Virus record (IMG/VR): IMGVR_UViG_3300028800_000009
Span: 1-64,000 of that record
Source: a virus
DNA length: 64,000 nucleotides
Strand: one strand, 5' to 3'
The notes below the pieces were generated by a model. That model searched no databases, was not told the DNA's origin, and worked only from the letters and a program-made list of their open reading frames with translations. Made by a program: the position numbers and the translations under genes. Of the stretch, positions 1 through 64,000 are shown one piece after another. Position 1 is the stretch's first letter, and each line of letters begins with the position of its first letter.

Positions 1-288
1 CGAGTACTATCCCGACGGATCGGTGAAGCGCGTCGAATTCCATTCGCATCAGTCAACAATTACGATGGACCCGCGAGTGCGTTTCACAATCGGCAACGAC
101 CTTTCCATTCTACCGAACACCTAAAGGGAGCCGTAGGATGAAGGCTGTCTTTGCAATTCTTGCTCTCTCTGTATTTTTCATGGCTGGCGGCTGTCAGTCC
201 AATGACGATCTCTACAGCGGCACCCTCAAGAGCGAGCTTCGCAAGTGCGAGCGCGTGACCGGTGATCCAGGTTGGTGCGCGCGAAAGC
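1..288. repeat. Direct repeat copy 1, identical to 4592-4879; may extend left of the window
   Basis: Base-by-base comparison: cgagtactatccc...gcgcgcgaaagc occurs at 1-288 and again at 4592-4879, then the copies diverge. Confidence 0.95.
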
Positions 289-314
289 TTTTCGAAATTG
301 TTTCACGTAATTGA
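138..314 (+). CDS. Small putative lipoprotein (58 aa)
   Basis: Translated by hand: MKAVFAILALSVFFMAGGCQS...EIVSRN*; hydrophobic leader with lipobox-like AGGC; SD aagggag. Confidence 0.6.
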   Translation: MKAVFAILALSVFFMAGGCQSNDDLYSGTLKSELRKCERVTGDPGWCARKLFEIVSRN

Positions 315-329
315 GGAGCCCGTAGAAGC

Positions 330-983
330 ATGTTGAAACGCCCACGCGCGCTTGATCTTTTCTGCGGCGCAGGCGGCGCAACCAAAGGGCTGCAACGCGC
401 CGGCTATAGCGTGATGGGCGTTGACCTCAACCCAATGCCAAACTATTGCGGCGAGATGTTTCGCCAGGACGATGCGACCGGGATGCTTCTATCGGAGATT
501 CGATCTTTTGACTTCGCGTGGGCTTCGCCACCGTGCCAAAAGTTTTGCGCGCTCAACACGCGCGAGGACTTGTCCGGCTATCCTGACCTGATCGAGCCCA
601 TCCGCAACATCCTGATCGAGAGTGGCGTCCCGTTCGTCATTGAGAACGTGCCCGGCGCTCCGGTACGCGCCGATCTCATTCTCTGCGGCGCCATGTTCGG
701 ATTGCGCAGCTACCGCCATCGGCATTTTGAATGCTCCTTTCCGGTCAGCCAGCCCGAGCACCCCACGCATAAGGTCCGGGTGAACCGCCGCGGCGAGAAC
801 CGGCGAGCGCATTGGGCCAACGGCGGCTTCATCACGGTCACGGGCGACGTTGGCACCTACTGCGGCCCGGAAGCCATGGGCATAGATTGGATGAACGGCA
901 ACGAGATGAGCGAGGCGATACCGCCCGCCTATGCCGAGTATATTGGTCGTGCTGCGCTGGCAATCCTTGCCAGCGCAGCATAG
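330..983 (+). CDS. C5-cytosine DNA methyltransferase (short phage type)
   Basis: Motif I LDLFCGAGG, catalytic motif IV WASPPCQ, motif VI IENVPG, C-terminal EAIPPAY; SD gaggag. Confidence 0.9.
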   Translation: MLKRPRALDLFCGAGGATKGLQRAGYSVMGVDLNPMPNYCGEMFRQDDATGMLLSEIRSFDFAWASPPCQKFCALNTREDLSGYPDLIEPIRNILIESGVPFVIENVPGAPVRADLILCGAMFGLRSYRHRHFECSFPVSQPEHPTHKVRVNRRGENRRAHWANGGFITVTGDVGTYCGPEAMGIDWMNGNEMSEAIPPAYAEYIGRAALAILASAA

Positions 984-1002
984 CTAGAAAGGAGGCCCTA
1001 TC

Positions 1003-1365
1003 GTGGTCCCGAGATTCATCAGCAACTATCGCGGCACTCACAAGTCAAAGCCGGTGAAGAAGGGCGATTACGTGGTCGCGACGAAATACGGCGATGGAGA
1101 TCCTGGCGATCAGTTTTGCATCGGCACCTATGACGGCTCGTTCGACCACTTTGGAGAGATGCGTCACTTGGTACTCGACAATGATGGCAAGAATTTCCGG
1201 CACAATGGATTCCGCCGCGTGGAGCGCGTCACGAGCAAACGTGGCGCTTGGTTAGTCGCGCACCTCGCTTATATCGAAAAGATGCAAGATCAATATAGTG
1301 TTTGGCATTGGGTTCATGCCTCTTGGGCTGAGCTTAATTCAGTCGCGCAACAGCTAGCAGCATAG
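1003..1365 (+). CDS. Hypothetical phage protein
   Basis: SD aaggagg, GTG start, fills the gap between neighbours. Confidence 0.6.
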   Translation: MVPRFISNYRGTHKSKPVKKGDYVVATKYGDGDPGDQFCIGTYDGSFDHFGEMRHLVLDNDGKNFRHNGFRRVERVTSKRGAWLVAHLAYIEKMQDQYSVWHWVHASWAELNSVAQQLAA

Positions 1366-1374
1366 GAGCATTGA

Positions 1375-1929
1375 ATGAGTGAGTTCGTTCCGTTTCAAAA
1401 GATCGGCCGCCTGTCGCGCGAGATCATCGTGACCGAAAAGATCGACGGCACGAATGGCGTGATCGAGATCGGCGAAGACGGCTCTTACCAGATCGGTAGC
1501 CGCTCGCGCTGGCTTGGCGCCGATGGCGATAACTTCGGCTTCGGCATGTGGGCGCTCACTCACAAGGACGAACTGATCGCCGGGCTTGGTGTCGGGCGTC
1601 ACTTTGGCGAGTGGTGGGGCTCCGGTATCCAGCGCCGCTATGGGCTGACCGAGAAACGATTCTCTCTCTTCAACGTGCATCGGTGGGGTGAGGCGCGGCC
1701 GGCGTGCTGCCATGTCGTACCGACGCTCTGGCGTGGCGACTTCGACACGACCGAGATCAAGCGCGTCATGGACGAATTGAAAGCTGGCGGCAGCGTCGCG
1801 GCTCCGGGCTTCATGCGCCCAGAGGGCGTCGTGATCTATCACGCGCAAGCGAACGTGCTGTTCAAGAAGACCTATGACAATGATGACGCAGGCAAAGGGC
1901 GCGAGCCTATTGCCGCGATGAACACCTAG
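1375..1929 (+). CDS. RNA ligase-like covalent nucleotidyltransferase (Rnl2-like adenylation domain)
   Basis: Motif I VTEKIDGTNG, FGEWWG, motif IV EGVV, terminal FKK. Confidence 0.75.
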   Translation: MSEFVPFQKIGRLSREIIVTEKIDGTNGVIEIGEDGSYQIGSRSRWLGADGDNFGFGMWALTHKDELIAGLGVGRHFGEWWGSGIQRRYGLTEKRFSLFNVHRWGEARPACCHVVPTLWRGDFDTTEIKRVMDELKAGGSVAAPGFMRPEGVVIYHAQANVLFKKTYDNDDAGKGREPIAAMNT

Positions 1930-1946
1930 CACGAAGGGAGCCAAGC

Positions 1947-2186
1947 ATGAAGACCATTCCAAACCCAGAAAAAGCCTTTTCTGTCGCGTGCGGCTGCGGC
2001 GCTCCTTCCGGCCAGGATTGCCCGCACACGCCGATCCGCTGTCCTCATCGCTGGTGGTACGGGTCGAGCCCGGCATCGCTTCACGACAGCGTGCCTGATG
2101 ACCAGAAGATCGGCGGCAAGCGTGAATGCGAGTACTGTGGCCGGGTTGAGCGCGCGGAATTGTCCTGGTCAACGGTCGTAGCTTAA
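1947..2186 (+). CDS. Small Cys-rich hypothetical protein
   Basis: SD aagggag; CxC, CPH and CEYC motifs. Confidence 0.55.
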   Translation: MKTIPNPEKAFSVACGCGAPSGQDCPHTPIRCPHRWWYGSSPASLHDSVPDDQKIGGKRECEYCGRVERAELSWSTVVA

Positions 2187-2200
2187 AGGGAGGCCTAGTC

Positions 2201-2395
2201 ATGCCGAATGTTGGGCAAACATTTACGCGCGTACCTGCTGGGTCACCGACGGGTTTGATGCAAAACTGCCGGAAGCGCGTGGCCATTGGCTTCTTACCGG
2301 GCGACTTTGACCGTTTGGTAAAACTTTCGCGCAAGAACGGTATCAGCTTTAACGAGCAAGTGCGCCGTCTCTGTACTTCGACCGACCATATTTAA
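2201..2395 (+). CDS. Small protein, possibly ribbon-helix-helix DNA binding
   Basis: SD gggagg; pattern RVAIGF..DFDRLVKLSRKNGISFNEQVRRL. Confidence 0.5.
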   Translation: MPNVGQTFTRVPAGSPTGLMQNCRKRVAIGFLPGDFDRLVKLSRKNGISFNEQVRRLCTSTDHI

Positions 2396-2405
2396 GGAGC
2401 GTGCG

Positions 2406-2609
2406 TTGCCACTCGATCTGACACAGGAGGAGAAAGACATCCTTTGCACAATTTGGGCCGGATGGGATGTTGAAGACCTCGACGATGCGCAAAAGCTGAT
2501 CGTGCAAGCGCTCGCTCGCAAAGGACTCATTCGTCAAATCTGGGCCATGACGCCAAAGGGCAATGCTGCCATTGCCCGAGCTGAGGCATTTGGTGAGGAT
2601 GTCCTGTGA
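2406..2609 (+). CDS. Hypothetical protein
   Basis: SD taaggag; coupled to the next ORF. Confidence 0.5.
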   Translation: MPLDLTQEEKDILCTIWAGWDVEDLDDAQKLIVQALARKGLIRQIWAMTPKGNAAIARAEAFGEDVL

Positions 2610-2863
2610 CCGACCATCCGTGCAAAGGCATGACAAGGGCGCAGCGCGAAGCTTTTGAGCGCGTCGCTGTCAATCAGATGCCAGCATGCACATGGCCGAC
2701 GATCGATGCGCTTTTGAAAGCTGGCGTGATCGAGCGTGGTGAAGCAGAGACAAGGCGCGATGCAATGGGCGTCTACCAAATTCCAAGCTTCCGTGTTCCG
2801 CTCGCGGTCCATGCGCAATGGTGCGCGTGGTGCAGCGAGCAGCCAGAAAACTCGGAAGCATAA
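2606..2863 (+). CDS. Hypothetical protein
   Basis: GTGA overlap with the previous ORF. Confidence 0.55.
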   Translation: MTDHPCKGMTRAQREAFERVAVNQMPACTWPTIDALLKAGVIERGEAETRRDAMGVYQIPSFRVPLAVHAQWCAWCSEQPENSEA

Positions 2864-2873
2864 AGGAGCCCCC

Positions 2874-3095
2874 ATGAAGGATACGGGCGGCGTCGCGTTT
2901 CCGGTCAGCATCCCAGGCTGCGGCGATAACGGTTGGCAGGGGATGGATCTGCGCGACTACTTTGCGGCGAAGGCAATTCCGCGCATGGTGTCTCTTTGCC
3001 AGGATCGAGACGGCGGTTGGGACCCAGTCGCGGTTGCGGTCGGTTGCTATGAGATCGCCGACGCGATGATCGAAGCCCGCAAGCAGCCAATTTAG
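2874..3095 (+). CDS. Conserved small phage protein (GGxAFP...GMxLRDYFAAKA family)
   Basis: MKDTGGVAFP and GMDLRDYFAAKA...ADAMIEAR are recurrent phage motifs; SD aaggag. Confidence 0.75.
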   Translation: MKDTGGVAFPVSIPGCGDNGWQGMDLRDYFAAKAIPRMVSLCQDRDGGWDPVAVAVGCYEIADAMIEARKQPI

Positions 3096-3103
3096 GAGCG
3101 CCA

Positions 3104-3304
3104 GTGGACGACGATCTTGAACCGCCCGATACTGGCCGCGACTGTCCGTGGAAGTGCAAGCCGTCATCGCGTGCATGCCTTTGTAGGAAGACGACGCTTG
3201 AGATCGCGCGCCAAACAAGATACCGCGTGCGCCGCGACCGAGGGCGTGCAGTAGTAAAGAATCTTGAAACTGGGCAGATTACTATCCTGCCCGACAGACG
3301 ATAG
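3104..3304 (+). CDS. Hypothetical protein
   Basis: SD taggag, GTG start. Confidence 0.45.
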   Translation: MDDDLEPPDTGRDCPWKCKPSSRACLCRKTTLEIARQTRYRVRRDRGRAVVKNLETGQITILPDRR

Positions 3305-3313
3305 AGGAGCGTC

Positions 3314-4027
3314 ATGAAGCCCAAGGCGCTTGATCTTTTCTGCGGTGCGGGCGGCGCAACTAAGGGATTGCAGCGCGCGGGGTTCCATGTGACCGGGGTT
3401 GATATCAATCCTCAGCCCCGATATTGCGGCGATGAGTTAATTCAGGCAGATGCGCTCGCGCCGCCGGTTGATCTGGCCGACTTCGATTTCATCTGGGCTT
3501 CACCACCTTGCCAAGCATACACACTCGCGGCGCCATTACAGAAGCGCGACAACCCGCGCCTAATCGAACCGGTGCGCGAATTGCTCGTTGCATCCGGCAA
3601 GCCCTATACGATCGAGAACGTGCCGAAAGCACCGTTGATCAATCCAACAACGTTATGTGGTTTGACATTCGGATTGCGGGTCAAGCGGCACCGTATCTTC
3701 GAGACCACGTTTCCAGTTCAGCCGCCGATTTGTCCCAAAGGCCATCCCGGCGATTGGCTCATCGTATTCGGTTGGTCGGCGCTCAAGCGTAGCCGAGGCG
3801 CCGGCACGGGGCCGAAGAAAGACCGCGGCAAGACGAAGGGTCATTCCGTTCCGCACGCTGAAGCCGGCGCCGCAATGGGCATCGATTGGATGAACCGTAA
3901 AGAATTGAGTGAGTCTATCCCGCCCGCATATTCTGAATTCATCGCCCGCGCGTTTTTGGCAAAGCCAAGCATCGGGCTCGACCCGATCTGGCATGGGAAT
4001 ATCACCAACGGCGAAGTTACGCCTTAA
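3314..4027 (+). CDS. Second C5-cytosine DNA methyltransferase, paralog of 330-983
   Basis: LDLFCGAGG, WASPPCQ, IENVP, ESIPPAY; 5' nucleotide sequence closely similar to the first copy. Confidence 0.9.
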   Translation: MKPKALDLFCGAGGATKGLQRAGFHVTGVDINPQPRYCGDELIQADALAPPVDLADFDFIWASPPCQAYTLAAPLQKRDNPRLIEPVRELLVASGKPYTIENVPKAPLINPTTLCGLTFGLRVKRHRIFETTFPVQPPICPKGHPGDWLIVFGWSALKRSRGAGTGPKKDRGKTKGHSVPHAEAGAAMGIDWMNRKELSESIPPAYSEFIARAFLAKPSIGLDPIWHGNITNGEVTP

Positions 4028-4043
4028 AAGGGGGAACGCCAGC

Positions 4044-4286
4044 ATGGAGCCGGGTGACTACATCTTTTGGGGCGAACAGCCGAACGTCCATATCTGGCTC
4101 GTCAAGTCTGTGTTCCTTGGCGTCAAAGGACAGGAGAGTTTGGTCGAGATTGAGAATGTGAGCCACAAGCCTGGCGTCTATTTCGTCGGGGCCACCAGCT
4201 TCGGCATCCACAAGATAGCCGCTGAAACAATGTTTGTTCCCGAGTGTCTTCTGCGCGGTCTCAGGACCGGCAGAGAAGCCGTCTAA
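4044..4286 (+). CDS. Hypothetical protein (start moved to MEPGD)
   Basis: SD aaggggga upstream of ATG at 4044. Confidence 0.55.
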   Translation: MEPGDYIFWGEQPNVHIWLVKSVFLGVKGQESLVEIENVSHKPGVYFVGATSFGIHKIAAETMFVPECLLRGLRTGREAV

Positions 4287-4299
4287 AACGGAGGTGCCT

Positions 4300-4524
4300 T
4301 TGGATTTAAAGATTACGAATGGCTCGAGCGTCACCCGCATTTGGGATAATGACCATACCGAATTCTTGGCCGCGTTCCAATACGAGACCCACGCGATCTC
4401 GTTCGCCAAGGATTGCGCCGCCGAAGATCGCGACACTCGGGTTTGGTATATCGTCAGCAACCATCATTCTGGCGGGGTGCCGATTGTTAGACCGCAACCC
4501 AAAACCGCCGCGCAAGCGGCCTAA
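4300..4524 (+). CDS. Hypothetical protein (TTG start)
   Basis: SD ggaggt upstream of TTG at 4300. Confidence 0.55.
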   Translation: MDLKITNGSSVTRIWDNDHTEFLAAFQYETHAISFAKDCAAEDRDTRVWYIVSNHHSGGVPIVRPQPKTAAQAA

Positions 4525-4538
4525 GAAGGGAGCCAACG

Positions 4539-4715
4539 ATGAATGAGCGATGCGGCTGGTGCAGCAGCGAAACGATCAAGGTCTACCACACCGAGTACTA
4601 TCCCGACGGATCGGTGAAGCGCGTCGAATTCCATTCGCATCAGTCAACAATTACGATGGACCCGCGAGTGCGTTTCACAATCGGCAACGACCTTTCCATT
4701 CTACCGAACACCTAA
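4539..4715 (+). CDS. Small hypothetical protein (EYYPDGSVKRVEF motif); its 3' part is duplicated at 1-124
   Basis: Translated by hand MNERCGWC...LPNT*; SD aagggag. Confidence 0.55.
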   Translation: MNERCGWCSSETIKVYHTEYYPDGSVKRVEFHSHQSTITMDPRVRFTIGNDLSILPNT

Positions 4716-4879
4716 AGGGAGCCGTAGGATGAAGGCTGTCTTTGCAATTCTTGCTCTCTCTGTATTTTTCATGGCTGGCGGCTGTCAGTCCAATGACGAT
4801 CTCTACAGCGGCACCCTCAAGAGCGAGCTTCGCAAGTGCGAGCGCGTGACCGGTGATCCAGGTTGGTGCGCGCGAAAGC
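4592..4879. repeat. Direct repeat copy 2
   Basis: Identical to 1-288. Confidence 0.95.
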
Positions 4880-5160
4880 AAATGGAGAGGAAGATTGTCT
4901 GGTTTTTTCAGGGATTGGGTCAACCAACAGCAGGCTTTTTGCCAGCGATTAGCTTTATTGGGGGCGCTACGTGTTTCGTTATTGGCATTAGTCTCGTCGC
5001 CATCGGTGCCCATATTTTAGGTTTCCCCCTAATGTTAAGCGGCGTCCTCTTAATTATTTTGCCCTATCTGCTAAACACCTCTAATCGCTTCCCCGAAAAT
5101 GTCCTCGTTGCTCCGGTTGTTGTAACGGAAACAGAATTCAGCGACGACTTCGCTGTATGA
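4729..5160 (+). CDS. Chimeric ORF: lipoprotein N-terminus fused to a low-GC membrane segment
   Basis: First 50 aa identical to 138-314, then two hydrophobic helices in AT-richer DNA. Confidence 0.5.
   Translation: MKAVFAILALSVFFMAGGCQSNDDLYSGTLKSELRKCERVTGDPGWCARKQMERKIVWFFQGLGQPTAGFLPAISFIGGATCFVIGISLVAIGAHILGFPLMLSGVLLIILPYLLNTSNRFPENVLVAPVVVTETEFSDDFAV
5071..5145 (-). mobile_element. Remnant of the C-terminus of an IS1595-family transposase
   Basis: Minus strand reads VAEFCFRYNNRSNEDIFGEAIRGV*, matching the EFxFRYNxR end of IS1595 DDE transposases. Confidence 0.7.
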
Positions 5161-5232
5161 AATGGTCTTGGCCGCAGAACGTGCTCGCCGCTGGCGATCT
5201 TGCCAAAACCCAGGCGCGTTAAGGGAGCCTGC

Positions 5233-5802
5233 ATGCGCAACCAACGACAACGTGAGGTTCATGAGTGGTGCGCCGCAGCTTTCGGCGTCGAGCATGCATC
5301 CTCCGTGCCGCAGCGCGCGGTTCGTCTCCTTGAGGAAACGATCGAAGCCTATCAAGCTGCCGGCGGCGATCTTGAGATGGCTCATCGCCTCCTCGATTTC
5401 GTCTTCCGGCATCCCGTTGGATCGCTTAATCAGGAACTCGGCGGTATTGGGCTCACGCTCCTTGCGCTCGCGCAAGCGGCTGGCCTGAGTGCCGACGATG
5501 AAGAGCGCCGGGAGTTTGATCGCGTGCTAAAGAAGCCGCTTGCATGGTTTCATGCCCGCAATGAGGCGAAGAACGATGCGGGCTTTGAAGTTAACGCCTA
5601 CCCTGTCAATAGAGGAGCATTGGTCGTGAAGCAGGAGAATGTTGATAAAATCCGCGCCGCCCTTAAGGCTCGCACCAAATATGCGGCATGCAACGACCCG
5701 GACGCACCAGCGGCAACATTCGACCGCGTTCTCGGTTGGTCAATCATAGTAGTAGCCATCGTCCTCCTATCCGTCGTATTCTGGGCCGCGATCGGTTCTT
5801 AG
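5233..5802 (+). CDS. MazG-like all-alpha NTP pyrophosphohydrolase domain with a C-terminal membrane segment
   Basis: RLLEETIE...QELGG pattern; SD aagggag; an internal SD near 5612 suggests two genes fused. Confidence 0.55.
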   Translation: MRNQRQREVHEWCAAAFGVEHASSVPQRAVRLLEETIEAYQAAGGDLEMAHRLLDFVFRHPVGSLNQELGGIGLTLLALAQAAGLSADDEERREFDRVLKKPLAWFHARNEAKNDAGFEVNAYPVNRGALVVKQENVDKIRAALKARTKYAACNDPDAPAATFDRVLGWSIIVVAIVLLSVVFWAAIGS

Positions 5803-5814
5803 GGAGTATCAGTC

Positions 5815-6057
5815 ATGTTCTACCTCACTATCATCTGCCTCTCGGGCCAACTTCTCTGCGCCCACTTCGACGAGCGCCAGTCCTATCCGGTATTCTCGCG
5901 CGAAAAGCAATGTATCGAGTACGGCGCGGACGTCGCGACGCGCTATCATACCCAGCCGTGGCTTACCAGCGCCGGCCTCTTTGCGAGCGGCCTGGACTTC
6001 GGCATCAAATGCCGACGCCCGGATACGAAGAGGGCCTGGCGCCCGAGCGTACTATGA
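5815..6057 (+). CDS. Hypothetical protein
   Basis: SD gggag; ATGA overlap with the helicase. Confidence 0.5.
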   Translation: MFYLTIICLSGQLLCAHFDERQSYPVFSREKQCIEYGADVATRYHTQPWLTSAGLFASGLDFGIKCRRPDTKRAWRPSVL

Positions 6058-7661
6058 AGTCCATGATTCCTTTATGGACGCACCAAGAAAAAATATTCGA
6101 GCGCTCGAAGGACGCCCCGGCTTGGGCTCTACTGATGGAGCAACGGACCGGTAAGAGCCGTATCGCAGTTATGACCGCCGAGCATCTATTTTGTAAAGGC
6201 GAAATCGACGCCGTCGCGGTCGTCGCCCCGCTCGGCGTCGACGTAAACTGGACCCTCGACGAGTTCCCGAAGTGGGCTACCGCGCCGTTCGCGTCTTTTA
6301 ACTGGCGAGTGAAACGCGTCGGAAAGGAATTCCTTCGGCGATTCGAAGAATTCCTTTCTATTCGCGACCGCCTCCCCGTCTTTACGATGAACGTCGACGC
6401 GCTAATTACGGAGGAGGGAAAGAAATCTCTTAAAAGATTTCTTTCCCAACGTCGCGTCCTCTATATCCTCGACGAGTCCGACGTCATATGTAATCCCGGC
6501 GCGAAAAGGACGAAGACCGCGCTCGCCTCCTCGAAATACGCGCCCTACCGGCGTATCCTTACCGGAACGCCCGTCGCTGAGTCGCCATTCGACGCCTACG
6601 CGCAGTTCAAATTCCTCGACCCTGCGATCCTCGGCTTCTCTGAGTTCTCATCTTTCAAGGCTCGGTACGCGGATATCGGGGTTACGGGCGACCGCGCGTT
6701 CCGGGAGGTCCATGATCGGGTCTACGCTCGCGAGATCGCTGCCGGGCGCCAGCCGCCCGTCGCGGAAGGCATCGCCATCACGGAAGCTGCCCGAATTGGG
6801 AAAACATGGGACGAGGTGAAGGAGTATCGGAATTTAGAAGAGCTATCCTTAAAAATCGGAGCTTTCAGCTCCCGAGTTTTGCGCTCCGAAGTCTCCGACG
6901 CCCCCGCGAAAATCTACGCGAAAGCCCGCTTCCAACTTACGCCACGCCAGCGCGCTTTCTACGACGAACTTCGCGATAAGTTCATCGCCGAGCTATCGTC
7001 GGAGGAAGTCGTCTCGACCTCGAACGTCCTCGCGCGCTATACGCGTCTTCAGCAAGTTACGTCGAACCTCGCCGTCCTCGACCGCGTAGCCCAGGAGTGC
7101 CCGCGTTGCGTCGGGACCGATCCGGAATGCGTCGCCTGTGACGGCATCGGGCTCGTGGTGCCGGAACGGATTGAAAAGCGAATCGACGAGACGAACCCAC
7201 GGCTCCTTTCGCTGGGGGAAGAGCTAAGGCGTAATCGCCTTAGCTCTTCCATCGTATGGTGCAAGTTCAACGTCGACGTTGATGACGTTATCGGGCTCCT
7301 CGAAAAGATGGGGCGTAGACCAGTCCGATACGATGGTCGCATCTCGGACGAAGAAAAACTCCGTTCGAAGCGCGCGTTCCAAGAGGGGTTAGCAACCGAT
7401 ATCGTCGGCAAGACCTCGTCGGGGGGACGAGGTCTTGATTTCTCCCGAACCGAAGGTATCCATTTCTATAACTGCGCATTCCCCTTACGATGGCGCCTTC
7501 AGGGCGAGGATCGTGGCGAATCGCTCTTAAAGCGCTTCGCCACGATCGTTACCGATCACATTGCGGAAGATAGCATCGATGACAAGATCGTAGAGGCGCT
7601 GCGTAACAAGCGCCAAGTTTCGTCGCTTGTTACCGGCGATCGCGTAGAGGACTGGATATGA
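6054..7661 (+). CDS. SNF2-type superfamily 2 helicase with an inserted Cys4 zinc finger
   Basis: MEQRTGKS (motif I), ILDES (II), LTGTP (III), GGRGLD (V), QGEDR (VI); CPRC...CVAC insert. Confidence 0.88.
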   Translation: MKSMIPLWTHQEKIFERSKDAPAWALLMEQRTGKSRIAVMTAEHLFCKGEIDAVAVVAPLGVDVNWTLDEFPKWATAPFASFNWRVKRVGKEFLRRFEEFLSIRDRLPVFTMNVDALITEEGKKSLKRFLSQRRVLYILDESDVICNPGAKRTKTALASSKYAPYRRILTGTPVAESPFDAYAQFKFLDPAILGFSEFSSFKARYADIGVTGDRAFREVHDRVYAREIAAGRQPPVAEGIAITEAARIGKTWDEVKEYRNLEELSLKIGAFSSRVLRSEVSDAPAKIYAKARFQLTPRQRAFYDELRDKFIAELSSEEVVSTSNVLARYTRLQQVTSNLAVLDRVAQECPRCVGTDPECVACDGIGLVVPERIEKRIDETNPRLLSLGEELRRNRLSSSIVWCKFNVDVDDVIGLLEKMGRRPVRYDGRISDEEKLRSKRAFQEGLATDIVGKTSSGGRGLDFSRTEGIHFYNCAFPLRWRLQGEDRGESLLKRFATIVTDHIAEDSIDDKIVEALRNKRQVSSLVTGDRVEDWI

Positions 7662-7668
7662 AAATCGC

Positions 7669-7697
7669 TTTACTTCTGCCTCCGACCCGTTTAACGT
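7669..7697 (+). promoter_or_regulatory. Putative sigma70-type early promoter
   Basis: TTTACT-17bp-TAACGT; same layout as four other intergenic sites. Confidence 0.55.
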
Positions 7698-7724
7698 CTT
7701 TCCCCAATAGGGAGAACTAGGTAA

Positions 7725-8087
7725 ATGCCACGCGTCTTCATCATCCATGACCAACCCAGGCGGAATAAGGTCTCTGGCGAATTCGAGAGCTGGCGTAATT
7801 TCCGCCCTGCCGGTGAATTCGGGGAACTTGTCACAGTCATACCGTCGATTCGAACATCGAATGACCCGAACGCCGAATTAGTCAAGATTCAGGAAACCCT
7901 CTCCGATTACCGCGAAGACGATTATCTACTTCTCGTCGGTTCTGGGGAGTTCCTCGCCTTTGCCGGTGCGATCGCGGCACGTGCGACCGGGGGTCCGATT
8001 CGTTGGCTCTATTACGATAAGAAAAATGATCGCTACTTTCCGAGTCCGCGGATCGACGTCTACTCAGATGCGGATAAACCACGCTAA
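7725..8087 (+). CDS. Hypothetical phage protein
   Basis: SD gggaga; EFGELVTV and DDYLLLVG motifs. Confidence 0.7.
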   Translation: MPRVFIIHDQPRRNKVSGEFESWRNFRPAGEFGELVTVIPSIRTSNDPNAELVKIQETLSDYREDDYLLLVGSGEFLAFAGAIAARATGGPIRWLYYDKKNDRYFPSPRIDVYSDADKPR

Positions 8088-8102
8088 CCTGGAGAATCAG
8101 AA

Positions 8103-8816
8103 ATGAAATATGAATTCACTGGCGAGACCAAAATATCTTTTGGTGTTACCCTTAAGCGTATTCGCGCCCTCATCGAAATTAAATTATGGGGCGTCGCTAA
8201 GGGCGATCTCGGGGGATGGATCGAGAAAGAAGAAAATTTAGCCCGGGTCCACGGCGACGCCTGGGTCTCAGGCAATGCCCGGGTCTACGGCGACGCCCGG
8301 GTCTACGGCAACGCCCGGGTCTACGGCAACGCCCGGGTCTACGGCGACGCCCGGGTCTCCGGCGACGCCCGGGTCTACGGCAACGCCTGGGTCTCCGGCA
8401 ACGCCTGCGTCTCCGGCAACGCCTGGGTCTACGGCGACGCCCGGGTCTCCGGCAACGCCTGCGTCTCCGACGACGCCCGGGTCTCCGACGACGCCTGGGT
8501 CTACGGCGACGCCTGGGTCTCCGACGACGCCCGGGTCTACGGCGACGCCCGGGTCTACGGCAATGCCTGGGTCTCCGGCGACGCCCTGGTCTCTAAACCC
8601 ATTATCGTTGCTTCTCGTTCCGACGGTTATACTTTTCTTTGCGCGCCGCGAGAAAAGAAGCCTCCAGTTATTATTGCAGGATGCCGATATTTTACTTTTG
8701 GTGAAGCCCGAGAACACTGGGAAAAGACACGAGGTGGTACGCCTCTAGGCGATGAATCTTTAGCTCTCGTCGATCATTTGGAAAGAATGGCAAAAATTCA
8801 AGGGTGGGTAGAATGA
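8103..8816 (+). CDS. Hexapeptide-repeat (left-handed beta-helix) protein
   Basis: N-terminal LKRIRAL...GDLGGWIEKEENL followed by about 19 V(Y/S)(G/D)(D/N)A(R/W/C) repeats. Confidence 0.85.
   Translation: MKYEFTGETKISFGVTLKRIRALIEIKLWGVAKGDLGGWIEKEENLARVHGDAWVSGNARVYGDARVYGNARVYGNARVYGDARVSGDARVYGNAWVSGNACVSGNAWVYGDARVSGNACVSDDARVSDDAWVYGDAWVSDDARVYGDARVYGNAWVSGDALVSKPIIVASRSDGYTFLCAPREKKPPVIIAGCRYFTFGEAREHWEKTRGGTPLGDESLALVDHLERMAKIQGWVE
8252..8592. repeat. Coding 18-bp tandem repeat (cggc(g/a)acgcc(c/t)gggtct(a/c))
   Basis: Visible directly in the sequence. Confidence 0.9.
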
Positions 8817-9358
8817 CCGACGACATCGAATCTGCCCCCGATCCATCGAACGACGACCTCGCCGAAGTCTCGCGTCTCGCTAAGCGCGTCCTGGAGCTAT
8901 CCTCTACAATCGATGCGGCACAAGCCGAACTCGACGATATCGAGACGAAGGTCCTACCGGAGCTTATGGCTCTGGTAGGACTCGCCGAGTTCCGCCTCGA
9001 TAGCGGCGAGATCGTGAAGCGTGGGACCGTCGTCCGGGCGTCGATACCCGAAGAGCATCGCTACGAGGCCCACGCACGGCTCGCGGCGATGGGCCATGGC
9101 GATTTGGTCAAGCATGTTATCTCGCTCCAGTTCGGGAAGGGGGAGTCGCAGCAGGCGACGCGCGCCTATGACCTTCTTCGCCAAGAGTTCCCGGACCTTC
9201 CGATTGGGGATAAGGAGTCGGTTCACTCGGGCTCGCTCACGGCGCTGGTAAAGGAACTTCTCTCAAAAGGTCAAGACGTTCCGCTTGACCTTTTTGGCGT
9301 CTTCATCCGCCACGGTGTCACGATCAAGGCGGCGCGGCGAAAGAAGGAGGAATTATGA
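8813..9358 (+). CDS. Conserved phage replication-cluster protein
   Basis: LPELM...FRLDSG...GHGDLVK...VHSGSLTALVKE pattern, typical of genes near SSB and SNF2 helicase. Confidence 0.65.
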   Translation: MTDDIESAPDPSNDDLAEVSRLAKRVLELSSTIDAAQAELDDIETKVLPELMALVGLAEFRLDSGEIVKRGTVVRASIPEEHRYEAHARLAAMGHGDLVKHVISLQFGKGESQQATRAYDLLRQEFPDLPIGDKESVHSGSLTALVKELLSKGQDVPLDLFGVFIRHGVTIKAARRKKEEL

Positions 9359-10674
9359 AAATCGTCAAGTTCCAGGCCGAGCACTTCAAACGGCTCAAGG
9401 TCGTCGAAATCTCCCCCAGCGGCGATATGATTACGCTCGCCGGCAAGAATGGATCAGGGAAGTCCTCCGTCCTCGACGCGATCTACGCAGCCCTCGGCGG
9501 CCGGGACGCCGCGCCCGAGGTCGCAATCGCGCGCGGCGAGGAGAGCGCCCGTATCCGCCTCGACCTCGGCGAACTCGTCGTAACGCGAAAGTTCACCGCG
9601 AGGGATACCTCAGTCGTCGTCGAGGCGGCTAACGGCGCGCGTTTCCCGTCGCCCCAGCGGATGCTCGACGACTTAATCGGCGCTATCGCCTTCGACCCGC
9701 TTCGGTTCGTAAGGCTGAAGCCGAAGGAGCAGATGGATGAGCTTAGGAAACTCGTCGCCTTCGACGTCGACCTCGACGACCTCGTCCGCCTGAACGCCGC
9801 CGATTACGAGGTGCGGCGGGAGATAAATCGGAGGGCGGCGAGTCTCAGGGCGCAGGGAAGCGCAATCATCGTGCCGGACGATTGCGCTTCCGATCCGGTC
9901 GACGCGAAGGAGATACTCGACCGCCTCACGTCGGCGGGAGACGCGAACGGGAAGCTGGACTATGAGAGGCGTCGGCGCCGGAAACGTGCCGACGACGTCG
10001 AGTCGCTCCGAGTCTCGGCCCGTCTCAAACGCGAGCGGGCGGCGGAACTCAGGCTCGCGGCCGAGGCCCTCGACGGTTCAGCGCGGAAAGCCGACGACGA
10101 CGCGATCGCGATAACCGCCGAACTCGATGGCCTCGCGCCCGTCCCCGATCCGGTCGATGCAGCGGCGATACGGGCGGAATTGGCCGCTGCGGAGGTGATA
10201 AATTCCGCCGTCGCGCGACGCGCCGAGAAGCTCCAGCTCGAAGGAGCCGCGGCGGCCGAGGAGGTGAAGGCGGCAATCATCACAGAGACGATAGCGGGGC
10301 GCGAGAAGGAGCGCACCGAGGCCCTGGCTGCGGCTAAGTTTCCGATCGAGGGGTTAGCATTAGGGAAAGAGGAAGTTCTCTATCGCGAACTCCCTCTTTC
10401 CCTCGCCTCCTCCGGCGAGCAGATACGGGTATCGATGGCCATTGCGATGGCGATGAACCCGACCCTCCGGGTCATATCCATTCGGGAGGGATCGTTCTTA
10501 GACCAAGAAGGTCTAAGAACGATCGCCGAGATGGCGCGGGAGAAGGGTTATCAGGTCTGGGTCGAAGACAACCGGTCGACCGACCCTATGGCGATCGTGA
10601 TGGAAGACGGGAGCGTCTCGGAGTGCCCCGGCCACGTCGCGTCGGAGGCGGACCCGACCCGACGAGCCCGCTAA
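9355..10674 (+). CDS. SMC/Rad50-like coiled-coil ATPase
   Basis: Walker A GKNGSGKSS, long coiled coil, signature-like ASSGEQ. Confidence 0.85.
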   Translation: MKIVKFQAEHFKRLKVVEISPSGDMITLAGKNGSGKSSVLDAIYAALGGRDAAPEVAIARGEESARIRLDLGELVVTRKFTARDTSVVVEAANGARFPSPQRMLDDLIGAIAFDPLRFVRLKPKEQMDELRKLVAFDVDLDDLVRLNAADYEVRREINRRAASLRAQGSAIIVPDDCASDPVDAKEILDRLTSAGDANGKLDYERRRRRKRADDVESLRVSARLKRERAAELRLAAEALDGSARKADDDAIAITAELDGLAPVPDPVDAAAIRAELAAAEVINSAVARRAEKLQLEGAAAAEEVKAAIITETIAGREKERTEALAAAKFPIEGLALGKEEVLYRELPLSLASSGEQIRVSMAIAMAMNPTLRVISIREGSFLDQEGLRTIAEMAREKGYQVWVEDNRSTDPMAIVMEDGSVSECPGHVASEADPTRRAR

Positions 10675-10696
10675 TTCCCCCCTAGCGGGTTAACTA

Positions 10697-10732
10697 CCGG
10701 GGCGCGTTCCCCCGAGCGCGCCCCGGCTTTTT
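10697..10732 (+). terminator. Rho-independent terminator
   Basis: ccggggcgcg-loop-cgcgccccgg followed by cttttt. Confidence 0.7.
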
Positions 10733-10744
10733 CGAGAGGATATT

Positions 10745-11050
10745 ATGGCTATGAAGAAGAAGATTAACTGGAAAGCGCGGGCGCTTGAATCGGAGCAGGA
10801 CCACGATATTATCCGCTTCGAGTTCGAGCGCCCGATCCCGATAATCCTCTTCTGCCCGATGTGCGGACTTCGCCATATCGACGTCGGCGAGTTCTCGGAG
10901 AAGCCCCACCATACCCATGCCTGTCAGGGCTGTGGCTTCGTCTGGCGGCCATCGACGCGCTTCACGGTCGGGGTCCAGTTCCTCCCCGATTTCAAGGACG
11001 ACCCCGAGGCGATTAAGCGTTGGGAGAAAGCTCAAAAGGTGCCGTTGTGA
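10745..11050 (+). CDS. Zinc-ribbon hypothetical protein
   Basis: CPMC...H...CQGC; SD gagagga. Confidence 0.65.
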   Translation: MAMKKKINWKARALESEQDHDIIRFEFERPIPIILFCPMCGLRHIDVGEFSEKPHHTHACQGCGFVWRPSTRFTVGVQFLPDFKDDPEAIKRWEKAQKVPL

Positions 11051-11637
11051 ACCACATCATGATAGACCTGGAGACCCTCGGCGTCGGAACCTTCCCCGCA
11101 CTCCTCTCGATTGGCGCGGTCGTCTTCGATCCGGAGAGCGGGGTATTACCTCCGACTCCTAATCTTGAAGCATCTGCGAGCAGTTGGATGATGCGCTTAA
11201 TCAGCGTCGAGAGTTGCCTTCGCCTCGGCGCTACGGTTTCCGATTCGACACTCGCCTGCTGGGCTTCCCCCGAACTCGACGCCGCCCGCCCGGGGACGTT
11301 CGGGGGAACTTATCCCATAAAAGACGCGATCAATGACTTAAATATATTCGTATGCCATTACGGCGCGCAGCGGGTATGGTTCCACGGTTTGACTTTCGAC
11401 GTCGCTATCCTTACGAGGTACGCCGAGCTTGTCGGTTTATCCTGGCAGTTCGACTATCGCGCCGGCCGCGACACGCGGACGCTCTTCGACCTCGCGCCGG
11501 AAGTCGTCCGTGAAGCGTTCGCGGATAAGCCGTCCGAGTTTATTAAGCACAACGCGGTCTGGGACGCGTGGCTCCAAGCGAAAGCCGTTTGCAAAGTCTA
11601 CGCTGAACTGAGGAATTGTCAGTGGTTCGCGGGCTAA
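11047..11637 (+). CDS. DEDDh 3'-5' exonuclease
   Basis: HIMIDLETLG, FDVAIL, RDTRTL, HNAVWDA. Confidence 0.85.
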   Translation: MNHIMIDLETLGVGTFPALLSIGAVVFDPESGVLPPTPNLEASASSWMMRLISVESCLRLGATVSDSTLACWASPELDAARPGTFGGTYPIKDAINDLNIFVCHYGAQRVWFHGLTFDVAILTRYAELVGLSWQFDYRAGRDTRTLFDLAPEVVREAFADKPSEFIKHNAVWDAWLQAKAVCKVYAELRNCQWFAG

Positions 11638-11732
11638 AGCTCCGATCTTCCTCTATCCCGGCGGCCGACCGCCGCTGGCATGCCGCTCGCCGGGAGCGGC
11701 TTACATCCCCCGGCTGCCAAGAAGGAGTAATC

Positions 11733-12638
11733 ATGACTGAGAAGAAGCACCAGGACACCGAAGCAAAGAACCTGCCGGAAGAGATACCGCCAAAGCGCGA
11801 AGAGAATCGCGCTTTGGCCGTCGTCGATTACGGCGATCAGGCCGGCGCCGGCGCCGAGGGGATGAGCCAGGACGACTACAAGATTCCGCTGTTGCGAATC
11901 CTCCAGACCAATTCGCCCCAGGTCGACGGCGAGAAGAAGATCGAGGGGGCGGTTGCGGGGATGATCTTCAATACGGCGACCCAGGAGTTTTGGGACGTGA
12001 CGAAACAAAAATTAATTTTCGTTCCGTCACAACGAGACCGGAACTTCGTCGAGTATATCCCGCGCGAGCCGTGGGGCGGCGGTTTCGTCGGAACGCGGAA
12101 GCCGGACGATCCGCTCGTCCTTAAGCTTCTCAAAGAGCAGGGGAAGTTCGGGAAGCTGAAGTATGCCGAAGGGACGACACTCGCGACGACCGGCCAGCAG
12201 GTCCCGACCGAGATCAGCGATACGTTCTACCTCTACGGTATCGTTGTGACGCCGTACGGGGTCCCCCAGCGCGCGGTCATCCCGTTTACCTCGACCCAAA
12301 TCCCGAAATACCAGGCATGGGCCGCGGTCTACGATAACACGCGCTACCCCGGGAAGAACCGCTCGCTCATCCTCCCCCCGGTGTGGTGCCACCGCTACGC
12401 GCTCGGGACCCGCGCCGAATCGAACAAGAAGGGGCGTTTCTACGGCTGGACGCTCGGCTTCGAGAAGAGCCCGTCGATCGAGAGCCGGATCGATGCGCGG
12501 GAAGGCCATCCCGAGTTCGACCCGCTGGCGAAGATGGCGTCGGAGTTTTACGATATGATCAAGCGGGGCGCGGCGAAGATCGACCGCGATGCCGAGCAGG
12601 CCGCCGGCGTCGAGAAGGACGAAGAAGTTCCGTTCTAG
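11733..12638 (+). CDS. Putative single-stranded DNA-binding protein
   Basis: SD aaggag; IPLLRILQTNSPQV family motif; acidic tail ending in Phe (EKDEEVPF). Confidence 0.6.
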   Translation: MTEKKHQDTEAKNLPEEIPPKREENRALAVVDYGDQAGAGAEGMSQDDYKIPLLRILQTNSPQVDGEKKIEGAVAGMIFNTATQEFWDVTKQKLIFVPSQRDRNFVEYIPREPWGGGFVGTRKPDDPLVLKLLKEQGKFGKLKYAEGTTLATTGQQVPTEISDTFYLYGIVVTPYGVPQRAVIPFTSTQIPKYQAWAAVYDNTRYPGKNRSLILPPVWCHRYALGTRAESNKKGRFYGWTLGFEKSPSIESRIDAREGHPEFDPLAKMASEFYDMIKRGAAKIDRDAEQAAGVEKDEEVPF

Positions 12639-12824
12639 ATGAAGCTTGTTCGATCCAACGGTAGTGAGCTTACGGTAAGGGATACGGGGCCGGTCGTTTT
12701 CCGGCTCCGTGCCTCGCCGGGCGCCCCGTTACCGTTGTTGGATGAAGTTATGGAAGAGGAGGAAGCCAGGATCATCCTTCGAACGCTCCTGGCTTCCCGC
12801 CGCTACGAAGGGGGTAAGGTATGA
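12639..12824 (+). CDS. Hypothetical protein
   Basis: Coupled to both neighbours. Confidence 0.45.
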   Translation: MKLVRSNGSELTVRDTGPVVFRLRASPGAPLPLLDEVMEEEEARIILRTLLASRRYEGGKV

Positions 12825-13312
12825 CGATACTCTGCGACCGCGACTTGCTCGAACTCATGAGGGATGGCCTCATTTCCCCATTCGACCCGGAGATGATCAA
12901 TCCGGCGAGCATTGATATCCGGGTTGGTCGAACGGCGATCGTCGAGGGCAATGACGGCCTTAACGTCCCACTGACGCTAGGCGAGTACGGCCTCCTCGTC
13001 GCCCCTGGGGAGACGGTCCTGATCTCGACGATGGAGACCTTCGATATCCCGAACGGGTATGCGATGGACCTGCGCCTCAAGTCATCGATCGCTCGGCGGG
13101 GGTGGAACCACGCCCTCGCGTTCTGGGTTGATCCCGGGTGGCGTGGGGTACTTACGATGGAGGTGACGAATAAACTCCGCTACAACCACCTGATCCTGAC
13201 GCCGGGCGAGCGTTTCGCCCAGGTGATCGTCCACGAGCTATCGGCGCCATCGGCCCGGCCATACGCCGGGAAATATAAGGATTCCAACGCAGTATCGGGA
13301 GAACGGAAATGA
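12821..13312 (+). CDS. dcd: dCTP deaminase (trimeric dUTPase superfamily)
   Basis: NPASIDIR, KSSIARRG, VDPGWRGVLTME, YAGKY. Confidence 0.85.
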   Translation: MTILCDRDLLELMRDGLISPFDPEMINPASIDIRVGRTAIVEGNDGLNVPLTLGEYGLLVAPGETVLISTMETFDIPNGYAMDLRLKSSIARRGWNHALAFWVDPGWRGVLTMEVTNKLRYNHLILTPGERFAQVIVHELSAPSARPYAGKYKDSNAVSGERK

Positions 13313-13459
13313 GCGAAAGATACAAGATCGAACGCGAGAACGGCGATCGGCCGAGCCTTTCCTGCTACGAGATTGTCGATACCGTCGAAGGCCGGGTATT
13401 GGCAACCCGGCTCCTCTACCGCGATGCTGAAAAGATTGCGATGACCCTCAACAAATCAC

Positions 13460-13488
13460 TTTAACTCCGCCGAGGGATAGGTTATATA
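13460..13488 (+). promoter_or_regulatory. Putative sigma70-type early promoter
   Basis: TTTAAC-17bp-TATATA. Confidence 0.55.
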
Positions 13489-13525
13489 GGTTGGACTGTT
13501 TCGGACCCAACCGGGAGAATCAAGC

Positions 13526-14176
13526 ATGAATCAGATCACCAAGTTTTTCGTCGTCGACTACCGTCTATTGAACGATATCAAGATCGCTGAATATCCAACC
13601 GAGGAGGAAGCTCGCACGAACTGCCCGTCCGAGGGCGGCGCGAGCGTCGTTACCTCCGAGGAAGCGCTCCGCGCCTTCGACGGACCAATCCTCGTCGCGG
13701 TGTACAACCGTATCCGCCGCGGCGCCATGATCAAACGGTTCGAGAGCAAGGAAGCCGGCGTCCGCCGTGTCTGGGTTCTTTTGGAGAACTACGACCCGGC
13801 GCTGATCAATCCCTCGGCTTCGCCCGAGGTTCCCAAAACCGAACCGACGACGGGCGAAGCCGCCGGCGACAAAGAGGAGGCCGATATGGCCGCAAAGACG
13901 AAGTCCAAACGCAAGTCCGCCGGCCGCGGCGTCAAGAAAACGAGCGCGCGCGCGCGTTCGTCCGATACGAAGCGCGCGCGTATCTCCGACGACGCGAAGA
14001 TCACGGTCCTCGCGGCCGAAAACCCGAAGAAGCCCGGCTCGGAGGCTTTCAAACGCTTCGAGAAATACCGGACCGGCTCGAAGGTCTCGACGACGCTCGC
14101 GAACGGCGTCACGCGCGCCGATCTGTCGTGGGACCGCGCCCACGGCTTCATTGCGATCGAGAACCCGAAGGAATAA
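13526..14176 (+). CDS. Hypothetical protein with a basic linker and an NPKKPGS...ADLSWD C-terminal domain
   Basis: Leader gggagaatcaagcATG; Lys/Arg-rich middle suggests DNA binding. Confidence 0.7.
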   Translation: MNQITKFFVVDYRLLNDIKIAEYPTEEEARTNCPSEGGASVVTSEEALRAFDGPILVAVYNRIRRGAMIKRFESKEAGVRRVWVLLENYDPALINPSASPEVPKTEPTTGEAAGDKEEADMAAKTKSKRKSAGRGVKKTSARARSSDTKRARISDDAKITVLAAENPKKPGSEAFKRFEKYRTGSKVSTTLANGVTRADLSWDRAHGFIAIENPKE

Positions 14177-14197
14177 TACCTCCGGGGAGGGTAGGAT

Positions 14198-15148
14198 ATG
14201 GGCCTTAAATCCGCGGTAGCGTTCTTCAAAGGGATACCTGACCGGACGAGGGATATCTATTCCTTTGACGAGGGTTGGATGTATACCTCGGCCCTCTCCC
14301 TCGACGCGGCCTACCCGGTCCCCCATATGCTCGGGAAGTTTGGCCTTACCGCTTCCGACCTCGACGCCGCCGTAACCCGGTTCGCCGGGGAGCCGCGGGT
14401 CGAGGCCGGTGACGGGACACTCGTCCTCAAATCCGGGCGACTGAAGAGTTCCATCGACCTCGTCGACGTCGACGAGCCGAGTCAGGCGCTCCATAAAACC
14501 GTGCCGAACCCGGACGCGATACCGGAGAACCTCCTCGAAGCGATCGAGAGGGTCCTACCGTTCGCTGCTAGCGACGGGACGTGGCAGAAGTCGGTCGAGC
14601 TATCGAAGGGGAAGGTCCGGGCGATTGATTCCTATCACGGCGCCTCGGCGGAGGTCCCCGGGCTCGACCTCGGCGATCCTCTCCCGTTGCCCGCGGATAC
14701 CCTCAAATTCATCGTATCGCGGGAGGCGCCGATCGGGATCAAGCGGCTCCCCTCGGCGCTCGCTATCTTCTGGGCCTCCGGAGCGTGGGTCCTGCTTAGG
14801 CTCTCGACCCAGGCGTGGCCTTCGCTGGCGGACAGTATCTTCGCCAAGGCGAAGGATGCGGAGACGCCGGTCGCCTTTACCGACGAATGGCGCGAGGCGT
14901 TCGTCGACGTCGCCGCCCTCGGGGACGGATATATCGACCTCGCCCCGGACGGCCTGACCGCGAAGACGGCTCACGCCGAGGCTCGCGCGGAGCTACCGAC
15001 AGGCGCGGCCGGTAGCTCGCGCTGGCGGCGGGCGAACCTCGCCGACGTAATGAAAGTCGCCACCCACTGGGATCCCGACGCTCCGGCCCCGGCCCCGTTC
15101 CGCGGCGATGGGATCGTCGGTATCGTCGCGGGCGTGAGGACGAAGTAA
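14198..15148 (+). CDS. Phage sliding clamp (DNA polymerase III beta-like)
   Basis: Size, C-terminal PAPFRGDGIVGIVAGVR and position beside PolB resemble phage-encoded replicative clamps. Confidence 0.7.
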   Translation: MGLKSAVAFFKGIPDRTRDIYSFDEGWMYTSALSLDAAYPVPHMLGKFGLTASDLDAAVTRFAGEPRVEAGDGTLVLKSGRLKSSIDLVDVDEPSQALHKTVPNPDAIPENLLEAIERVLPFAASDGTWQKSVELSKGKVRAIDSYHGASAEVPGLDLGDPLPLPADTLKFIVSREAPIGIKRLPSALAIFWASGAWVLLRLSTQAWPSLADSIFAKAKDAETPVAFTDEWREAFVDVAALGDGYIDLAPDGLTAKTAHAEARAELPTGAAGSSRWRRANLADVMKVATHWDPDAPAPAPFRGDGIVGIVAGVRTK

Positions 15149-15149
15149 A

Positions 15150-15731
15150 GTGGGGAACCGTATATCGGCGCTCCTTCACACCCATTCTATCGCGCCGGAT
15201 AAGGCTAACCGTCATCCATCCGATTTTTATCGCACGCCACCTATCGGAACCGAGCGCTTACTCGATTACGAACAGTTACGCGGCACGGTATGGGAACCGG
15301 CGTGCGGCGACGGGGCGATCAGCGAAGTCCTAAAGGCCCGCGGGATTAAAGTTATCTCGACTGACCTCTATAATCGCGGCTATGGCCGGTCCGGGGTAGA
15401 CTTCCTTACGGCCAAACCGCCGAAAGACTTCGCCCATATCCTTACGAACCCACCTTTCAAACTGATCGAGCCGTTCGTCGCGCGAGCCCTAGAAGTAACG
15501 CCGCGGAAGGTAATTATCCTCGCGCGTCTACTCTGGTTAGAAGGGAAGACGCGCCGGAAGTTCTTCTTAAAGGCGCCATTAAAGCGTATTTGGGTCTCAT
15601 CCTCCCGCCTGAACGTCTCGCGCGGCGGTAAGGACTACGGCGACGGAGGGGAGGGCGGAATGGTTGCCTTCGCCTGGTACGTCTTCGAGCGCGGATATAA
15701 AGGGAAACCAGAGCTAGGATGGCTACCATGA
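15150..15731 (+). CDS. Amino (N6A/N4C) DNA methyltransferase-like protein
   Basis: DFYRTP, SAM-binding WEPACGDG, catalytic TNPPF, AFAWYVF. Confidence 0.8.
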   Translation: MGNRISALLHTHSIAPDKANRHPSDFYRTPPIGTERLLDYEQLRGTVWEPACGDGAISEVLKARGIKVISTDLYNRGYGRSGVDFLTAKPPKDFAHILTNPPFKLIEPFVARALEVTPRKVIILARLLWLEGKTRRKFFLKAPLKRIWVSSSRLNVSRGGKDYGDGGEGGMVAFAWYVFERGYKGKPELGWLP

Positions 15732-15738
15732 GGAAACG

Positions 15739-18700
15739 ATGCCAGGCATAAAGTTCGGCGGCGCGAAAGCCAAGAAGAAGGTGAAAGAAGACGGCGACCT
15801 ACTTTCTCTCGCTTCGGGGAAAGATGAGGGTCTTCTTCTTTCCCCCTCCGACTCCTGGTCCGAGGTCTGGAAAGGGATGCCAACCTACGAGATGGGGTCG
15901 ACCGAAGCCTTCCGAAAGGTAACGATCCATCTCCGCGATCCTGGAGAGTTAGAGGACCTCTCCAGGATGCTCGGGATCGATTTAACCGACCGGACCTCGA
16001 CCGTCTATCTCTCCCGCGACGAGGACTACGTCGCGCCGAAGGAGCTAATCTACGAGAGCGACGATCCGAGGCCGCCGCGCTACCCGGTCTACGTCATCTC
16101 CAAGGGGCGTTGGGATACGCCGCTAACGGCCGAGGCCCTCCGCGCGATCGGCGTTCCACATAAGGTCGTCATCGAACCTTCCGAGGCCTCCCGGTACGAG
16201 GAGGCGCTGGGTAAGGAGCGTCTTCTCGTCGCCCCGGAAGACTTCTCGAAACGCGGCGAGGGCGGTATCCCCGTCCGTAACTTTGTTTGGGAGACGGCCG
16301 TCGCGAGCGGAGCGAAGCGGCATTGGATCCTGGACGATAACATTCACGGGTTTCTACGATTGAACAGGAATCGGAGAATCCCCGTGTCGGGGCCGTCGAT
16401 TTTCCGCGCAGCCGAAGACTTCTCCGACCGCTACGAGAACGTCGCGCTGTCGGGCTTCAACTATATGTACCTAGCGCGGGACAATCAAGAGCTACCGCCT
16501 TTCTGTTTGAACACGCGTATCTACTCGATGATCCTGATCAATCACGATCTGGATCTCCCGGAGCGTTGGCGGGGTCGGTATAACGAGGATACGGACCTTT
16601 CCTTACGCGCCCTCAAGGCCGGATGGGCGACTGTGCTCTTTAACGCGTTCCTCGGGGATAAGGCGCCGACCCTGACGATGAAGGGCGGCAACGCGGAGAT
16701 ATACGCCGACAGCGATCGTCGGCGCGAGTTCGCGGAGAGCCTTAAGGCCCAGCACCCGGACGTCGTCGAGGTCGTCTGGCGCTACGAACGCTGGCACCAC
16801 GAGGTCAACTATCGGCCTTTCGCCGGAAACCGGCTGATCCCGAGGAAGGATCAGCCGGTTTCCGCCGGCGAATACGGAATGAGGATCGCGCGCAGCTCCC
16901 GGACGGGCCGCTATGTCCCCCCGCCGCTCGCCCCGGTCGTTATTACGATGGCGCCGAGGAAAGCGGAGGCTCTTCCAAAAGAACCCGTAGAAATAAAAGA
17001 AGAGCCTCCGCTTTCCTCGGTTTCCCTAACCCCACGCTCCTCTAAGCCGGAGAACGCCGCCCCCGTCGTTTTCGCCCCCCGCGCCGCTAAAACGACGATG
17101 TTGAGCGCCCCCGAGGCGAACCGCTACGTCGACCCCTTCCTTCGCTCTATCGAGCCCCAGCTTAAGGTCTGGGATACCGAGCTATACCCGCCGAAGTTCG
17201 ACTACGCGACGTGGCCGTGGGGCGATAAGTCCTTCGTCGTCGCCGACGTCGAGGTATTCGAGAATTTTTTCCTCGTGGCGGTCAAGCGTTTGCAGGATGG
17301 CAAACGCTTGACCTTCGAGCTTAGCGATCGCTCCCCGAAGCTTAATCGGATCGAGCTAGAGACCGTGATGCTGAATAATTGTATCGTCACGTTCAACGGC
17401 AATAACTTCGACCTCCCGATCATCGGGATGGCGCTGCTCGGCTTCGATAACCGTAAGCTCAAGGAGGCATCGAATCGGATCATTCGCGAGGGGATCAAGT
17501 CGTGGGATATTGAACGTGAATTCGGGGTTCGACTTCCCAAGTTCAATTCGATCGATCTTATGGAGCCCAACCCGAGCGTACGGATGGGGCTTAAGATGCT
17601 CCACGCGCGGCTGAACGGTCGCTTCATCGTCGATCTTCCGTTCGAGGATGTCGAACTGAGTAGCCGCGAGATGAACGTCGCGACGCTCTACTGCCTTAAC
17701 GACCTCGACGCGACCGAGGGACTCTGTAACGCCCTCCGGGAACCGCTCGACCTTCGTCGCGCCCTCTCGGGCCAGTACGGAATGGACCTGCGCTCGAAGA
17801 GTGACGCCCAAGTCGGGGAAGCGATCGTAAAGAGCCGGGTGGGGATTAGGGGGAACCCGAAAGACGGTATCCCTTCGATACAGTCTTTCGGGTATTCTGT
17901 CCCCAGCTTTGTATCCTTCGAAAGCCCAGCCCTCCGCGAAGTCCTCCGTAGCCTCCGCGAGACGACCTTCCACATCAACGGCTCCGGTCGCGTCGAGACC
18001 CCGGATTGGCTTAAGGACCTTTCTATACCTCTAGGCTCGGCCGCGTATACGATGGGAATAGGCGGTCTTCATTCGACCGAGGGCTCGCGCGCCATTCTCT
18101 CGGACGAAGAGAACGTCCTCGTCGATATCGACGTCTCTAGCCAGTATCCGAGGATCATCCTCAAGCTCGGGCTCTACCCGAAGGCGCTCGGGCCGAAGTT
18201 CCTCGACGTTTACCGCGAACTGACGGACGAGCGCGTCGCCGCGAAAGCGGCCGGCGATAAGACGAAGGCCGATGGCGGTAAAATCGCGCTGAACGGGGTG
18301 TACGGCAAGCTCGGATCGTCCTATTCGATCCTCTACGCCCCGGACCTGATGATCGCGACGACCCTGACCGGCCAGCTCTCGCTCTTGATGTTGATTGAGC
18401 GCCTTGAAGCCGCGGGGATACCCGTGGCTTCAGGCAACACGGATGGCGTGCTCCCGTTCGTGAAACGATCGAAGCTGAAGGAATTAGCTTCGATCGTTTC
18501 GCGATGGGAGGCCGAAACCGGTTTCGCGATCGAGCGGACGGAGTACGACGCGATCTACAACTCGTCCGTCAATTCTTATATCGCGGTAAAGCCCGGCGGA
18601 AAGACCAAGATCAAGGGGCCGCTCGCTAACCCATGGCGCGAGGGGAATCTCCGCGAGATGCTATCGAAGAACCCCCAGATGACGATCCTCTCGGACGCGC

Positions 18701-19065
18701 TCGTGGACCTGATCGTAAAAGGAACGCCGGTAGAGGAGACGATAACAAACGCGGCGGACCCGCGCGCGTTTGTTACGGTAATCCAAGTACGCGGCGGCGC
18801 AGAATGGCGCGGAGCGAAGCTCGGGCGCGTCGCGCGCTATTACTATTCGTTCGACGGCGATCCGATCCTCGACGCGAAGGGGAAGCGCCAGGTTGCGAAA
18901 ACGGAGGGAGCGAAGCCGTTAATGGAATTGACGGCTTCGCTCCCCGAAGACGTGGATCGTTTGCGATACTTCGAAGAAGCGAAAGCGCTCGCCGTCGACT
19001 ACGCTATCCTGAAACCAGAGGGAGAGTTAGCTGAAGATAGTTGTTGTGTAATTCCGTTTGTGTAA
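15739..19065 (+). CDS. Fusion protein: WxGMP small domain + TET-associated/GREB1-like glycosyltransferase + family B DNA polymerase with 3'-5' exonuclease
   Basis: GT part: YPVYVISKGR, RNFVWE, HWILDDNI, NTRIYS, RYNEDTDLSLR, MKGGN, WHHEVNY. Pol part: ADVEVF (ExoI), FNGNNFD (ExoII), YCLND (ExoIII), DVSSQYP, KIALNGVYGK, NTDG. Confidence 0.85.
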   Translation: MPGIKFGGAKAKKKVKEDGDLLSLASGKDEGLLLSPSDSWSEVWKGMPTYEMGSTEAFRKVTIHLRDPGELEDLSRMLGIDLTDRTSTVYLSRDEDYVAPKELIYESDDPRPPRYPVYVISKGRWDTPLTAEALRAIGVPHKVVIEPSEASRYEEALGKERLLVAPEDFSKRGEGGIPVRNFVWETAVASGAKRHWILDDNIHGFLRLNRNRRIPVSGPSIFRAAEDFSDRYENVALSGFNYMYLARDNQELPPFCLNTRIYSMILINHDLDLPERWRGRYNEDTDLSLRALKAGWATVLFNAFLGDKAPTLTMKGGNAEIYADSDRRREFAESLKAQHPDVVEVVWRYERWHHEVNYRPFAGNRLIPRKDQPVSAGEYGMRIARSSRTGRYVPPPLAPVVITMAPRKAEALPKEPVEIKEEPPLSSVSLTPRSSKPENAAPVVFAPRAAKTTMLSAPEANRYVDPFLRSIEPQLKVWDTELYPPKFDYATWPWGDKSFVVADVEVFENFFLVAVKRLQDGKRLTFELSDRSPKLNRIELETVMLNNCIVTFNGNNFDLPIIGMALLGFDNRKLKEASNRIIREGIKSWDIEREFGVRLPKFNSIDLMEPNPSVRMGLKMLHARLNGRFIVDLPFEDVELSSREMNVATLYCLNDLDATEGLCNALREPLDLRRALSGQYGMDLRSKSDAQVGEAIVKSRVGIRGNPKDGIPSIQSFGYSVPSFVSFESPALREVLRSLRETTFHINGSGRVETPDWLKDLSIPLGSAAYTMGIGGLHSTEGSRAILSDEENVLVDIDVSSQYPRIILKLGLYPKALGPKFLDVYRELTDERVAAKAAGDKTKADGGKIALNGVYGKLGSSYSILYAPDLMIATTLTGQLSLLMLIERLEAAGIPVASGNTDGVLPFVKRSKLKELASIVSRWEAETGFAIERTEYDAIYNSSVNSYIAVKPGGKTKIKGPLANPWREGNLREMLSKNPQMTILSDALVDLIVKGTPVEETITNAADPRAFVTVIQVRGGAEWRGAKLGRVARYYYSFDGDPILDAKGKRQVAKTEGAKPLMELTASLPEDVDRLRYFEEAKALAVDYAILKPEGELAEDSCCVIPFV

Positions 19066-19082
19066 CGCATTATGTAACGGCA

Positions 19083-19472
19083 ATGCCAACAGTCTCGTGC
19101 AAGAAATGCGGGGGCGACCATGTCACGTAGGAGTGTCGATCGTCGCCTGCAAAAGTGGCGGCCTTCGCTAAGGCGAAGGAAGCGGCCACTCCCGCAACGC
19201 ATCACGATGCTGGTCAAGTTCCGCGACGCGGCCGAAGTTCGCCGTCTCCGACAGTTAAACCCAGGGAGCGACGTGAGTCTGTTGTATTGGGGCTCAACAA
19301 GGATCGTGGACGTGAGCTATCCCCGCCAGATCCTCCTCCCCTTGTTGTATCTCGGCGGCACTCCAATCTATGCGCCCCACCAGGAGAATGCGCCTATTGC
19401 GACCGTCGCCGGCAATACGCCCGAGACGGAATGACCAAGACCAGGCGCAAGAAGGCGAAGGGGCCGAAATGA
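19083..19472 (+). pseudogene. Zinc-knuckle protein interrupted by an in-frame TAG at 19128-19130
   Basis: MPTVSCKKCGGDHVT*EC continues in frame into the 19155-19472 ORF. Confidence 0.45.
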
Positions 19473-19825
19473 GGGCGAGTATGAGCGAGGCGATGATCGA
19501 TCAAGCGCCAGACGCCGAAAAGGTTGCCGCAGACTTCCTAAACGGACCGTTGATGGCCTACATGGAAACGGCGGCATCGGCCGCTAATCCGAGCCGAAAG
19601 CACGCCGACATTCGCAGGTATGGCGGCGTGAGCTGCATCGTTCAGGATGTTGGAGGCACTGAGCCAGGACCATCATCCGACCTCGACCTCGACCGCGCCT
19701 TCGTGATCTGCCAAAAAAAAAACCTTGGCTTTTGGGCAATGAATAGCCCAGAAGAATGGTGGCTGGCTTGCCGTAAGGTCGCAGAGAAAATCGAGGCACT
19801 GAAGCGCGTCGCGGGGGAGAAATGA
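19469..19825 (+). CDS. Hypothetical protein
   Basis: ATGA overlap with the previous frame. Confidence 0.5.
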   Translation: MRASMSEAMIDQAPDAEKVAADFLNGPLMAYMETAASAANPSRKHADIRRYGGVSCIVQDVGGTEPGPSSDLDLDRAFVICQKKNLGFWAMNSPEEWWLACRKVAEKIEALKRVAGEK

Positions 19826-19867
19826 TTCCATGCTTATCCGGTTGTCGCACACAGGAGCTAGGGGTTG

Positions 19868-20251
19868 ATGGCTGAAATAGACGATGACGCCGAAAAGGCT
19901 AAGCGCGATGCTGGGTTTAAGAAGTTCCTCGCTGATACCGACAAAGAGACGCTGTGGTGGGCGCACTACCGCCTACTAAGCGCGCTTCATGCCGCTCGAT
20001 ATGCGGCAGATACCGACAAGAACAAGGATCAGCAGGCCATTCTCCACATAATCGGCGTCACCGCCGATTATTGGCAACCGCAACTACCGGGGATGCCTAG
20101 TTATATCGAGGTCGCGAAGGAATGCCGCGCAGACGACGATCACCATGAGCTTACCTATCTCGGCGAGCGGCTGGGCGTCTACATCACCGGCGATGAGTTC
20201 ATGACTAAGGGTAGTGGTCGCGAGACGTGGGTCTGCTATGAGCAAAGATAG
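19868..20251 (+). CDS. Hypothetical protein
   Basis: SD aggag upstream; protein-like composition. Confidence 0.55.
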   Translation: MAEIDDDAEKAKRDAGFKKFLADTDKETLWWAHYRLLSALHAARYAADTDKNKDQQAILHIIGVTADYWQPQLPGMPSYIEVAKECRADDDHHELTYLGERLGVYITGDEFMTKGSGRETWVCYEQR

Positions 20252-20602
20252 ATGAACCTCGCCGACTTCAATCGTCTCCGGGCTTTTATGGCCAGGACGA
20301 CCTCCGACGCCGATCCCGAGGCGCTGACGGCGATCCGGATGGCGAATAGGTTACTAGCCGAGAACGACTTGACGTGGGATAAGGTCTTCGCGCGGACGGT
20401 AAAGGTTATCGATGCGATCGAAACGGCGACGCCAGATGATCCGGCGCAGGAGAATATATCGAGTCTTATCGACGAGGCCGAAGCGAACGCGACCAATGAT
20501 TGGGAAGCCGATTTCTGCGCCGACGTTCGCCGTAAGCTCGCCGAACGAGGCTCTTTAACTGAAAAGCAGGTAGATAAGCTTCGGGAAATACGCGACCGCT
20601 AA
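20252..20602 (+). CDS. Hypothetical protein (helical N-terminus TTSDADPEALTA)
   Basis: Abuts the previous ORF; core codon usage. Confidence 0.65.
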   Translation: MNLADFNRLRAFMARTTSDADPEALTAIRMANRLLAENDLTWDKVFARTVKVIDAIETATPDDPAQENISSLIDEAEANATNDWEADFCADVRRKLAERGSLTEKQVDKLREIRDR

Positions 20603-20618
20603 AAAACATTTAAAACGC

Positions 20619-20647
20619 TTTATAAAGGGTTTTGGTTGGTCTATATT
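20619..20647 (+). promoter_or_regulatory. Putative sigma70-type promoter for the second accessory array
   Basis: TTTATA-17bp-TATATT with an A-rich upstream tract. Confidence 0.6.
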
Positions 20648-20672
20648 TCGATCATCAGAACGGGAGACGGAT

Positions 20673-20855
20673 ATGCGGATCGAGGACATCAAGGCGAATG
20701 ACGTGCTGGTAGGTGTCGATGAGAACGGCGCGGGCTACTACCGCGTCCTGAAGGTCAGCCGGGTAACAATCCGCGTGCGGGGCGAGAATGGCAACGAGTT
20801 CCGGGCCTACCCGACAATCTTCAACCGCAAGATCGATTACCCCGTTAACGTCTGA
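20673..20855 (+). CDS. Small hypothetical protein
   Basis: SD gggaga after the promoter. Confidence 0.6.
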   Translation: MRIEDIKANDVLVGVDENGAGYYRVLKVSRVTIRVRGENGNEFRAYPTIFNRKIDYPVNV

Positions 20856-20873
20856 TACGAAAGGGCCGGATCA

Positions 20874-21122
20874 ATGGCAATCGCCTACAAACTCTTCTCT
20901 CGCATGACCGACATGGCGGAGGATTTGGCGCTGCATTTTGATCGCGCCAAGGACCGCGCGCTTGTTGCCTTTCAGGATCAGGTTGGGTGGCCGTTTCGCG
21001 CTTCGCAGGCGCAGTTGTCCGAGTGGAATGCAAAAAGATGGCCTGGGTGCGACTTGCCCAGCTCTCCCGACCCGAACGAGGCGCCGAAGCTCGGCGAGTA
21101 TTTCCGCACCGATGGACACTGA
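20874..21122 (+). CDS. Hypothetical protein
   Basis: Junction gaaagggcc upstream. Confidence 0.5.
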   Translation: MAIAYKLFSRMTDMAEDLALHFDRAKDRALVAFQDQVGWPFRASQAQLSEWNAKRWPGCDLPSSPDPNEAPKLGEYFRTDGH

Positions 21123-21514
21123 GAAAGACCACCCATGAACATCATCGATCGCGAGATAGCTCTGCTTCGCTCCATCGTCCGGTCCTGCCGCGATCACATC
21201 GCGCGAGGCACTCCGCTAAACTGGACCGGTGACGAACTGACGGCAATGCGGCGAGCGGAGGATGAGCGTCAGCCGGATAAGAGCGGGCTGCGCAAGTGAC
21301 CGCCACAAATCGCGTGCTTGAGCTGTTGCAGATTGCGGGGTCGCACGGCGCGACAACGGCGGAAATTTCTCGGGTATGCCATGTACGGTTCTTCCTGGCG
21401 CGAATCTTGATGATGGCCGAATATCGAAAAGTTGTGACAAGCGAATTTGATCCCGGTGGCGCTCAGCGCCTGCGCCGATACTGGCTTTCTTCCCTCAAAC
21501 CTAGATAGGCCCCG

Positions 21515-21700
21515 ATGAGCGACCTCGCGCCTGATGTCGTCAGACTGGTGATTGCGGCCCGAATGGTTGCGTTCGGCGATAGCGCCCCTGACCATGCGGC
21601 CATTCGCGAGCTTGACCAAGCGAGCGAAGCATTCGCCGACCGCGTGCCCTGGCATGATGAGCCCTCTGTCGATCGCTGTCACCGCGCCTGCTGCTGGTAG
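21515..21700 (+). CDS. Hypothetical protein
   Basis: LAPDVVRLVIAAR...ELDQASEAFADRVPW is a recurrent phage pattern. Confidence 0.5.
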   Translation: MSDLAPDVVRLVIAARMVAFGDSAPDHAAIRELDQASEAFADRVPWHDEPSVDRCHRACCW

Positions 21701-21780
21701 GGCGAGTTCATGTGCGACGATGCGCGCGAAGCTGGAACGGTCGAGATGACAGTCGCTGAGTTGCGCGGGGCTAGATGTTG

Positions 21781-22497
21781 ATGCGGTATTTTGGGGGCAA
21801 GCAGAGAATAGCCCATCGGTTGGCGGCGGTTCTTACCCCGCTTGCTATACAGCGCGGTAACTACGTTGAGCCTTTTGTTGGTGGTGCTGCGGTAATATCG
21901 CACGTTTCCGCGCCCGTCAGGATAGCCTCAGACAGCAATTTGGCTTTGATAACTATGTGGAGTGCGCTTGCGGCAGGGTGGTCCCCGCCAGAGGATGTTT
22001 CAGAAGCGACATACGCCTCTATAAAGACCGCCGCAGACCCCAAAGACCCACTCACGGCCTTCATTGGGTTTGGGGTTTCTTTTGCCGGGAAGTGGTTTGG
22101 CGGCTACGCGAGAGGCGGCGCAGGAAGAAATTACGCGGCAAATGCCGCCTCGTCATTGAGAAGAAAGATGCGTGGCTTAGAAGGGGTGCGGTGGATAGCG
22201 GGCGACTATCGGGTATGCCCTACTCCTCCCGGGGCTGTCATCTATTGTGACCCTCCTTATGCTGGGACAACTCAGTATGGCGCTGTAGCGCCGTTTTTGT
22301 GGTCCGAGTTTTGGGCTTGGTGTCTTGCCAAACATGATGCTGGAAACGCAGTTTTTGTTTCCGAATACGCCGCCCCCGAAACCTTTCGAGCGATCCTCAC
22401 GATCCCCGTTAAGACTGACATTCGAACAAAGGCGAACGGGAAGGAGCAACGACTAGAAAAGCTGTTTGTCCCTAATAAGGGTAGCTCTTATGGGTAA
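21781..22497 (+). CDS. Dam-like (D12 class) DNA adenine methyltransferase
   Basis: MRYFGGK, YVEPFVGG, YCDPPY, VFVSEY. Confidence 0.88.
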   Translation: MRYFGGKQRIAHRLAAVLTPLAIQRGNYVEPFVGGAAVISHVSAPVRIASDSNLALITMWSALAAGWSPPEDVSEATYASIKTAADPKDPLTAFIGFGVSFAGKWFGGYARGGAGRNYAANAASSLRRKMRGLEGVRWIAGDYRVCPTPPGAVIYCDPPYAGTTQYGAVAPFLWSEFWAWCLAKHDAGNAVFVSEYAAPETFRAILTIPVKTDIRTKANGKEQRLEKLFVPNKGSSYG

Positions 22498-22541
22498 TAG
22501 CCGGATAAGCATGAAACAGTTACTAGGAAAGGGCCACTAAC

Positions 22542-22730
22542 ATGACCATGATCAGCCATAACGTCCGCGTCTATCTCTCTTCGCCAAAAGAGGATGTGAG
22601 TGGCGAGCTACGCCAGCAAAGCATCGAAGGCGTGTGGATTTATTGCGGCTTCCAGGAGCAGGCGAAGCTTCGGTTTTACCCGCAGCATCGCATCGTCGAA
22701 ATTCAAGACAATGGGTACGTGCACCGATGA
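22542..22730 (+). CDS. Hypothetical protein
   Basis: Junction aggaaagggcc upstream. Confidence 0.5.
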   Translation: MTMISHNVRVYLSSPKEDVSGELRQQSIEGVWIYCGFQEQAKLRFYPQHRIVEIQDNGYVHR

Positions 22731-22960
22731 GAACCTTCCTTGAGGATTTAGCGGCCGTTCACAGCGAGAATTGGATGACCGTCGGCGGAAAACCTTTCGC
22801 GATTGAAGCATCGCTCCGGCTCACCCAATTGCATGCCGCGCTTTTAACCGCCAAGGACACAATCAAGGCGCTTCACGGACCGATCGCGTGGGATATTTAT
22901 GATGAGCACTCGCCGGAAATGAAACAGATTAATGCGGCGCTCGAAAAGGCAAAGACGTGA
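22727..22960 (+). CDS. Hypothetical protein
   Basis: ATGA overlap. Confidence 0.5.
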   Translation: MRTFLEDLAAVHSENWMTVGGKPFAIEASLRLTQLHAALLTAKDTIKALHGPIAWDIYDEHSPEMKQINAALEKAKT

Positions 22961-23235
22961 CCGGACATTGCCCGCGCGGGATATCGGATTGCGACTGCGG
23001 CTCTGCATACTGCGAACGCCGCAAGCCGAAGGCTCGGAGACAACCAATGAGCTTGGATGGGGCACTTGCCACGATTCTCGGATCGAAGATCGCGCACGAT
23101 ATAACCATGTCGCAGGGCCGGCATTGGGCAGTTGTCGCGGCGATGGCTCGTGCGACCACGGACCAAGACCCCGAAGCAATCCGCGTCTTGCGCGAGCATG
23201 TTGCCGCGCGCCGAAAGGAAACAGCCCATGAATGA
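22957..23235 (+). CDS. Hypothetical protein, paralog of 24811-24978 (true start may be 23047)
   Basis: AHDITMSQGRHWAVVAA.ARATTDQDPEAIRVLREHVA shared by both. Confidence 0.55.
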   Translation: MTGHCPRGISDCDCGSAYCERRKPKARRQPMSLDGALATILGSKIAHDITMSQGRHWAVVAAMARATTDQDPEAIRVLREHVAARRKETAHE

Positions 23236-23395
23236 CCGCCTCGAATATCGCCGTTCGCTAGGTTTGCCCGATCTGGGGTTAGACGAGAAAGTGACGTGCC
23301 CGCGCTGTGGTGAAGAGCGCGACCGCGAGACGCCGATGGCCTGTGAGGACTTCGATTGTCCGACCGCAGCAGACATCAATTTGCGCAACCGCTAG
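23228..23395 (+). CDS. Small zinc-finger protein
   Basis: CPRC...CEDFDC; SD aaggaa. Confidence 0.5.
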   Translation: MNDRLEYRRSLGLPDLGLDEKVTCPRCGEERDRETPMACEDFDCPTAADINLRNR

Positions 23396-23419
23396 AAAGT
23401 CAAGAAAGGCCCGACCGAA

Positions 23420-23605
23420 ATGCCGCAGCTAATGGAAGTCCGTTTTGTTTTTCATGCCCTTGAGCAATGGGATGGTTCGAAGTGGAACCCCGTCCCGAAT
23501 TTGACGCCGGGGCAAGATCAGAGAGGCGGCAAGATGCATTTCGATGTCGAGGACTGTGATCGCTCGCTTGATGCGGTCGAACGCGCTCTTAACCCAAATC
23601 GATAA
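23420..23605 (+). CDS. Hypothetical protein
   Basis: Preceded by the junction motif aagtcaagaaaggcccga. Confidence 0.5.
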   Translation: MPQLMEVRFVFHALEQWDGSKWNPVPNLTPGQDQRGGKMHFDVEDCDRSLDAVERALNPNR

Positions 23606-23728
23606 GGGGCCGCCAATGAAGATCACGCAGCCGCAGAAGAAAGCGCTTCAGCTAATCGATGGTGGTTATGTGAAGCACTGCCATCCCTTCACCTTCACAA
23701 CGGCGCACAGCGCCACAGGACGCGCGGC

Positions 23729-23983
23729 ATGAGCGGCCGCCCAGACTGGGATAATCAATTCGCCGAAAGCGAGGATGAGCGCAATGCGCGCCTGCGGCTG
23801 AAGCGGCAGTTGAGATATGACAAGGAAAGGCGAACAATCGTAAGTCCTGATCCGCGTGACCCAGATTATATGCGCGTCGGCATGTTCGTCCTGCACAATT
23901 GCTCGCGTTGCAAAGACGGCAGGGTGCCATGCGCCGTCGGCAATCCTCATCAGTGCGAATACCCACACGCTCGAAACGATTAA
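23729..23983 (+). CDS. Hypothetical Cys-rich protein
   Basis: HNCSRCKDG...C...CEYPHARND. Confidence 0.55.
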   Translation: MSGRPDWDNQFAESEDERNARLRLKRQLRYDKERRTIVSPDPRDPDYMRVGMFVLHNCSRCKDGRVPCAVGNPHQCEYPHARND

Positions 23984-24010
23984 GTCAGGAAAGGCCCGAA
24001 AGGAAAATCC

Positions 24011-24793
24011 ATGACCGACCTCATCGCCTACCACAACGACCCCGCGCTCAAATCCTTCGTCCTCGCGCAGCTCGTCGAGCACCGCGAGCACGACAAACTG
24101 GTCAAGGGCCAGTATTGGGAGAATGGTAAAGGCTGCGCGGTTGGCTGCACGCTTGAAGCCGTGCGCCTGCATAAAGGCAACGCCGCGAAGATTGCTCACA
24201 ACAAGCACGCGCTCTATGAGGCCGAGCTTGGTATTCCAATGATCCTCGCGCGCCTGGAGGACAAGCACTTCGAGGAACTGAGCAATGGCGACAGCCAAGC
24301 ATGGCCCGAGCGGTTTATTTCGGCGATCAAACCCGGTGCCAATCTCGCGATGATCTGGCCGCGGTACGCACTCTGGCTATTGAGTGAGGAATTGCCGCAA
24401 CGCGCCAAACGACCGGCTACGGTCGCGTCTCTTGCTGAAGTCGCGGCGCTCTACCGTGAATGGATGGAGGGCGCGAAGCCCAGCGCGGAGCGCTGGCTGA
24501 GCGCCCGTAGAAACGCCGCCGACGCCTACGCCGCCGACGCCGACGCCGCCGCCGCCGCCGTCTACGCCGCCGTCTACGCCGACGCCGACGCCGTCTACGC
24601 CGACGCCGACGCCGCCTACGACGCCGCCGACGCCGCCGCCGACGCCGCCGTCTACGCCGCCGTCTACGCCGACGCCGACGCCGACGCCGACGCCGCCGTC
24701 TACGCCGCCGCCGACGCCGCCGTCTACGCCGCTCGCGCTTCCTTCTGGAAGCGCTCGGCAGACAAGATCATCGAATTACTTGAAGCCGCGTAA
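24011..24793 (+). CDS. Conserved phage protein with an Ala/Asp/Tyr low-complexity tract
   Basis: GQYWENGKGCAVGC N-terminus; gccgac/gccgtctac microrepeats at 24515-24735. Confidence 0.75.
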   Translation: MTDLIAYHNDPALKSFVLAQLVEHREHDKLVKGQYWENGKGCAVGCTLEAVRLHKGNAAKIAHNKHALYEAELGIPMILARLEDKHFEELSNGDSQAWPERFISAIKPGANLAMIWPRYALWLLSEELPQRAKRPATVASLAEVAALYREWMEGAKPSAERWLSARRNAADAYAADADAAAAAVYAAVYADADAVYADADAAYDAADAAADAAVYAAVYADADADADAAVYAAADAAVYAARASFWKRSADKIIELLEAA

Positions 24794-24810
24794 AGTCAGG
24801 AAGGGTCCGC

Positions 24811-24978
24811 ATGAGAACGCTTGAAGAAATCCGCCGCACGCTCGCGCACGACATCACCATGTCGCAAGGACGGCATTGGGCGGTTGTCGCGGCGGTGGCT
24901 CGTGCGACCACGGATCAAGACCCCGAAGCAATCCGCGTCTTGCGCGAGCACGTTGCCTCAACTCGAAAGAAAGCATGA
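24811..24978 (+). CDS. 55-aa protein, paralog of 22957-23235
   Basis: Translated by hand MRTLEEIRRTLAHDITMSQGRHW...TRKKA*. Confidence 0.6.
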   Translation: MRTLEEIRRTLAHDITMSQGRHWAVVAAVARATTDQDPEAIRVLREHVASTRKKA

Positions 24979-25058
24979 AAGGCCGCCCATGAGCGTCATC
25001 GAAGAAATCGCAGCCGAGCGCGGCATCAAGACCAAATAGTCAGGAAGGGTCAGACCCG

Positions 25059-26126
25059 ATGGGCATGCCCGACAAGAGCCTAACCGAAGAGCAAGAGAGG
25101 ATCGCCGAAGCGGTTCGCGACTTCGTTACGACCGCTTCGCCCGGAGATTTCTTCGTTATCCAAGGTCTCGCCGGGACCGGTAAGACAACCTTGATGACCT
25201 CTCTCGATCTTCCAGGAGCAGTCCTCGTCGCGCCGACCGGGAAGGCTGCATCGGTCCTCCGCGCGAAGTCCGACCGCGACGCGATGACGATTCATTCCGC
25301 GATCTACAACTTCTGTGGGACCAAGACCGACGAAAACGGGAAGCTCGTTCCCATCTTCGTCGATAAGGATTTTGTCTCGCTCCCGCTCGTGCTACTCGAC
25401 GAATCGAGCATGGTTGGTCAATCCTTAGCGACCGATCTCCTCGCGACCGGCGCCGTCGTCGTCGCTTTCGGCGACCCTGGGCAATTGCCGCCGGTCAAAG
25501 ATCGCCAGTTCTTTAATTCGCCGGACGCGACCCTACGCGAAATCCATCGGCAGGCCCTCGATTCGCCAATCATAAGACAAGCTCACCGTATCCGTAACGG
25601 CGAGCGTGCCGTTACGGATGGCGACGGCTTCGTATGCCTTCCATCCTCCCGCGGGCTCGACCTAACATCCTTCGGTATCGTCCTCTGCTGGACGAACAAG
25701 ACGCGGACGGCGCTTAATTCGATCATACGAAAAGCGAAGGGTATAGAAGGCCCTTCGCTTTTCCCAGGCGAGCCCGTGATGTGTCTTCGGAACGACTACG
25801 CTCGGGGTATCTTTAACGGAGAGATATATCGGGTTGCGAAGGAGCGCGCGCCGGGGACGACCCTATGGCTAGAGGGCGGATCGGTCATTCCTAAAGCCAA
25901 GGTCGAGCGGTTCGACGGCGACTTCGACAAAGAGGACGACGAGACGACGCCGTTCGCGCTCGCTTACGCTTCGACGTGCCACAAATTCCAGGGTAGTGAA
26001 GAAGAGCGCGTCCTCGTCTTCGACGAGATGGGTTCCGATCGTCAAGAGCGAGCGCGCTGGCTCTATACCGCCGTGACCCGCGCGCGGAGCCACGTTACGG
26101 TCGTACGGCCGGAGGATTGGGGATGA
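25059..26126 (+). CDS. Dda/RecD-like superfamily 1 helicase
   Basis: GLAGTGKTT, APTGKAA, DESSM, GDPGQLPPV, IHRQA, TCHKFQGSE, YTAVTRA. Confidence 0.92.
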   Translation: MGMPDKSLTEEQERIAEAVRDFVTTASPGDFFVIQGLAGTGKTTLMTSLDLPGAVLVAPTGKAASVLRAKSDRDAMTIHSAIYNFCGTKTDENGKLVPIFVDKDFVSLPLVLLDESSMVGQSLATDLLATGAVVVAFGDPGQLPPVKDRQFFNSPDATLREIHRQALDSPIIRQAHRIRNGERAVTDGDGFVCLPSSRGLDLTSFGIVLCWTNKTRTALNSIIRKAKGIEGPSLFPGEPVMCLRNDYARGIFNGEIYRVAKERAPGTTLWLEGGSVIPKAKVERFDGDFDKEDDETTPFALAYASTCHKFQGSEEERVLVFDEMGSDRQERARWLYTAVTRARSHVTVVRPEDWG

Positions 26127-26572
26127 GCGGCTCCGAGGACTCACTCTGGAAAATGGAGCGCGATAAGCTCTCCTCATTTGGCATTCTTAAACGGATCGAG
26201 CACAAGCACGAGCTAGGCTGGCCCGACGTCCTCTACGTTCTCCGCCGGCCGGCGCCGTTTCACGATCAGCGCGCGACGGGTTTCATAGAGAACAAGCAGC
26301 TCGACGGGTGGCCTATTCGCGCAAGCTCGGTAGTAAGGATACCGAGCTTGACGCGAGACCAAGCTAACTGGCTCGGGGCTTGGAGCAAGGCGGGTGGCCG
26401 AGCGGCCCTAGGTCTTCAAGTCGGGTCCGAATACCTCTTCTTCTCGGGCTCGGTCGTCGGGCCGATATTCCTCGATAACCCCTTACCGCAAGCAGCGGTA
26501 AGGGGTTATGCCGGGCTTATAATGTCCGACGGCTTCAGGGTCGCCGACGCCCTAAAGTTCCTGGCGGGCTGA
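26123..26572 (+). CDS. PD-(D/E)xK nuclease, Holliday-junction resolvase-like
   Basis: RIE....GWPDV...FIENK...Q..WL pattern. Confidence 0.65.
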   Translation: MSGSEDSLWKMERDKLSSFGILKRIEHKHELGWPDVLYVLRRPAPFHDQRATGFIENKQLDGWPIRASSVVRIPSLTRDQANWLGAWSKAGGRAALGLQVGSEYLFFSGSVVGPIFLDNPLPQAAVRGYAGLIMSDGFRVADALKFLAG

Positions 26573-26581
26573 AGATGGCAC

Positions 26582-26610
26582 TTTACGGAATCTTAACGTC
26601 CGGCTACTAT
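26582..26610 (+). promoter_or_regulatory. Putative sigma70-type early promoter
   Basis: TTTACG-17bp-TACTAT. Confidence 0.6.
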
Positions 26611-26642
26611 CCTCCGGTCGAACTTAACCGGGAGAATTAGAG

Positions 26643-27044
26643 ATGCTTAAGAAAACCGAAGCCAAGCCATTTTCAGTCATACTGACCATTCCGGCGGACC
26701 GCATCGCGAACATGATGATCTCGTTCGTCGAGAGCGGCGATCCCGTCACGCACGCCTCTAAGGGAGGCTGGTGCGCCGGGATCAGCCTTAAGTTCCACAC
26801 ATTCCCCCTCTGGTACGCCAGCCCGGAGACCTGGTCAAACGACTTTACCGTCGCGGTCGACGAGGTCGGGGACGGGAAAATAAAAACCCACTTCATACGC
26901 CGCGCCGACCTCGTCCGCGGCCTGGCGATCCTCGCCGAAAAGTATCCGGATCACTTCGCTATGATCCTACGGGACGACACCGACGCGCCGTGCGCGGACC
27001 TCTTCGTTCAGTGCGTCCTCTTCGGGGAGGAAAAATATGCTTGA
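26643..27044 (+). CDS. Conserved hypothetical phage protein
   Basis: C-terminal DAPCADLFVQCVLFGEEKYA; leader gggagaattagagATG. Confidence 0.7.
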   Translation: MLKKTEAKPFSVILTIPADRIANMMISFVESGDPVTHASKGGWCAGISLKFHTFPLWYASPETWSNDFTVAVDEVGDGKIKTHFIRRADLVRGLAILAEKYPDHFAMILRDDTDAPCADLFVQCVLFGEEKYA

Positions 27045-27453
27045 CCGCGTCCGAATCGGCGACCGCGTCCTCGAAGCAAGGGCGCCCTGGACCGGAGCGT
27101 GGGTCGTAACCGACCTACGGGTACGCCCAGGCCGTGCCGGCGAGAGCTGGCTATCCATCACCTACACCCAGTACGGTATCCGCTCCGTCTCCTCGACCGA
27201 GCGTCTCGTCGCCGCCCCGGAGGGTTGGGAAGACCCGCCTAAGCGACCGCTCTCCAAACGGCTTTTGAGGCCCGAGGATTACGGGGTCTGGGAGCGCCAG
27301 CTCGAAGACGACCCGGAATATCAGGCCGCGCTCGCGGACTTCCGGCAACGGTACGCGGACTGGGCCGAGAGGTTCCTCCCCTCACTCGGGCTCGCCGAGC
27401 ACGCCCGCCTCGCGCGCCAGCTTGTCGATTCGTTAGAAATGGAGAAGACATGA
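27037..27453 (+). CDS. Hypothetical protein
   Basis: SD ggagga; coupled to the reductase. Confidence 0.55.
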   Translation: MLDRVRIGDRVLEARAPWTGAWVVTDLRVRPGRAGESWLSITYTQYGIRSVSSTERLVAAPEGWEDPPKRPLSKRLLRPEDYGVWERQLEDDPEYQAALADFRQRYADWAERFLPSLGLAEHARLARQLVDSLEMEKT

Positions 27454-29183
27454 CGGTAAATCAATACGGCCCAAAGACGAAGGCCGCCGACGCCCTCCAC
27501 GCGATGAAGTACCGTACCGAGGGCGAGAGTTTCCGCGAGGCGGCCCAACGGGTTGCGTTCGCGCTGAAAGACGACGACCGTCACTATCACGAGTTACGCG
27601 AGATTCTCCTGGCGATGAGGTTCATGCCGGCTGGCCGCGTTCAGAACGCGATGGGCGCCTCGCGAATGACGACCCCCTACAATTGCTTCGTATCGGGGAC
27701 GATCGCTGATTCCTACGTTGAAGGGTCGGGGAGCATCATGGCGAGGGCTCACGAGGCGGCCGCGACGATGAGGATGGGTGGTGGGATCGGTTACGACTTC
27801 TCGACGCTCCGGCCGCGCGGGTTCATGGTCTCAAAGCTCGGAAGCCAGTCAACGGGACCGGTTAGCTTTATGGATATCTTCAACGCGGTCTGCCTCGCGA
27901 CGAGTTCGAGCGGCCACCGGCGCGGCGCACAGATGGGCGTGATGAGGGTCGATCATCCCGATATCGAAGAGTTCGTCCGCGCCAAGCAGAACGAGGATCG
28001 TCTGAGAGGCTTTAACCTCTCGATCGCCGTGACGGACGAATTCATGGAGGCGGCCCTATCAGGGAAACCCTTCCGTTTAAGGTGGCAGCCGGACGCCTCT
28101 CGCGACGCGCTCGGGGAGCGCGAGATCGACGCCGCCGAGCTTTGGGAAAAGATTATGCGCTCGACCTGGGACTGGGCCGAGCCGGGAGTCATCTTCATCG
28201 ACCGGGTCAACCGGATGAATAACCTCTACTACGCCGAGACCATCGCCGCGACCAACCCGTGCGGCGAGCAACCACTGCCGCCCTATGGCGCGTGCCTCCT
28301 TGGGAGTATCAACCTCCCGGCTTATTTAGTAAAGGGACCCGGTGGATACTCTTTCGACTATGACCTCCTCAAACGTGATATTCCGATCGTCGTCCGCGGG
28401 ATGGATAACGTCGTCGATCGTGCGCGCTACCCGCTCCCGGAGCAACGCGTCGAGGCCGTGACCAAGCGGCGAATGGGGATAGGCGTGATGGGACTCGCCA
28501 ACGCGCTTGAAGCGCTAGGATATCCCTACGGCGCCCCCGAGTTCCTGGCGCTCGAAGGGAATCTTCTGGCCTTTATTAACGCTGAATGCTACCGCGCGAG
28601 CGTGGATCTGGCGCGGGAGAAGGGGTCGTTCCCGCGGTTCGACGTCGAGAAACATCTCGCCGGCGAATTCGTAAGGAATCTTCCGGAGGATATCGTCGCC
28701 GGGATACGTCGTTACGGGATACGGAACTCGCACCTCACGAGCATCGCGCCGACCGGAACGATCAGTATGTGTTGCGATAACGTCAGCGGGGGAATCGAGC
28801 CGGTCTTCAGTTACGTTATCGAGCGGCCGATCAATACGCCGGACGGGACGATGATGGCGAAGATCGAGGACTACGGGTATGCCGCCCTCGGGGTTAGCGG
28901 AAAGCGGTTCGACGAAGTCTCGGTCGACGAGCACGTCGACGTTCTCGTCGCAGCCCAGAGGCACGTCGATAGCTCGGTGAGCAAAACGTGTAACGTCCCG
29001 TCGTCGACACCATGGGCCAGCTTCAAGGATATCTACCGGCGAGCGTGGGAGGAGGGCGCAAAGAGCTGCTCGACCTTTACGAACGGCGGCCGGCGCGGGG
29101 GTCTTCTCTCCGCGGCCGAGGGAAGTCGAGAAGAGGCGGCCTGTACGATCGACCCAGAGACGGGCATCCGGAGCTGCGAATAA
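27450..29183 (+). CDS. nrdJ: Class II (adenosylcobalamin-dependent) ribonucleotide reductase
   Basis: PAGR, NCFV, GGGIG, RRGAQM, EPG, TNPCGEQ, ACLLGS, IAPTGTIS; no small-subunit gene nearby. Confidence 0.88.
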   Translation: MTVNQYGPKTKAADALHAMKYRTEGESFREAAQRVAFALKDDDRHYHELREILLAMRFMPAGRVQNAMGASRMTTPYNCFVSGTIADSYVEGSGSIMARAHEAAATMRMGGGIGYDFSTLRPRGFMVSKLGSQSTGPVSFMDIFNAVCLATSSSGHRRGAQMGVMRVDHPDIEEFVRAKQNEDRLRGFNLSIAVTDEFMEAALSGKPFRLRWQPDASRDALGEREIDAAELWEKIMRSTWDWAEPGVIFIDRVNRMNNLYYAETIAATNPCGEQPLPPYGACLLGSINLPAYLVKGPGGYSFDYDLLKRDIPIVVRGMDNVVDRARYPLPEQRVEAVTKRRMGIGVMGLANALEALGYPYGAPEFLALEGNLLAFINAECYRASVDLAREKGSFPRFDVEKHLAGEFVRNLPEDIVAGIRRYGIRNSHLTSIAPTGTISMCCDNVSGGIEPVFSYVIERPINTPDGTMMAKIEDYGYAALGVSGKRFDEVSVDEHVDVLVAAQRHVDSSVSKTCNVPSSTPWASFKDIYRRAWEEGAKSCSTFTNGGRRGGLLSAAEGSREEAACTIDPETGIRSCE

Positions 29184-29187
29184 TCCC

Positions 29188-29217
29188 TTTACATCCAAAC
29201 TGGGACGGGCGTAATAT
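29188..29217 (+). promoter_or_regulatory. Putative sigma70-type early promoter
   Basis: TTTACA-18bp-TAATAT. Confidence 0.55.
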
Positions 29218-29249
29218 CTCTTTCGTCGACCTAACCTGGAGAATCAGAG

Positions 29250-29525
29250 ATGACCAACAAGCACATACCCTTACGAAAGTATGTGGGTCACGTTTCTGGC
29301 TACGGTGAAGGTATGACCCCCTCCCCACCCGCGCCCCCGGACGACCCCTTCCGCTGGGAAGCCCACAAAGAGGAGTTCCGCGACCTCGCCGTGGTAAAGT
29401 ACCGCCAGGGCGTGAAGGACGGCCTCCGGGAGGGCGACCTCGACCTCCTCGGGGAATGGGTCCGACGGTTCGAGGAAGGGGGTAATCTCTACCCTCTTCC
29501 TCCGAGACGTAATTTTATTACCTAA
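29250..29525 (+). CDS. Hypothetical protein, last + strand gene
   Basis: Leader ctaacctggagaatcagagATG. Confidence 0.6.
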   Translation: MTNKHIPLRKYVGHVSGYGEGMTPSPPAPPDDPFRWEAHKEEFRDLAVVKYRQGVKDGLREGDLDLLGEWVRRFEEGGNLYPLPPRRNFIT

Positions 29526-29640
29526 ATACGAGAGTCCAGGAGCAGGCCGCCTAGGGGCCTTCTCCTGGGGCGCCCCCTCTATAGCGCCCGACCCCCTCCC
29601 CCTAACCACGCCCCCTGAAACCGGGGTCCTCCGGCTAAAT

Positions 29641-29673
29641 AAAAAGCCCCGCTTCCTAGGGAGGCGGGGCTTT
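29641..29673 (-). terminator. Rho-independent terminator of the late operon, possibly bidirectional
   Basis: aaagccccgc-ttcctagggag-gcggggcttt with an A5 run on the left. Confidence 0.8.
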
Positions 29674-29729
29674 CGGGTAGAGGCTCTTAGGGGGAGAGGG
29701 CAACCAATTCTCTCGCTCTAGTCCCTCGA

Positions 29730-30368
29730 TTATACCCCCTTCGCGGGGACGGTAGGAAGCGAATTATAGACCACCTCGAAAGCCGGCCGGACGTTTACGA
29801 GAAGGTGATCGGCGACGAGCCGCTCGATCCGGAAGGCCGTGGACCCGAGCTGGAGCAGCGGGAGCGAGCCGAACCGCGGCGGAAGGGAGGGGACGTCGTC
29901 GCAGCCGTTCCGGGTAGCGATGCTCGGAACGGCTGCGATCGCGGTAAGTGCAGCCGTCCCGAGGGCGCGGGCCGGTTCGAAGACGACGAGCCGCTCGACC
30001 GCGATCCCGAGGAGGATGAGCATCAGGACGAAGATTTGGGCCTCGGCGCCACCCTTGGAATGGCCCCCGATATAGATCATCTTCCCGGCGGCGACCGCCG
30101 TTAGAACGAGCGGAATTAGCCGCCATGCGATCGAGGTCGCCGAGGCGAAAAATCCGGCGTCGACCGAGAAGCCGGCGAGGTCGGTTGATTCGGCGTCCGC
30201 GTCCGTTAGGTCGTCGCGGATGTTATTCGTACCTTTGAAGGATATCCGGATCGATGTCGCGTCTTCGACGACGAGGGCGTGGGCCAAGTCCGAGCTGATC
30301 GTCGGGGCGACGTAGGCGCGCTCGGCGTCGCCGAGCATCACGAGATCGATAGGGAGGAGGGCTATCAC
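29730..30368 (-). CDS. Class 3 lipase / alpha-beta hydrolase (GTG start)
   Basis: FKGT oxyanion motif, nucleophile GHSKGG, DDVP, C-terminal His; SD aaggag. Confidence 0.8.
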   Translation of the reverse strand: MIALLPIDLVMLGDAERAYVAPTISSDLAHALVVEDATSIRISFKGTNNIRDDLTDADAESTDLAGFSVDAGFFASATSIAWRLIPLVLTAVAAGKMIYIGGHSKGGAEAQIFVLMLILLGIAVERLVVFEPARALGTAALTAIAAVPSIATRNGCDDVPSLPPRFGSLPLLQLGSTAFRIERLVADHLLVNVRPAFEVVYNSLPTVPAKGV

Positions 30369-31123
30369 GAGGCCAGCTCCTTCAGCCGCGCTTCCATCGC
30401 GGCGAGGTCGAGACCCGACGGCGCGGTGCCCTGGGACGTGACCCAATCCGGGTAAAGCTCGGCGTGGGCCTCGTCGATACAGGCGAGGGCGAAAGCCTTC
30501 GTCATCGCTTGAACCTTCCCCCAGGAGACGCAGTAGAAGAGGTCGCCCGCGTAGCCGACGAGCGGAACGTCGTGGCCGTCGTTGGTCATCGTGCCCGGCG
30601 CTACGTCCCATGTAGCGCCGGCGTTAAACTGATCCATCATATAGGACGGGCAGCGGATGCCGATACGGCACGCCCCGAATATCTGGGTAGCCCAACGGAT
30701 ATGATCGAGGTTCCGATCGTCGATCCGCGCCGTTCCGGCAGACTTAAAATTAAGGAAGCCGGTTTTTGTTAGATATTCGCAAGCATCGCTCTCACTCGTC
30801 CCGAGGTCGGTCGCGGGGTTATCTTTATCAAACCCCGTCAACTCGGTGTAGAGCGCGAGCACGTCGTCGGTCGTCGGCAATCCCATACCGCCCGTGTTCG
30901 CCGTCCGGAGCATTAGTTGATGCCCAGCGTCGGCCTCGACGCAGCACCCGTAGAGGTCGTTACCGAGCATCCCCCAATATGGGCCGACTACGTTCGTCAC
31001 CGCGCGAATATAGTCGTTCGAGGAAGGAGGGGGCGAACCGAGCCCGGAGAGGAACTGGCTCGTCGCGAGAGCACCCCTCATCGCGCGAGCGTCGAAGCGT
31101 GGTGGATGTTTGCCGAATCTCAT
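30365..31123 (-). CDS. Papain-fold cysteine peptidase-like protein
   Basis: MLGNDLYGCCVEA (Cys), GHDVPLVGY (His), VSWG. Confidence 0.65.
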   Translation of the reverse strand: MRFGKHPPRFDARAMRGALATSQFLSGLGSPPPSSNDYIRAVTNVVGPYWGMLGNDLYGCCVEADAGHQLMLRTANTGGMGLPTTDDVLALYTELTGFDKDNPATDLGTSESDACEYLTKTGFLNFKSAGTARIDDRNLDHIRWATQIFGACRIGIRCPSYMMDQFNAGATWDVAPGTMTNDGHDVPLVGYAGDLFYCVSWGKVQAMTKAFALACIDEAHAELYPDWVTSQGTAPSGLDLAAMEARLKELAS

Positions 31124-31145
31124 TCGGGACCTCTTAAGAAAAATA

Positions 31146-31171
31146 TAGGAGGTCCCTTTCGGAACCTCCTA
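31146..31171 (-). terminator. Putative terminator
   Basis: Minus strand taggaggttcc-gaaa-gggacctccta followed by tattttt. Confidence 0.6.
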
Positions 31172-31202
31172 GTTTACCAACGGAGAAGGGAGCGCCCGTC
31201 GG

Positions 31203-31730
31203 TTATTTACCCGCGATCCCGTGAAGGATCACACGCGCCTCGTCGGGCGTAAGGCCCGGTACTGCCGCGCGGCGGAGCGGCGCCGAGGCCGGAACGACGA
31301 GCCCGACCGCCAGCTCGACGACCGGCAGGAGCACGGCGACGGCCGGTAGAATCTCGCCCCAGGGCGGGGGGAGCGCGACCGAGAACGGCGCGAGCGTGTT
31401 AACGATGAGGTTTACCGTCGCCTCGACCTGGGTAATGATGGGTTGGGCCGCGGTCGTCGTCGCGACCCCGCTCAGTTGGGTCGCGAGAGTCTGGAGCGTC
31501 GCGACCGCCTGCTGGACATTAGCGATTGCAACGGGCGAAATCTTACCGGTCGTCGCCGCGAGAGCCGGTAAAGCGTTGACGAAAGCGTTGGCGATCGTCG
31601 AGACGTCGTTTACGACGGTCGCGAGTTGTTGGGCCGGGGTCCCAGTCCCACACGCTGCGAGCATCAGAACTCCGAGCGACGAACCGCCGAGCTGGATCGC
31701 TCGACGACGGGTAAGCGTTCTATCGAACAT
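31203..31730 (-). CDS. Lipoprotein with a twin-arginine-like leader and a hydrophobic C-terminus (possible spanin-like lysis protein)
   Basis: TRRRAI, hydrophobic stretch, lipobox LAAC. Confidence 0.65.
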   Translation of the reverse strand: MFDRTLTRRRAIQLGGSSLGVLMLAACGTGTPAQQLATVVNDVSTIANAFVNALPALAATTGKISPVAIANVQQAVATLQTLATQLSGVATTTAAQPIITQVEATVNLIVNTLAPFSVALPPPWGEILPAVAVLLPVVELAVGLVVPASAPLRRAAVPGLTPDEARVILHGIAGK

Positions 31731-31760
31731 AGTATTTCTCCCTTTGAAGATTGGCGCGCG

Positions 31761-32219
31761 TTACGGCTGGGCCGCGCCGATCCCAGTATTAGTCGGCGGC
31801 GTCGCCGGGCTCGCAGCAGCCTCCGCGATCCCGTCGGGAAGCGAGCGTGTAACGAGATCGGCGAGTTTCTTCGCCCCCTCGGGCGTGGCAGGGTCGATTC
31901 CGGCGTCCTTCAGGTAGCCCGGAAATTTATCGGTGATAAACTGGACCGCGGCGTTCCCGATCGCGTTATGGGTATCGACGTGATCCCAACCCTTCGCCTT
32001 AATGACGTCGAGCGACTGCATCGTACCGAACTTGATACCCTTACGCGCCGCGTCGGTCAAATTGGCCGCGATTGCGTCGCCGTTCTTAAGGTTGAGGAAC
32101 TTGACAAGTCGCTGGGCAGCCCACGACGCGAGCGCGAGCAGGACGGTTCCGACCAGGTAGAGGATATCCTGCTCAATTCCGGAAAGGCTAATAACGGTGG
32201 ACGGGTCGGTTCCGATCAT
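31761..32219 (-). CDS. Holin-like membrane protein
   Basis: One N-terminal TM helix; lies next to the endolysin; SD aggaga. Confidence 0.5.
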   Translation of the reverse strand: MIGTDPSTVISLSGIEQDILYLVGTVLLALASWAAQRLVKFLNLKNGDAIAANLTDAARKGIKFGTMQSLDVIKAKGWDHVDTHNAIGNAAVQFITDKFPGYLKDAGIDPATPEGAKKLADLVTRSLPDGIAEAAASPATPPTNTGIGAAQP

Positions 32220-32332
32220 ATCTATCTCCTAGGGGGTTTAAGGTTAGGGAATCCGACGCTCCCCGAAAGAAGCGCCGGACCCTACGGGCGGCCCGTCAAA
32301 GGGAGGAACCAAAGCGGGTCGGCCCGAAAGTG

Positions 32333-32806
32333 TCAGGCGACGTCGATAAGAGCATTCCAATTAGCGACGAATTCGGCCTCGGTTCCGGCGCCGGCCGTCG
32401 TATTGTAAAATCGCTTCCAATAAGCCGCGAGATCGGCGACGTAGGTCGGGTTCCCCGGGTCGGGAAGCGGATCGGCGGCGCGGCGGTAAAGAACGCGCGC
32501 CATCGCGGCAGCATAACGGGGATAGATTTCGAGGCTATCTTCTCCGATATTACCCTCCGCGAGCCCACGGACGCAGACGGCGAGAAAGGTATGATACGCG
32601 AGATAGTTGGCCCAAATATCGTCGTGGGTCGCGCGCTCCATCTGGAAGTAACCCTTCGCCGGGCCGCCACCGCGTTGGTTGATGTCTTTAAGCCCGCTCT
32701 CCTGAATCGCGGTTCCGACGAGGAGGTCCTCGGCGGCGCGCGAGTAGAGGCCGGTCATCTTTAACGCCGGTATGACGACGGTCGAGCGGAACTCGGGGGC
32801 GTTCAT
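32333..32806 (-). CDS. Endolysin (lysozyme/transglycosylase fold)
   Basis: LLVGTAIQES, GGGPAKGYFQME, YWKRFYNT. Confidence 0.8.
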   Translation of the reverse strand: MNAPEFRSTVVIPALKMTGLYSRAAEDLLVGTAIQESGLKDINQRGGGPAKGYFQMERATHDDIWANYLAYHTFLAVCVRGLAEGNIGEDSLEIYPRYAAAMARVLYRRAADPLPDPGNPTYVADLAAYWKRFYNTTAGAGTEAEFVANWNALIDVA

Positions 32807-32819
32807 TCTTTCTCCAGGT

Positions 32820-33182
32820 TTATCGGTGGAAGTAGTACGCCGCGACGAGGCCGAGTATCCCGACGACGTAACCGAGCATATTGGCCATGCCGATCCCCTT
32901 CGAGTTACGCTCGACGACGAGATTTTCCAGTGTGTCGATGCGGGTCTCTATAGCCTTAAACGCGAGTCCGGCCTCGGCGGAGCGCATGAACATCTTAGCC
33001 TGATCGTTGGTCATCTGGCGCAGCTCGTTCAGACCTTCGAGCCTCTTATCTACCGACGCCTCGGCCTTCAGGATGGCGGTCTGTGAGGCGACGTGCTGCT
33101 GCTGGTAGCGCTCGTCGCGCTCATTGAGTAGCTCGCGCAGCCCCTTCATCTCGGTCTCTACGGCGACGAGCCTTTCGTTCAT
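32820..33182 (-). CDS. Coiled-coil protein with a C-terminal TM helix (lysis-associated)
   Basis: RLEGLNELR coiled coil and a terminal hydrophobic helix. Confidence 0.6.
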   Translation of the reverse strand: MNERLVAVETEMKGLRELLNERDERYQQQHVASQTAILKAEASVDKRLEGLNELRQMTNDQAKMFMRSAEAGLAFKAIETRIDTLENLVVERNSKGIGMANMLGYVVGILGLVAAYYFHR

Positions 33183-33571
33183 CGCCTTCTCTGGAGTGCC
33201 TCCACCTGCTCGCGGATCGACTCGATCTTCGCCTCATGGGAGATAATCAATTCGTCCTGCTTCTGGGTATGCTCGGCGATCCGGACGTGGTCGGAATCCA
33301 TCGAGTCGAGGCGCCGCTCCTCGGCCCGGACCTGCTCCCTAATAGTCGAGACGGCCTTGATGAACTCCGTCTGGCTCGCGACGATCGTCTTTATGTCGTC
33401 GTTCATGTGGGTCGCGATCCATAAACACGTCGAGGCGAGCGCCGCGGCGAGGAAGGAGCATATCGCCGTGACGGCGTGGGTAATCCCGCTGTATTTTCCC
33501 TCACCGCCGAACTTCTCTGCCCCCTCGGTTACAATGCGGAGGATGGGGGGACCGTGGGAATCCGACGCCAT
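33179..33571 (-). CDS. TM plus coiled-coil protein (lysis-associated)
   Basis: N-terminal TM followed by heptad repeats. Confidence 0.55.
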   Translation of the reverse strand: MASDSHGPPILRIVTEGAEKFGGEGKYSGITHAVTAICSFLAAALASTCLWIATHMNDDIKTIVASQTEFIKAVSTIREQVRAEERRLDSMDSDHVRIAEHTQKQDELIISHEAKIESIREQVEALQRRR

Positions 33572-33586
33572 AATCTAAACCCTTTT

Positions 33587-34453
33587 CTACGGGAGGAGGC
33601 TCGCGTTGGGCTCGTTCGGCAGTCCGCCGGCGGAGACGGACCAGTTCCCGGCTCCATCCGGCATGAAGCAGGCCCACTCGTCGTGGCCGATCGACGACAC
33701 GCCACCCTTAAACGGCCAGGCGCTCGTCCACGCGATGCGGCCGGAGACGCTATAGTCCTGGAAGCATATCGAGAAGCCGGCGGCGACGGACGACGTCGCC
33801 GGAAACACCGGCGATTCGTTTCCGACGCCGGACCACGTCAGGGTCTTGCAATTATCCGTCGCCGCAACCGGATGGGTCGTATCGGTCGAGGCGAGCGGCG
33901 ACGTGAGCCACCCGCAACCCCCGCCGCTCGTACCCGTCCCGGCCGGACCCACGAGCGAAACGCCGGCAGGCCAGCCGCCCGAAGCCTTCGGCCCGTAGAT
34001 GGACCAATTCGAGGTCGCGATGTAGAAATCGCCGACGTTACCGACCGTCGAGCCCGGCGCGGCGGAGCCGTTCAGGATCGTATTCGACGAGGGGGAAGGC
34101 GCGGAACCCACGACCGGAGCCTGGGACTGAAGGACCCACGCGCCGAGGATATACTCGTACCAACTCCCATTCTTCGCCTGGGTGAAGATGTTGCCGCTCG
34201 CCGCGACTTCGAGGAGGGTACCGTAGCCGCCGGCGGCCGGCGATCCGTTCAGGAGGATCGCGTTCCCGCCGTTCGTCGTCGTCGCGGTTCCGAAGGTCCA
34301 AGTTCCGGCCGAGGTCATGAGGCTCGACCCCGTCCCCGGCGCGGTGAGCGTCGTCCCGTCGGGCGAGAGGGCGACGACGGCGGCGGTCTGGCTCTCGGCT
34401 ATCGGGGCCACGAAAAGAAGAAAGAGCAGACATAGATAGGATAGGTATTTCAT
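33587..34453 (-). CDS. Signal-peptide-bearing protein with tail-fibre-like segments
   Basis: MKYLSYLCLLFLLFVAPIAES leader; ILNGSAAP...GDFYI...IYGPK motif as seen in phage fibres. Confidence 0.7.
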   Translation of the reverse strand: MKYLSYLCLLFLLFVAPIAESQTAAVVALSPDGTTLTAPGTGSSLMTSAGTWTFGTATTTNGGNAILLNGSPAAGGYGTLLEVAASGNIFTQAKNGSWYEYILGAWVLQSQAPVVGSAPSPSSNTILNGSAAPGSTVGNVGDFYIATSNWSIYGPKASGGWPAGVSLVGPAGTGTSGGGCGWLTSPLASTDTTHPVAATDNCKTLTWSGVGNESPVFPATSSVAAGFSICFQDYSVSGRIAWTSAWPFKGGVSSIGHDEWACFMPDGAGNWSVSAGGLPNEPNASLLP

Positions 34454-34485
34454 TTTAGATTATCCTCGTTACCGGGATGTGTCCT

Positions 34486-34650
34486 TCAAATTCGTCCGAG
34501 CAAAAGCAAGATGATCAGGATCACGACAATGAGGCCCAATCCCCCTCCTGCATAGTAGCCGCCCCCGTAGAAGGGGCCGCCCCCGAATCCGCTGAATCCC
34601 CCGAGCAGGATGATGACGACGACGATCAGGAGAATGGTGCCTATGGACAT
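34486..34650 (-). CDS. DUF3309-type small Gly-rich membrane protein (54 aa, absent from the ORF track)
   Basis: Translated by hand MSIGTILLIVVVIILLGGFSGFGGGPFYGGGYYAGGGLGLIVVILIILLLLGRI*. Confidence 0.75.
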   Translation of the reverse strand: MSIGTILLIVVVIILLGGFSGFGGGPFYGGGYYAGGGLGLIVVILIILLLLGRI

Positions 34651-35017
34651 GATTTACCCTTTCGCTTGCGATACGCTCGAAGCCACGCGGCGCGGCACTT
34701 GAGGCACCAGCGCTGAAACCTCGTCTTATGGCCCGAGACACTACGGATTGTACTCAACTCTCGGGAATTTTCTCCAGCTCAACGATGGCCTTGGTCAACT
34801 CGCCAATGCGGCGCCTGATCGAGGTGGTATCCTCTATGCCGTATTCAAGGCATCGCTCCAGCGCGGTCCTGGCTCTAATCATCGTGTCGCGAATGGAATT
34901 TTTCTTGAGCCTCCCGATACTGTCCATCGTGTATTACCCATCACCCGTTACCGATGCCAGTAGCCAAAAACGATCTCGTAGCCGCTCCCGAAGGAGGGGG
35001 AGCGCGATAAGCTTTCC

Positions 35018-37060
35018 TCATCGGTGAAAAATTCCCCATGTTGGCTCGTTGCCAGTAACCGCGGGGAAGAAAACAGAGGCATAATTTGTCGTGCCGCGCC
35101 ACAGACTGTCAGCTATTGCGGCACCGGCCCAGCCTTGGTCGACCGCTGTTTCCAGCGCCGGCCATGCGTTCGCGAAGTAGCTCTCAGTTCCAGATGGGTC
35201 GGAACTGCCGGGGCCATTGAGCGTGTTGGTGCATGTGCCGCCGTTCTGCCAACCCGTCGCGACTGCTCCCTGCCACACGGCATAGAATGTGGTCAGGTAA
35301 AGTCCCGAGTTGGGATTTCCTGGGCCTGTGGCGAATTCGGCATTATAGCTTGCCCCTTGGCTGTAGCAGCCGTTTGGATTCGTTCCATTGCCAAAGCGAC
35401 CGATAGTAAAGAGGCTTGCCTCCTGCGCGAGATTGCTCAGGTTGGTTGCAGCCGTACCGCTCATCACGTTTAGATCGAGATCGAGATTGAGCGACATCGT
35501 CATGAAATCTTGCTGCCATGGGGCGCCGTAACCACTGTTGGCCGGATTTCCCGCCCCGCAATAATCGCATGCGGCAACTTCATGGGAGTAAAACACATGA
35601 ATCGAATTAACTCCGATCATGGTGGCATCCTGAGATAGCTGATACGCCATCTCGGTCGTTAGATCGGTCTTCATTTGATTGGATGGCGTCACGGCGAGGA
35701 ATTGCCCAACCGTGCGATAGTCCCATGCGTCGGCGCGTGTTTGGTCGAACCAGTTTCGTGTCGGGAATGATCCACCATTGCCATTGTCGCGATGAAGGAA
35801 CCCAGCAACGAGCGCTGTTGCCTCAAGCTGTTCATAAGCGGCATATTCCCCGGTCAGAATAAAACCGACATAGCCACTTGATGGGTGATGGGCATTATCC
35901 CAGCAAATAGCGACGCTGCCACTTCCGATTTGGCTTGAGCATGGATACGGCGTAGCCCATCCGCCCGTACCACCATCGCAATTCGTGGTCGTGTTTTGAG
36001 ATGGCAGCGCCATCCCGTCGCCGTTGGAATGATCAAGACACACATGCGGATAGGTCCGCAACGCGCGCCATGCCGCAGCAACGGCAGCCTGTGCGCGACT
36101 ATCGCCTAGCGACGTGAAGTAATCCGCATCCCATTCTGCGAGTGGCCCAATGTCGGGACGGCCCCCGGTTTGCTCCATATCCGTGACCCACGGTCCTTGC
36201 GAAAACGGGGTGTAGGTCTGGACAAGAGCATTCAGCGCTGTGCTGCTCGGCGGTGTCGTGAGCGAATAATTGGGGATCAACTTCGATGCAACGAGGTCTG
36301 TCGCATTCGGTGTTGTCGCTGCCTCGGAAGTGGAACAGCCTCTGAGGTCGTAGCCCGTCCATGCATAATGTGTGATCGTGCCCGGCGCGTAGGCTGTCGA
36401 GCCGAGGATCGTCACTGTGGGGCTGTAGGTAACATCTTCCTGGGAATTATCGACCCATCCGCCATTGTCGATCATCACCCTGACGCAGACATTGTTGTCG
36501 GCGTAAAGCCGCACATCGAAGGCAACCCGAAGTCGGCTCGTGCTCGGTGTGGTATACCCAATCGTCGTCCAGTAGAGGCAATCGACTTCTGCCGCACCCG
36601 ATTCCCAGGTCAGCTTTGGAGACGCGAATAGCGACGAAAGGGCGACGGTTCCAGACACATTCCCCGTGAACACGACTTGAGCGGCAGGGTTCGCCGATGT
36701 GATCGAGGCACAGGTCAGCGCGGTCCCGCCAGGAGACGTTCCGGTATTGATGTGAAGTGTCCCGGCTCCCGATGCTTTCCCCGCCATGATAGCAAAGCGG
36801 CACGAGCCGTCACTCCACGTTGAGACACCCGTGACCTGATAGTTGAGCGGATCGGGCGACGCGACATTGCCGCAGCCGGTCGTCGTGCCCTTGGCGAACC
36901 CTACGCCTGTGTGGAAGTCCCCGGCACCGGCGACGGGGAAGCTCGTGAGCGGAGTCCCTCCCCCGCTTCCGATCGTCGCCGAGCCGTGCCACGGCGACGA
37001 CGCGACGGCCACCGATAGGGTAAGGAAATATAGAAAGACGAGCACGATTAATCTGCTCAT
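35018..37060 (-). CDS. Signal-peptide-bearing 680-aa protein, possible polysaccharide lyase/depolymerase-like
   Basis: Leader then SSPWHGS; N-terminal W.DGS.RFA beta domain; GGRPDIG, AHHPS, QTRADAW, PWQQDF motifs. Confidence 0.6.
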   Translation of the reverse strand: MSRLIVLVFLYFLTLSVAVASSPWHGSATIGSGGGTPLTSFPVAGAGDFHTGVGFAKGTTTGCGNVASPDPLNYQVTGVSTWSDGSCRFAIMAGKASGAGTLHINTGTSPGGTALTCASITSANPAAQVVFTGNVSGTVALSSLFASPKLTWESGAAEVDCLYWTTIGYTTPSTSRLRVAFDVRLYADNNVCVRVMIDNGGWVDNSQEDVTYSPTVTILGSTAYAPGTITHYAWTGYDLRGCSTSEAATTPNATDLVASKLIPNYSLTTPPSSTALNALVQTYTPFSQGPWVTDMEQTGGRPDIGPLAEWDADYFTSLGDSRAQAAVAAAWRALRTYPHVCLDHSNGDGMALPSQNTTTNCDGGTGGWATPYPCSSQIGSGSVAICWDNAHHPSSGYVGFILTGEYAAYEQLEATALVAGFLHRDNGNGGSFPTRNWFDQTRADAWDYRTVGQFLAVTPSNQMKTDLTTEMAYQLSQDATMIGVNSIHVFYSHEVAACDYCGAGNPANSGYGAPWQQDFMTMSLNLDLDLNVMSGTAATNLSNLAQEASLFTIGRFGNGTNPNGCYSQGASYNAEFATGPGNPNSGLYLTTFYAVWQGAVATGWQNGGTCTNTLNGPGSSDPSGTESYFANAWPALETAVDQGWAGAAIADSLWRGTTNYASVFFPAVTGNEPTWGIFHR

Positions 37061-38244
37061 GGAATGTACGCCACCATATCGGTTTGAGTGCTGACCACGA
37101 TGATAATCGCGTCGTGCGCCGAATCGTATTGTGCCCGATTGAACATGCCGCCTTCATTGCCGCCAGGAAGAGATGATGGCGTTACAGCATTCGATCCGTT
37201 GGCAGTCACGGCCGTCCACGCAAATGTTGTGGTGTTGAGGTTATATGCCGTCGTCGATCCGGGGATGATGCACCAGATCTTGCTATCGACGGTCCGGTAG
37301 ACGACGCCAGGAGAGCCGCCAAAATTCTGACACGTTTGATTGCCTGTCGTCGTCACATTCGTCAAGGTGCCGGTCAGGCTCATGTAACCAGCGTAACCGT
37401 TCCCGATCATCCACAAGCGCTGGTGGGCCACATCCATCGCCGAGCCGTAATAATTGGCCGTTGGCGGCGACGAGTTGTTGTTATAGACCCACGCGTTTGT
37501 GCTGGGCGTCCATACCTTGGTGCCATTGAACTGCCCAGTGAAGTAAACATTGCCGTCCGTCGGGTTGTAGAAGGAGCTTTCGTAATATGGACTCCCTCCG
37601 GAAGGAGTATTTGCCTCTTGCGTCCAGTGACCGGCAAGATAGAGCCAGCTTTGCGGCCCTTCGTTGCCGCTGATGTAAATCGCACCGAAAGCACGGAACA
37701 AACCATAGCTCGGGACATAGACTAGCGCGCCGTAGGTATGAACGCTTGCCGGGCACCCGGCGCCCGTGCAGTTGGTGCTATCGACGTAGTAGCCGGTGTT
37801 ACCCGTGTCGGCCGTGCTTGGTCCAAATTCTCGCACCCAATTGAGCGAATTCTTGAGGTCGTTCTTATAGACCTCATTGCCGGCGTAGTCGGTATGACCG
37901 CCGCCATGGCAGTACATGATGCTGTTGGCGGTATCTTCGGCACAGCTCGACCACGTATCTGTAACTGCCGTCGAGCCTGTCGCGCCGCCCGGGCTGACAC
38001 TCGGAAAAACATTTTGTATTTGACCGGCCGTAACGCCCGATTGCGTGCTGAGATCGATAAAACAGCCATGGCTCGTACATGGACCAGTCGCTAGAGCGGT
38101 GGATAGCTTATCCGCGCCGCCCCCGCCGGCGATCGTCCCCGAGCCGTGCCATGGAGACGACGCCTCCGCGACGTACCCAAAGAGGCCGGTGACGGAGAGA
38201 GTAAGCGCGAGCGCGAAGCAGAGGTCGGCGAATAACTTACGCAT
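37057..38244 (-). CDS. Signal-peptide-bearing Kelch-like beta-propeller protein
   Basis: Leader then SSPWHGS; GGGHTDYAGNEVY, PASVHTY and repeated blade motifs. Confidence 0.65.
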   Translation of the reverse strand: MRKLFADLCFALALTLSVTGLFGYVAEASSPWHGSGTIAGGGGADKLSTALATGPCTSHGCFIDLSTQSGVTAGQIQNVFPSVSPGGATGSTAVTDTWSSCAEDTANSIMYCHGGGHTDYAGNEVYKNDLKNSLNWVREFGPSTADTGNTGYYVDSTNCTGAGCPASVHTYGALVYVPSYGLFRAFGAIYISGNEGPQSWLYLAGHWTQEANTPSGGSPYYESSFYNPTDGNVYFTGQFNGTKVWTPSTNAWVYNNNSSPPTANYYGSAMDVAHQRLWMIGNGYAGYMSLTGTLTNVTTTGNQTCQNFGGSPGVVYRTVDSKIWCIIPGSTTAYNLNTTTFAWTAVTANGSNAVTPSSLPGGNEGGMFNRAQYDSAHDAIIIVVSTQTDMVAYIP

Positions 38245-39176
38245 CAGATACCCCAATTCGTCGTGATCTGCGCGTCAAGCGTCGAGCGTGTGCCGCTCAT
38301 GGTCGTCGAGTTAGTACCCGACTCTACCCATGTATCCGTTGCGCCGCTGACCGCACCACTAACGACGAAGCCGCTCTGCGATGATGCTCCGCTCGTAAGT
38401 GTCCCTGGAATATTCACACCATTTTCAAGAAGGGCTGAGCTGGCGGCATTGATCGTACAAATGCCTCTGATCCAAGTACCCAACGCTACGGTACCAGTTA
38501 TCTCGCCGCTGCCACCCTCAAGACAATCGATATGATTGCTGGTCCCCCATCCAATACTGGTATTGAATAGGTTCTGGCCGGTAATAACCTCGCGGTTTCC
38601 TGCGGTAGTCCCGGTCTGTTTTGCAGCCGTATAAATCGTGCTACCATTTGCGATCGTAAGGCTAGCGGACCAGACCAACTTGGTTGTGGCGCTCCCGGTC
38701 AGACAGGTCGACGATGTATTAATACAATTCGCCGTCGCAGCCGCGCTTTGAGAGGTCGAACCTTGATTTCCGGCATTGACTGAACCGACCTGATCAAAGA
38801 CCGTCTGGGCGGCACATGTCGATCCCGAACAGAACGTGGCGAGATCAGCCTCGTCTAGCTTTCCGTTCGTCGTCAAAGATTTGATGCTACACGTCGTCTG
38901 ACTCGCAACGCCGTTACAGGTTCCAGTACCGGCGTCGTTCCGATAAACGCTAATCAAGGCCGTCCCGCACGTCGCGGCGCTAAACGCACGCAGTCCCCAC
39001 CAGTGCGTCCAATTGGCATCGATGTCGCCAGGACCGACGTAGCCACCACAGGTCGGCCCAGAGGAAGCCGACTTTGCGGAGACGATCGCCTGGAGCATCC
39101 CATGGGCGTCGACGGTTGGCGACGCCCACAAAAGGCCGAGGACGGCTAGGAGAGCCGCCGATAATTTCCTAATCAT
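38244..39176 (-). CDS. Signal-peptide-bearing concanavalin/arabinofuranosidase-B-like lectin protein
   Basis: MIRKLSAALLAVLGLLWASPTVDA leader; WWGLRA...LATFC...VFDQ pattern; many Cys. Confidence 0.6.
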   Translation of the reverse strand: MIRKLSAALLAVLGLLWASPTVDAHGMLQAIVSAKSASSGPTCGGYVGPGDIDANWTHWWGLRAFSAATCGTALISVYRNDAGTGTCNGVASQTTCSIKSLTTNGKLDEADLATFCSGSTCAAQTVFDQVGSVNAGNQGSTSQSAAATANCINTSSTCLTGSATTKLVWSASLTIANGSTIYTAAKQTGTTAGNREVITGQNLFNTSIGWGTSNHIDCLEGGSGEITGTVALGTWIRGICTINAASSALLENGVNIPGTLTSGASSQSGFVVSGAVSGATDTWVESGTNSTTMSGTRSTLDAQITTNWGI

Positions 39177-39180
39177 CGGC

Positions 39181-41469
39181 TTAGCTCCACGTGCCGTTAA
39201 ACGAGTACACGTCGTATTTGGTCGTCCCGTTCCCAACGTAACACATCTTATCACCGGCCGCTCCCGAGGAAGCGATAGCCGTGTTCGCTGCCTTATATGA
39301 GGTAAAGTTCGTATTCTCGTACTGAACGCTGGCGAGCCCAGAGAAGGTAATCGTCGTCGCGATATTGTTCGCGTTACGGACACAATATTGCACTCCGTTC
39401 GCGGGGGTCGGCATCGTAATGGTGCAAGTCCCCGTACACTCGAATATATCATTCGATCCGGCGAAGGTATGAGTAGTCCCCGTCGCGAAAGTCGGGGGCC
39501 GGTCGACGTACGCCGTCGTCGCGATCTTCGTCGAGTTATCGTTCGCGGCCTGTGTCGCCGCCGTCCACGTCCCCGTGATCGCGCTATTAGCCGAAAGAAG
39601 ATTCGTCCCGACCCGATCGGCATAAGCCGTCGTCCCTATCTTCGTCGAGTTATCGTTCGCAGCCTGGGTCGTCGTCGTCGGATTTCCGCCGAGCGCGATC
39701 GAGGTCTGGATCAACGAACTAGTAATCCCTCCCGACGCGATATGAAGCGTGTTGGAAGTGTTCGTGAACTCCGCCCCGATTGTATTCACGGCGTAGAGAT
39801 CGCCACCGACGACGCCTCCGGCGAAGAAGACGTTCGTCCCGTCGCTCTGAAGGCAACCGTTCGCCCCAGGCTTGAGAGTCACAATCGGCAGGCCGGAAGG
39901 GGGGAACGTGCCCGTATACGTACCTTGGACGAGCGTCCACGTCCCCGTCCCCGTCACGGTATAGCAGGAGACCATATTCGCGGCGAACAAACCGGTTGCG
40001 ACCGCGTTAATTGTCAAATTTTGGGCCGTCGTAGAATTAAGGTTGATCGTTCCGCCCATGTCCGCGGTGCCGAACGCTGTACTCGTCGCGGCCGTACGGC
40101 CAGGCGAACCGATGTTAATCGTATGGGCCGTATTATCGAGAATGAAGTTTGATGACGGCGTATAGCCCGTAATCGTCGTGCTGTTCGTCGCCCACGCGCC
40201 GATCTGACCAGCCAGCGCGCTCGACACCGTGCCGCCGCCAGAGCCAGGGGCTGATAAAACGCCGGCCGTATTGACGATCGACGAGTTGTCGGCGCGAACA
40301 ACGCCAAGCGCCCCGCTCGTCGCGACCGGAAGCTGGGCAACCGGAACCGTACCAGAGTTGATCTCCGAACCCGCAATACTCTTATTGGTTAGCGTATCGG
40401 TCGTCGCGCGGCCGACGAGCGTGTCGCTGGAGGTCGGCAAGGAGAGCGTACCGCCGTTCAGGATCGTCGCGATCGTCGGCGACGTTAGCGTCTTATTCGA
40501 AAGGGTATCGGTCGAGGTACGCGAGACAAGCGTATCGGTAAGGGCCGGAAGCGAGAGCGTCCCGCTCGCGATAGCCTGGGGCTGAAGAGTCGTCGTCCCC
40601 GAGGTCGAGCCCGCGAGACCAAGCTTACCGAGGAGAGCCGTCGGCGTCCCGATCGTGAGCACGCCGGCCGTGTAGGTAAGCCCGGCGTTCGACGTACAAT
40701 TTCCGGCGCCGTTATCGGTTAAGACGTCGGTTGCGGAACCAGCCGGGGTACACCCCCCACCTCCTCCACCCCCAGTCGATGCGAAAGTAAGCGTCCCTGG
40801 GCCTACGGTAATCGTCATATTGGCCCCGGCGATCGGTACGGCGTAGTGAAGTAGGCCGTCCGCACCCGATCCGATCGGAATCTGACCGTTCGTAAAGCTC
40901 GTCCCGAGACGCTGGACCGCGAGAATACCGGAAGTAATATTACCGGCGTTCGTCGTATCGACGATCGCCGAAGAGACAAACGAAGAGCCGTTCGTCTTCG
41001 TGACGTTGAGCAGGCCGGTCGAGGTATTTAGCGTACCGTCACCGTTGACAGTTGGAACGCCGCCGAACGACCCGGCATTATTGAACTGGAGCTGCCCCGA
41101 GGAGCCGCCCGGCGTCCCGCCACCTCCGCCCGAACCCAGGGGGCCGATCGTCGAGCCGCCGCTACGATAGAAAAGGCCCGAACCGGTTGCCCAGATATCG
41201 CCGTTGTTAAGCGTCGCGGGTGTCGATCCAGGAGCGATATTGAGACTCGCGACCGAGCCCGCTGGGGGCAGAATAAGCTCCCCGAGCATCGTATCGCCGG
41301 CCTTATTGACCGGCGTATAGCCAAGTTCGTCCTCCTTCGCGGTGAAATAGGAATTCCACTGTGCGGCTGTAGGAACTTGTCCGGTGACGAAGCCCGGGTT
41401 TGATCCGGCATATGCCACACCGACCGAAAGCGCAATCGCCCCGAGCAAGGAGGATAGAAGCTTCTTCAT
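39181..41469 (-). CDS. Long tail-fibre-like protein with an N-terminal signal peptide
   Basis: MKKLLSSLLGAIALSVGVAYA leader; GYTPVNKAGDTM, PGGSSGQLQFN, TDTLTNK and TQAANDNSTKIATTAYV fibre motifs. Confidence 0.75.
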   Translation of the reverse strand: MKKLLSSLLGAIALSVGVAYAGSNPGFVTGQVPTAAQWNSYFTAKEDELGYTPVNKAGDTMLGELILPPAGSVASLNIAPGSTPATLNNGDIWATGSGLFYRSGGSTIGPLGSGGGGGTPGGSSGQLQFNNAGSFGGVPTVNGDGTLNTSTGLLNVTKTNGSSFVSSAIVDTTNAGNITSGILAVQRLGTSFTNGQIPIGSGADGLLHYAVPIAGANMTITVGPGTLTFASTGGGGGGGCTPAGSATDVLTDNGAGNCTSNAGLTYTAGVLTIGTPTALLGKLGLAGSTSGTTTLQPQAIASGTLSLPALTDTLVSRTSTDTLSNKTLTSPTIATILNGGTLSLPTSSDTLVGRATTDTLTNKSIAGSEINSGTVPVAQLPVATSGALGVVRADNSSIVNTAGVLSAPGSGGGTVSSALAGQIGAWATNSTTITGYTPSSNFILDNTAHTINIGSPGRTAATSTAFGTADMGGTINLNSTTAQNLTINAVATGLFAANMVSCYTVTGTGTWTLVQGTYTGTFPPSGLPIVTLKPGANGCLQSDGTNVFFAGGVVGGDLYAVNTIGAEFTNTSNTLHIASGGITSSLIQTSIALGGNPTTTTQAANDNSTKIGTTAYADRVGTNLLSANSAITGTWTAATQAANDNSTKIATTAYVDRPPTFATGTTHTFAGSNDIFECTGTCTITMPTPANGVQYCVRNANNIATTITFSGLASVQYENTNFTSYKAANTAIASSGAAGDKMCYVGNGTTKYDVYSFNGTWS

Positions 41470-41483
41470 CTTAATTTACCCCT

Positions 41484-42695
41484 TTAACCATCGACTGTGA
41501 CAACAAGAGTACACGGCGGATTCTGACTGGAGCTGATGACCGCGTTACCACCCTGCCAATTGACAGTTCCGGTATTGATAATGCTGACAACACCAAGAAG
41601 GGTCGCGTAATGAGAAGCCGTCTCACTTAACCCGGTCTTGATACCGGAAAACGCAAGATTTCCCGTCGTGCTAGCAGCAAATGATTCGTACATCGACCCG
41701 GGAACTTCCGGCGTCGTACCGTCGAACCCGACTGCGGTAAGCGCGGCATTCTGGGGCGTAAGAAGATTTACCGATCCGGTCACATCGTATCGGACCTGAT
41801 TTGCGGCCCAACTTAAGAAGCTATTTCGGATCGAACTCGAAAGCTCGAAAACGCTCGTCGATGCGCTCGTGACCGTGGAAGATAACGTTGTTGTCGTCGA
41901 TCTAGGTTTCTGGTGAAACCAGTTCAACCCTTGGACTGGATTTGAAGACCACGCCGGACCGGAGCCAACAAGCCAATATCCGACGAGTGTCTTCGTCGGA
42001 TCGCCGCTCATAATCTCGTTGCCTACATTACCGGCCGTAGTGTCGGTAATGTGCCCGGTTGTCGATGGAACGAGCGACGAGATCACGCCGGAGGTTTGAG
42101 CCGCGTAGATATAATACGGCGTTCCCGGCGTCAGCCCAGACGGGGCTAGGTTAACACCAGCCGCAGGGATCGAGCAATTCTGGCCGGCGACGAGGAGATT
42201 ATTCCCGCCATGACCCGGCAACAAAGTAATCTGCGAGCCCGAGGTATAGACGAGCTGACATTGACCGTTCTGAAGCTGAAGGCCAGTAGCACCAAATCTT
42301 ATCCACCCAGAGCCACCCGTATCGGGGTCGCTGGTATTATTCTCGGCCGTCGAGAGCCAGAACAACCCGAAGGTCGCTACCGATGCGACGACCGCGCCTT
42401 TAGGATAACCTCCAACTGCGGCTTGAAAGACGCCGTCGTAAGGTAGAAATGATCCACCGCCGTTTTGCCACCATATCCAAGCCGATATTTCGTTAAGGAT
42501 ACCATTCATATCCTTACCGGCCGGCGCGACTCCTCCCGCACCTTCATTCGTAAAGGTAGTCGGAGGGAACCCGAGATCGAGCGAGGCGGCGTTAGGGTCC
42601 GAAGTCGTTTTCGGAATCAACCGAATAAATGATCCGCTCGCCGAGGCCGCGAAAGCTTCAAGTAGCTTCGTCGAGGGAATATTTGACGACTGCAC
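41484..42695 (-). CDS. Tail fibre protein (baseplate-anchored, no signal peptide)
   Basis: ASLDLGFPP, GKDMNGIL and GGYPKGA N-terminal anchor typical of myovirus fibres. Confidence 0.8.
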   Translation of the reverse strand: MQSSNIPSTKLLEAFAASASGSFIRLIPKTTSDPNAASLDLGFPPTTFTNEGAGGVAPAGKDMNGILNEISAWIWWQNGGGSFLPYDGVFQAAVGGYPKGAVVASVATFGLFWLSTAENNTSDPDTGGSGWIRFGATGLQLQNGQCQLVYTSGSQITLLPGHGGNNLLVAGQNCSIPAAGVNLAPSGLTPGTPYYIYAAQTSGVISSLVPSTTGHITDTTAGNVGNEIMSGDPTKTLVGYWLVGSGPAWSSNPVQGLNWFHQKPRSTTTTLSSTVTSASTSVFELSSSIRNSFLSWAANQVRYDVTGSVNLLTPQNAALTAVGFDGTTPEVPGSMYESFAASTTGNLAFSGIKTGLSETASHYATLLGVVSIINTGTVNWQGGNAVISSSQNPPCTLVVTVDG

Positions 42696-42706
42696 TTTTT
42701 AAACCC

Positions 42707-43429
42707 TCACAAAATAACGACGGTCGCGGCGACACCGACCGGTTTCGGTAAGACCCCAGATTGGAAAATGATCGACTCCTGAACCGGCGTCGGCGTAAAG
42801 GCGAAGGTATAGGTCATCGTCATATCCTGGCCGTCCGTAACGTAACATTGGCCGCTCTGGCCGAAGAGGCTCATCAAAATCGCGTTGATACCGGGTATCG
42901 ATCCGTCGCAGATATTGTAAAGAGCCTTCGCGAAGATCAATGTGCGATAGGCGTCGTCCGTTAGCGCAAAATTATTCGTAACCGGTTGACCTGCGTAGAA
43001 CGGAGATACGCCGCCAGGACCGAAATTGTCGTAGTCCGTCGTACCTCCCTCCTCAAAGCCGAAATACTTCCCGGCCGAGACTTGGAGAACGCGCGACACA
43101 CCAACGATTCGCCCCCAAACGTCGAGTCCGTATCCCTGGGCCGTATCGATGTTCCAGATCATGTTGTAGAACGCCGACATATTCTCGGTTTGGTCGACGT
43201 TTTGATTAAAGTAGTCGATCAGTTGGGTAAGGATCGGTGAATTCGCGTATTGACTTATAATCGTCAACGTATAGTCGAAAGCATTCAAGACGCCGATCGG
43301 CGAGACCCCGATCGTAAAATTCCCGATCGCGCTATCCGAAAGATAATCGAACGATGCATCCGTAAGCTGTCCGACCGGGCTTATCCCGATCTCGAACATA
43401 CCGATAGAATTAGAAGCTGGGGTCGACAT
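42707..43429 (-). CDS. Baseplate wedge protein (DUF2612-like)
   Basis: TIISQYANSP, WNIDTAQGYGLDVWGRIVGVSR, LPKPVGV. Confidence 0.85.
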   Translation of the reverse strand: MSTPASNSIGMFEIGISPVGQLTDASFDYLSDSAIGNFTIGVSPIGVLNAFDYTLTIISQYANSPILTQLIDYFNQNVDQTENMSAFYNMIWNIDTAQGYGLDVWGRIVGVSRVLQVSAGKYFGFEEGGTTDYDNFGPGGVSPFYAGQPVTNNFALTDDAYRTLIFAKALYNICDGSIPGINAILMSLFGQSGQCYVTDGQDMTMTYTFAFTPTPVQESIIFQSGVLPKPVGVAATVVIL

Positions 43430-43430
43430 A

Positions 43431-44840
43431 TCAGACGACCGAGACTTGGATTAAATTAGCGTCCGTAACCGGAACTTGATTAGACTGGACTTGGACATTA
43501 TTCTGTGCCGGAGCGCACGCCGTCATAGCTTCGGAGCCGACGGTTTGCATATTATTAAGAACCCAACTCGTTCCGCTACCGGATAGGATCGTGGTTCCTT
43601 CCGCGACCCCGGGGCCGAATATTTGCTGTCCTATAGCCACGGTTCCAGTAACGGATGATACCGTGAGAGCCGTTCCGGCAATAACGCCCGTAAAAGACGC
43701 CGCGATAGTATTCGTCGACCCGATCAAAAGCGACTTAATCAGCGCCCAAGTCCCGAGGAGGGCGATCGGCGCGACGAACCGCGTCGCGAGAATATTAGAT
43801 CCGATCCTGGCGCGCGTCCCACCATCCCCTCCACCAAAGGCGTTGATAATTGCTTGCTGAACGAGAGCGACCGCGTTCGAGGGGACCGTCGGACCATTAA
43901 CGATCTGAACTTCAAACAGGACTTGAAGATCGGTCGGCCGCTCGAATGTAACGCTGTAAGCGATCGGGGACGTATAGAGAGGGTTATTATCGAACGCCGT
44001 TACCGTCGTATTTCCGGTATAGGCGCAACCCGGGCCTTTCTTCGATAAAATGGCTTGGCCCACCGCCAGGTCGGTCGCGCCGACGGCTGCTATATAAATC
44101 GAATTCGCAGCGATCGACTGACCTAAGACCGTAACCGGCGACGCCGTCCCGTTATCATATCCGAAATAGTCGAGAACACCGGGAACGTTCGCTACAGCTC
44201 CGATAATCGAGCCGATCGCGCCGAAACTATTCCCCGCGACCGTTGCAGCGCGTCGCTCCTCGAAAGCTGCGCGGCTCTCGACGTTATTACCGAGAACGCC
44301 ATCGGTCGGGTTATTGATCGTATCCCAACCATTGATCGTTTGGGCGATGACGTTAAGCGTATTCGCGGGGCACGCGATCGGCCCGACGACGTTACACGAG
44401 AACGGTAGCGTAATCGACCCGCTGATCGGGATCGTCCCGGCCTGGGTTGCGGTATACGTGTTACCGTCACTCGCCTGAGCGGCCGCGCCGACCGGAATAA
44501 CGACGCCTACGAGCCCGACGCAAAGCGCCTGAACGACCGTCGGTTGGGCCGGGATGCGCTCGATAAAATAGATACGCGCGATCGCATCCTGCATACGGCC
44601 GGTCGCGAACGCTGGATCGACCTGATTCGTGAAGTAGACGAACGTATCGTTCGCGTTTCCGATGATCGCCGTCTCGGACGTGACGATCTGGCCTTGAGGA
44701 GTCTCCAAATTCTCGAAATTGAGCGTGCCCCCGAACGCGGCTTGCCAGTCAGCGATAATGCCGTCGAGGATAGCGGACTCGGCCGGCGCTATGAACCCGT
44801 TAGGTCCGAAAACAACGATCGGGACGTTCGTCGTCGCCAT
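43431..44840 (-). CDS. Baseplate J-like wedge protein
   Basis: ETPQGQ, VDPAFATGRMQDAIARIYF, ESRAAFEERR. Confidence 0.85.
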   Translation of the reverse strand: MATTNVPIVVFGPNGFIAPAESAILDGIIADWQAAFGGTLNFENLETPQGQIVTSETAIIGNANDTFVYFTNQVDPAFATGRMQDAIARIYFIERIPAQPTVVQALCVGLVGVVIPVGAAAQASDGNTYTATQAGTIPISGSITLPFSCNVVGPIACPANTLNVIAQTINGWDTINNPTDGVLGNNVESRAAFEERRAATVAGNSFGAIGSIIGAVANVPGVLDYFGYDNGTASPVTVLGQSIAANSIYIAAVGATDLAVGQAILSKKGPGCAYTGNTTVTAFDNNPLYTSPIAYSVTFERPTDLQVLFEVQIVNGPTVPSNAVALVQQAIINAFGGGDGGTRARIGSNILATRFVAPIALLGTWALIKSLLIGSTNTIAASFTGVIAGTALTVSSVTGTVAIGQQIFGPGVAEGTTILSGSGTSWVLNNMQTVGSEAMTACAPAQNNVQVQSNQVPVTDANLIQVSVV

Positions 44841-45199
44841 CAGAAACTCGCCGGGGTTATGACCCCATTCTTATCCGTTACTTGAACCTGCCCGTGAAGT
44901 CCGCGGTCATCGAAAGCTGTGATGAATGTTTGGGCTGCGACGACCCCAGGGACAGTCTCGGCTGCGGCCGAGAACTGAGCCTTAAGCGCAGCGAGCGACG
45001 GCGCCGAGCCGAGAATATCCTCGAAATATGGAACGCCGGGCGCTGTATTGTACCATAACTCTTGCTGGAAGAGCTTGATCGCCGAAGCAGCGTCCTGGGC
45101 GAGCGCGTAAGGTACGCTCGCGACGGCGAGGTTTCCGCTCGCATCGGCGAGCAGATCCCAGGAAACGGTATCCAGAAGGAGCGTCGTCTGAGCCATCAC
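44840..45199 (-). CDS. Baseplate gp25/W-like protein
   Basis: WDLLADASGNLA, ELWYN..GVPY; gene position. Confidence 0.75.
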   Translation of the reverse strand: MMAQTTLLLDTVSWDLLADASGNLAVASVPYALAQDAASAIKLFQQELWYNTAPGVPYFEDILGSAPSLAALKAQFSAAAETVPGVVAAQTFITAFDDRGLHGQVQVTDKNGVITPASF

Positions 45200-45843
45200 G
45201 AACCATTATTAGGCGCGAGCGTCGGTTGCTCCGTATCGTCGTGGCTATCGTTCGGCTGATCATGTGTATGCGTCTTGATGTCGAACGAGATACCGCCCGT
45301 CGGGAAGAAGATACCGTTAATGGTAATGCCGCCGGATGCCATGACTATCGTATTCCCATTTTTGTCGGCGATCGTGATACCGGCCATATTGAATTGGACG
45401 TACTGATTCGGCGCGCTACCGAGGACGGAGAAGAGGTACATCCCGTCGGCCATATCGAAGCGCCGCAACGATCCCGGATTGGCGAGTCCCTTGTTGACCT
45501 TGACCGACGATATATCCCGATCCGCGAACACCGCGACGCCGATATCCCCAATCTGGGGATCCATGATGATCGCGTTAAGACCACCCTGGACTCGGCAGTA
45601 GGTAAGCGCGTGAAGCGTCCCGTGGCCCTGCGAGTTCCCTACGCCGTCGACCATGTTGACGAGCGGCAGGACATCGACAAAGCCAACTGGCGAGACTCCA
45701 CCATCGTTCGTAACGGAAACGACCTTGACGAGCGTCGCCGTAGAGATTAGTCGTAGCGCCTGATCGACGATGAAGCTCGTACCGTTGAAAGGCGACGCCT
45801 CGGAACTAGGCTGCTGCTGACCGGGGAAACCATCCTGGGGCAT
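45196..45843 (-). CDS. Baseplate spike (gpV-like)
   Basis: VDVLPLV, DPQIGDIG, DRDIS, metal-binding THTH at the C-terminus. Confidence 0.85.
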   Translation of the reverse strand: MPQDGFPGQQQPSSEASPFNGTSFIVDQALRLISTATLVKVVSVTNDGGVSPVGFVDVLPLVNMVDGVGNSQGHGTLHALTYCRVQGGLNAIIMDPQIGDIGVAVFADRDISSVKVNKGLANPGSLRRFDMADGMYLFSVLGSAPNQYVQFNMAGITIADKNGNTIVMASGGITINGIFFPTGGISFDIKTHTHDQPNDSHDDTEQPTLAPNNGS

Positions 45844-46722
45844 CTACGGCCTCCCGACGACCGGGCCGAGACCGGGGCGCGTCGCGGAAAAATTAACTTC
45901 CCACTTCCCACCTGGCATCATCGCGTCGAGGTTATAGTCGAGCGAATAGACAATCCACGGACCGGTAGCAGGCTTCAAACTACTCTCGACCTGGACCGTC
46001 TGGCCGAATCCGATCGCCGGGTTGAAGAGGGTCCGGACGAATATTCCCTTCGACGTATACGATGGATAATTGATCTTCCCATCCGCGTCCGACACGACCG
46101 GGATTAAGCCGCCGCGCGAGCCGCCGCGCGGCCAAATCGCCAAAACGCCGTTATCGATCGTCCAATTTATCCCCGCTTCCTTAGCCGCAGCCTGGGCTTG
46201 ATTACGCGGGGAGCCCCAGAAATAGGAGATTGGTAAGACGCCGGTCACGCCGCTATTCTCGAAAGAGAGCCCCATCGTCGTCGCGAGGCTCGACATAATA
46301 TCCGCGACCTTCGTCGACCCCGTCGTGCTAATCGGCTGCGCGACCATCACGGCTTCGATCAGGCCGGTATGAGCCTCAACATGAAAACCTACTTCCGGCT
46401 GCTCCTCGAAACCGCCCCATGCGTTCGTAATCGTCCCTTGGAAGACGACCGCCGGAGACGCGCCTGCATCGTAGGCCATTACAATGACCGTATTACGCCT
46501 AACCTCGGTCCAGACGAGCCCGAGCGTCGAGAGCTGGTTGATTATCGAGGGTGTTAAACCGAAGACCGTCATATCCAGCGTGCCCATCGAAGGGCCGCCA
46601 GCCTTAAGTATCTTCGCCGTAACGCGAAGTCCGGTTACGTTAACCGTATCCTCGCCGGTCTCCCCGAATGTTCCGGTCCCGAGGATAAAGCGAAGATCAA
46701 TCAGGCGCTCGACAAAGGTCAC
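45844..46722 (-). CDS. Baseplate hub protein
   Basis: VFQGTI, GLSFENSGV, W.IDNG; gene position. Confidence 0.8.
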   Translation of the reverse strand: MTFVERLIDLRFILGTGTFGETGEDTVNVTGLRVTAKILKAGGPSMGTLDMTVFGLTPSIINQLSTLGLVWTEVRRNTVIVMAYDAGASPAVVFQGTITNAWGGFEEQPEVGFHVEAHTGLIEAVMVAQPISTTGSTKVADIMSSLATTMGLSFENSGVTGVLPISYFWGSPRNQAQAAAKEAGINWTIDNGVLAIWPRGGSRGGLIPVVSDADGKINYPSYTSKGIFVRTLFNPAIGFGQTVQVESSLKPATGPWIVYSLDYNLDAMMPGGKWEVNFSATRPGLGPVVGRP

Positions 46723-47027
46723 GCGGCGAGGTCCGAGGCTTCGATATAAGCGAGGCTATAGCGCGAACCTAAACCCGTGAAGTTCGGATTGCCGCTACCC
46801 TCATTATCGATAAAAGCGAGATCGCCGATGAACCCGAGATAGACCGATCGGACGATCCGATTTAGGTTCTGGCATAATACACCGCCAATGATCAGTACGT
46901 TGTTTACGTAGAGATCGAGGTAGAGCCCTGTGAACTTCTGGTAGACGTTTATCTGACAAACCTGATTCCCAAGAGTTACGGTAATTCCCTGGGATGGTAT
47001 CGCCTGGAGTGGTACAATCAACATCAC
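46719..47027 (-). CDS. Small baseplate protein
   Basis: PLQAIPSQ, GFIGDL.F.D, GLGSRY. Confidence 0.75.
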   Translation of the reverse strand: MMLIVPLQAIPSQGITVTLGNQVCQINVYQKFTGLYLDLYVNNVLIIGGVLCQNLNRIVRSVYLGFIGDLAFIDNEGSGNPNFTGLGSRYSLAYIEASDLAA

Positions 47028-47648
47028 TTAGTTTCCGACGATACTGGATAACGCCGACTGCTGTACCGGGGTCGCCCCGACGGCGACGACTATCCCACCA
47101 TTCTGCTTATCGACCCCCGACGGCGTCTTCGTCTGGGTAAAAGTCGGCGCTACGGCGATCCGTATCTGAACGAGCCAGACCTCGACGACGATGAGCCCAA
47201 CACCGTTACTGCTCGCGCGCCGGAAATCCGCGTGGGTGATATTGACCGGCGAGAAGATCAGCTCGGGCGTTACAACGTCGTAGAGATTAAGGTCGCGGAC
47301 GATCGCGAGGATCGAGGAGAGGAAAGCCTGGCGCTTCGCGTCCGAGCCCCCGCCCGAGAACGAGACCTTCACATCATACGGGACCTCAACCTTATTATAA
47401 GATTGAAATGCCCCCGCTTCTTGGGGATAGGTCGAGACCTCGTAATCCTGGCGAAACGCAAAATCGATCACGTTATCGGCTAAGACGACCGGGAGGCCGT
47501 TAAAGAAGATACCCCACTGAGAATCGGTCGATGGCGGTAGAAGGTCCGGCGTATCGGCGACGGCCAGCGGCGGCGGAAGTATGACCGGAGAACCGAATGG
47601 CCGGAGCAGCGGCGGGACACCAGGTAGGTTCGGTACGTTCGGACCCAC
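47028..47648 (-). CDS. Tail tube initiator / Dit-like baseplate protein
   Basis: YPQEAGAFQSYNKV..PY, LYDVVTPE; follows the tape measure gene. Confidence 0.75.
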   Translation of the reverse strand: MGPNVPNLPGVPPLLRPFGSPVILPPPLAVADTPDLLPPSTDSQWGIFFNGLPVVLADNVIDFAFRQDYEVSTYPQEAGAFQSYNKVEVPYDVKVSFSGGGSDAKRQAFLSSILAIVRDLNLYDVVTPELIFSPVNITHADFRRASSNGVGLIVVEVWLVQIRIAVAPTFTQTKTPSGVDKQNGGIVVAVGATPVQQSALSSIVGN

Positions 47649-47649
47649 T

Positions 47650-49464
47650 TTAGTTCATCCCGTAATTGGCTTGCGTCACAAGACTATTTTGCCGGATCGC
47701 ACCTTTTAAATCCCGCGCTACACCGGCCGCATCGGTCGCCTGGGTCGCGACGTTGAGTGTCCCGATATGGACTTCGCTCGAAGAACTCGACGTCGACCGG
47801 TTATCGTTCGCGACCGAGGACGCCGCGGCGGCAGCCTGGGCCGACGGGGAGCCGATCCCGGCGAACGCGGCGCCTTTCCAACCATGCCAAGGCGACCAAC
47901 CTCCCTTAGCCGCCTTATCGAGCGCGTAATCGATTTGAGCCTGAGTCGTCGACGGGTCACGCGCGTCGAGCCCGGTCGACTTCGTGAATTCGTCGCCGAG
48001 GCCGGAGACGGCCATTCCTCCGGAGGCGACGCCCCCGTAGTGAAGCTGATATGGCCCGAAGCTGGAGCCTCGATCGCCGACGTATTTGCCCAGGCCTTCG
48101 CTTCGCGCGACCTGAACCGCAACGTCCGGATTGATACCGCGCTTTACCGCGGCTTGACGAATATAGGCTTCGGTATCGGCGGCCGAGGGAGCGGCGCCTG
48201 GTGTTACCGAAGGGGATTCCGGCGCGGCCGATGACCCGCCGCCGAATAAACCTTTAACGGCGTTCCAGCGATCTTTGGCCCACGTCAACGCTCCAGTGAA
48301 AGCCGATTTCATCGCCGCGAGAACTCTCGGTCCGGCATTCGTCAGGGCTTCGATAAAGCTCTCGATCTTGTCGTTTATATCCCCGAAGAGCGTCGTCCAC
48401 GCTTTACGGATATCATCGGCCGAGCCCGAGAAAAGTGCCGCGATGAACGTAAAGAAATCTCCGAAGAGAGACTTACCGCCATCGATCCACGTCTTCCAGT
48501 CGTCGTATAGAAGTGCTCCGGCTGCGACGAGCGTACCGATCGCTGCGGCAACGGCGAGAATAGGTGCTAAAGGAGCGAGAAGCGCCACGGCGAACGCGAT
48601 AGCAGCAGCCGCGAGCCCGATGAACGCCGCCTCGATTAGCGGCTTATGCTCACGCGCCCAGACCGCGAATGACGTTAGCGCGTTCAAGACGCGAACGAGG
48701 ACCGGCGTAACCGCTGTCAGGAGCGTGCGCCCGAGCGACGTCGAGGATTGCTGAAGCTCTCCCCACGCTTTCTGGAGCGCCGCGCCGGCCGCCGCGTCTT
48801 CCTTCGTAATGACGCCGAGCCGTTTCTGATCGTCGAGCAACCCCTGAACCGCCGCGCGGCCCTGGATCAAGATATTAATCGTACTAGCGTCGAGCCCGAG
48901 CGCTTGCCCGTAAGCCGCCGCGCGCGCCGGATCGAGCTTCGAGAACGCGTCGGCAAGATCGAGAAGGATCGCGCCGCTATCTCTCATCCTTCCGTTATTA
49001 TCGGCAATCTGAACGCCGAGCGCGCGAAAGTAGGGGAGGACGTTCGATTCGCCCGTAACCGAGAAGAGCTGAAACTGATTGATGAGACCGCCGATCGATC
49101 CCGTGATCCCGGCGACCGAGCCACCCGTCAAGACCGCAAGATTGCGCCATGACGATAGGGCCTCGGACGTCGTATCGAATACCTTGGCGAGCCGTCCGAC
49201 CGCTGCGTCAGTTGTCGCCGTATCTTCGATAAAGTCCTTTAGCCCACGGCCGGCGGTGAAGGCCGCGAAGAGTGCAAGGACTTGAGTTCGAAGCTGGGAG
49301 ATGAACTGCGCGGCGTTTTTGCCGGAACGCTCGATATCGGCACCCGTCTTCCGCGCGGCTTCGCCAGTCTTAATAAAATTCGCGGCGGCTTCCTTCCGAC
49401 CCTTATCGAAATTCGATGGGTCCAAGCCAAGCGTGACGATAAGCGAGTCGATAACTGTCGGCAT
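47650..49464 (-). CDS. Tape measure protein with a C-terminal lytic transglycosylase-like domain
   Basis: MPTVIDSLIVTLGLD start, Ala-rich helices, GINPDVAVQVARSEG...SFGPYQL. Confidence 0.85.
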   Translation of the reverse strand: MPTVIDSLIVTLGLDPSNFDKGRKEAAANFIKTGEAARKTGADIERSGKNAAQFISQLRTQVLALFAAFTAGRGLKDFIEDTATTDAAVGRLAKVFDTTSEALSSWRNLAVLTGGSVAGITGSIGGLINQFQLFSVTGESNVLPYFRALGVQIADNNGRMRDSGAILLDLADAFSKLDPARAAAYGQALGLDASTINILIQGRAAVQGLLDDQKRLGVITKEDAAAGAALQKAWGELQQSSTSLGRTLLTAVTPVLVRVLNALTSFAVWAREHKPLIEAAFIGLAAAAIAFAVALLAPLAPILAVAAAIGTLVAAGALLYDDWKTWIDGGKSLFGDFFTFIAALFSGSADDIRKAWTTLFGDINDKIESFIEALTNAGPRVLAAMKSAFTGALTWAKDRWNAVKGLFGGGSSAAPESPSVTPGAAPSAADTEAYIRQAAVKRGINPDVAVQVARSEGLGKYVGDRGSSFGPYQLHYGGVASGGMAVSGLGDEFTKSTGLDARDPSTTQAQIDYALDKAAKGGWSPWHGWKGAAFAGIGSPSAQAAAAASSVANDNRSTSSSSSEVHIGTLNVATQATDAAGVARDLKGAIRQNSLVTQANYGMN

Positions 49465-49465
49465 T

Positions 49466-49708
49466 TTACGTCGGCGACCTGTTGCGCTTCGCGATCACGT
49501 ATTGATTGTGACTATCCACGCTGATGACCTCGATCATGTCGTAAACGTCCTCGACGCTATAGTGCTCGTCTAGGTCCCTAAGCGTCGCCTTACCGGCCGA
49601 GATAACGACGGCGAGCGCGCGGGGGACGTTTGTGTATTCGGCGAGACCGGAGATTGGTCTTGTCCCGCCGGCGGGGAATTTGACTTCGCGCCGGCGAGAG
49701 AAAAACCC
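49466..49708 (-). other. -1 frameshift extension of the tail assembly chaperone; slippery GGGTTTT at 49708-49702
   Basis: The -1 frame is open to TAA at 49466-49468 and encodes EYTNVPRALAVVISAGKATLRDLDEHYSVEDVYDMIE, ending just before the tape measure ATG. Confidence 0.75.
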
Positions 49709-50109
49709 GTGTGTAACTCGAATATCTTCATCCTCAGAAAGAAGCGCGTCTTAACCTCCTCGATATCGGTCTCGACCATCGGACCGAGGCCGCCGACGCC
49801 GCGCCTAATCGCCGGGTTCGCCGGGTCCGGGACGACCGAGAGACATGAGGAGAACATCTCGTCCATCAACTCATAGACCGACTTATCATCGATCCCGGAG
49901 AGTGCCTTAAACCCCAAACGCGCAATGCCCTGCATGCCGAGGGACGCGACATCCTCGGGAACGTCGACGCCCGACCGCATCAGGGCTAAAAAGGCTTTCG
50001 TCGCCCAGCGTTCGGCCTGGGACGCCGGCATTTCGGTTATGAAGAAGACTTTGTCGGCGTCGCGGCCTCCATCCTCTCCGATCTTTACTGGCTCTGTCTT
50101 TCGCCCCAT
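49570..50109 (-). CDS. Tail assembly chaperone
   Basis: GRDADKVFFITEMPASQAERWA, DIEEV.T; lies between tube and tape measure. Confidence 0.8.
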   Translation of the reverse strand: MGRKTEPVKIGEDGGRDADKVFFITEMPASQAERWATKAFLALMRSGVDVPEDVASLGMQGIARLGFKALSGIDDKSVYELMDEMFSSCLSVVPDPANPAIRRGVGGLGPMVETDIEEVKTRFFLRMKIFELHTGFSLAGAKSNSPPAGQDQSPVSPNTQTSPARSPSLSRPVRRRLGT

Positions 50110-50134
50110 AGGTTCCTCCCTTTGGGATTAAGCG

Positions 50135-50563
50135 TTACGCGAGCGCTGGAATAACCCTTTCCCACGTGATCGAAAACTTCTGGGGCTCCAAAAGCTTCTT
50201 CGCCTCCGGCAGCGGCTGGTAGTCCGTGAGAAACCCCTTCCGCAGAGTCCACTTCTTACCGAGCGTCGGTAAGAGGATGAGGCCCGAGGCCGTAAAGACG
50301 TCCTGGGCTACTTGTTGGGAAGCCCACCACGTGTCGAAGATATTGATCGAGTCCGAATCGGCCTGGAGCGTATAACCCTGAACGACTTCGACGTAGACGA
50401 ATCCGCCCGAGAGGAAACCGTCGACACCCATCCGGACCTCAGCCGACTTAAGGGACTGGGTACTATAGACCTCGTCGGCTGCGAACTGCTGAAGTTGCTG
50501 GGGGACGTCGAAGAGCCCGGGGACCGAGATCAAGATCGTCGCGTTGGCTGCTGTAAGGGACAT
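50135..50563 (-). CDS. Tail tube protein
   Basis: LQQFAAD, MGVDG.LSGG, TLQADS.S. Confidence 0.8.
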   Translation of the reverse strand: MSLTAANATILISVPGLFDVPQQLQQFAADEVYSTQSLKSAEVRMGVDGFLSGGFVYVEVVQGYTLQADSDSINIFDTWWASQQVAQDVFTASGLILLPTLGKKWTLRKGFLTDYQPLPEAKKLLEPQKFSITWERVIPALA

Positions 50564-50574
50564 ATCCGGCGCTC

Positions 50575-52314
50575 CTACTGCAACTCGACACTATCGAGGT
50601 TTATCTTCTGAACGCTCTGGCCATCCGCATAGAAGAACGTCAGCGGGGGCGAATCCCGCGCCTCCCTGGTTATCGGGTCCGCGTCCTGAAGGAGGAAGTA
50701 GTAGCCGACCTGCTGGATCGTCGAAGCGATATTCTTCCCGGCGTCGCCGTTCACCTCCGCGATTTGGGCCGCGGAGAGCGTCACACCCGCGCGAACTGCG
50801 CCAAAATTTAAGCCGGCATTAATCGGGTCCGCCGCTGCTGCTTCGATAAGGCCATCTCCATAAACGTTATACGGAATCGACGGTGCGTTCCCGAGCAGTG
50901 TCATGAACGCGAGCTGGAAGTTGTTGTTCAGCCAAATTTCATTGATGTAGCTATCCATCCACTGGAACGGCCCGGAAACTTGCCCAGGATAGTTCTGAAC
51001 GAAGTTCTGGTTCGCCGTCGCATATGAGCCGTAGAAATTGTATCCGTTCGCGATAAGGTTAGCCGCAATCGATCCGTTCGTAACGGCCGGGGTCAAACCG
51101 GACTGAGTCCGAAAGGCCCAGGTAAACCGTCCGTTTCGGCGCGTGAAGTCGATCGAGGCGCCGACGCCGGCCGCGAACGCGGCGTGAAGAAGATCGGTCG
51201 GTTCCCACTGGAGATACGTACCGGAGATAGAAGATTGAGCAATGAGGTAGCCGAGCGAGCCTGTCGCGGGGACTGTATTCGTCGGGCTCGCGTCGGTATC
51301 CCACGCGATATAGGCGTAGCGATTATTTTGCGTCCCGTTCCACTGGGCGAAGAGGAGTTTTTGCGTATTCCCCGATCCGTTATCCGGATCGAACGTAGTC
51401 GTAAACATCGCCCAGTCTTGTGTGACCTCCGTCAAGAGCGTCATAAATACGGCCGGCGTCGCCGCCGCCGCGCCCTGGGAGACGACCGCGCCGGTCGCGG
51501 AGGTAAGAAGGATCGAAGCTGCGAGCGTACCCGTCGCGAAGGCCGCAGTCGAAGGGATGCCGGTAATACCGGAGGTGCAAACAAACGCGCCCGAGACGCT
51601 ATCGAATGTAAAGACAGGGGCGGTCGCGGAGGCCGTCAATACCTCTCCGGAGACGACGGTCGAGGACTGTGATAGCGAGTACGTCCCGGCCGCGCCGGTC
51701 GAGCCCGTAAGCTGGGCCAAAATAATCGAATTAGCTGTAACGCTCGACCCGGTAACAGTCTGTCCGGGCGCGAAGACCCCGGTAATCGAACCGGCGACCG
51801 TCATTACGGTTCCAGCGATCGTACCGAGCGAGCACGTCGCCTCGGTCGGTTCGCTGCCCGTCAATGCCGAGTTGATGATCGTCGCGGCCGATGAAAAGCT
51901 CGTCGCGGCCGATAGGCTAACAGTCCCAGCGTTATGGGTGTAACCGTCCATCACGATCGAGAGTGTACCGCTAAGCGCCTGGAGCTGAAGGAGCGTAAGC
52001 CCGGTAATATTCCCGCCGCGCAGATACGCGGCGACCGCCGTCGTATTGTACTGGGCGAAGAGCATCGAGCCCGGCTTCTTCGGCGAGTTATCGAACCCGG
52101 CAAAATATTTCGACGCATAGTTGAATTCGTTCGACGAGAGCCCGAAGAACGAACCGACGTCGGGTGCGTCGACGAAGCCCGATACGGTCCCGATCGGGAC
52201 GCGCGCAGAGGTCGTCAAAAACAGCCCGATGATATCGAGCTGATCGCCCCCCGCCGATAAAACGCTCGGGTTGACCTCAACGATCTGTGAAGCGGGTATC
52301 GTCTGTGCTACCAC
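50575..52314 (-). CDS. Tail sheath protein (DUF3383-like)
   Basis: IPASQIV.VNPSVL, YFAGFDNS, NGYNFYG.YATAN, WMDSYIN.IW. Confidence 0.88.
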   Translation of the reverse strand: MVAQTIPASQIVEVNPSVLSAGGDQLDIIGLFLTTSARVPIGTVSGFVDAPDVGSFFGLSSNEFNYASKYFAGFDNSPKKPGSMLFAQYNTTAVAAYLRGGNITGLTLLQLQALSGTLSIVMDGYTHNAGTVSLSAATSFSSAATIINSALTGSEPTEATCSLGTIAGTVMTVAGSITGVFAPGQTVTGSSVTANSIILAQLTGSTGAAGTYSLSQSSTVVSGEVLTASATAPVFTFDSVSGAFVCTSGITGIPSTAAFATGTLAASILLTSATGAVVSQGAAAATPAVFMTLLTEVTQDWAMFTTTFDPDNGSGNTQKLLFAQWNGTQNNRYAYIAWDTDASPTNTVPATGSLGYLIAQSSISGTYLQWEPTDLLHAAFAAGVGASIDFTRRNGRFTWAFRTQSGLTPAVTNGSIAANLIANGYNFYGSYATANQNFVQNYPGQVSGPFQWMDSYINEIWLNNNFQLAFMTLLGNAPSIPYNVYGDGLIEAAAADPINAGLNFGAVRAGVTLSAAQIAEVNGDAGKNIASTIQQVGYYFLLQDADPITREARDSPPLTFFYADGQSVQKINLDSVELQ

Positions 52315-52326
52315 GTCTTAGCTCCT

Positions 52327-53145
52327 CTATCCTATCGGGCTTTCGCCGATGGTAAACTGGCCGATGGCGCTCGGCGACGGGCCGCCGATGGGGGATACGC
52401 CGATAATGAAGTTGCCGATCGCGCTCGCCGATCCCGGCGTCGGCGTATCGGCTAAGACGAGTTGAAGCGTAACCTTCGAGAAGAACTGGAGCGGAATATT
52501 CATAACCGTTTGGTCCGCCTGTATAGCCAACTCGACGATCCACCGCGTTTCGATTTGATCGTTCTCATTCCGAAACGGAATCTGCCGCGGTGTATCCGCG
52601 TAAAGCGGCGTTACAGGTAGATCGAATTCCGCGAAAGCGTCTACGGCGTACCCATCGCGAAACAGCGTCGATATGATCTGGACGTTATCGGCCGACGCAG
52701 GGCCGTGAACGTCGAGTTGGAAGCGAAGCTCGGTCTCCTGCATCACGTTGAGGACTCCAGCAGCGAGTAAGAGAGGGCCGATAGCCTGGGAAACGCTTAC
52801 GCCGTATAGACCGCCCCCTTCATCGGACGCGATAAACGTATTCGGCGCGATCCCGATCCCGAAAACTTGGGTCCCAACCTTGATAACGCCAAAGTTAACT
52901 TCCGATACCGTCATCGTTTGGCCGGCGATCGAGCCGGTGAAGAGGACGTCGATATAATTATCCTTATTCGTCGCGAGACGCGGCCGGCGAATGCACGTAA
53001 ATACGACGAAGTCAGCCCCGGTCGGTTCAGGCACGAGGTTATCCTGGCCCTCGAATATCTCAACGCCAAGCGGGAGGACCCCGGCGAGGAACGACCTTAA
53101 GATCGTCTGGACGTCGGACTGGGATGGCGAGACCGAGAACGGCAC
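52327..53145 (-). CDS. Neck / tail terminator protein with an inserted beta domain
   Basis: GQDNLVPEP, RLATN, QLDVHGP, LFRD, PLYAD. Confidence 0.75.
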   Translation of the reverse strand: MPFSVSPSQSDVQTILRSFLAGVLPLGVEIFEGQDNLVPEPTGADFVVFTCIRRPRLATNKDNYIDVLFTGSIAGQTMTVSEVNFGVIKVGTQVFGIGIAPNTFIASDEGGGLYGVSVSQAIGPLLLAAGVLNVMQETELRFQLDVHGPASADNVQIISTLFRDGYAVDAFAEFDLPVTPLYADTPRQIPFRNENDQIETRWIVELAIQADQTVMNIPLQFFSKVTLQLVLADTPTPGSASAIGNFIIGVSPIGGPSPSAIGQFTIGESPIG

Positions 53146-53149
53146 GGAC

Positions 53150-53488
53150 CTACCGGTAGTAGAGAACGTCCAGGGTCGCGGAACCGGTCACCGGTATAAA
53201 CTGGAGCGCGGAGATCGTCCCGTAGTAGACGAACGGGAGGCCATTCGTCGTAACCGGGAGCGTTACGCCGACCGTAGCCGAAGGAGCAACACCATCGTCG
53301 CGAAACCGTACCGCGTTGCCGCTAACCGTGATATAGGCTGCGCGCGCTCCGGCCGCGGGGACCGTAAGACTCTGGACCGTCGAGAATGACGCGATCTGCT
53401 GATAGCCCGTCGGGACGAGCGCGTACGGGATATCCGCGCGCGCCGGGAGCGCAACGAGGAGGAACGCGAGGAGGACGAGCCTTTTCAT
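53150..53488 (-). CDS. Small signal-peptide-bearing protein among the neck genes
   Basis: MKRLVLLAFLLVALPARA leader; VRFRDDGVAPSATVG motif; SD agggga. Confidence 0.7.
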   Translation of the reverse strand: MKRLVLLAFLLVALPARADIPYALVPTGYQQIASFSTVQSLTVPAAGARAAYITVSGNAVRFRDDGVAPSATVGVTLPVTTNGLPFVYYGTISALQFIPVTGSATLDVLYYR

Positions 53489-53498
53489 AGTATCCCCT

Positions 53499-53879
53499 CT
53501 AAGGGTTCTGGAGCGTGACGGCCGCCTTAGCCCAGTCCGGCCACTGCTCCAGCATGAGCGCGATGAGCCAGGTCCCGGCGTTAGGAGGCGTCGTGATCTC
53601 AAAGAGGTCGCCGCCCTTCAAGAGCGATCGAACGACGCCGTCGGCGCGATCGTAGATGTAGAGCGCGCGCCGCGTGCCATTCAGGTTTAGCCCCTCGACC
53701 TGGACGAGGTCTTTATAGGTAAGGGGTTGGACCTGGAGCCTGACGCTGACCGGCGCGGCGTAGCTCGGCGTCCGCTTCCCAGGGGCGCCGGTCACGTACC
53801 CCGAGCTGGCGAGGTACGTCCCGAGGATATGGGGGTTGACTGAGCCTATCGCGCCGGAAACAAGACTGTGGAGGTTCAA
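53499..53879 (-). CDS. Head closure protein
   Basis: MNLH, QVQPL, KGGDL, LEQWPDW. Confidence 0.75.
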   Translation of the reverse strand: MNLHSLVSGAIGSVNPHILGTYLASSGYVTGAPGKRTPSYAAPVSVRLQVQPLTYKDLVQVEGLNLNGTRRALYIYDRADGVVRSLLKGGDLFEITTPPNAGTWLIALMLEQWPDWAKAAVTLQNP

Positions 53880-54508
53880 CCCCTGATCTCATAGACGTAA
53901 GTGGACGTATCGAGCGCGGTCCCGGCGACCGTAAAGCCCGTGCCGGCCGTGATCGTCTGGATCGCAGGGATCGCCCCGACCGTGCCGCCAACTGTCTTGA
54001 GCGTGATCAAGACGTTTGAGTTCGCCGTAATCCGCGCGTCGGCGACCGTCACAGGCGTCGCCCCGTTGGCGACGAAAGACCCCGACTTCGGGAAGTAGGC
54101 CTGGCCAATCGCCTGCATCGAAAGCGCGCTCGCGCCGGTAACGGTGACGAGATACTCGATCCACGAGTTCGCCGGGACGACGGTCGCGCCCGTAACCGTA
54201 ACGCCGGTACCAGCCGCGAGAGTCGCGGCGAAGACCCCGTTGTTGACGTAGCGATAGACCCACGAATAACCGAGCGCCGGTTTGACGGGCGCGAGCGCGG
54301 CGACGATGTTCGCCGCGGTATCGGTCGTATCCGTGAAGACCGCGGTCTGTGTACCACCGCGGAGCGTCAGCCCTCCGACGATTCCGGCTGCGGAGATCGT
54401 CGCGGCACCCACCGTATTGAGCGCGACGGCGGCGACGGCGTTAAGATTAAGAAAATTGTTGAGGTTTACGTCGCCGAGCTGCGAACTCCACAGGACTGGG
54501 AGCTTCAT
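53876..54508 (-). CDS. Putative virion structural protein
   Basis: Thr/Ala/Gly-rich; TDTTDTAANI and TLAAGTGVT motifs; SD aggaga. Confidence 0.65.
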   Translation of the reverse strand: MKLPVLWSSQLGDVNLNNFLNLNAVAAVALNTVGAATISAAGIVGGLTLRGGTQTAVFTDTTDTAANIVAALAPVKPALGYSWVYRYVNNGVFAATLAAGTGVTVTGATVVPANSWIEYLVTVTGASALSMQAIGQAYFPKSGSFVANGATPVTVADARITANSNVLITLKTVGGTVGAIPAIQTITAGTGFTVAGTALDTSTYVYEIRG

Positions 54509-54518
54509 TTATTTTCTC

Positions 54519-54962
54519 CTATCTGACGCGGTGATCCGCGCTGTTAATCATGTGGGACGAATCGATCAGCGGCTTATCGAAACCCTTCGCCTTGATCGTG
54601 GATTCTGCAAGCGGCGGATCACGGAGGTCCGCTATCGACTGTTTGAGCTGCCCGACGATCCCTTCACCGACGAGATCGAGTGCCTTCGCAGCGTCGTAAT
54701 TATTCGCAACAAGGTTCAGAGCGATTGCCTTCGGCCAACTCGGACTATTCTCCGCGATCATGTTGCGGAAGTACGGCCGGGGCGGCTGGCCGTGCGAAGG
54801 AACTCCGAATTCGTTGAAAGCCGCTACCTCCGGGACGCTCGTCCCATCCGGGTACGTCGCGCCTTCGAGGAAACCGACGTCGACGGCGGCAGCACGGTGA
54901 ACCTTCTTCGAGATTTCAGCGAGCGCGGCGTCGAGTCGGTTGCCGCCTTTGAGCTGTGCCAA
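54519..54962 (-). CDS. Neck / tail-completion protein
   Basis: VGFLEGATYPDG, NEFG, PPRPYFR, KGFDKPLIDS. Confidence 0.8.
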   Translation of the reverse strand: MAQLKGGNRLDAALAEISKKVHRAAAVDVGFLEGATYPDGTSVPEVAAFNEFGVPSHGQPPRPYFRNMIAENSPSWPKAIALNLVANNYDAAKALDLVGEGIVGQLKQSIADLRDPPLAESTIKAKGFDKPLIDSSHMINSADHRVR

Positions 54963-55284
54963 CGGAAGCCTCCTTCAGCGGCGCCTCGGGCGCGGGTTTC
55001 TCTAATGCCCTCTCGACGTGAGCCTTCGCCTCATCGGAGGTCGCGTATTCCCCGACCGGGACGCGTTTGCCGCCGAGCATTAACGCCGCGATCCACGGCG
55101 CCTTAGCGCCGAGGCGGCGTGCGATACCGTAGCGTGGCCTCCAAACCGGATTCTTCTCTTGGCGGAAGACGTCCTGATAGACCTCGCCCACGATGAAATC
55201 GCCATCCATCGCGAGATAGGCGCCCTCGCCCTTGTGGACCGCGAGCAGCTCGTCGGAAAAGCGGTTCTTCCACGTGATAGCCAT
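54916..55284 (-). CDS. Hypothetical protein inserted in the head-neck module
   Basis: SD agagg; protein-like composition. Confidence 0.5.
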   Translation of the reverse strand: MAITWKNRFSDELLAVHKGEGAYLAMDGDFIVGEVYQDVFRQEKNPVWRPRYGIARRLGAKAPWIAALMLGGKRVPVGEYATSDEAKAHVERALEKPAPEAPLKEASVGTAQRRQPTRRRAR

Positions 55285-55289
55285 AGAGC

Positions 55290-55511
55290 TTACCTCTTAT
55301 AGTGTCTGCGGTTGCGGTTGACCTTCTTGCAGCAGCCCCTTTTGGAGATGGCGGATAGGCCCGCGTGGTATTCGGCAGCGCGGAGGATATCCCTAGCGAC
55401 GATCTCCGGCGCGAGCGGGCCGCCCCCGATCAGCGGCGTTACCGCCACGGTCGGGCAGCGCGTTACCCCGCGCTTAAGGATATGCTCGGCGATCTGCTCC
55501 TCGTCGGTCAT
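55290..55511 (-). CDS. Hypothetical protein (RGVTRCP motif)
   Basis: ATGA overlap with the adaptor gene. Confidence 0.5.
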   Translation of the reverse strand: MTDEEQIAEHILKRGVTRCPTVAVTPLIGGGPLAPEIVARDILRAAEYHAGLSAISKRGCCKKVNRNRRHYKR

Positions 55512-55972
55512 CGCCGACGGAAGAACGGCGAGAGCGAGCCGTCGAGGATCGGGCGCCGCGGCGGCGGAAAGTAGGTCGCGGTCCGGTAGCGGAGCGTCGA
55601 CGCGTAGTACTCCGCGCCATAGGGGCTCTGATTCCACCACGCCTCGGTCGGTGTCGCCGGGACCGAATATTCGAGCGTGGCGTTGACCGACCCTTCGGTC
55701 GCCGCCGAGACTCGGCCGACCGCGCCGCGCGGCTTCCCGTCTGGTCCGGGAGCAAACAGGAACGCCATGTGGGAGACGGCAAGGTTAAGGAGGATCGTCC
55801 GTTCGAACGTATCCTGAATTACGCTCGACGGCGTGTTATCGACCATCCCACCAATCGTCACCCGGTTGAAGAATGACTGGGCCTGGAGCGCGGAGACGGA
55901 GGCAAACTCGGGGTACTGGGAGACCCAGGCCGCGTAATCGAAGACGACAACCCCCCCACAAGGCTGGGTCAT
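55508..55972 (-). CDS. Head-tail adaptor (DUF4054-like)
   Basis: YPEF, VGRVSAATEGSV, WWNQSPYG. Confidence 0.85.
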   Translation of the reverse strand: MTQPCGGVVVFDYAAWVSQYPEFASVSALQAQSFFNRVTIGGMVDNTPSSVIQDTFERTILLNLAVSHMAFLFAPGPDGKPRGAVGRVSAATEGSVNATLEYSVPATPTEAWWNQSPYGAEYYASTLRYRTATYFPPPRRPILDGSLSPFFRRR

Positions 55973-56490
55973 TCGACTGCGGCGATCTCCGCCGCGCCGT
56001 CAACCTCGATTTCGGTAAACTTGATCGGGCTATCGTCGGCAGTCTTCAGCTCGAACTTCTTGTTCATCACGGGGAGTTTGTTCGGGTTCAGCCGTTCGAG
56101 CCCGGTCGTGACCCCGACGCGCTCGCGCGCGGCATCCCGGAGCTTCCCGACGGCCGAGTAAGCGATGATCATCCCTTCCCGGACGGCCGGGAGGTATTTC
56201 CCGGTCTGGTCCATCCACTTATCCCAGAGGTCCTTTGGAACGCCGTGAGTAACCGCGAACCCGCCGACGATGAGGCACCGCGGCCCCTCGTTCTGGGGAT
56301 GGGCCGGACCGTTTAGGACGAACGGCTCCCCGACGGGAAACGCCTGCCGGACCGTGCGGTGGCCGCCGAGCGTAACCTCCTCCATCTCCCGGAACTCATG
56401 GAGCTGGAGCGTGAAGCCCTGGGGAATCTTGCACCCAACCGCGACGGTATCCGTCCCGGTACGGGGCTTGGTCTGCGGAACTGCCGACAT
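55969..56490 (-). CDS. Conserved head-module protein
   Basis: VGCKIPQG, GFAVT.GV.KD.W..W, TGLERL.P. Confidence 0.75.
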   Translation of the reverse strand: MSAVPQTKPRTGTDTVAVGCKIPQGFTLQLHEFREMEEVTLGGHRTVRQAFPVGEPFVLNGPAHPQNEGPRCLIVGGFAVTHGVPKDLWDKWMDQTGKYLPAVREGMIIAYSAVGKLRDAARERVGVTTGLERLNPNKLPVMNKKFELKTADDSPIKFTEIEVDGAAEIAAVE

Positions 56491-56503
56491 AGAGTACTCC
56501 TTT

Positions 56504-57583
56504 TTAGATGCCGATCATCGTTGCCATGGCGAAGAGCTGGCGGCCGATAAAGCCATACGAGCCCGAGGTCATCTTCTGTTTGAAGGACGACATATCGGGG
56601 ACGACGCGGTGGGTCCGGAGCTTCTCTGTATAGGCGAGCCACCCGGTTTCCTGGTTGTCGACCTCCGGCGCAATCAGCTGGCACATCTCGCCGGCAGCGA
56701 CGCCCTGGGGGTTCTGAGCCGTGATCGCGCCGTACTGGATCGCGTTGACGATCTCTAGGTTCGGGTAGTTGTCCTTAAGGAGGAGCTTCACGTTGACATT
56801 GAACGAGTTCGTCGCGGTGAGCGCGCCCTCGCGGGACGGCGAGAGGGCGAGCTTAAACTTGCTCTTCGTATCGATGTTGCCGACCGACTGCGAAATGAGC
56901 GTGTTCACCAGGGTCTGGATGTCCTGGAAAATCTCGTTCGCCGTCGCGTTCGGCGCATTGCCGACGAGCCAGGTGAGGCCGCCGTTCGATTTCGGCGCCG
57001 GCGCAATCGCCGGATTGAGGTTCGGATCGGTCTGGATGCCGTAGAGCTGGAGTCCAAGGAGGCCTTTGAAGGCGAGCAGGTTCTCGAACTTCCCGAGGAC
57101 GTCCGCCGCAGCTCCCTGTATCTCGGTCGCCCAGGAGATCTTCGCGAGGCCGGCGCGGTCCAGCTCCAGCTCACCCCACTGGCATACGGTCTGGAAGAGA
57201 TACGGCTGGCGCGTCTCGAAGTTCGCGTTCGCCGTCGTCGTGCCAGTATTCTGGAAGTCGCCGTACGAGGAGACGGCGCCCCCGCGCTCAACGACCGGGA
57301 AGATCGCCGACTCAGTAGTCCAGTTGCCCTTCTTGACCTCGTCGAAGATCAGCTTGGCGTTGTTGTTCGCCTGGCGGATGCGGAGGATCGCCGGGTCGAT
57401 AATCGTCGTGAGGAATGCCGGGATACCCGAGCTTGGCGTCGTCACCAATTGGGGCTGGGCGTCCATCGCGAGGTCGAAGTTCTCGGCCCACTCGGGCTCG
57501 AGGAACGCCTTGACCCCGGGGAAGTGGTAGCCGTCCCGCTCGAAGGAGCGGAGGAGGCGTTGTGCGTCGTATTCCATTTTCAT
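56504..57583 (-). CDS. Major capsid protein (start moved to 57583)
   Basis: SD aaggag; LAMDAQP.L.T, KKG.W, SYGDF, YGI.TDPNL, EKLRTH. Confidence 0.88.
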   Translation of the reverse strand: MKMEYDAQRLLRSFERDGYHFPGVKAFLEPEWAENFDLAMDAQPQLVTTPSSGIPAFLTTIIDPAILRIRQANNNAKLIFDEVKKGNWTTESAIFPVVERGGAVSSYGDFQNTGTTTANANFETRQPYLFQTVCQWGELELDRAGLAKISWATEIQGAAADVLGKFENLLAFKGLLGLQLYGIQTDPNLNPAIAPAPKSNGGLTWLVGNAPNATANEIFQDIQTLVNTLISQSVGNIDTKSKFKLALSPSREGALTATNSFNVNVKLLLKDNYPNLEIVNAIQYGAITAQNPQGVAAGEMCQLIAPEVDNQETGWLAYTEKLRTHRVVPDMSSFKQKMTSGSYGFIGRQLFAMATMIGI

Positions 57584-57608
57584 TTGCTCCTTAAGGGGAA
57601 GGTTAGGC

Positions 57609-58781
57609 TCAGCCGAGCGGGGTCGAGCTAATAGCGACCAGCTCGCCCGGGGCCGCGTTGTTCCCGGCCGGGGCAACGACCCACTTCGTCTCGACGCCGG
57701 CGAGGATCGAGCCCGAGGTATCGCCCGCGCCGGTCGCGTTACTGATGACGTACGTCCCGGTCTTGCCGATGCCGGTCGTCCCGCCCGTGCCGAACGGGAG
57801 GATAAACGGCGCGCCGGTCGAGGAGGTCGTCGAAACCGTCTCGCTAGGCGCGAGCGTACCGGACGTGAGCGTCGTGACCGTGAGCAGGCCGCCCGAGCCG
57901 GTCGCGGTCGCGGTCGACGCGAGGGTCTGGGCGATCGAGAGCGGGTAGGTACCGGCACCCCCGGTACCCGTGCCGCCGGCAAGGATCGTCGTCCCCGCGG
58001 TAAAGGCGTTCGAGCCACCCGAGAGGGTCTGGCCCGGGTAGAGGACGCCCGAAGTCATGCTGGTCACCGTCAGCCAGCCGCCCGAGCCGGTGATGGCCGT
58101 GCCGGTCGGTACGGACTGGGAGATCGAGACGGTGTAGGTCCCGGTCGAACCGGCCGTACCGGTAAGCTGAGAGACGATCGTCGTATTCGGATCGATCCCG
58201 GTCCCGGAGAGCGTCTGGCCCGGGTAGAGGCCACCGGTCGTGATCGTCGCGACGGTAAGGACCGTACCCGCAATACCGCCGACGAAGGTATTCGCCGCAG
58301 CCGAACTGACGTTGAGCGTGTTCGCCGCGATCGTAAGTACGGAGATCGAGGCGGCGGTCGGGGGCGAGCCCGAGGCGGCGAAGGACGCGAGTCCGGTCGT
58401 AAAGTTCGCGTAGACTTTCTGGCCGGCGAGCGCAGTCGTCGAGCCGTTGTTCCGGACGTAGTAGTCCCCGGCGGAGAAGCACGACACGAACGAGCCCGCG
58501 AGGATCGTCATCGAGGCGTCCGGGTAGCCGGGGCCGGGCGTAACGATGTCGGCGCGGAGGCCCTCGCGCTGAACGAACCCGGTGACCGGACCCGACCCGA
58601 AGCTGTTCAGCAGGGTAAAGGTCGGGTCGGCCCACGCGAAGGCGCCGACGGTAAGGCCGGCCGCGCCCGCGAGGAAGGCGCCGACGCCGGCGACGACGGA
58701 ATAGGCGTTTTCGTTCGCGGACGCGCGGTCGCCTTCGACCGCAATCGCCGGTTGAACATTCACAAGCTTTGGAAAGCCCAT
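57609..58781 (-). CDS. Head decoration/cement protein with inserted repeated beta domains
   Basis: VEGD.AS.N, GFVQRE, GDYYV, GQKVYA, ETKW; lies upstream of the capsid gene. Confidence 0.75.
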   Translation of the reverse strand: MGFPKLVNVQPAIAVEGDRASANENAYSVVAGVGAFLAGAAGLTVGAFAWADPTFTLLNSFGSGPVTGFVQREGLRADIVTPGPGYPDASMTILAGSFVSCFSAGDYYVRNNGSTTALAGQKVYANFTTGLASFAASGSPPTAASISVLTIAANTLNVSSAAANTFVGGIAGTVLTVATITTGGLYPGQTLSGTGIDPNTTIVSQLTGTAGSTGTYTVSISQSVPTGTAITGSGGWLTVTSMTSGVLYPGQTLSGGSNAFTAGTTILAGGTGTGGAGTYPLSIAQTLASTATATGSGGLLTVTTLTSGTLAPSETVSTTSSTGAPFILPFGTGGTTGIGKTGTYVISNATGAGDTSGSILAGVETKWVVAPAGNNAAPGELVAISSTPLG

Positions 58782-58813
58782 ATGAGTATCTCCTTCGGAG
58801 TTTTAGGGCGGGA

Positions 58814-60607
58814 TCACGCGCCGAGGTTGCGGACGCGGCTCGGCGTAATGCCGAAGTCTTTCTCGAACTGCTGGCGCTCGGTAACGAGAGCCGCGTCGTT
58901 CGCGTGGCGCGGGAAGAGCGTCTTCGCCGCCTCCTTGGCCTTGACGAGGATCGCCACCATCGCCGGGAAGGCACTCGAGTCGACGCCATCGATCGCGATG
59001 TCATTGGCCTTGAGCGCGGCGGCGTAGATCGCGGAGGCGGAATCCATCGCGACGCCGACTTCGCCGATGAGCGGGAAGACTGCCTTCTCGGCCGCCCGGA
59101 TGTCGGCGAGGGTCTTCAGCGTTTCGTCGCGCGTCTCCTTCCGGACTTTCGCGATTGCGGCGTCCATCGCCTTCTCGGTAACACCGGCAGGCTCGCCGGG
59201 CTTCGGCGATTCCTTATCCTTCGCTGCTTTATCCAAAGCTTCTTTCTCCTTGCGCGCTTTCTCCGCGGGGGATTCGTCTTCGACGGCGTCTTCGGGCATC
59301 ATGTCCATGACCTCCTTACAGGAAGCCTCGTCCATACCCTTCGCCTTAAGGTACTCCATAACCTTCGCCTTCGCGCCGGCCGGAGCCACCGCGGCGCTCG
59401 GGTCTGTGACGGTCCCGGGCTGAGCCTCGTCCATCTCGGCGGGCTCGGCCTCGGTCTGCTCGCCCACGAGGTCGAGGATACGCATCATCACGTCGTCCGG
59501 GCCGACGCCGCCGGAAGCCTTCGCCTCCGGGGTCATCATCGGCTCGGCGGCGTCGCGCGCGAGTTTGACGATAGCGGCGCGCTTCTCCTTCAAGTTCTTC
59601 CGCGTCACGTCCTTCAGACCCGGCGCGAGGGCCTTCGCGAACTTCGGCATCGCGTCCGCCGCCAACTTCGGGAGCACGTAAGCGCACAGCGCTCCCTGGG
59701 TCCGCGCGGCCGTCCGCGAGAGGACTGCTACTTTCATATCTTGCTCCTGTTTGATGGCTTCGTCGCCGACGAGGACGTCAGGCCCGGCGCGGCCCTTCTC
59801 TACCAATGCAACGTGGTTGCCCACTATGTCGCGCATGACGCCGTCGTACGGCGTCCCTTCGTAGTAGCCCGGGGACATGTCCGGGCGGTAGTGATACGAA
59901 CAGGACAACTCACGCTTCGATTCGTCCTCGACGCCGTCAATCGCGTACTGGGGCCAAATAGATATGGCGTTGTCAAGGTACGGGTGGTTGTAGACGGCGC
60001 TCGTCCCGGCCGAGCCTACGACGTCGTTCAGCTTCGGGTCGTCGGCGGACGTCGAGACGTGGGTCTTCATCAACGGGACGCCGTTAAAGGTCGGCGCAGC
60101 TTTCTCCAGCTCCTTCGGGTCGCGGAGGAGCTGGTAAACGCGCTCGGGATCGAGCCCGAGCTTCTGCCATCCCGGTATCTCGTGACCGATATAGGGACAA
60201 ACCCCAGCCTTGGAGATATGGGTCGATTCGAGGTGGAGCCGCCCGTCCTTGTCGTAGACCCGCGCCGACGACTTATCGTAGGCAAGGTCGACGGGAAGAG
60301 GACCAAGCGCAAGCGCCCGAGCGCGCTCGGCCATATCGCGGGAAACAAAGGGTCCGATCGCACGATCGGCGGCGAGGCGGACGTGCCAGCCGTCTTCGGC
60401 GTGCTCCGGCTCGTCGGCCTCCTCGGAGAAGAATTTCACGAGGCCCGAGACGAGGCCGTCCCAGTCCTCGGGTTTCATATCCTTCGCGGCCTTCCCCGCC
60501 TCCCGGTAGGCGATTGCGGCGGCCTGAGAGCGCTTATGCCCGGCCTTGATCAGCTCGCCGATATTCGCGCTGATAACTTCCTGGGAATGGCCGGACCTAA
60601 TGGGCAT
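58814..60607 (-). CDS. Prohead protease (DUF2213-like) fused to scaffold
   Basis: HISKAGVCPYIG.EIP, ELSCSY, GNHVALVEKGRAG; acidic helical C-terminus. Confidence 0.88.
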   Translation of the reverse strand: MPIRSGHSQEVISANIGELIKAGHKRSQAAAIAYREAGKAAKDMKPEDWDGLVSGLVKFFSEEADEPEHAEDGWHVRLAADRAIGPFVSRDMAERARALALGPLPVDLAYDKSSARVYDKDGRLHLESTHISKAGVCPYIGHEIPGWQKLGLDPERVYQLLRDPKELEKAAPTFNGVPLMKTHVSTSADDPKLNDVVGSAGTSAVYNHPYLDNAISIWPQYAIDGVEDESKRELSCSYHYRPDMSPGYYEGTPYDGVMRDIVGNHVALVEKGRAGPDVLVGDEAIKQEQDMKVAVLSRTAARTQGALCAYVLPKLAADAMPKFAKALAPGLKDVTRKNLKEKRAAIVKLARDAAEPMMTPEAKASGGVGPDDVMMRILDLVGEQTEAEPAEMDEAQPGTVTDPSAAVAPAGAKAKVMEYLKAKGMDEASCKEVMDMMPEDAVEDESPAEKARKEKEALDKAAKDKESPKPGEPAGVTEKAMDAAIAKVRKETRDETLKTLADIRAAEKAVFPLIGEVGVAMDSASAIYAAALKANDIAIDGVDSSAFPAMVAILVKAKEAAKTLFPRHANDAALVTERQQFEKDFGITPSRVRNLGA

Positions 60608-60816
60608 CAGAGCGGCTTCACGACGGAGACGGGCGGCGCGACGTAGCGGCCGTACTGATCCTGCGCGACCTGGAACGACACGACGAGGCCGTCGGCCTTC
60701 GCCTCGTTCATGATCGCTGCCAGATCAAGAAGGAGCGGCCCCAAACGCCTACGGTAGGACTCGGCGCGCGAGGCGTCGGTCCTCAAATCCTCGGGATCGA
60801 GTTCGGTCAGAGCCAT
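60607..60816 (-). CDS. Hypothetical protein
   Basis: TGATG coupling on both sides. Confidence 0.5.
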   Translation of the reverse strand: MALTELDPEDLRTDASRAESYRRRLGPLLLDLAAIMNEAKADGLVVSFQVAQDQYGRYVAPPVSVVKPL

Positions 60817-61034
60817 CAGCAATGGTGCTCGCAAGGCATCCGGTAGAACAATTGGGCCGAACGGCTTGCGATCCGGAGGAGTTCGGGCGAGCGCATCCCC
60901 AGCTCGTGCCATCCGTAGACGTAGTCCGCGGACGCGCCCCTCAGCATCATCGGCACGGTTAGCGGATCGAGACCCACCGATCGCGGGACGAGGCGGAAGA
61001 GCGAGCCGTCCGGGAACGCGAGGCCAAGGCTCAC
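60816..61034 (-). CDS. Hypothetical protein
   Basis: GTGA overlap. Confidence 0.45.
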   Translation of the reverse strand: MSLGLAFPDGSLFRLVPRSVGLDPLTVPMMLRGASADYVYGWHELGMRSPELLRIASRSAQLFYRMPCEHHC

Positions 61035-61312
61035 GGAGCCGGGGGTGCTACCGCCGCAAGCGCGGCCTGGGCCTCGGTAACGACGGCCGCGGTCGACGCT
61101 TCGACGTCGGTCGAGAGCTTCGCAAGCGCGGCGAGCTGATCAGGCGTCGCACCGGCCGCGGTAGCCGCCGCGACCGCCGCTGCGATTTGGGCCGGGATAC
61201 CCTGGACCGCCGCGACGAGCGGTCCGACCGCCGCCGCAAGGTTCGTTACCGAAGCGGCAAGCGCCACGTCGTCGGCCGAAAGTTTTGCGATCGCGTCGTC
61301 GATTTGGGTCAT
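61031..61312 (-). CDS. Ala-rich helical hypothetical protein
   Basis: SD gaggag before MTQIDDAIAKL. Confidence 0.6.
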   Translation of the reverse strand: MTQIDDAIAKLSADDVALAASVTNLAAAVGPLVAAVQGIPAQIAAAVAAATAAGATPDQLAALAKLSTDVEASTAAVVTEAQAALAAVAPPAP

Positions 61313-61407
61313 AATTCTCTCCTCGGTTTGAAAGATAAGTTGCGCTAGAATTAAACTATCGCGGTTCGCGAATGCGCCCCATAGCAGTTTGCTATCCTCG
61401 CGCGTGA

Positions 61408-61602
61408 TCAAGCGATGCTCCTCGCGATCCTGACCGGGAGCGGTGGAAGCTCGAACTTCCAGCCCAGGCAGTCGTACTTGCCGCAATTGCAGGGGACGGC
61501 GTCATATTCAAGCTTGCCCATCTTGAAGCCAGTCGCGGTCTTGAACTTGAACGATAGGCCGCTCTTCGTCAGGAATTGCTCGACGAACTCGTCGCGGGTC
61601 AT
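61408..61602 (-). CDS. Small hypothetical protein
   Basis: MTRDEF...PCNC...CLGW recurrent phage motif. Confidence 0.55.
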   Translation of the reverse strand: MTRDEFVEQFLTKSGLSFKFKTATGFKMGKLEYDAVPCNCGKYDCLGWKFELPPLPVRIARSIA

Positions 61603-61838
61603 GCCGCGGTAAGTTCCATCGATGGAGTCGCCGTAAGCCTATATCCGAAACCCCACCGTACATCGATGGTATACCCCTTCGAACGGATTCGGCTAATATA
61701 TACTCGCAGCGTATGCTCCGGACTATCCACGTTGCGGTTATCCCAAATCGCACAAAGTTCGCTCGTCGTATGAAACTTCGGCGAGGACGCGAGTACCGCG
61801 ACGATTTTCGCTTCCATCTGGGTCAGGTGCATGTGCAT
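61599..61838 (-). CDS. Stand-alone OmpR/PhoB-type winged-helix DNA-binding domain
   Basis: LT..E..I, TLRVYISRIRSK, I..RWGFGYRL. Confidence 0.75.
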   Translation of the reverse strand: MHMHLTQMEAKIVAVLASSPKFHTTSELCAIWDNRNVDSPEHTLRVYISRIRSKGYTIDVRWGFGYRLTATPSMELTAA

Positions 61839-61842
61839 GGCT

Positions 61843-62631
61843 CTAGAATCCCGGTATAACGGAGCGTGAAACGCAGCGGCAGTTGATCAACTCGCCGGGG
61901 AAGATATACTCGCCCTCGTCTGGATCGTACCAACCCTTCTTAACGTCGTAGCGGACCTTGTTACGCCCCGCCTTAAGGTGACTCGGCCGCGGGTGCTTTC
62001 CGCCGCCTGAATGAACCCATACCGCTTCGATTACACCTAACTCAGTTTGTCGCACGCGCGTCAGCGTAGCCGTCGCCTTGTTGTTCTGGTCCCGCGCGAT
62101 AAGCGCCGCGCGCCGCTTCGCGACGCCGAGCTGCTCCCGAAGATCGTCGGAGAGCTGCTTAAGGTCCCGGCCCGTCGTGACCGAGCGGAGGACCATCCCC
62201 TCGACCTGGGTCAGGTACGCGGCCGGGATCGAGCGGATCAACCCGACCTGCTCGCCGATCGTCGCCGAAAGAACATCGTTCATCGTCCGCGTCATCTTAA
62301 AGCGGACCGAGAAGCCGGCCTTCTTCAGGATCGCGCGGAGCGTGCGGTCGGAGCGGTCGACGACGTCCTTCGCGAAGTGATCGGCCAGATCGAGCGCCGC
62401 GTCGTCGAAACGGGACTGCCACCGGTCGGCGAGTTCCTTCATCGCCTTACGCAGGCCGGCGGCCGGGCTCTCGTCCGCGGCCATCTCCGGAGGGTTCGCG
62501 TTCCACTGGGCCGTTACCCAGTAACAGAACGAGCGGTGCATTTCCTCGACCAACGCCACGAGCCGACGCCGGAACTCGGCTTCAAGGCCGAGGTTCGGGC
62601 GGACAGGCGCGAGGAGCTTGTTGCGGGTCAT
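61843..62631 (-). CDS. MuF / SPP1 gp7-like head morphogenesis protein
   Basis: RAALIARDQNNKA, W.HSGG.K.PR.SH, PGELINCRC. Confidence 0.88.
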   Translation of the reverse strand: MTRNKLLAPVRPNLGLEAEFRRRLVALVEEMHRSFCYWVTAQWNANPPEMAADESPAAGLRKAMKELADRWQSRFDDAALDLADHFAKDVVDRSDRTLRAILKKAGFSVRFKMTRTMNDVLSATIGEQVGLIRSIPAAYLTQVEGMVLRSVTTGRDLKQLSDDLREQLGVAKRRAALIARDQNNKATATLTRVRQTELGVIEAVWVHSGGGKHPRPSHLKAGRNKVRYDVKKGWYDPDEGEYIFPGELINCRCVSRSVIPGF

Positions 62632-62646
62632 CCTAGCTTTACTTCC

Positions 62647-63021
62647 TTATCCGCCTTCCGATTTAGACTTACTACGCTTATTGGCTTCGGAAATTGCCCT
62701 TGATAAACCAAGATTAGGTCCAGGCCCTTCTCCGATACTAGCAACTCGCGTTGCCACAGTCGGACCATTTTTATAGACCTCATAGAACCCTTTAGGATGT
62801 TTCATGACGTAATGAGTCTTATCTGGTGACTCGTGTAAGATTCTATGCTCTTGAGATTTATTATTTCTACCAGCTTTATGCGACGTCGAACCTCCTCCGC
62901 TTGTGAACTGCCCATTACTAGGATCGTGCTTCGTCTCGGCGTCCATCGCAAGGCGGCGTTGGCGCTGTTCGTCGGAAAGAAAACCTGCCATCGCGGTCTG
63001 GGTCGAGGTATATTCAGTCAT
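62647..63021 (-). CDS. Small protein with LAMDA and HDPSNGQF motifs and an AT-rich variable C-terminus
   Basis: Coupled to the portal; composition shifts to AT-rich over roughly 62650-62920. Confidence 0.65.
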   Translation of the reverse strand: MTEYTSTQTAMAGFLSDEQRQRRLAMDAETKHDPSNGQFTSGGGSTSHKAGRNNKSQEHRILHESPDKTHYVMKHPKGFYEVYKNGPTVATRVASIGEGPGPNLGLSRAISEANKRSKSKSEGG

Positions 63022-64000
63022 TCCCTAGCTCCTCGCTCGGCGCGCTCCAGCGCGCGGCCCGAAGCGGGGCGCTTCAGACTGGCGCGAGCCCTATCAGTTC
63101 GCGGGTCATCGCCGGACGGATCGATATTCCGCGATTCTTCACGCGGGTCTCGGCCACGGTCTTCCCGAGGATCACGCGCCCCCAATTGCCCGACGATCGT
63201 CGAGAGGTCCGGCGACCCTTCCCCAGTCTCATCATCAGGCTGCTCCGGAACCTTGTCAATGTCGATCGACGAGTAGCGGCTGTCCTCCTCGGACGCAATC
63301 GTCTTGCGGACCTCCATCGCGTCGATCGAACCCATCTCACTATAGACCGCGTCGGTATCGGCGTCGATCTTCCGTATCTCCGCCTTCTCCTTCTCGGTCA
63401 TCGCCCAGAGCGGCTGCCAGACGAAGCCGAGATCGGGGTCAATCTTGCCCCAGAGGTTCATCTGGAGAATCTCGATAACCCGTTGGAGGTTCGGCGAGCC
63501 GACGCGCTCCTGGGTCGAAGCTATCGAGTCGTAATAGACGCGGACCTCGCCGTCAGATGACGCGTTAAGGCCCGACGGCGTGATTCCGAAGAGTTTGACC
63601 AGCGGTACCCCGGCCGGGAACGCCATTTGCTCCTCGGCTTGCGCCTGTAGCTCGGAGAGCCCGGAGAGTGGCGCCGCGACGATCTTAAAGTCCTCCTTGT
63701 TTTTATCCGCGACGAGAAGGCCCTGGTTATCCCTCATCGTGTTATAGACGGCGGCACGCTCGGCGAGGAGGGCGGCGCCACCCTTGTTCGTCGTCAGATC
63801 CATATCCGTCTGAAGGACCGGCGTTGAGAAGTTACTCGTAATGTCCGAGATCGCTTGGCGCGTCCGAAGCCAATTCTCGACGTACGGCTTCATCAACTGG
63901 GTAAGCGAGAGGCCACCGAACTGGTAGGCCGGCTTGAGGAGGTCTGGTACCGGACGTGAGCAGAACGAGAGGAGCCGAGAGGAGTGAACCTTCTGACCGT
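63018..64000 (-). CDS. Portal protein (DUF1073-like), 5' end outside the window
   Basis: PLVKLFGITPSGLNASSDGE.RVYYD, F.PLW; frame open upstream of 63896. Confidence 0.85.
   Translation of the reverse strand, partial: GQKVHSSRLLSFCSRPVPDLLKPAYQFGGLSLTQLMKPYVENWLRTRQAISDITSNFSTPVLQTDMDLTTNKGGAALLAERAAVYNTMRDNQGLLVADKNKEDFKIVAAPLSGLSELQAQAEEQMAFPAGVPLVKLFGITPSGLNASSDGEVRVYYDSIASTQERVGSPNLQRVIEILQMNLWGKIDPDLGFVWQPLWAMTEKEKAEIRKIDADTDAVYSEMGSIDAMEVRKTIASEEDSRYSSIDIDKVPEQPDDETGEGSPDLSTIVGQLGARDPREDRGRDPREESRNIDPSGDDPRTDRARASLKRPASGRALERAERGARE

Follow-up and report, generated by a model that had tools for sequence, protein, structure and literature searches.

Does a phage that joins a sugar transferase to its DNA polymerase glycosylate its DNA while that DNA is being copied? 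The question is raised by one gene in the window analysed here, a stretch of 64,000 nucleotides (positions 1 to 64,000 of IMG/VR record IMGVR_UViG_3300028800_000009) from a 72 kb phage genome rated 100% complete. In this gene an uncultured soil phage encodes a polymerase and a DNA-type sugar-transferase head as a single polypeptide. The fusion carries the only recognisable DNA polymerase of the phage, and a search of the genome revealed no family-A polymerase. To our knowledge, replication-coupled DNA glycosylation has so far rested on one non-covalent case, the alpha-GT of phage T4 with gp45, and a covalent fusion would provide direct genetic evidence of selection on phages for DNA modification at the fork.

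One gene, five parts

The reading frame begins with ATG and runs without a stop over 1108 amino acids, as the preliminary description had claimed, and five parts can be distinguished within it (Table 1). A GAGG-type ribosome-binding site lies 5–6 nt 5' of the start, which is separated by 7 nt from the stop of the preceding methylase gene. An SD-like motif was looked for upstream of the in-frame codons M381, M404, M454 and L455 and none was found, in agreement with the earlier view that the linker has no convincing internal signal.

Table 1. Features of the fusion gene and of its genomic surroundings
Feature	Position	Strand	Remarks
Whole fusion gene P0001	15739..19065	+	1108 aa; tail, adaptor, TAGT core, linker, family-B polymerase
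Lys-rich disordered N-terminal tail, aa 1–39	15739..15855	+	pLDDT <50 at residues 1–37 (AlphaFold2)
Small acidic adaptor domain, aa 40–112 (~70 aa)	15856..16074	+	W-x-G-M-P signature; accompanies TAGT cores
TAGT (PF20691) GT-A glycosyltransferase core, aa 113–385	16075..16893	+	DDN 199–201 (DXD-type), NEDTD 282–286
Pro/Ala-rich tether, aa 386–495	16894..17223	+	No internal start signal
3'-5' exonuclease and family-B DNA polymerase (PHROG 1252), aa 496–1108	17224..19062	+	Assigned by profile, motifs and fold
Beta-clamp (DnaN-like) processivity factor, phage-encoded	14198..15148	+	PHROG 947, E 3.6e-19
Small amino-(N6/N4)-DNA methylase, 193 aa	15150..15731	+	NPPF motif; PHROG 799, E 3.7e-58
dCTP deaminase-like (DCD/dUTPase fold) nucleotide-pool enzyme	12821..13312	+	PF22769 E 4.7e-24; PHROG 1663
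Short C5-cytosine DNA methylase, 217 aa	330..983	+	FCGAGG, SPPCQ, ENV motifs
Second short C5-cytosine DNA methylase paralogue, 237 aa	3314..4027	+	
D12-class N6-adenine DNA methylase	21775..22497	+	PF02086 E 1.3e-10; PHROG 56

The source record is a metagenome assembly and depth was modest in the runs examined, which would suit an artefact, either two neighbouring genes run together through a fault of assembly or sequencing or a pseudo-fusion of recent origin. Such an origin is extremely improbable, given that the same architecture and frame, together with the invariant residues of both enzymes, recur in 11 independent proteins of 46–60% identity from different contigs. Moreover, assembled contigs from three further runs (X1 record 4, X2 record 13 and X3 record 17) pass through the linker without a gap or a difference, answering the earlier concern about a missed stop or frameshift, and nt 16900–17250 contain four stops in each of the two alternative frames. 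As judged from these comparisons, the fusion of glycosyltransferase and polymerase is genuine and conserved.

The core of the head matches Pfam TAGT (PF20691) at aa 115–317 over the full profile, 1–205 (E 2.9e-35; 122.5 bits, cut-off 27.5; 127.5 bits in the whole-genome scan), and PHROG 842 at aa 114–357 (E 1.1e-40). The AlphaFold2 model of the head (pLDDT 87.4, whole-head pTM 0.86) gave 198 Foldseek matches in the PDB at E <= 1e-3, of which all 48 listed are GT-A enzymes (E 4e-6 to 9e-5), and the best 50 rows of a VIA comparison, with Z from 13.7 (rmsd 4.4, 214 aligned) to 9.0, are nearly all GT-A glycosyltransferases. Residues D199, D200, N201, E226, D284, K308 and G316 are conserved in 238 of 238 TAGT cores, E226, D284, K308 and G316 are also constant in a set of 84 sequences, and D199-D200-N201 is placed at the end of strand 194–199. 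By its residues and predicted fold, the head is an active-looking GT-A enzyme of the TAGT family. The motifs of the TAGT/GREB1/base-J glycosyltransferases that had been quoted for it are present in the translation, and the modelling that had been proposed as a check does yield a GT-A fold.

Within the N-terminal tail there is a short conserved Leu-rich motif, with L24 invariant in 11 relatives, which may represent a beta-clamp-binding peptide. A Q-x-x-L-F-type motif, which resembles the clamp-binding consensus of PMC12309361, was found N-terminal to the adaptor in 37 of 50 PolA-fused heads (0.4 expected) and a Leu-rich variant in 7 of the 12 heads on the fusion's own PolB type (0.3 expected), the pattern having been defined post hoc, after inspection of the data, and 36 PolA fusions forming one clade; the canonical Q-x-x-L-F form occurs in 0 of 12 proteins of the fusion's own clade. 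The adaptor that follows is ordered in the AlphaFold2 model (means of 84–96 over 10-residue blocks from residue 41, and 56 at residues 31–40) and is present in 195 of 239 TAGT proteins. The preliminary description took it to be usually a separate small gene, which holds for IMG/VR, where among 85 TAGT cores in 80 loci it is a separate frame just upstream of 48, fused to 23 and absent from 14, but not for 25 cultured-phage records, in which it lies mostly inside the glycosyltransferase gene.

The linker contains 19 prolines in its 110 residues and varies in sequence and length among relatives; residues 401–477 lie outside the structure models. Beyond it, aa 493–1084 match the DNA polymerases of PHROG 1252 (E 5.5e-161). 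The AlphaFold2 model of this part (pLDDT 94.2, pTM 0.91) finds only family-B polymerases among its best 50 Foldseek matches in the PDB (E 1.3e-13 to 1.2e-11, 630–770 aligned columns), as does phmmer against the PDB (best 1s5j, E 1.1e-4), and Pfam PF00136 and PF03104 give no match to the fusion protein at E <= 1. Invariant in 11 sequences, and with equivalents retained across 79, are D503/E505, N553/D558, Y651/D655, D796/D798/Y803/P804, K848/N852/G853/G856/K857 and N900-T901-D902-G903, which we take to be the Exo I–III and Pol A, B and C motifs. By profile and model, the polymerase is a compact, divergent branch of family B with a complete exonuclease, much as the preliminary description had read the C-terminal part.

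Recurrence of polymerase-borne heads

Among 239 TAGT proteins surveyed, with partners labelled by BLAST, 53 are fused to PolA (54 when P0016, labelled PF00476 by Pfam only, is included), 12 to the PolB type seen here, and a single one has a fusion with a classical PolB at its C-terminus. The search that had been suggested for metagenomic proteins combining TAGT and PolB has accordingly found them. In one search PF00476 was carried by 50 of 97 TAGT matches, and further fusion partners include Bet, UDG, an SNF2 helicase, ParB and a PD-(D/E)XK nuclease. Mapped on the tree of TAGT proteins, the PolA label requires 14 changes, at least 7 of which are forced by well-supported branches.

Seen from the polymerase, 64 of the 120 closest relatives have fewer than 60 aa N-terminal to the enzyme, consistent with the earlier remark that this type usually stands alone. 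TAGT heads are found on 8 of the 120 and N4/N6 DNA-methylase heads, whose substrate is certainly DNA, at the same position on 18. TAGT is missing from all three of the nearest phages with a stand-alone polymerase (0/3), and hence the head is dispensable for replication. TAGT fusions have arisen repeatedly, on family-A polymerases, on the PHROG-1252 PolB type and on classical PolB, with methylase heads at the same position, and by these comparisons the fusion described here is one instance of a recurrent architecture. No glycosyltransferase–polymerase fusion was encountered among 50,697 phage records, nor was a published description found in the papers searched, so that the earlier statement that none was known still stands.

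Gene content and the acceptor

The clamp and the amino-methylase reported earlier do lie directly upstream of the fusion gene. In an Atlas structure search the clamp reaches a TM of 0.84 to a cluster of which 83% of the members carry PF00712, and its PDB match, 4trt_A, is weak (E 0.18). ORFans without annotation include 24011–24793, and 71029–71883 of the genome.

Matches to TET/JBP (PF12851), ThyA (PF00303), ThyX (PF02511), 2OG-FeII_Oxy_3 (PF13640), radical SAM and ParB_N are absent from the complete genome, in which no dCMP hydroxymethylase homologue was found either, and the 64-kb window showed no nucleotide-sugar gene. Across 42 related TAGT-bearing viral records, 0/42 have TET (PF12851) and 0/42 ThyA (PF00303) over the cut-off. 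The genomic link to a TET/JBP dioxygenase or some other hydroxymethyl-pyrimidine source, from which the TAGT family takes its name, is thus lacking here; it is a trait of context and not of structure. The preliminary description had the head glycosylating hydroxymethyl-pyrimidines, a claim that the gene content of the genome and of its relatives does not support, and such a substrate is here an assumption. As neither 5hmC nor 5hmU can be made by a known route in this genome, the acceptor would come from an unrecognised enzyme or be of a new kind.

One explanation is a hidden classical step, in which the C5-methylases make 5mC, an unrecognised oxidase, or else the methylase-like enzymes, converts this to 5hmC, and the tethered TAGT head glycosylates it. 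The genome does contain two C5-methylase paralogues with full catalytic motifs as well as several ORFans such as the two above, and phage clusters of C5-methylase, TET and glycosyltransferase are established (Burke et al. 2021, excerpts of PMC8256090). Such a step is nevertheless quite unlikely, for besides the lack of TET/JBP and 2OG-FeII_Oxy_3 matches, an Atlas search with a 260-aa ORFan gave no dioxygenase lead, and C5-methylases occur in only 5 of the 42 related records, which argues that this TAGT branch is not generally dependent on 5mC.

The missing acceptor pathway could also point away from DNA, with the polymerase itself, the clamp, SSB or a host factor being glycosylated and the fusion securing only co-expression or localisation. 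GREB1, a TAGT relative, is reported to be a protein O-GlcNAc transferase (PMC7968844), and about 65% of phage glycosyltransferase contigs are without a neighbouring base-modification enzyme (excerpts of bioRxiv 2023.12.21.572611). A non-DNA acceptor is all the same distinctly improbable, as the fusion partners of TAGT are overwhelmingly DNA-handling enzymes, DNA methylases are found as heads at the same place on this polymerase, and the characterised phage members act on DNA (excerpts of PMC13216743). The absence of an acceptor pathway, along with the interchangeable and optional nature of heads in the PHROG-1252 polymerase family, would also fit a non-catalytic module that binds DNA or nucleotide-sugar, or has a regulatory or processivity role. 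This is very unlikely, since the seven family invariants, including the DDN metal/NDP-sugar motif, are intact in every fused head, whether on PolA (54), on the fusion's own PolB type (12) or on classical PolB (1).

Proposed function and known systems

On balance we lean towards co-replicative glycosylation of phage DNA by a TAGT head tethered to the polymerase. The flexible Pro-rich tether of about 110 aa would join the predicted-active GT-A enzyme and its adaptor to the polymerase N-terminus and so bring a DNA-modifying enzyme covalently to the replisome, where new phage DNA would be glycosylated on leaving the polymerase. The Leu-rich tail peptide may also anchor the head in the second pocket of the beta-clamp that the phage encodes, in the manner of a tool-belt, and protection from host nucleases would be the pay-off. 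We infer the DNA target, fork timing, clamp docking and host-nuclease protection, and the recurrent fusions, methylase heads and clamp-binding-like motif add weight to the case for fork coupling. Of the mechanism first put forward, the TAGT GT-A head, the complete PolB and the conserved fusion hold good, but not the hydroxymethyl-pyrimidine substrate, for which the genome has no route.

A broader reading, which we hold to be unlikely, is that a large orphan TAGT branch including the polymerase-tethered heads sugars DNA without any hydroxymethyl-pyrimidine, by a new acceptor chemistry on a canonical or merely methylated base or on the backbone, acting co-replicatively through a clamp tool-belt shared by polymerase and modifier; more widely, at least three phage polymerase lineages would carry interchangeable DNA-marking heads (glycosyltransferase, N4/N6 methylase, ParB-like element). 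The fusion sharpens the question of what many 'orphan' TAGT enzymes act on when 5hmC and 5hmU cannot be made, and offers a simple one-protein system for testing fork-coupled glycosylation. An answer could reveal a new DNA modification, with consequences for how restriction and CRISPR are evaded, for bias in virome sequencing and for tools that label DNA as it is synthesised.

The catalytic domain of the head is homologous to those of the kinetoplastid base-J glucosyltransferase (JGT) and GREB1, which unlike the phage head are eukaryotic. JGT depends on 5hmU made by JBP. GREB1 is a nucleic-acid-related protein of several domains, in which the TAGT domain is joined to an SFII helicase module (excerpts of PMC6163654).

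The alpha-GT of T4 associates with the gp45 clamp (Sommer et al. 2004, cited and the pull-down repeated in PMC13216743, excerpts), and in both systems a DNA sugar transferase is coupled to the replisome, with glycosylation proposed alongside replication. However, the T4 enzyme is a separate protein of GT-B fold, held non-covalently on the clamp and acting on 5hmC derived from hm-dCTP (same excerpts), whereas the fusion head is a GT-A (TAGT) enzyme, covalently attached to the polymerase in a genome without a hydroxymethyl-base pathway. The resemblance is functional and not one of family membership. The beta-glucosyl-HMC-alpha-glucosyltransferase of T2/T6, the phage founder of PF20691, has that family, PHROG 842 and the GT-A fold in common with the head; the T6 enzyme, in contrast, stands alone, is about 300 aa long and attaches a second glucose to glucosyl-5hmC (excerpts of PMC13216743 and PMC13390438). 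The head forms part of a fusion and lacks both a first glycosyltransferase and 5hmC to build on.

The GT-A enzymes of metavirome clusters act on DNA after replication and lie near genes for DNA polymerase, clamp and methylase (excerpts of PMC8256090 and bioRxiv 2023.12.21.572611). They are separate genes beside 5mYOX (TET) or ThyS, unlike the fusion, whose phage has neither, and the preprint nowhere uses 'fusion' or 'fused'. The stand-alone PHROG-1252 polymerases of Rhodobacter phages (RcWhiteOak and relatives) and of Pseudomonas, Xanthomonas and Stenotrophomonas siphophages are headless; in RcWhiteOak, where a glycosyltransferase annotation is absent, an exonuclease gene is followed by the polymerase gene. 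These polymerases have the same compact exonuclease and PolB arrangement and are 40–46% identical to the fusion over aa 498–1095.

Architecture of the fusion protein

The fusion gene encodes one polypeptide in which a TAGT head of GT-A type (PF20691), with intact family invariants, is joined by a flexible tether to a proofreading family-B polymerase, a design that recurs. Translation gives a single stop-free frame, opened by an ATG with a GAGG-type ribosome-binding site ahead of it and 7 nt beyond the stop of the small amino-methylase gene, which translationally abuts it. All four parts named in the preliminary description are present when the frame is translated and compared with Pfam and PHROG. 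Because the TAGT profile matches the genome only once and no family-A polymerase (PolA, PF00476) matches at all, this frame represents the only recognisable DNA polymerase of the genome.

An AlphaFold2 model of the head (aa 1-400, 84 homologues) has a pLDDT of 87.4 and a pTM of 0.86, with residues 40-394 forming one ordered body. Foldseek against the PDB gave 198 matches at E <= 1e-3, and all 48 listed are GT-A glycosyltransferases (E 4e-6 to 9e-5, TM 0.28-0.38), including COLGALT1, POMGnT1, the LH3 GT domain, SpsA, ppGalNAc-Ts and TarP. A VIA search, which is independent of Foldseek, reached a best Z of 13.7 (rmsd 4.4, 214 residues aligned) and still 9.0 at the fiftieth match; nearly all of these best 50 are GT-A glycosyltransferases, largely of GT2 type, the few low-scoring others being nucleotidyltransferases of the same alpha/beta architecture. 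The GT-A fold predicted from sequence motifs is thus supported by both searches, and no sequence relatives of the head were found among solved structures. Residues D199-D200-N201 lie at the end of strand 194-199, the place at which GT-A enzymes bear their DXD motif.

The polymerase model (aa 478-1108, 79 homologues) has a pLDDT of 94.2 and a pTM of 0.91. All 50 listed Foldseek matches in the PDB are family-B enzymes aligned over nearly their full length (E 1.3e-13 to 1.2e-11), including those of 9°N, KOD, Tgo and Pyrobaculum, E. coli Pol II and Pol alpha, and phmmer against the PDB likewise returned family-B enzymes only (best E 1.1e-4). The acidic residues of the exonuclease and polymerase are invariant in alignments of relatives, in keeping with the complete, exonuclease-bearing family-B enzyme initially described. 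The Pfam PolB models do not match this part, which is therefore a divergent, compact branch of the family. Among cultured phages, the closest relatives of this part are the stand-alone polymerases found in Rhodobacter phages (45.7% identity over aa 498-1095) and in Pseudomonas, Xanthomonas and Stenotrophomonas siphophages. Of the 979 phage records that match, not one reaches 80% coverage of the query.

Coordinates of the features of the fusion gene, the genome and a related locus
Feature	Position	Strand	Remarks
Short C5-cytosine methylase	330-983		217 aa, unusually short, PHROG 363; FCGAGG, SPPCQ and ENV motifs complete, target-recognition region almost missing
Its paralogue	3314-4027		237 aa; otherwise as preceding
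Conserved cassette of unassigned function	7725-12638		In order: Pam3 gp32-like, YdcK beta-solenoid, Pam3 gp33-like (DUF7307), SMC-N-type P-loop ATPase (PHROG 1499), small ORF, Rv2179c-like 3'-5' exonuclease, Pam3 gp34-like
ORFan, 216 aa	13526-14176		Between dCTP-deaminase-like gene and clamp gene; Lys/Arg/Ser-rich low-complexity centre; no Pfam or PHROG match
Beta-clamp-like gene	14198-15148	+
Small amino-methylase gene	15150-15731	+
Fusion gene	15739-19065	+	1108 aa
Disordered tail	aa 1-37
Adaptor	aa 40-112		Small, acidic
TAGT core	aa 115-317		PF20691, full-length; E 2.9e-35, 122.5 bits (cut-off 27.5)
T6-type 'beta-glucosyl-HMC-alpha-glucosyltransferase'	aa 114-357		PHROG 842
Linker	aa ~386-495		Pro/Ala-rich, 19 Pro in 110 residues
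DNA polymerase	aa 493-1084		PHROG 1252; E 5.5e-161
Linker crossing, run X1 record 4	16932-17508		0 gaps, 0 differences
Linker crossing, run X2 record 13	16550-17328		0 gaps, 0 differences
Linker crossing, run X3 record 17	16125-17452		0 gaps, 0 differences
ORFan	24011-24793		No Pfam or PHROG match
NusG-like protein, outside window	genome 67073-67582 (L082:5073-5582)	-	PF02357, E 7.3e-16; adjoins 800-aa RepB-primase/VapE-type primase-helicase
ORFan	genome 71029-71883		No Pfam or PHROG match
Closest stand-alone head relative	IMG/VR locus L005, 8939-11398		64% identical core, 452 aa, ~70-aa tail; directly 3' of a radical SAM gene

Integrity of the join and the acceptor question

The fusion might be an artefact, but four lines of evidence establish that it is real. 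The architecture is common to 11 proteins from separate contigs (46-60% identity), in which the linker is little conserved and varies in length although the frame is kept in every relative, and the enzymes on either side of it retain long sets of invariant residues. A missed stop or frameshift is countered by contigs from three other metagenome runs (X1-X3), which cross the linker without a gap; these independently assembled contigs report no indels in 15600-19200, bearing in mind that one of the runs may be the source sample and that contigs drop rare variants. No SD-like motif precedes the in-frame linker codons M381, M404, M454 or L455, as the preliminary description had judged, and nt 16900-17250 hold four stops in each of the other two frames. 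The fourth line is the single TAGT match in a genome that has no family-A polymerase. A head that is intact in fold yet decayed and non-catalytic is also unlikely, since D199, D200, N201, E226, D284, K308 and G316 show no variation across the 238 aligned TAGT cores, 54 of them fused to PolA, 12 to the PHROG 1252 type of PolB and one to a classical PolB.

The proposal that the head acts on hydroxymethyl-pyrimidines was not borne out, as the genome is complete and carries no known pathway to them. The record (72,121 bp, 59.6% G+C, exact direct terminal repeats of 80 bp) is rated 100% complete, and its DNA recurs in rhizosphere metagenome runs of 2019. Pfam detects in it no TET/JBP (PF12851), thymidylate-synthase-type hydroxymethylase (PF00303), ThyX (PF02511), 2OG-FeII_Oxy_3, radical SAM or ParB_N. 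Of DNA methylases the genome has four, the pair of short C5 enzymes, the small amino-methylase and a D12-class N6A enzyme; neither these nor its dCTP-deaminase-like protein makes a hydroxyl acceptor, and the other genes assigned by Pfam and PHROG have only replication, nucleotide and structural functions. A hidden step from 5mC to 5hmC might nevertheless feed the head, and the two unmatched ORFans at 24011-24793 and 71029-71883 may encode a very divergent hydroxylase; the Atlas gave no lead to a dioxygenase for the former. Alternatively, the target might be a protein. Here the DNA methylases tethered at the same position of related polymerases provide the strongest of the indirect arguments for a TAGT head that works on DNA.

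Related records present a similar picture. The survey covered 45 of 80 IMG/VR loci, those on longer contigs, and as three of these records are polymerase-only the TAGT-bearing denominator is 42, of which only eight are at least 90% complete. Among the 42, no TET rises above the cut-off (there is one 13-bit fragment with a stop), ThyA is absent, its single match being in a polymerase-only record, and C5-methylases occur in five. Two published studies report that ~65% of phage GT contigs have no adjoining 5mYOX or ThyS (bioRxiv 2023.12.21.572611) and that solitary TAGT homologues occur in 288 of 753 phage genomes (PMC13216743). No single partner dominates the surroundings of 76 TAGT loci, where the most frequent real neighbour family is found at nine; the neighbours include terminases, family-B polymerase (8), NAD-dependent sugar epimerase (8), UvsX, Toprim primase and radical SAM (5). 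The conserved cassette was rejected as a TAGT partner, for its Pam3 gp34-like gene occurs in one of the 45 records, a polymerase-only one, and follows the polymerase lineage.

Proposed coupling to the replisome

The head would glycosylate phage DNA immediately behind the polymerase, perhaps while held on the same beta-clamp, and the time during which nascent DNA stands unmarked would be shortened or abolished. The T4 alpha-GT and gp45 offer an analogue of this coupling, their interaction having been confirmed by pull-down (PMC13216743). A short conserved hydrophobic motif, of which L24 is invariant among the 11 relatives, lies in the disordered tail that precedes the adaptor. The bacterial beta-clamp-binding consensus is given in PMC12309361 as QL[S/D]LF, more generally QxxLF, with QLSLPL as a tight binder. 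Of 50 PolA-fused heads, a set dominated by one clade, 37 have Q-x-x-L-[FILM] no more than 25 residues ahead of the adaptor, where windows of equal length from other parts of these proteins predict 0.4; for the remaining TAGT proteins the count is 15 of 125 and the expectation 0.3. The canonical form is found in none of the 12 heads on the present type of PolB, seven of which carry a Leu-rich variant, [QDE]-x-x-L-x-L (0.3 expected), all of these patterns having been written after the sequences were viewed. The clamp gene, second upstream of the fusion gene, encodes a beta-clamp-like protein whose structure in the Atlas matches (TM 0.84) a cluster with PF00712 on 83% of members and which has a weak PDB match to DNA polymerase III beta. 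Tail motif and clamp gene together would fit a tool-belt model.

The covalent glycosyltransferase-polymerase architecture appears to be new, whereas the enzyme families and the concept of replisome-coupled glycosylation are already known. No such fusion was found in the accessible parts of the literature, including PMC13390438, PMC8256090, bioRxiv 2023.12.21.572611, PMC13216743, PMC7824862 and PMC12686479, with Iyer et al. 2013 (PMC3763556) and supplements beyond the reach of the search; the NEB studies, as far as available, mention polymerase and clamp genes solely as neighbours.

Recurrence and diversity of the fusions

Among proteins of 609-1939 aa, a word-indexed search with aa 1-480 found 97, and 50 of these also carry PF00476. 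By BLAST, 53 of 239 TAGT proteins are PolA fusions (54 with P0016, labelled by Pfam alone) and 12 are fusions to the present type of PolB; in these 65 the head is N-terminal, and one further protein is a classical PolB whose C-terminus bears adaptor and TAGT. A FastTree built from the 238 cores is rooted at the midpoint, gives local support alone and does not distinguish gains from losses; on it the PolA label requires 14 changes (at least seven forced by branches with at least 95% support) and that of the present PolB type three (at least one forced); the fusion protein sits in its own clade of nine members (99% support). Fusions are a minority of the TAGT family: an exhaustive HMMER search yielded 1561 cluster representatives at E <= 1e-3, and only nine of the best 150 reach 900 aa. 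Cultured phages yielded none, all 25 records matching the head being stand-alone GTs; a search with P0047, another of the fused proteins, found no related loci in viral contigs, and no metagenome contig covers both head and polymerase part among the matches listed.

The adaptor accompanies TAGT cores and is detectable in 195 of 239 TAGT proteins. At the 85 cores of the 80 IMG/VR loci it occupies its own frame immediately upstream (48), is fused (23) or was not found (14), whereas most of the 25 cultured-phage alignments begin at aa 37-44, within one annotated GT gene. The description of it as usually a separate small gene is therefore right for metagenomic phages.

The polymerases themselves bear a variety of interchangeable heads. 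Among the 120 closest of 1886 matches to the polymerase part, 64 have fewer than 60 aa ahead of it and 14 have 60-130 aa, while eight carry a TAGT head, 18 a PF01555 N4/N6 DNA-methylase (P0261, P0265, P0303, P0313 and others) and 16 a head of 150-310 aa without a Pfam family. All ten examined of these 16 (P0254, P0258, P0268, P0279, P0296, P0327, P0332, P0342, P0344 and P0347) contain a ~60-aa element partially matching PHROG 15396 'ParB-like partition nuclease' (E 1e-11 to 1e-15, profile positions ~135-215), and Pro/Ala-rich linkers follow these heads. This element, the sole recognisable part of the ten heads, also precedes the methylase in P0313. A separate study of the methylase-polymerase fusions may be worthwhile. 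As TAGT is absent from the three nearest stand-alone-polymerase records, of which two have a completeness of at least 93%, the head is an accessory.

Other partners fused to TAGT are a Bet recombinase (P0012), FkbM methylase with ParB (P0014), family-4 UDG with PolA (P0016), radical SAM (P0040, P0092), SNF2 helicase (P0071), a virophage cysteine protease (P0073, from Dishui Lake virophage 8), a PD-(D/E)XK nuclease (P0088) and a GT1 enzyme. Tandem TAGT paralogues, two or three side by side, are found in the related loci L041 (three), L015, L022, L038, L059, L046 and L075, and suggest multi-step glycan building.
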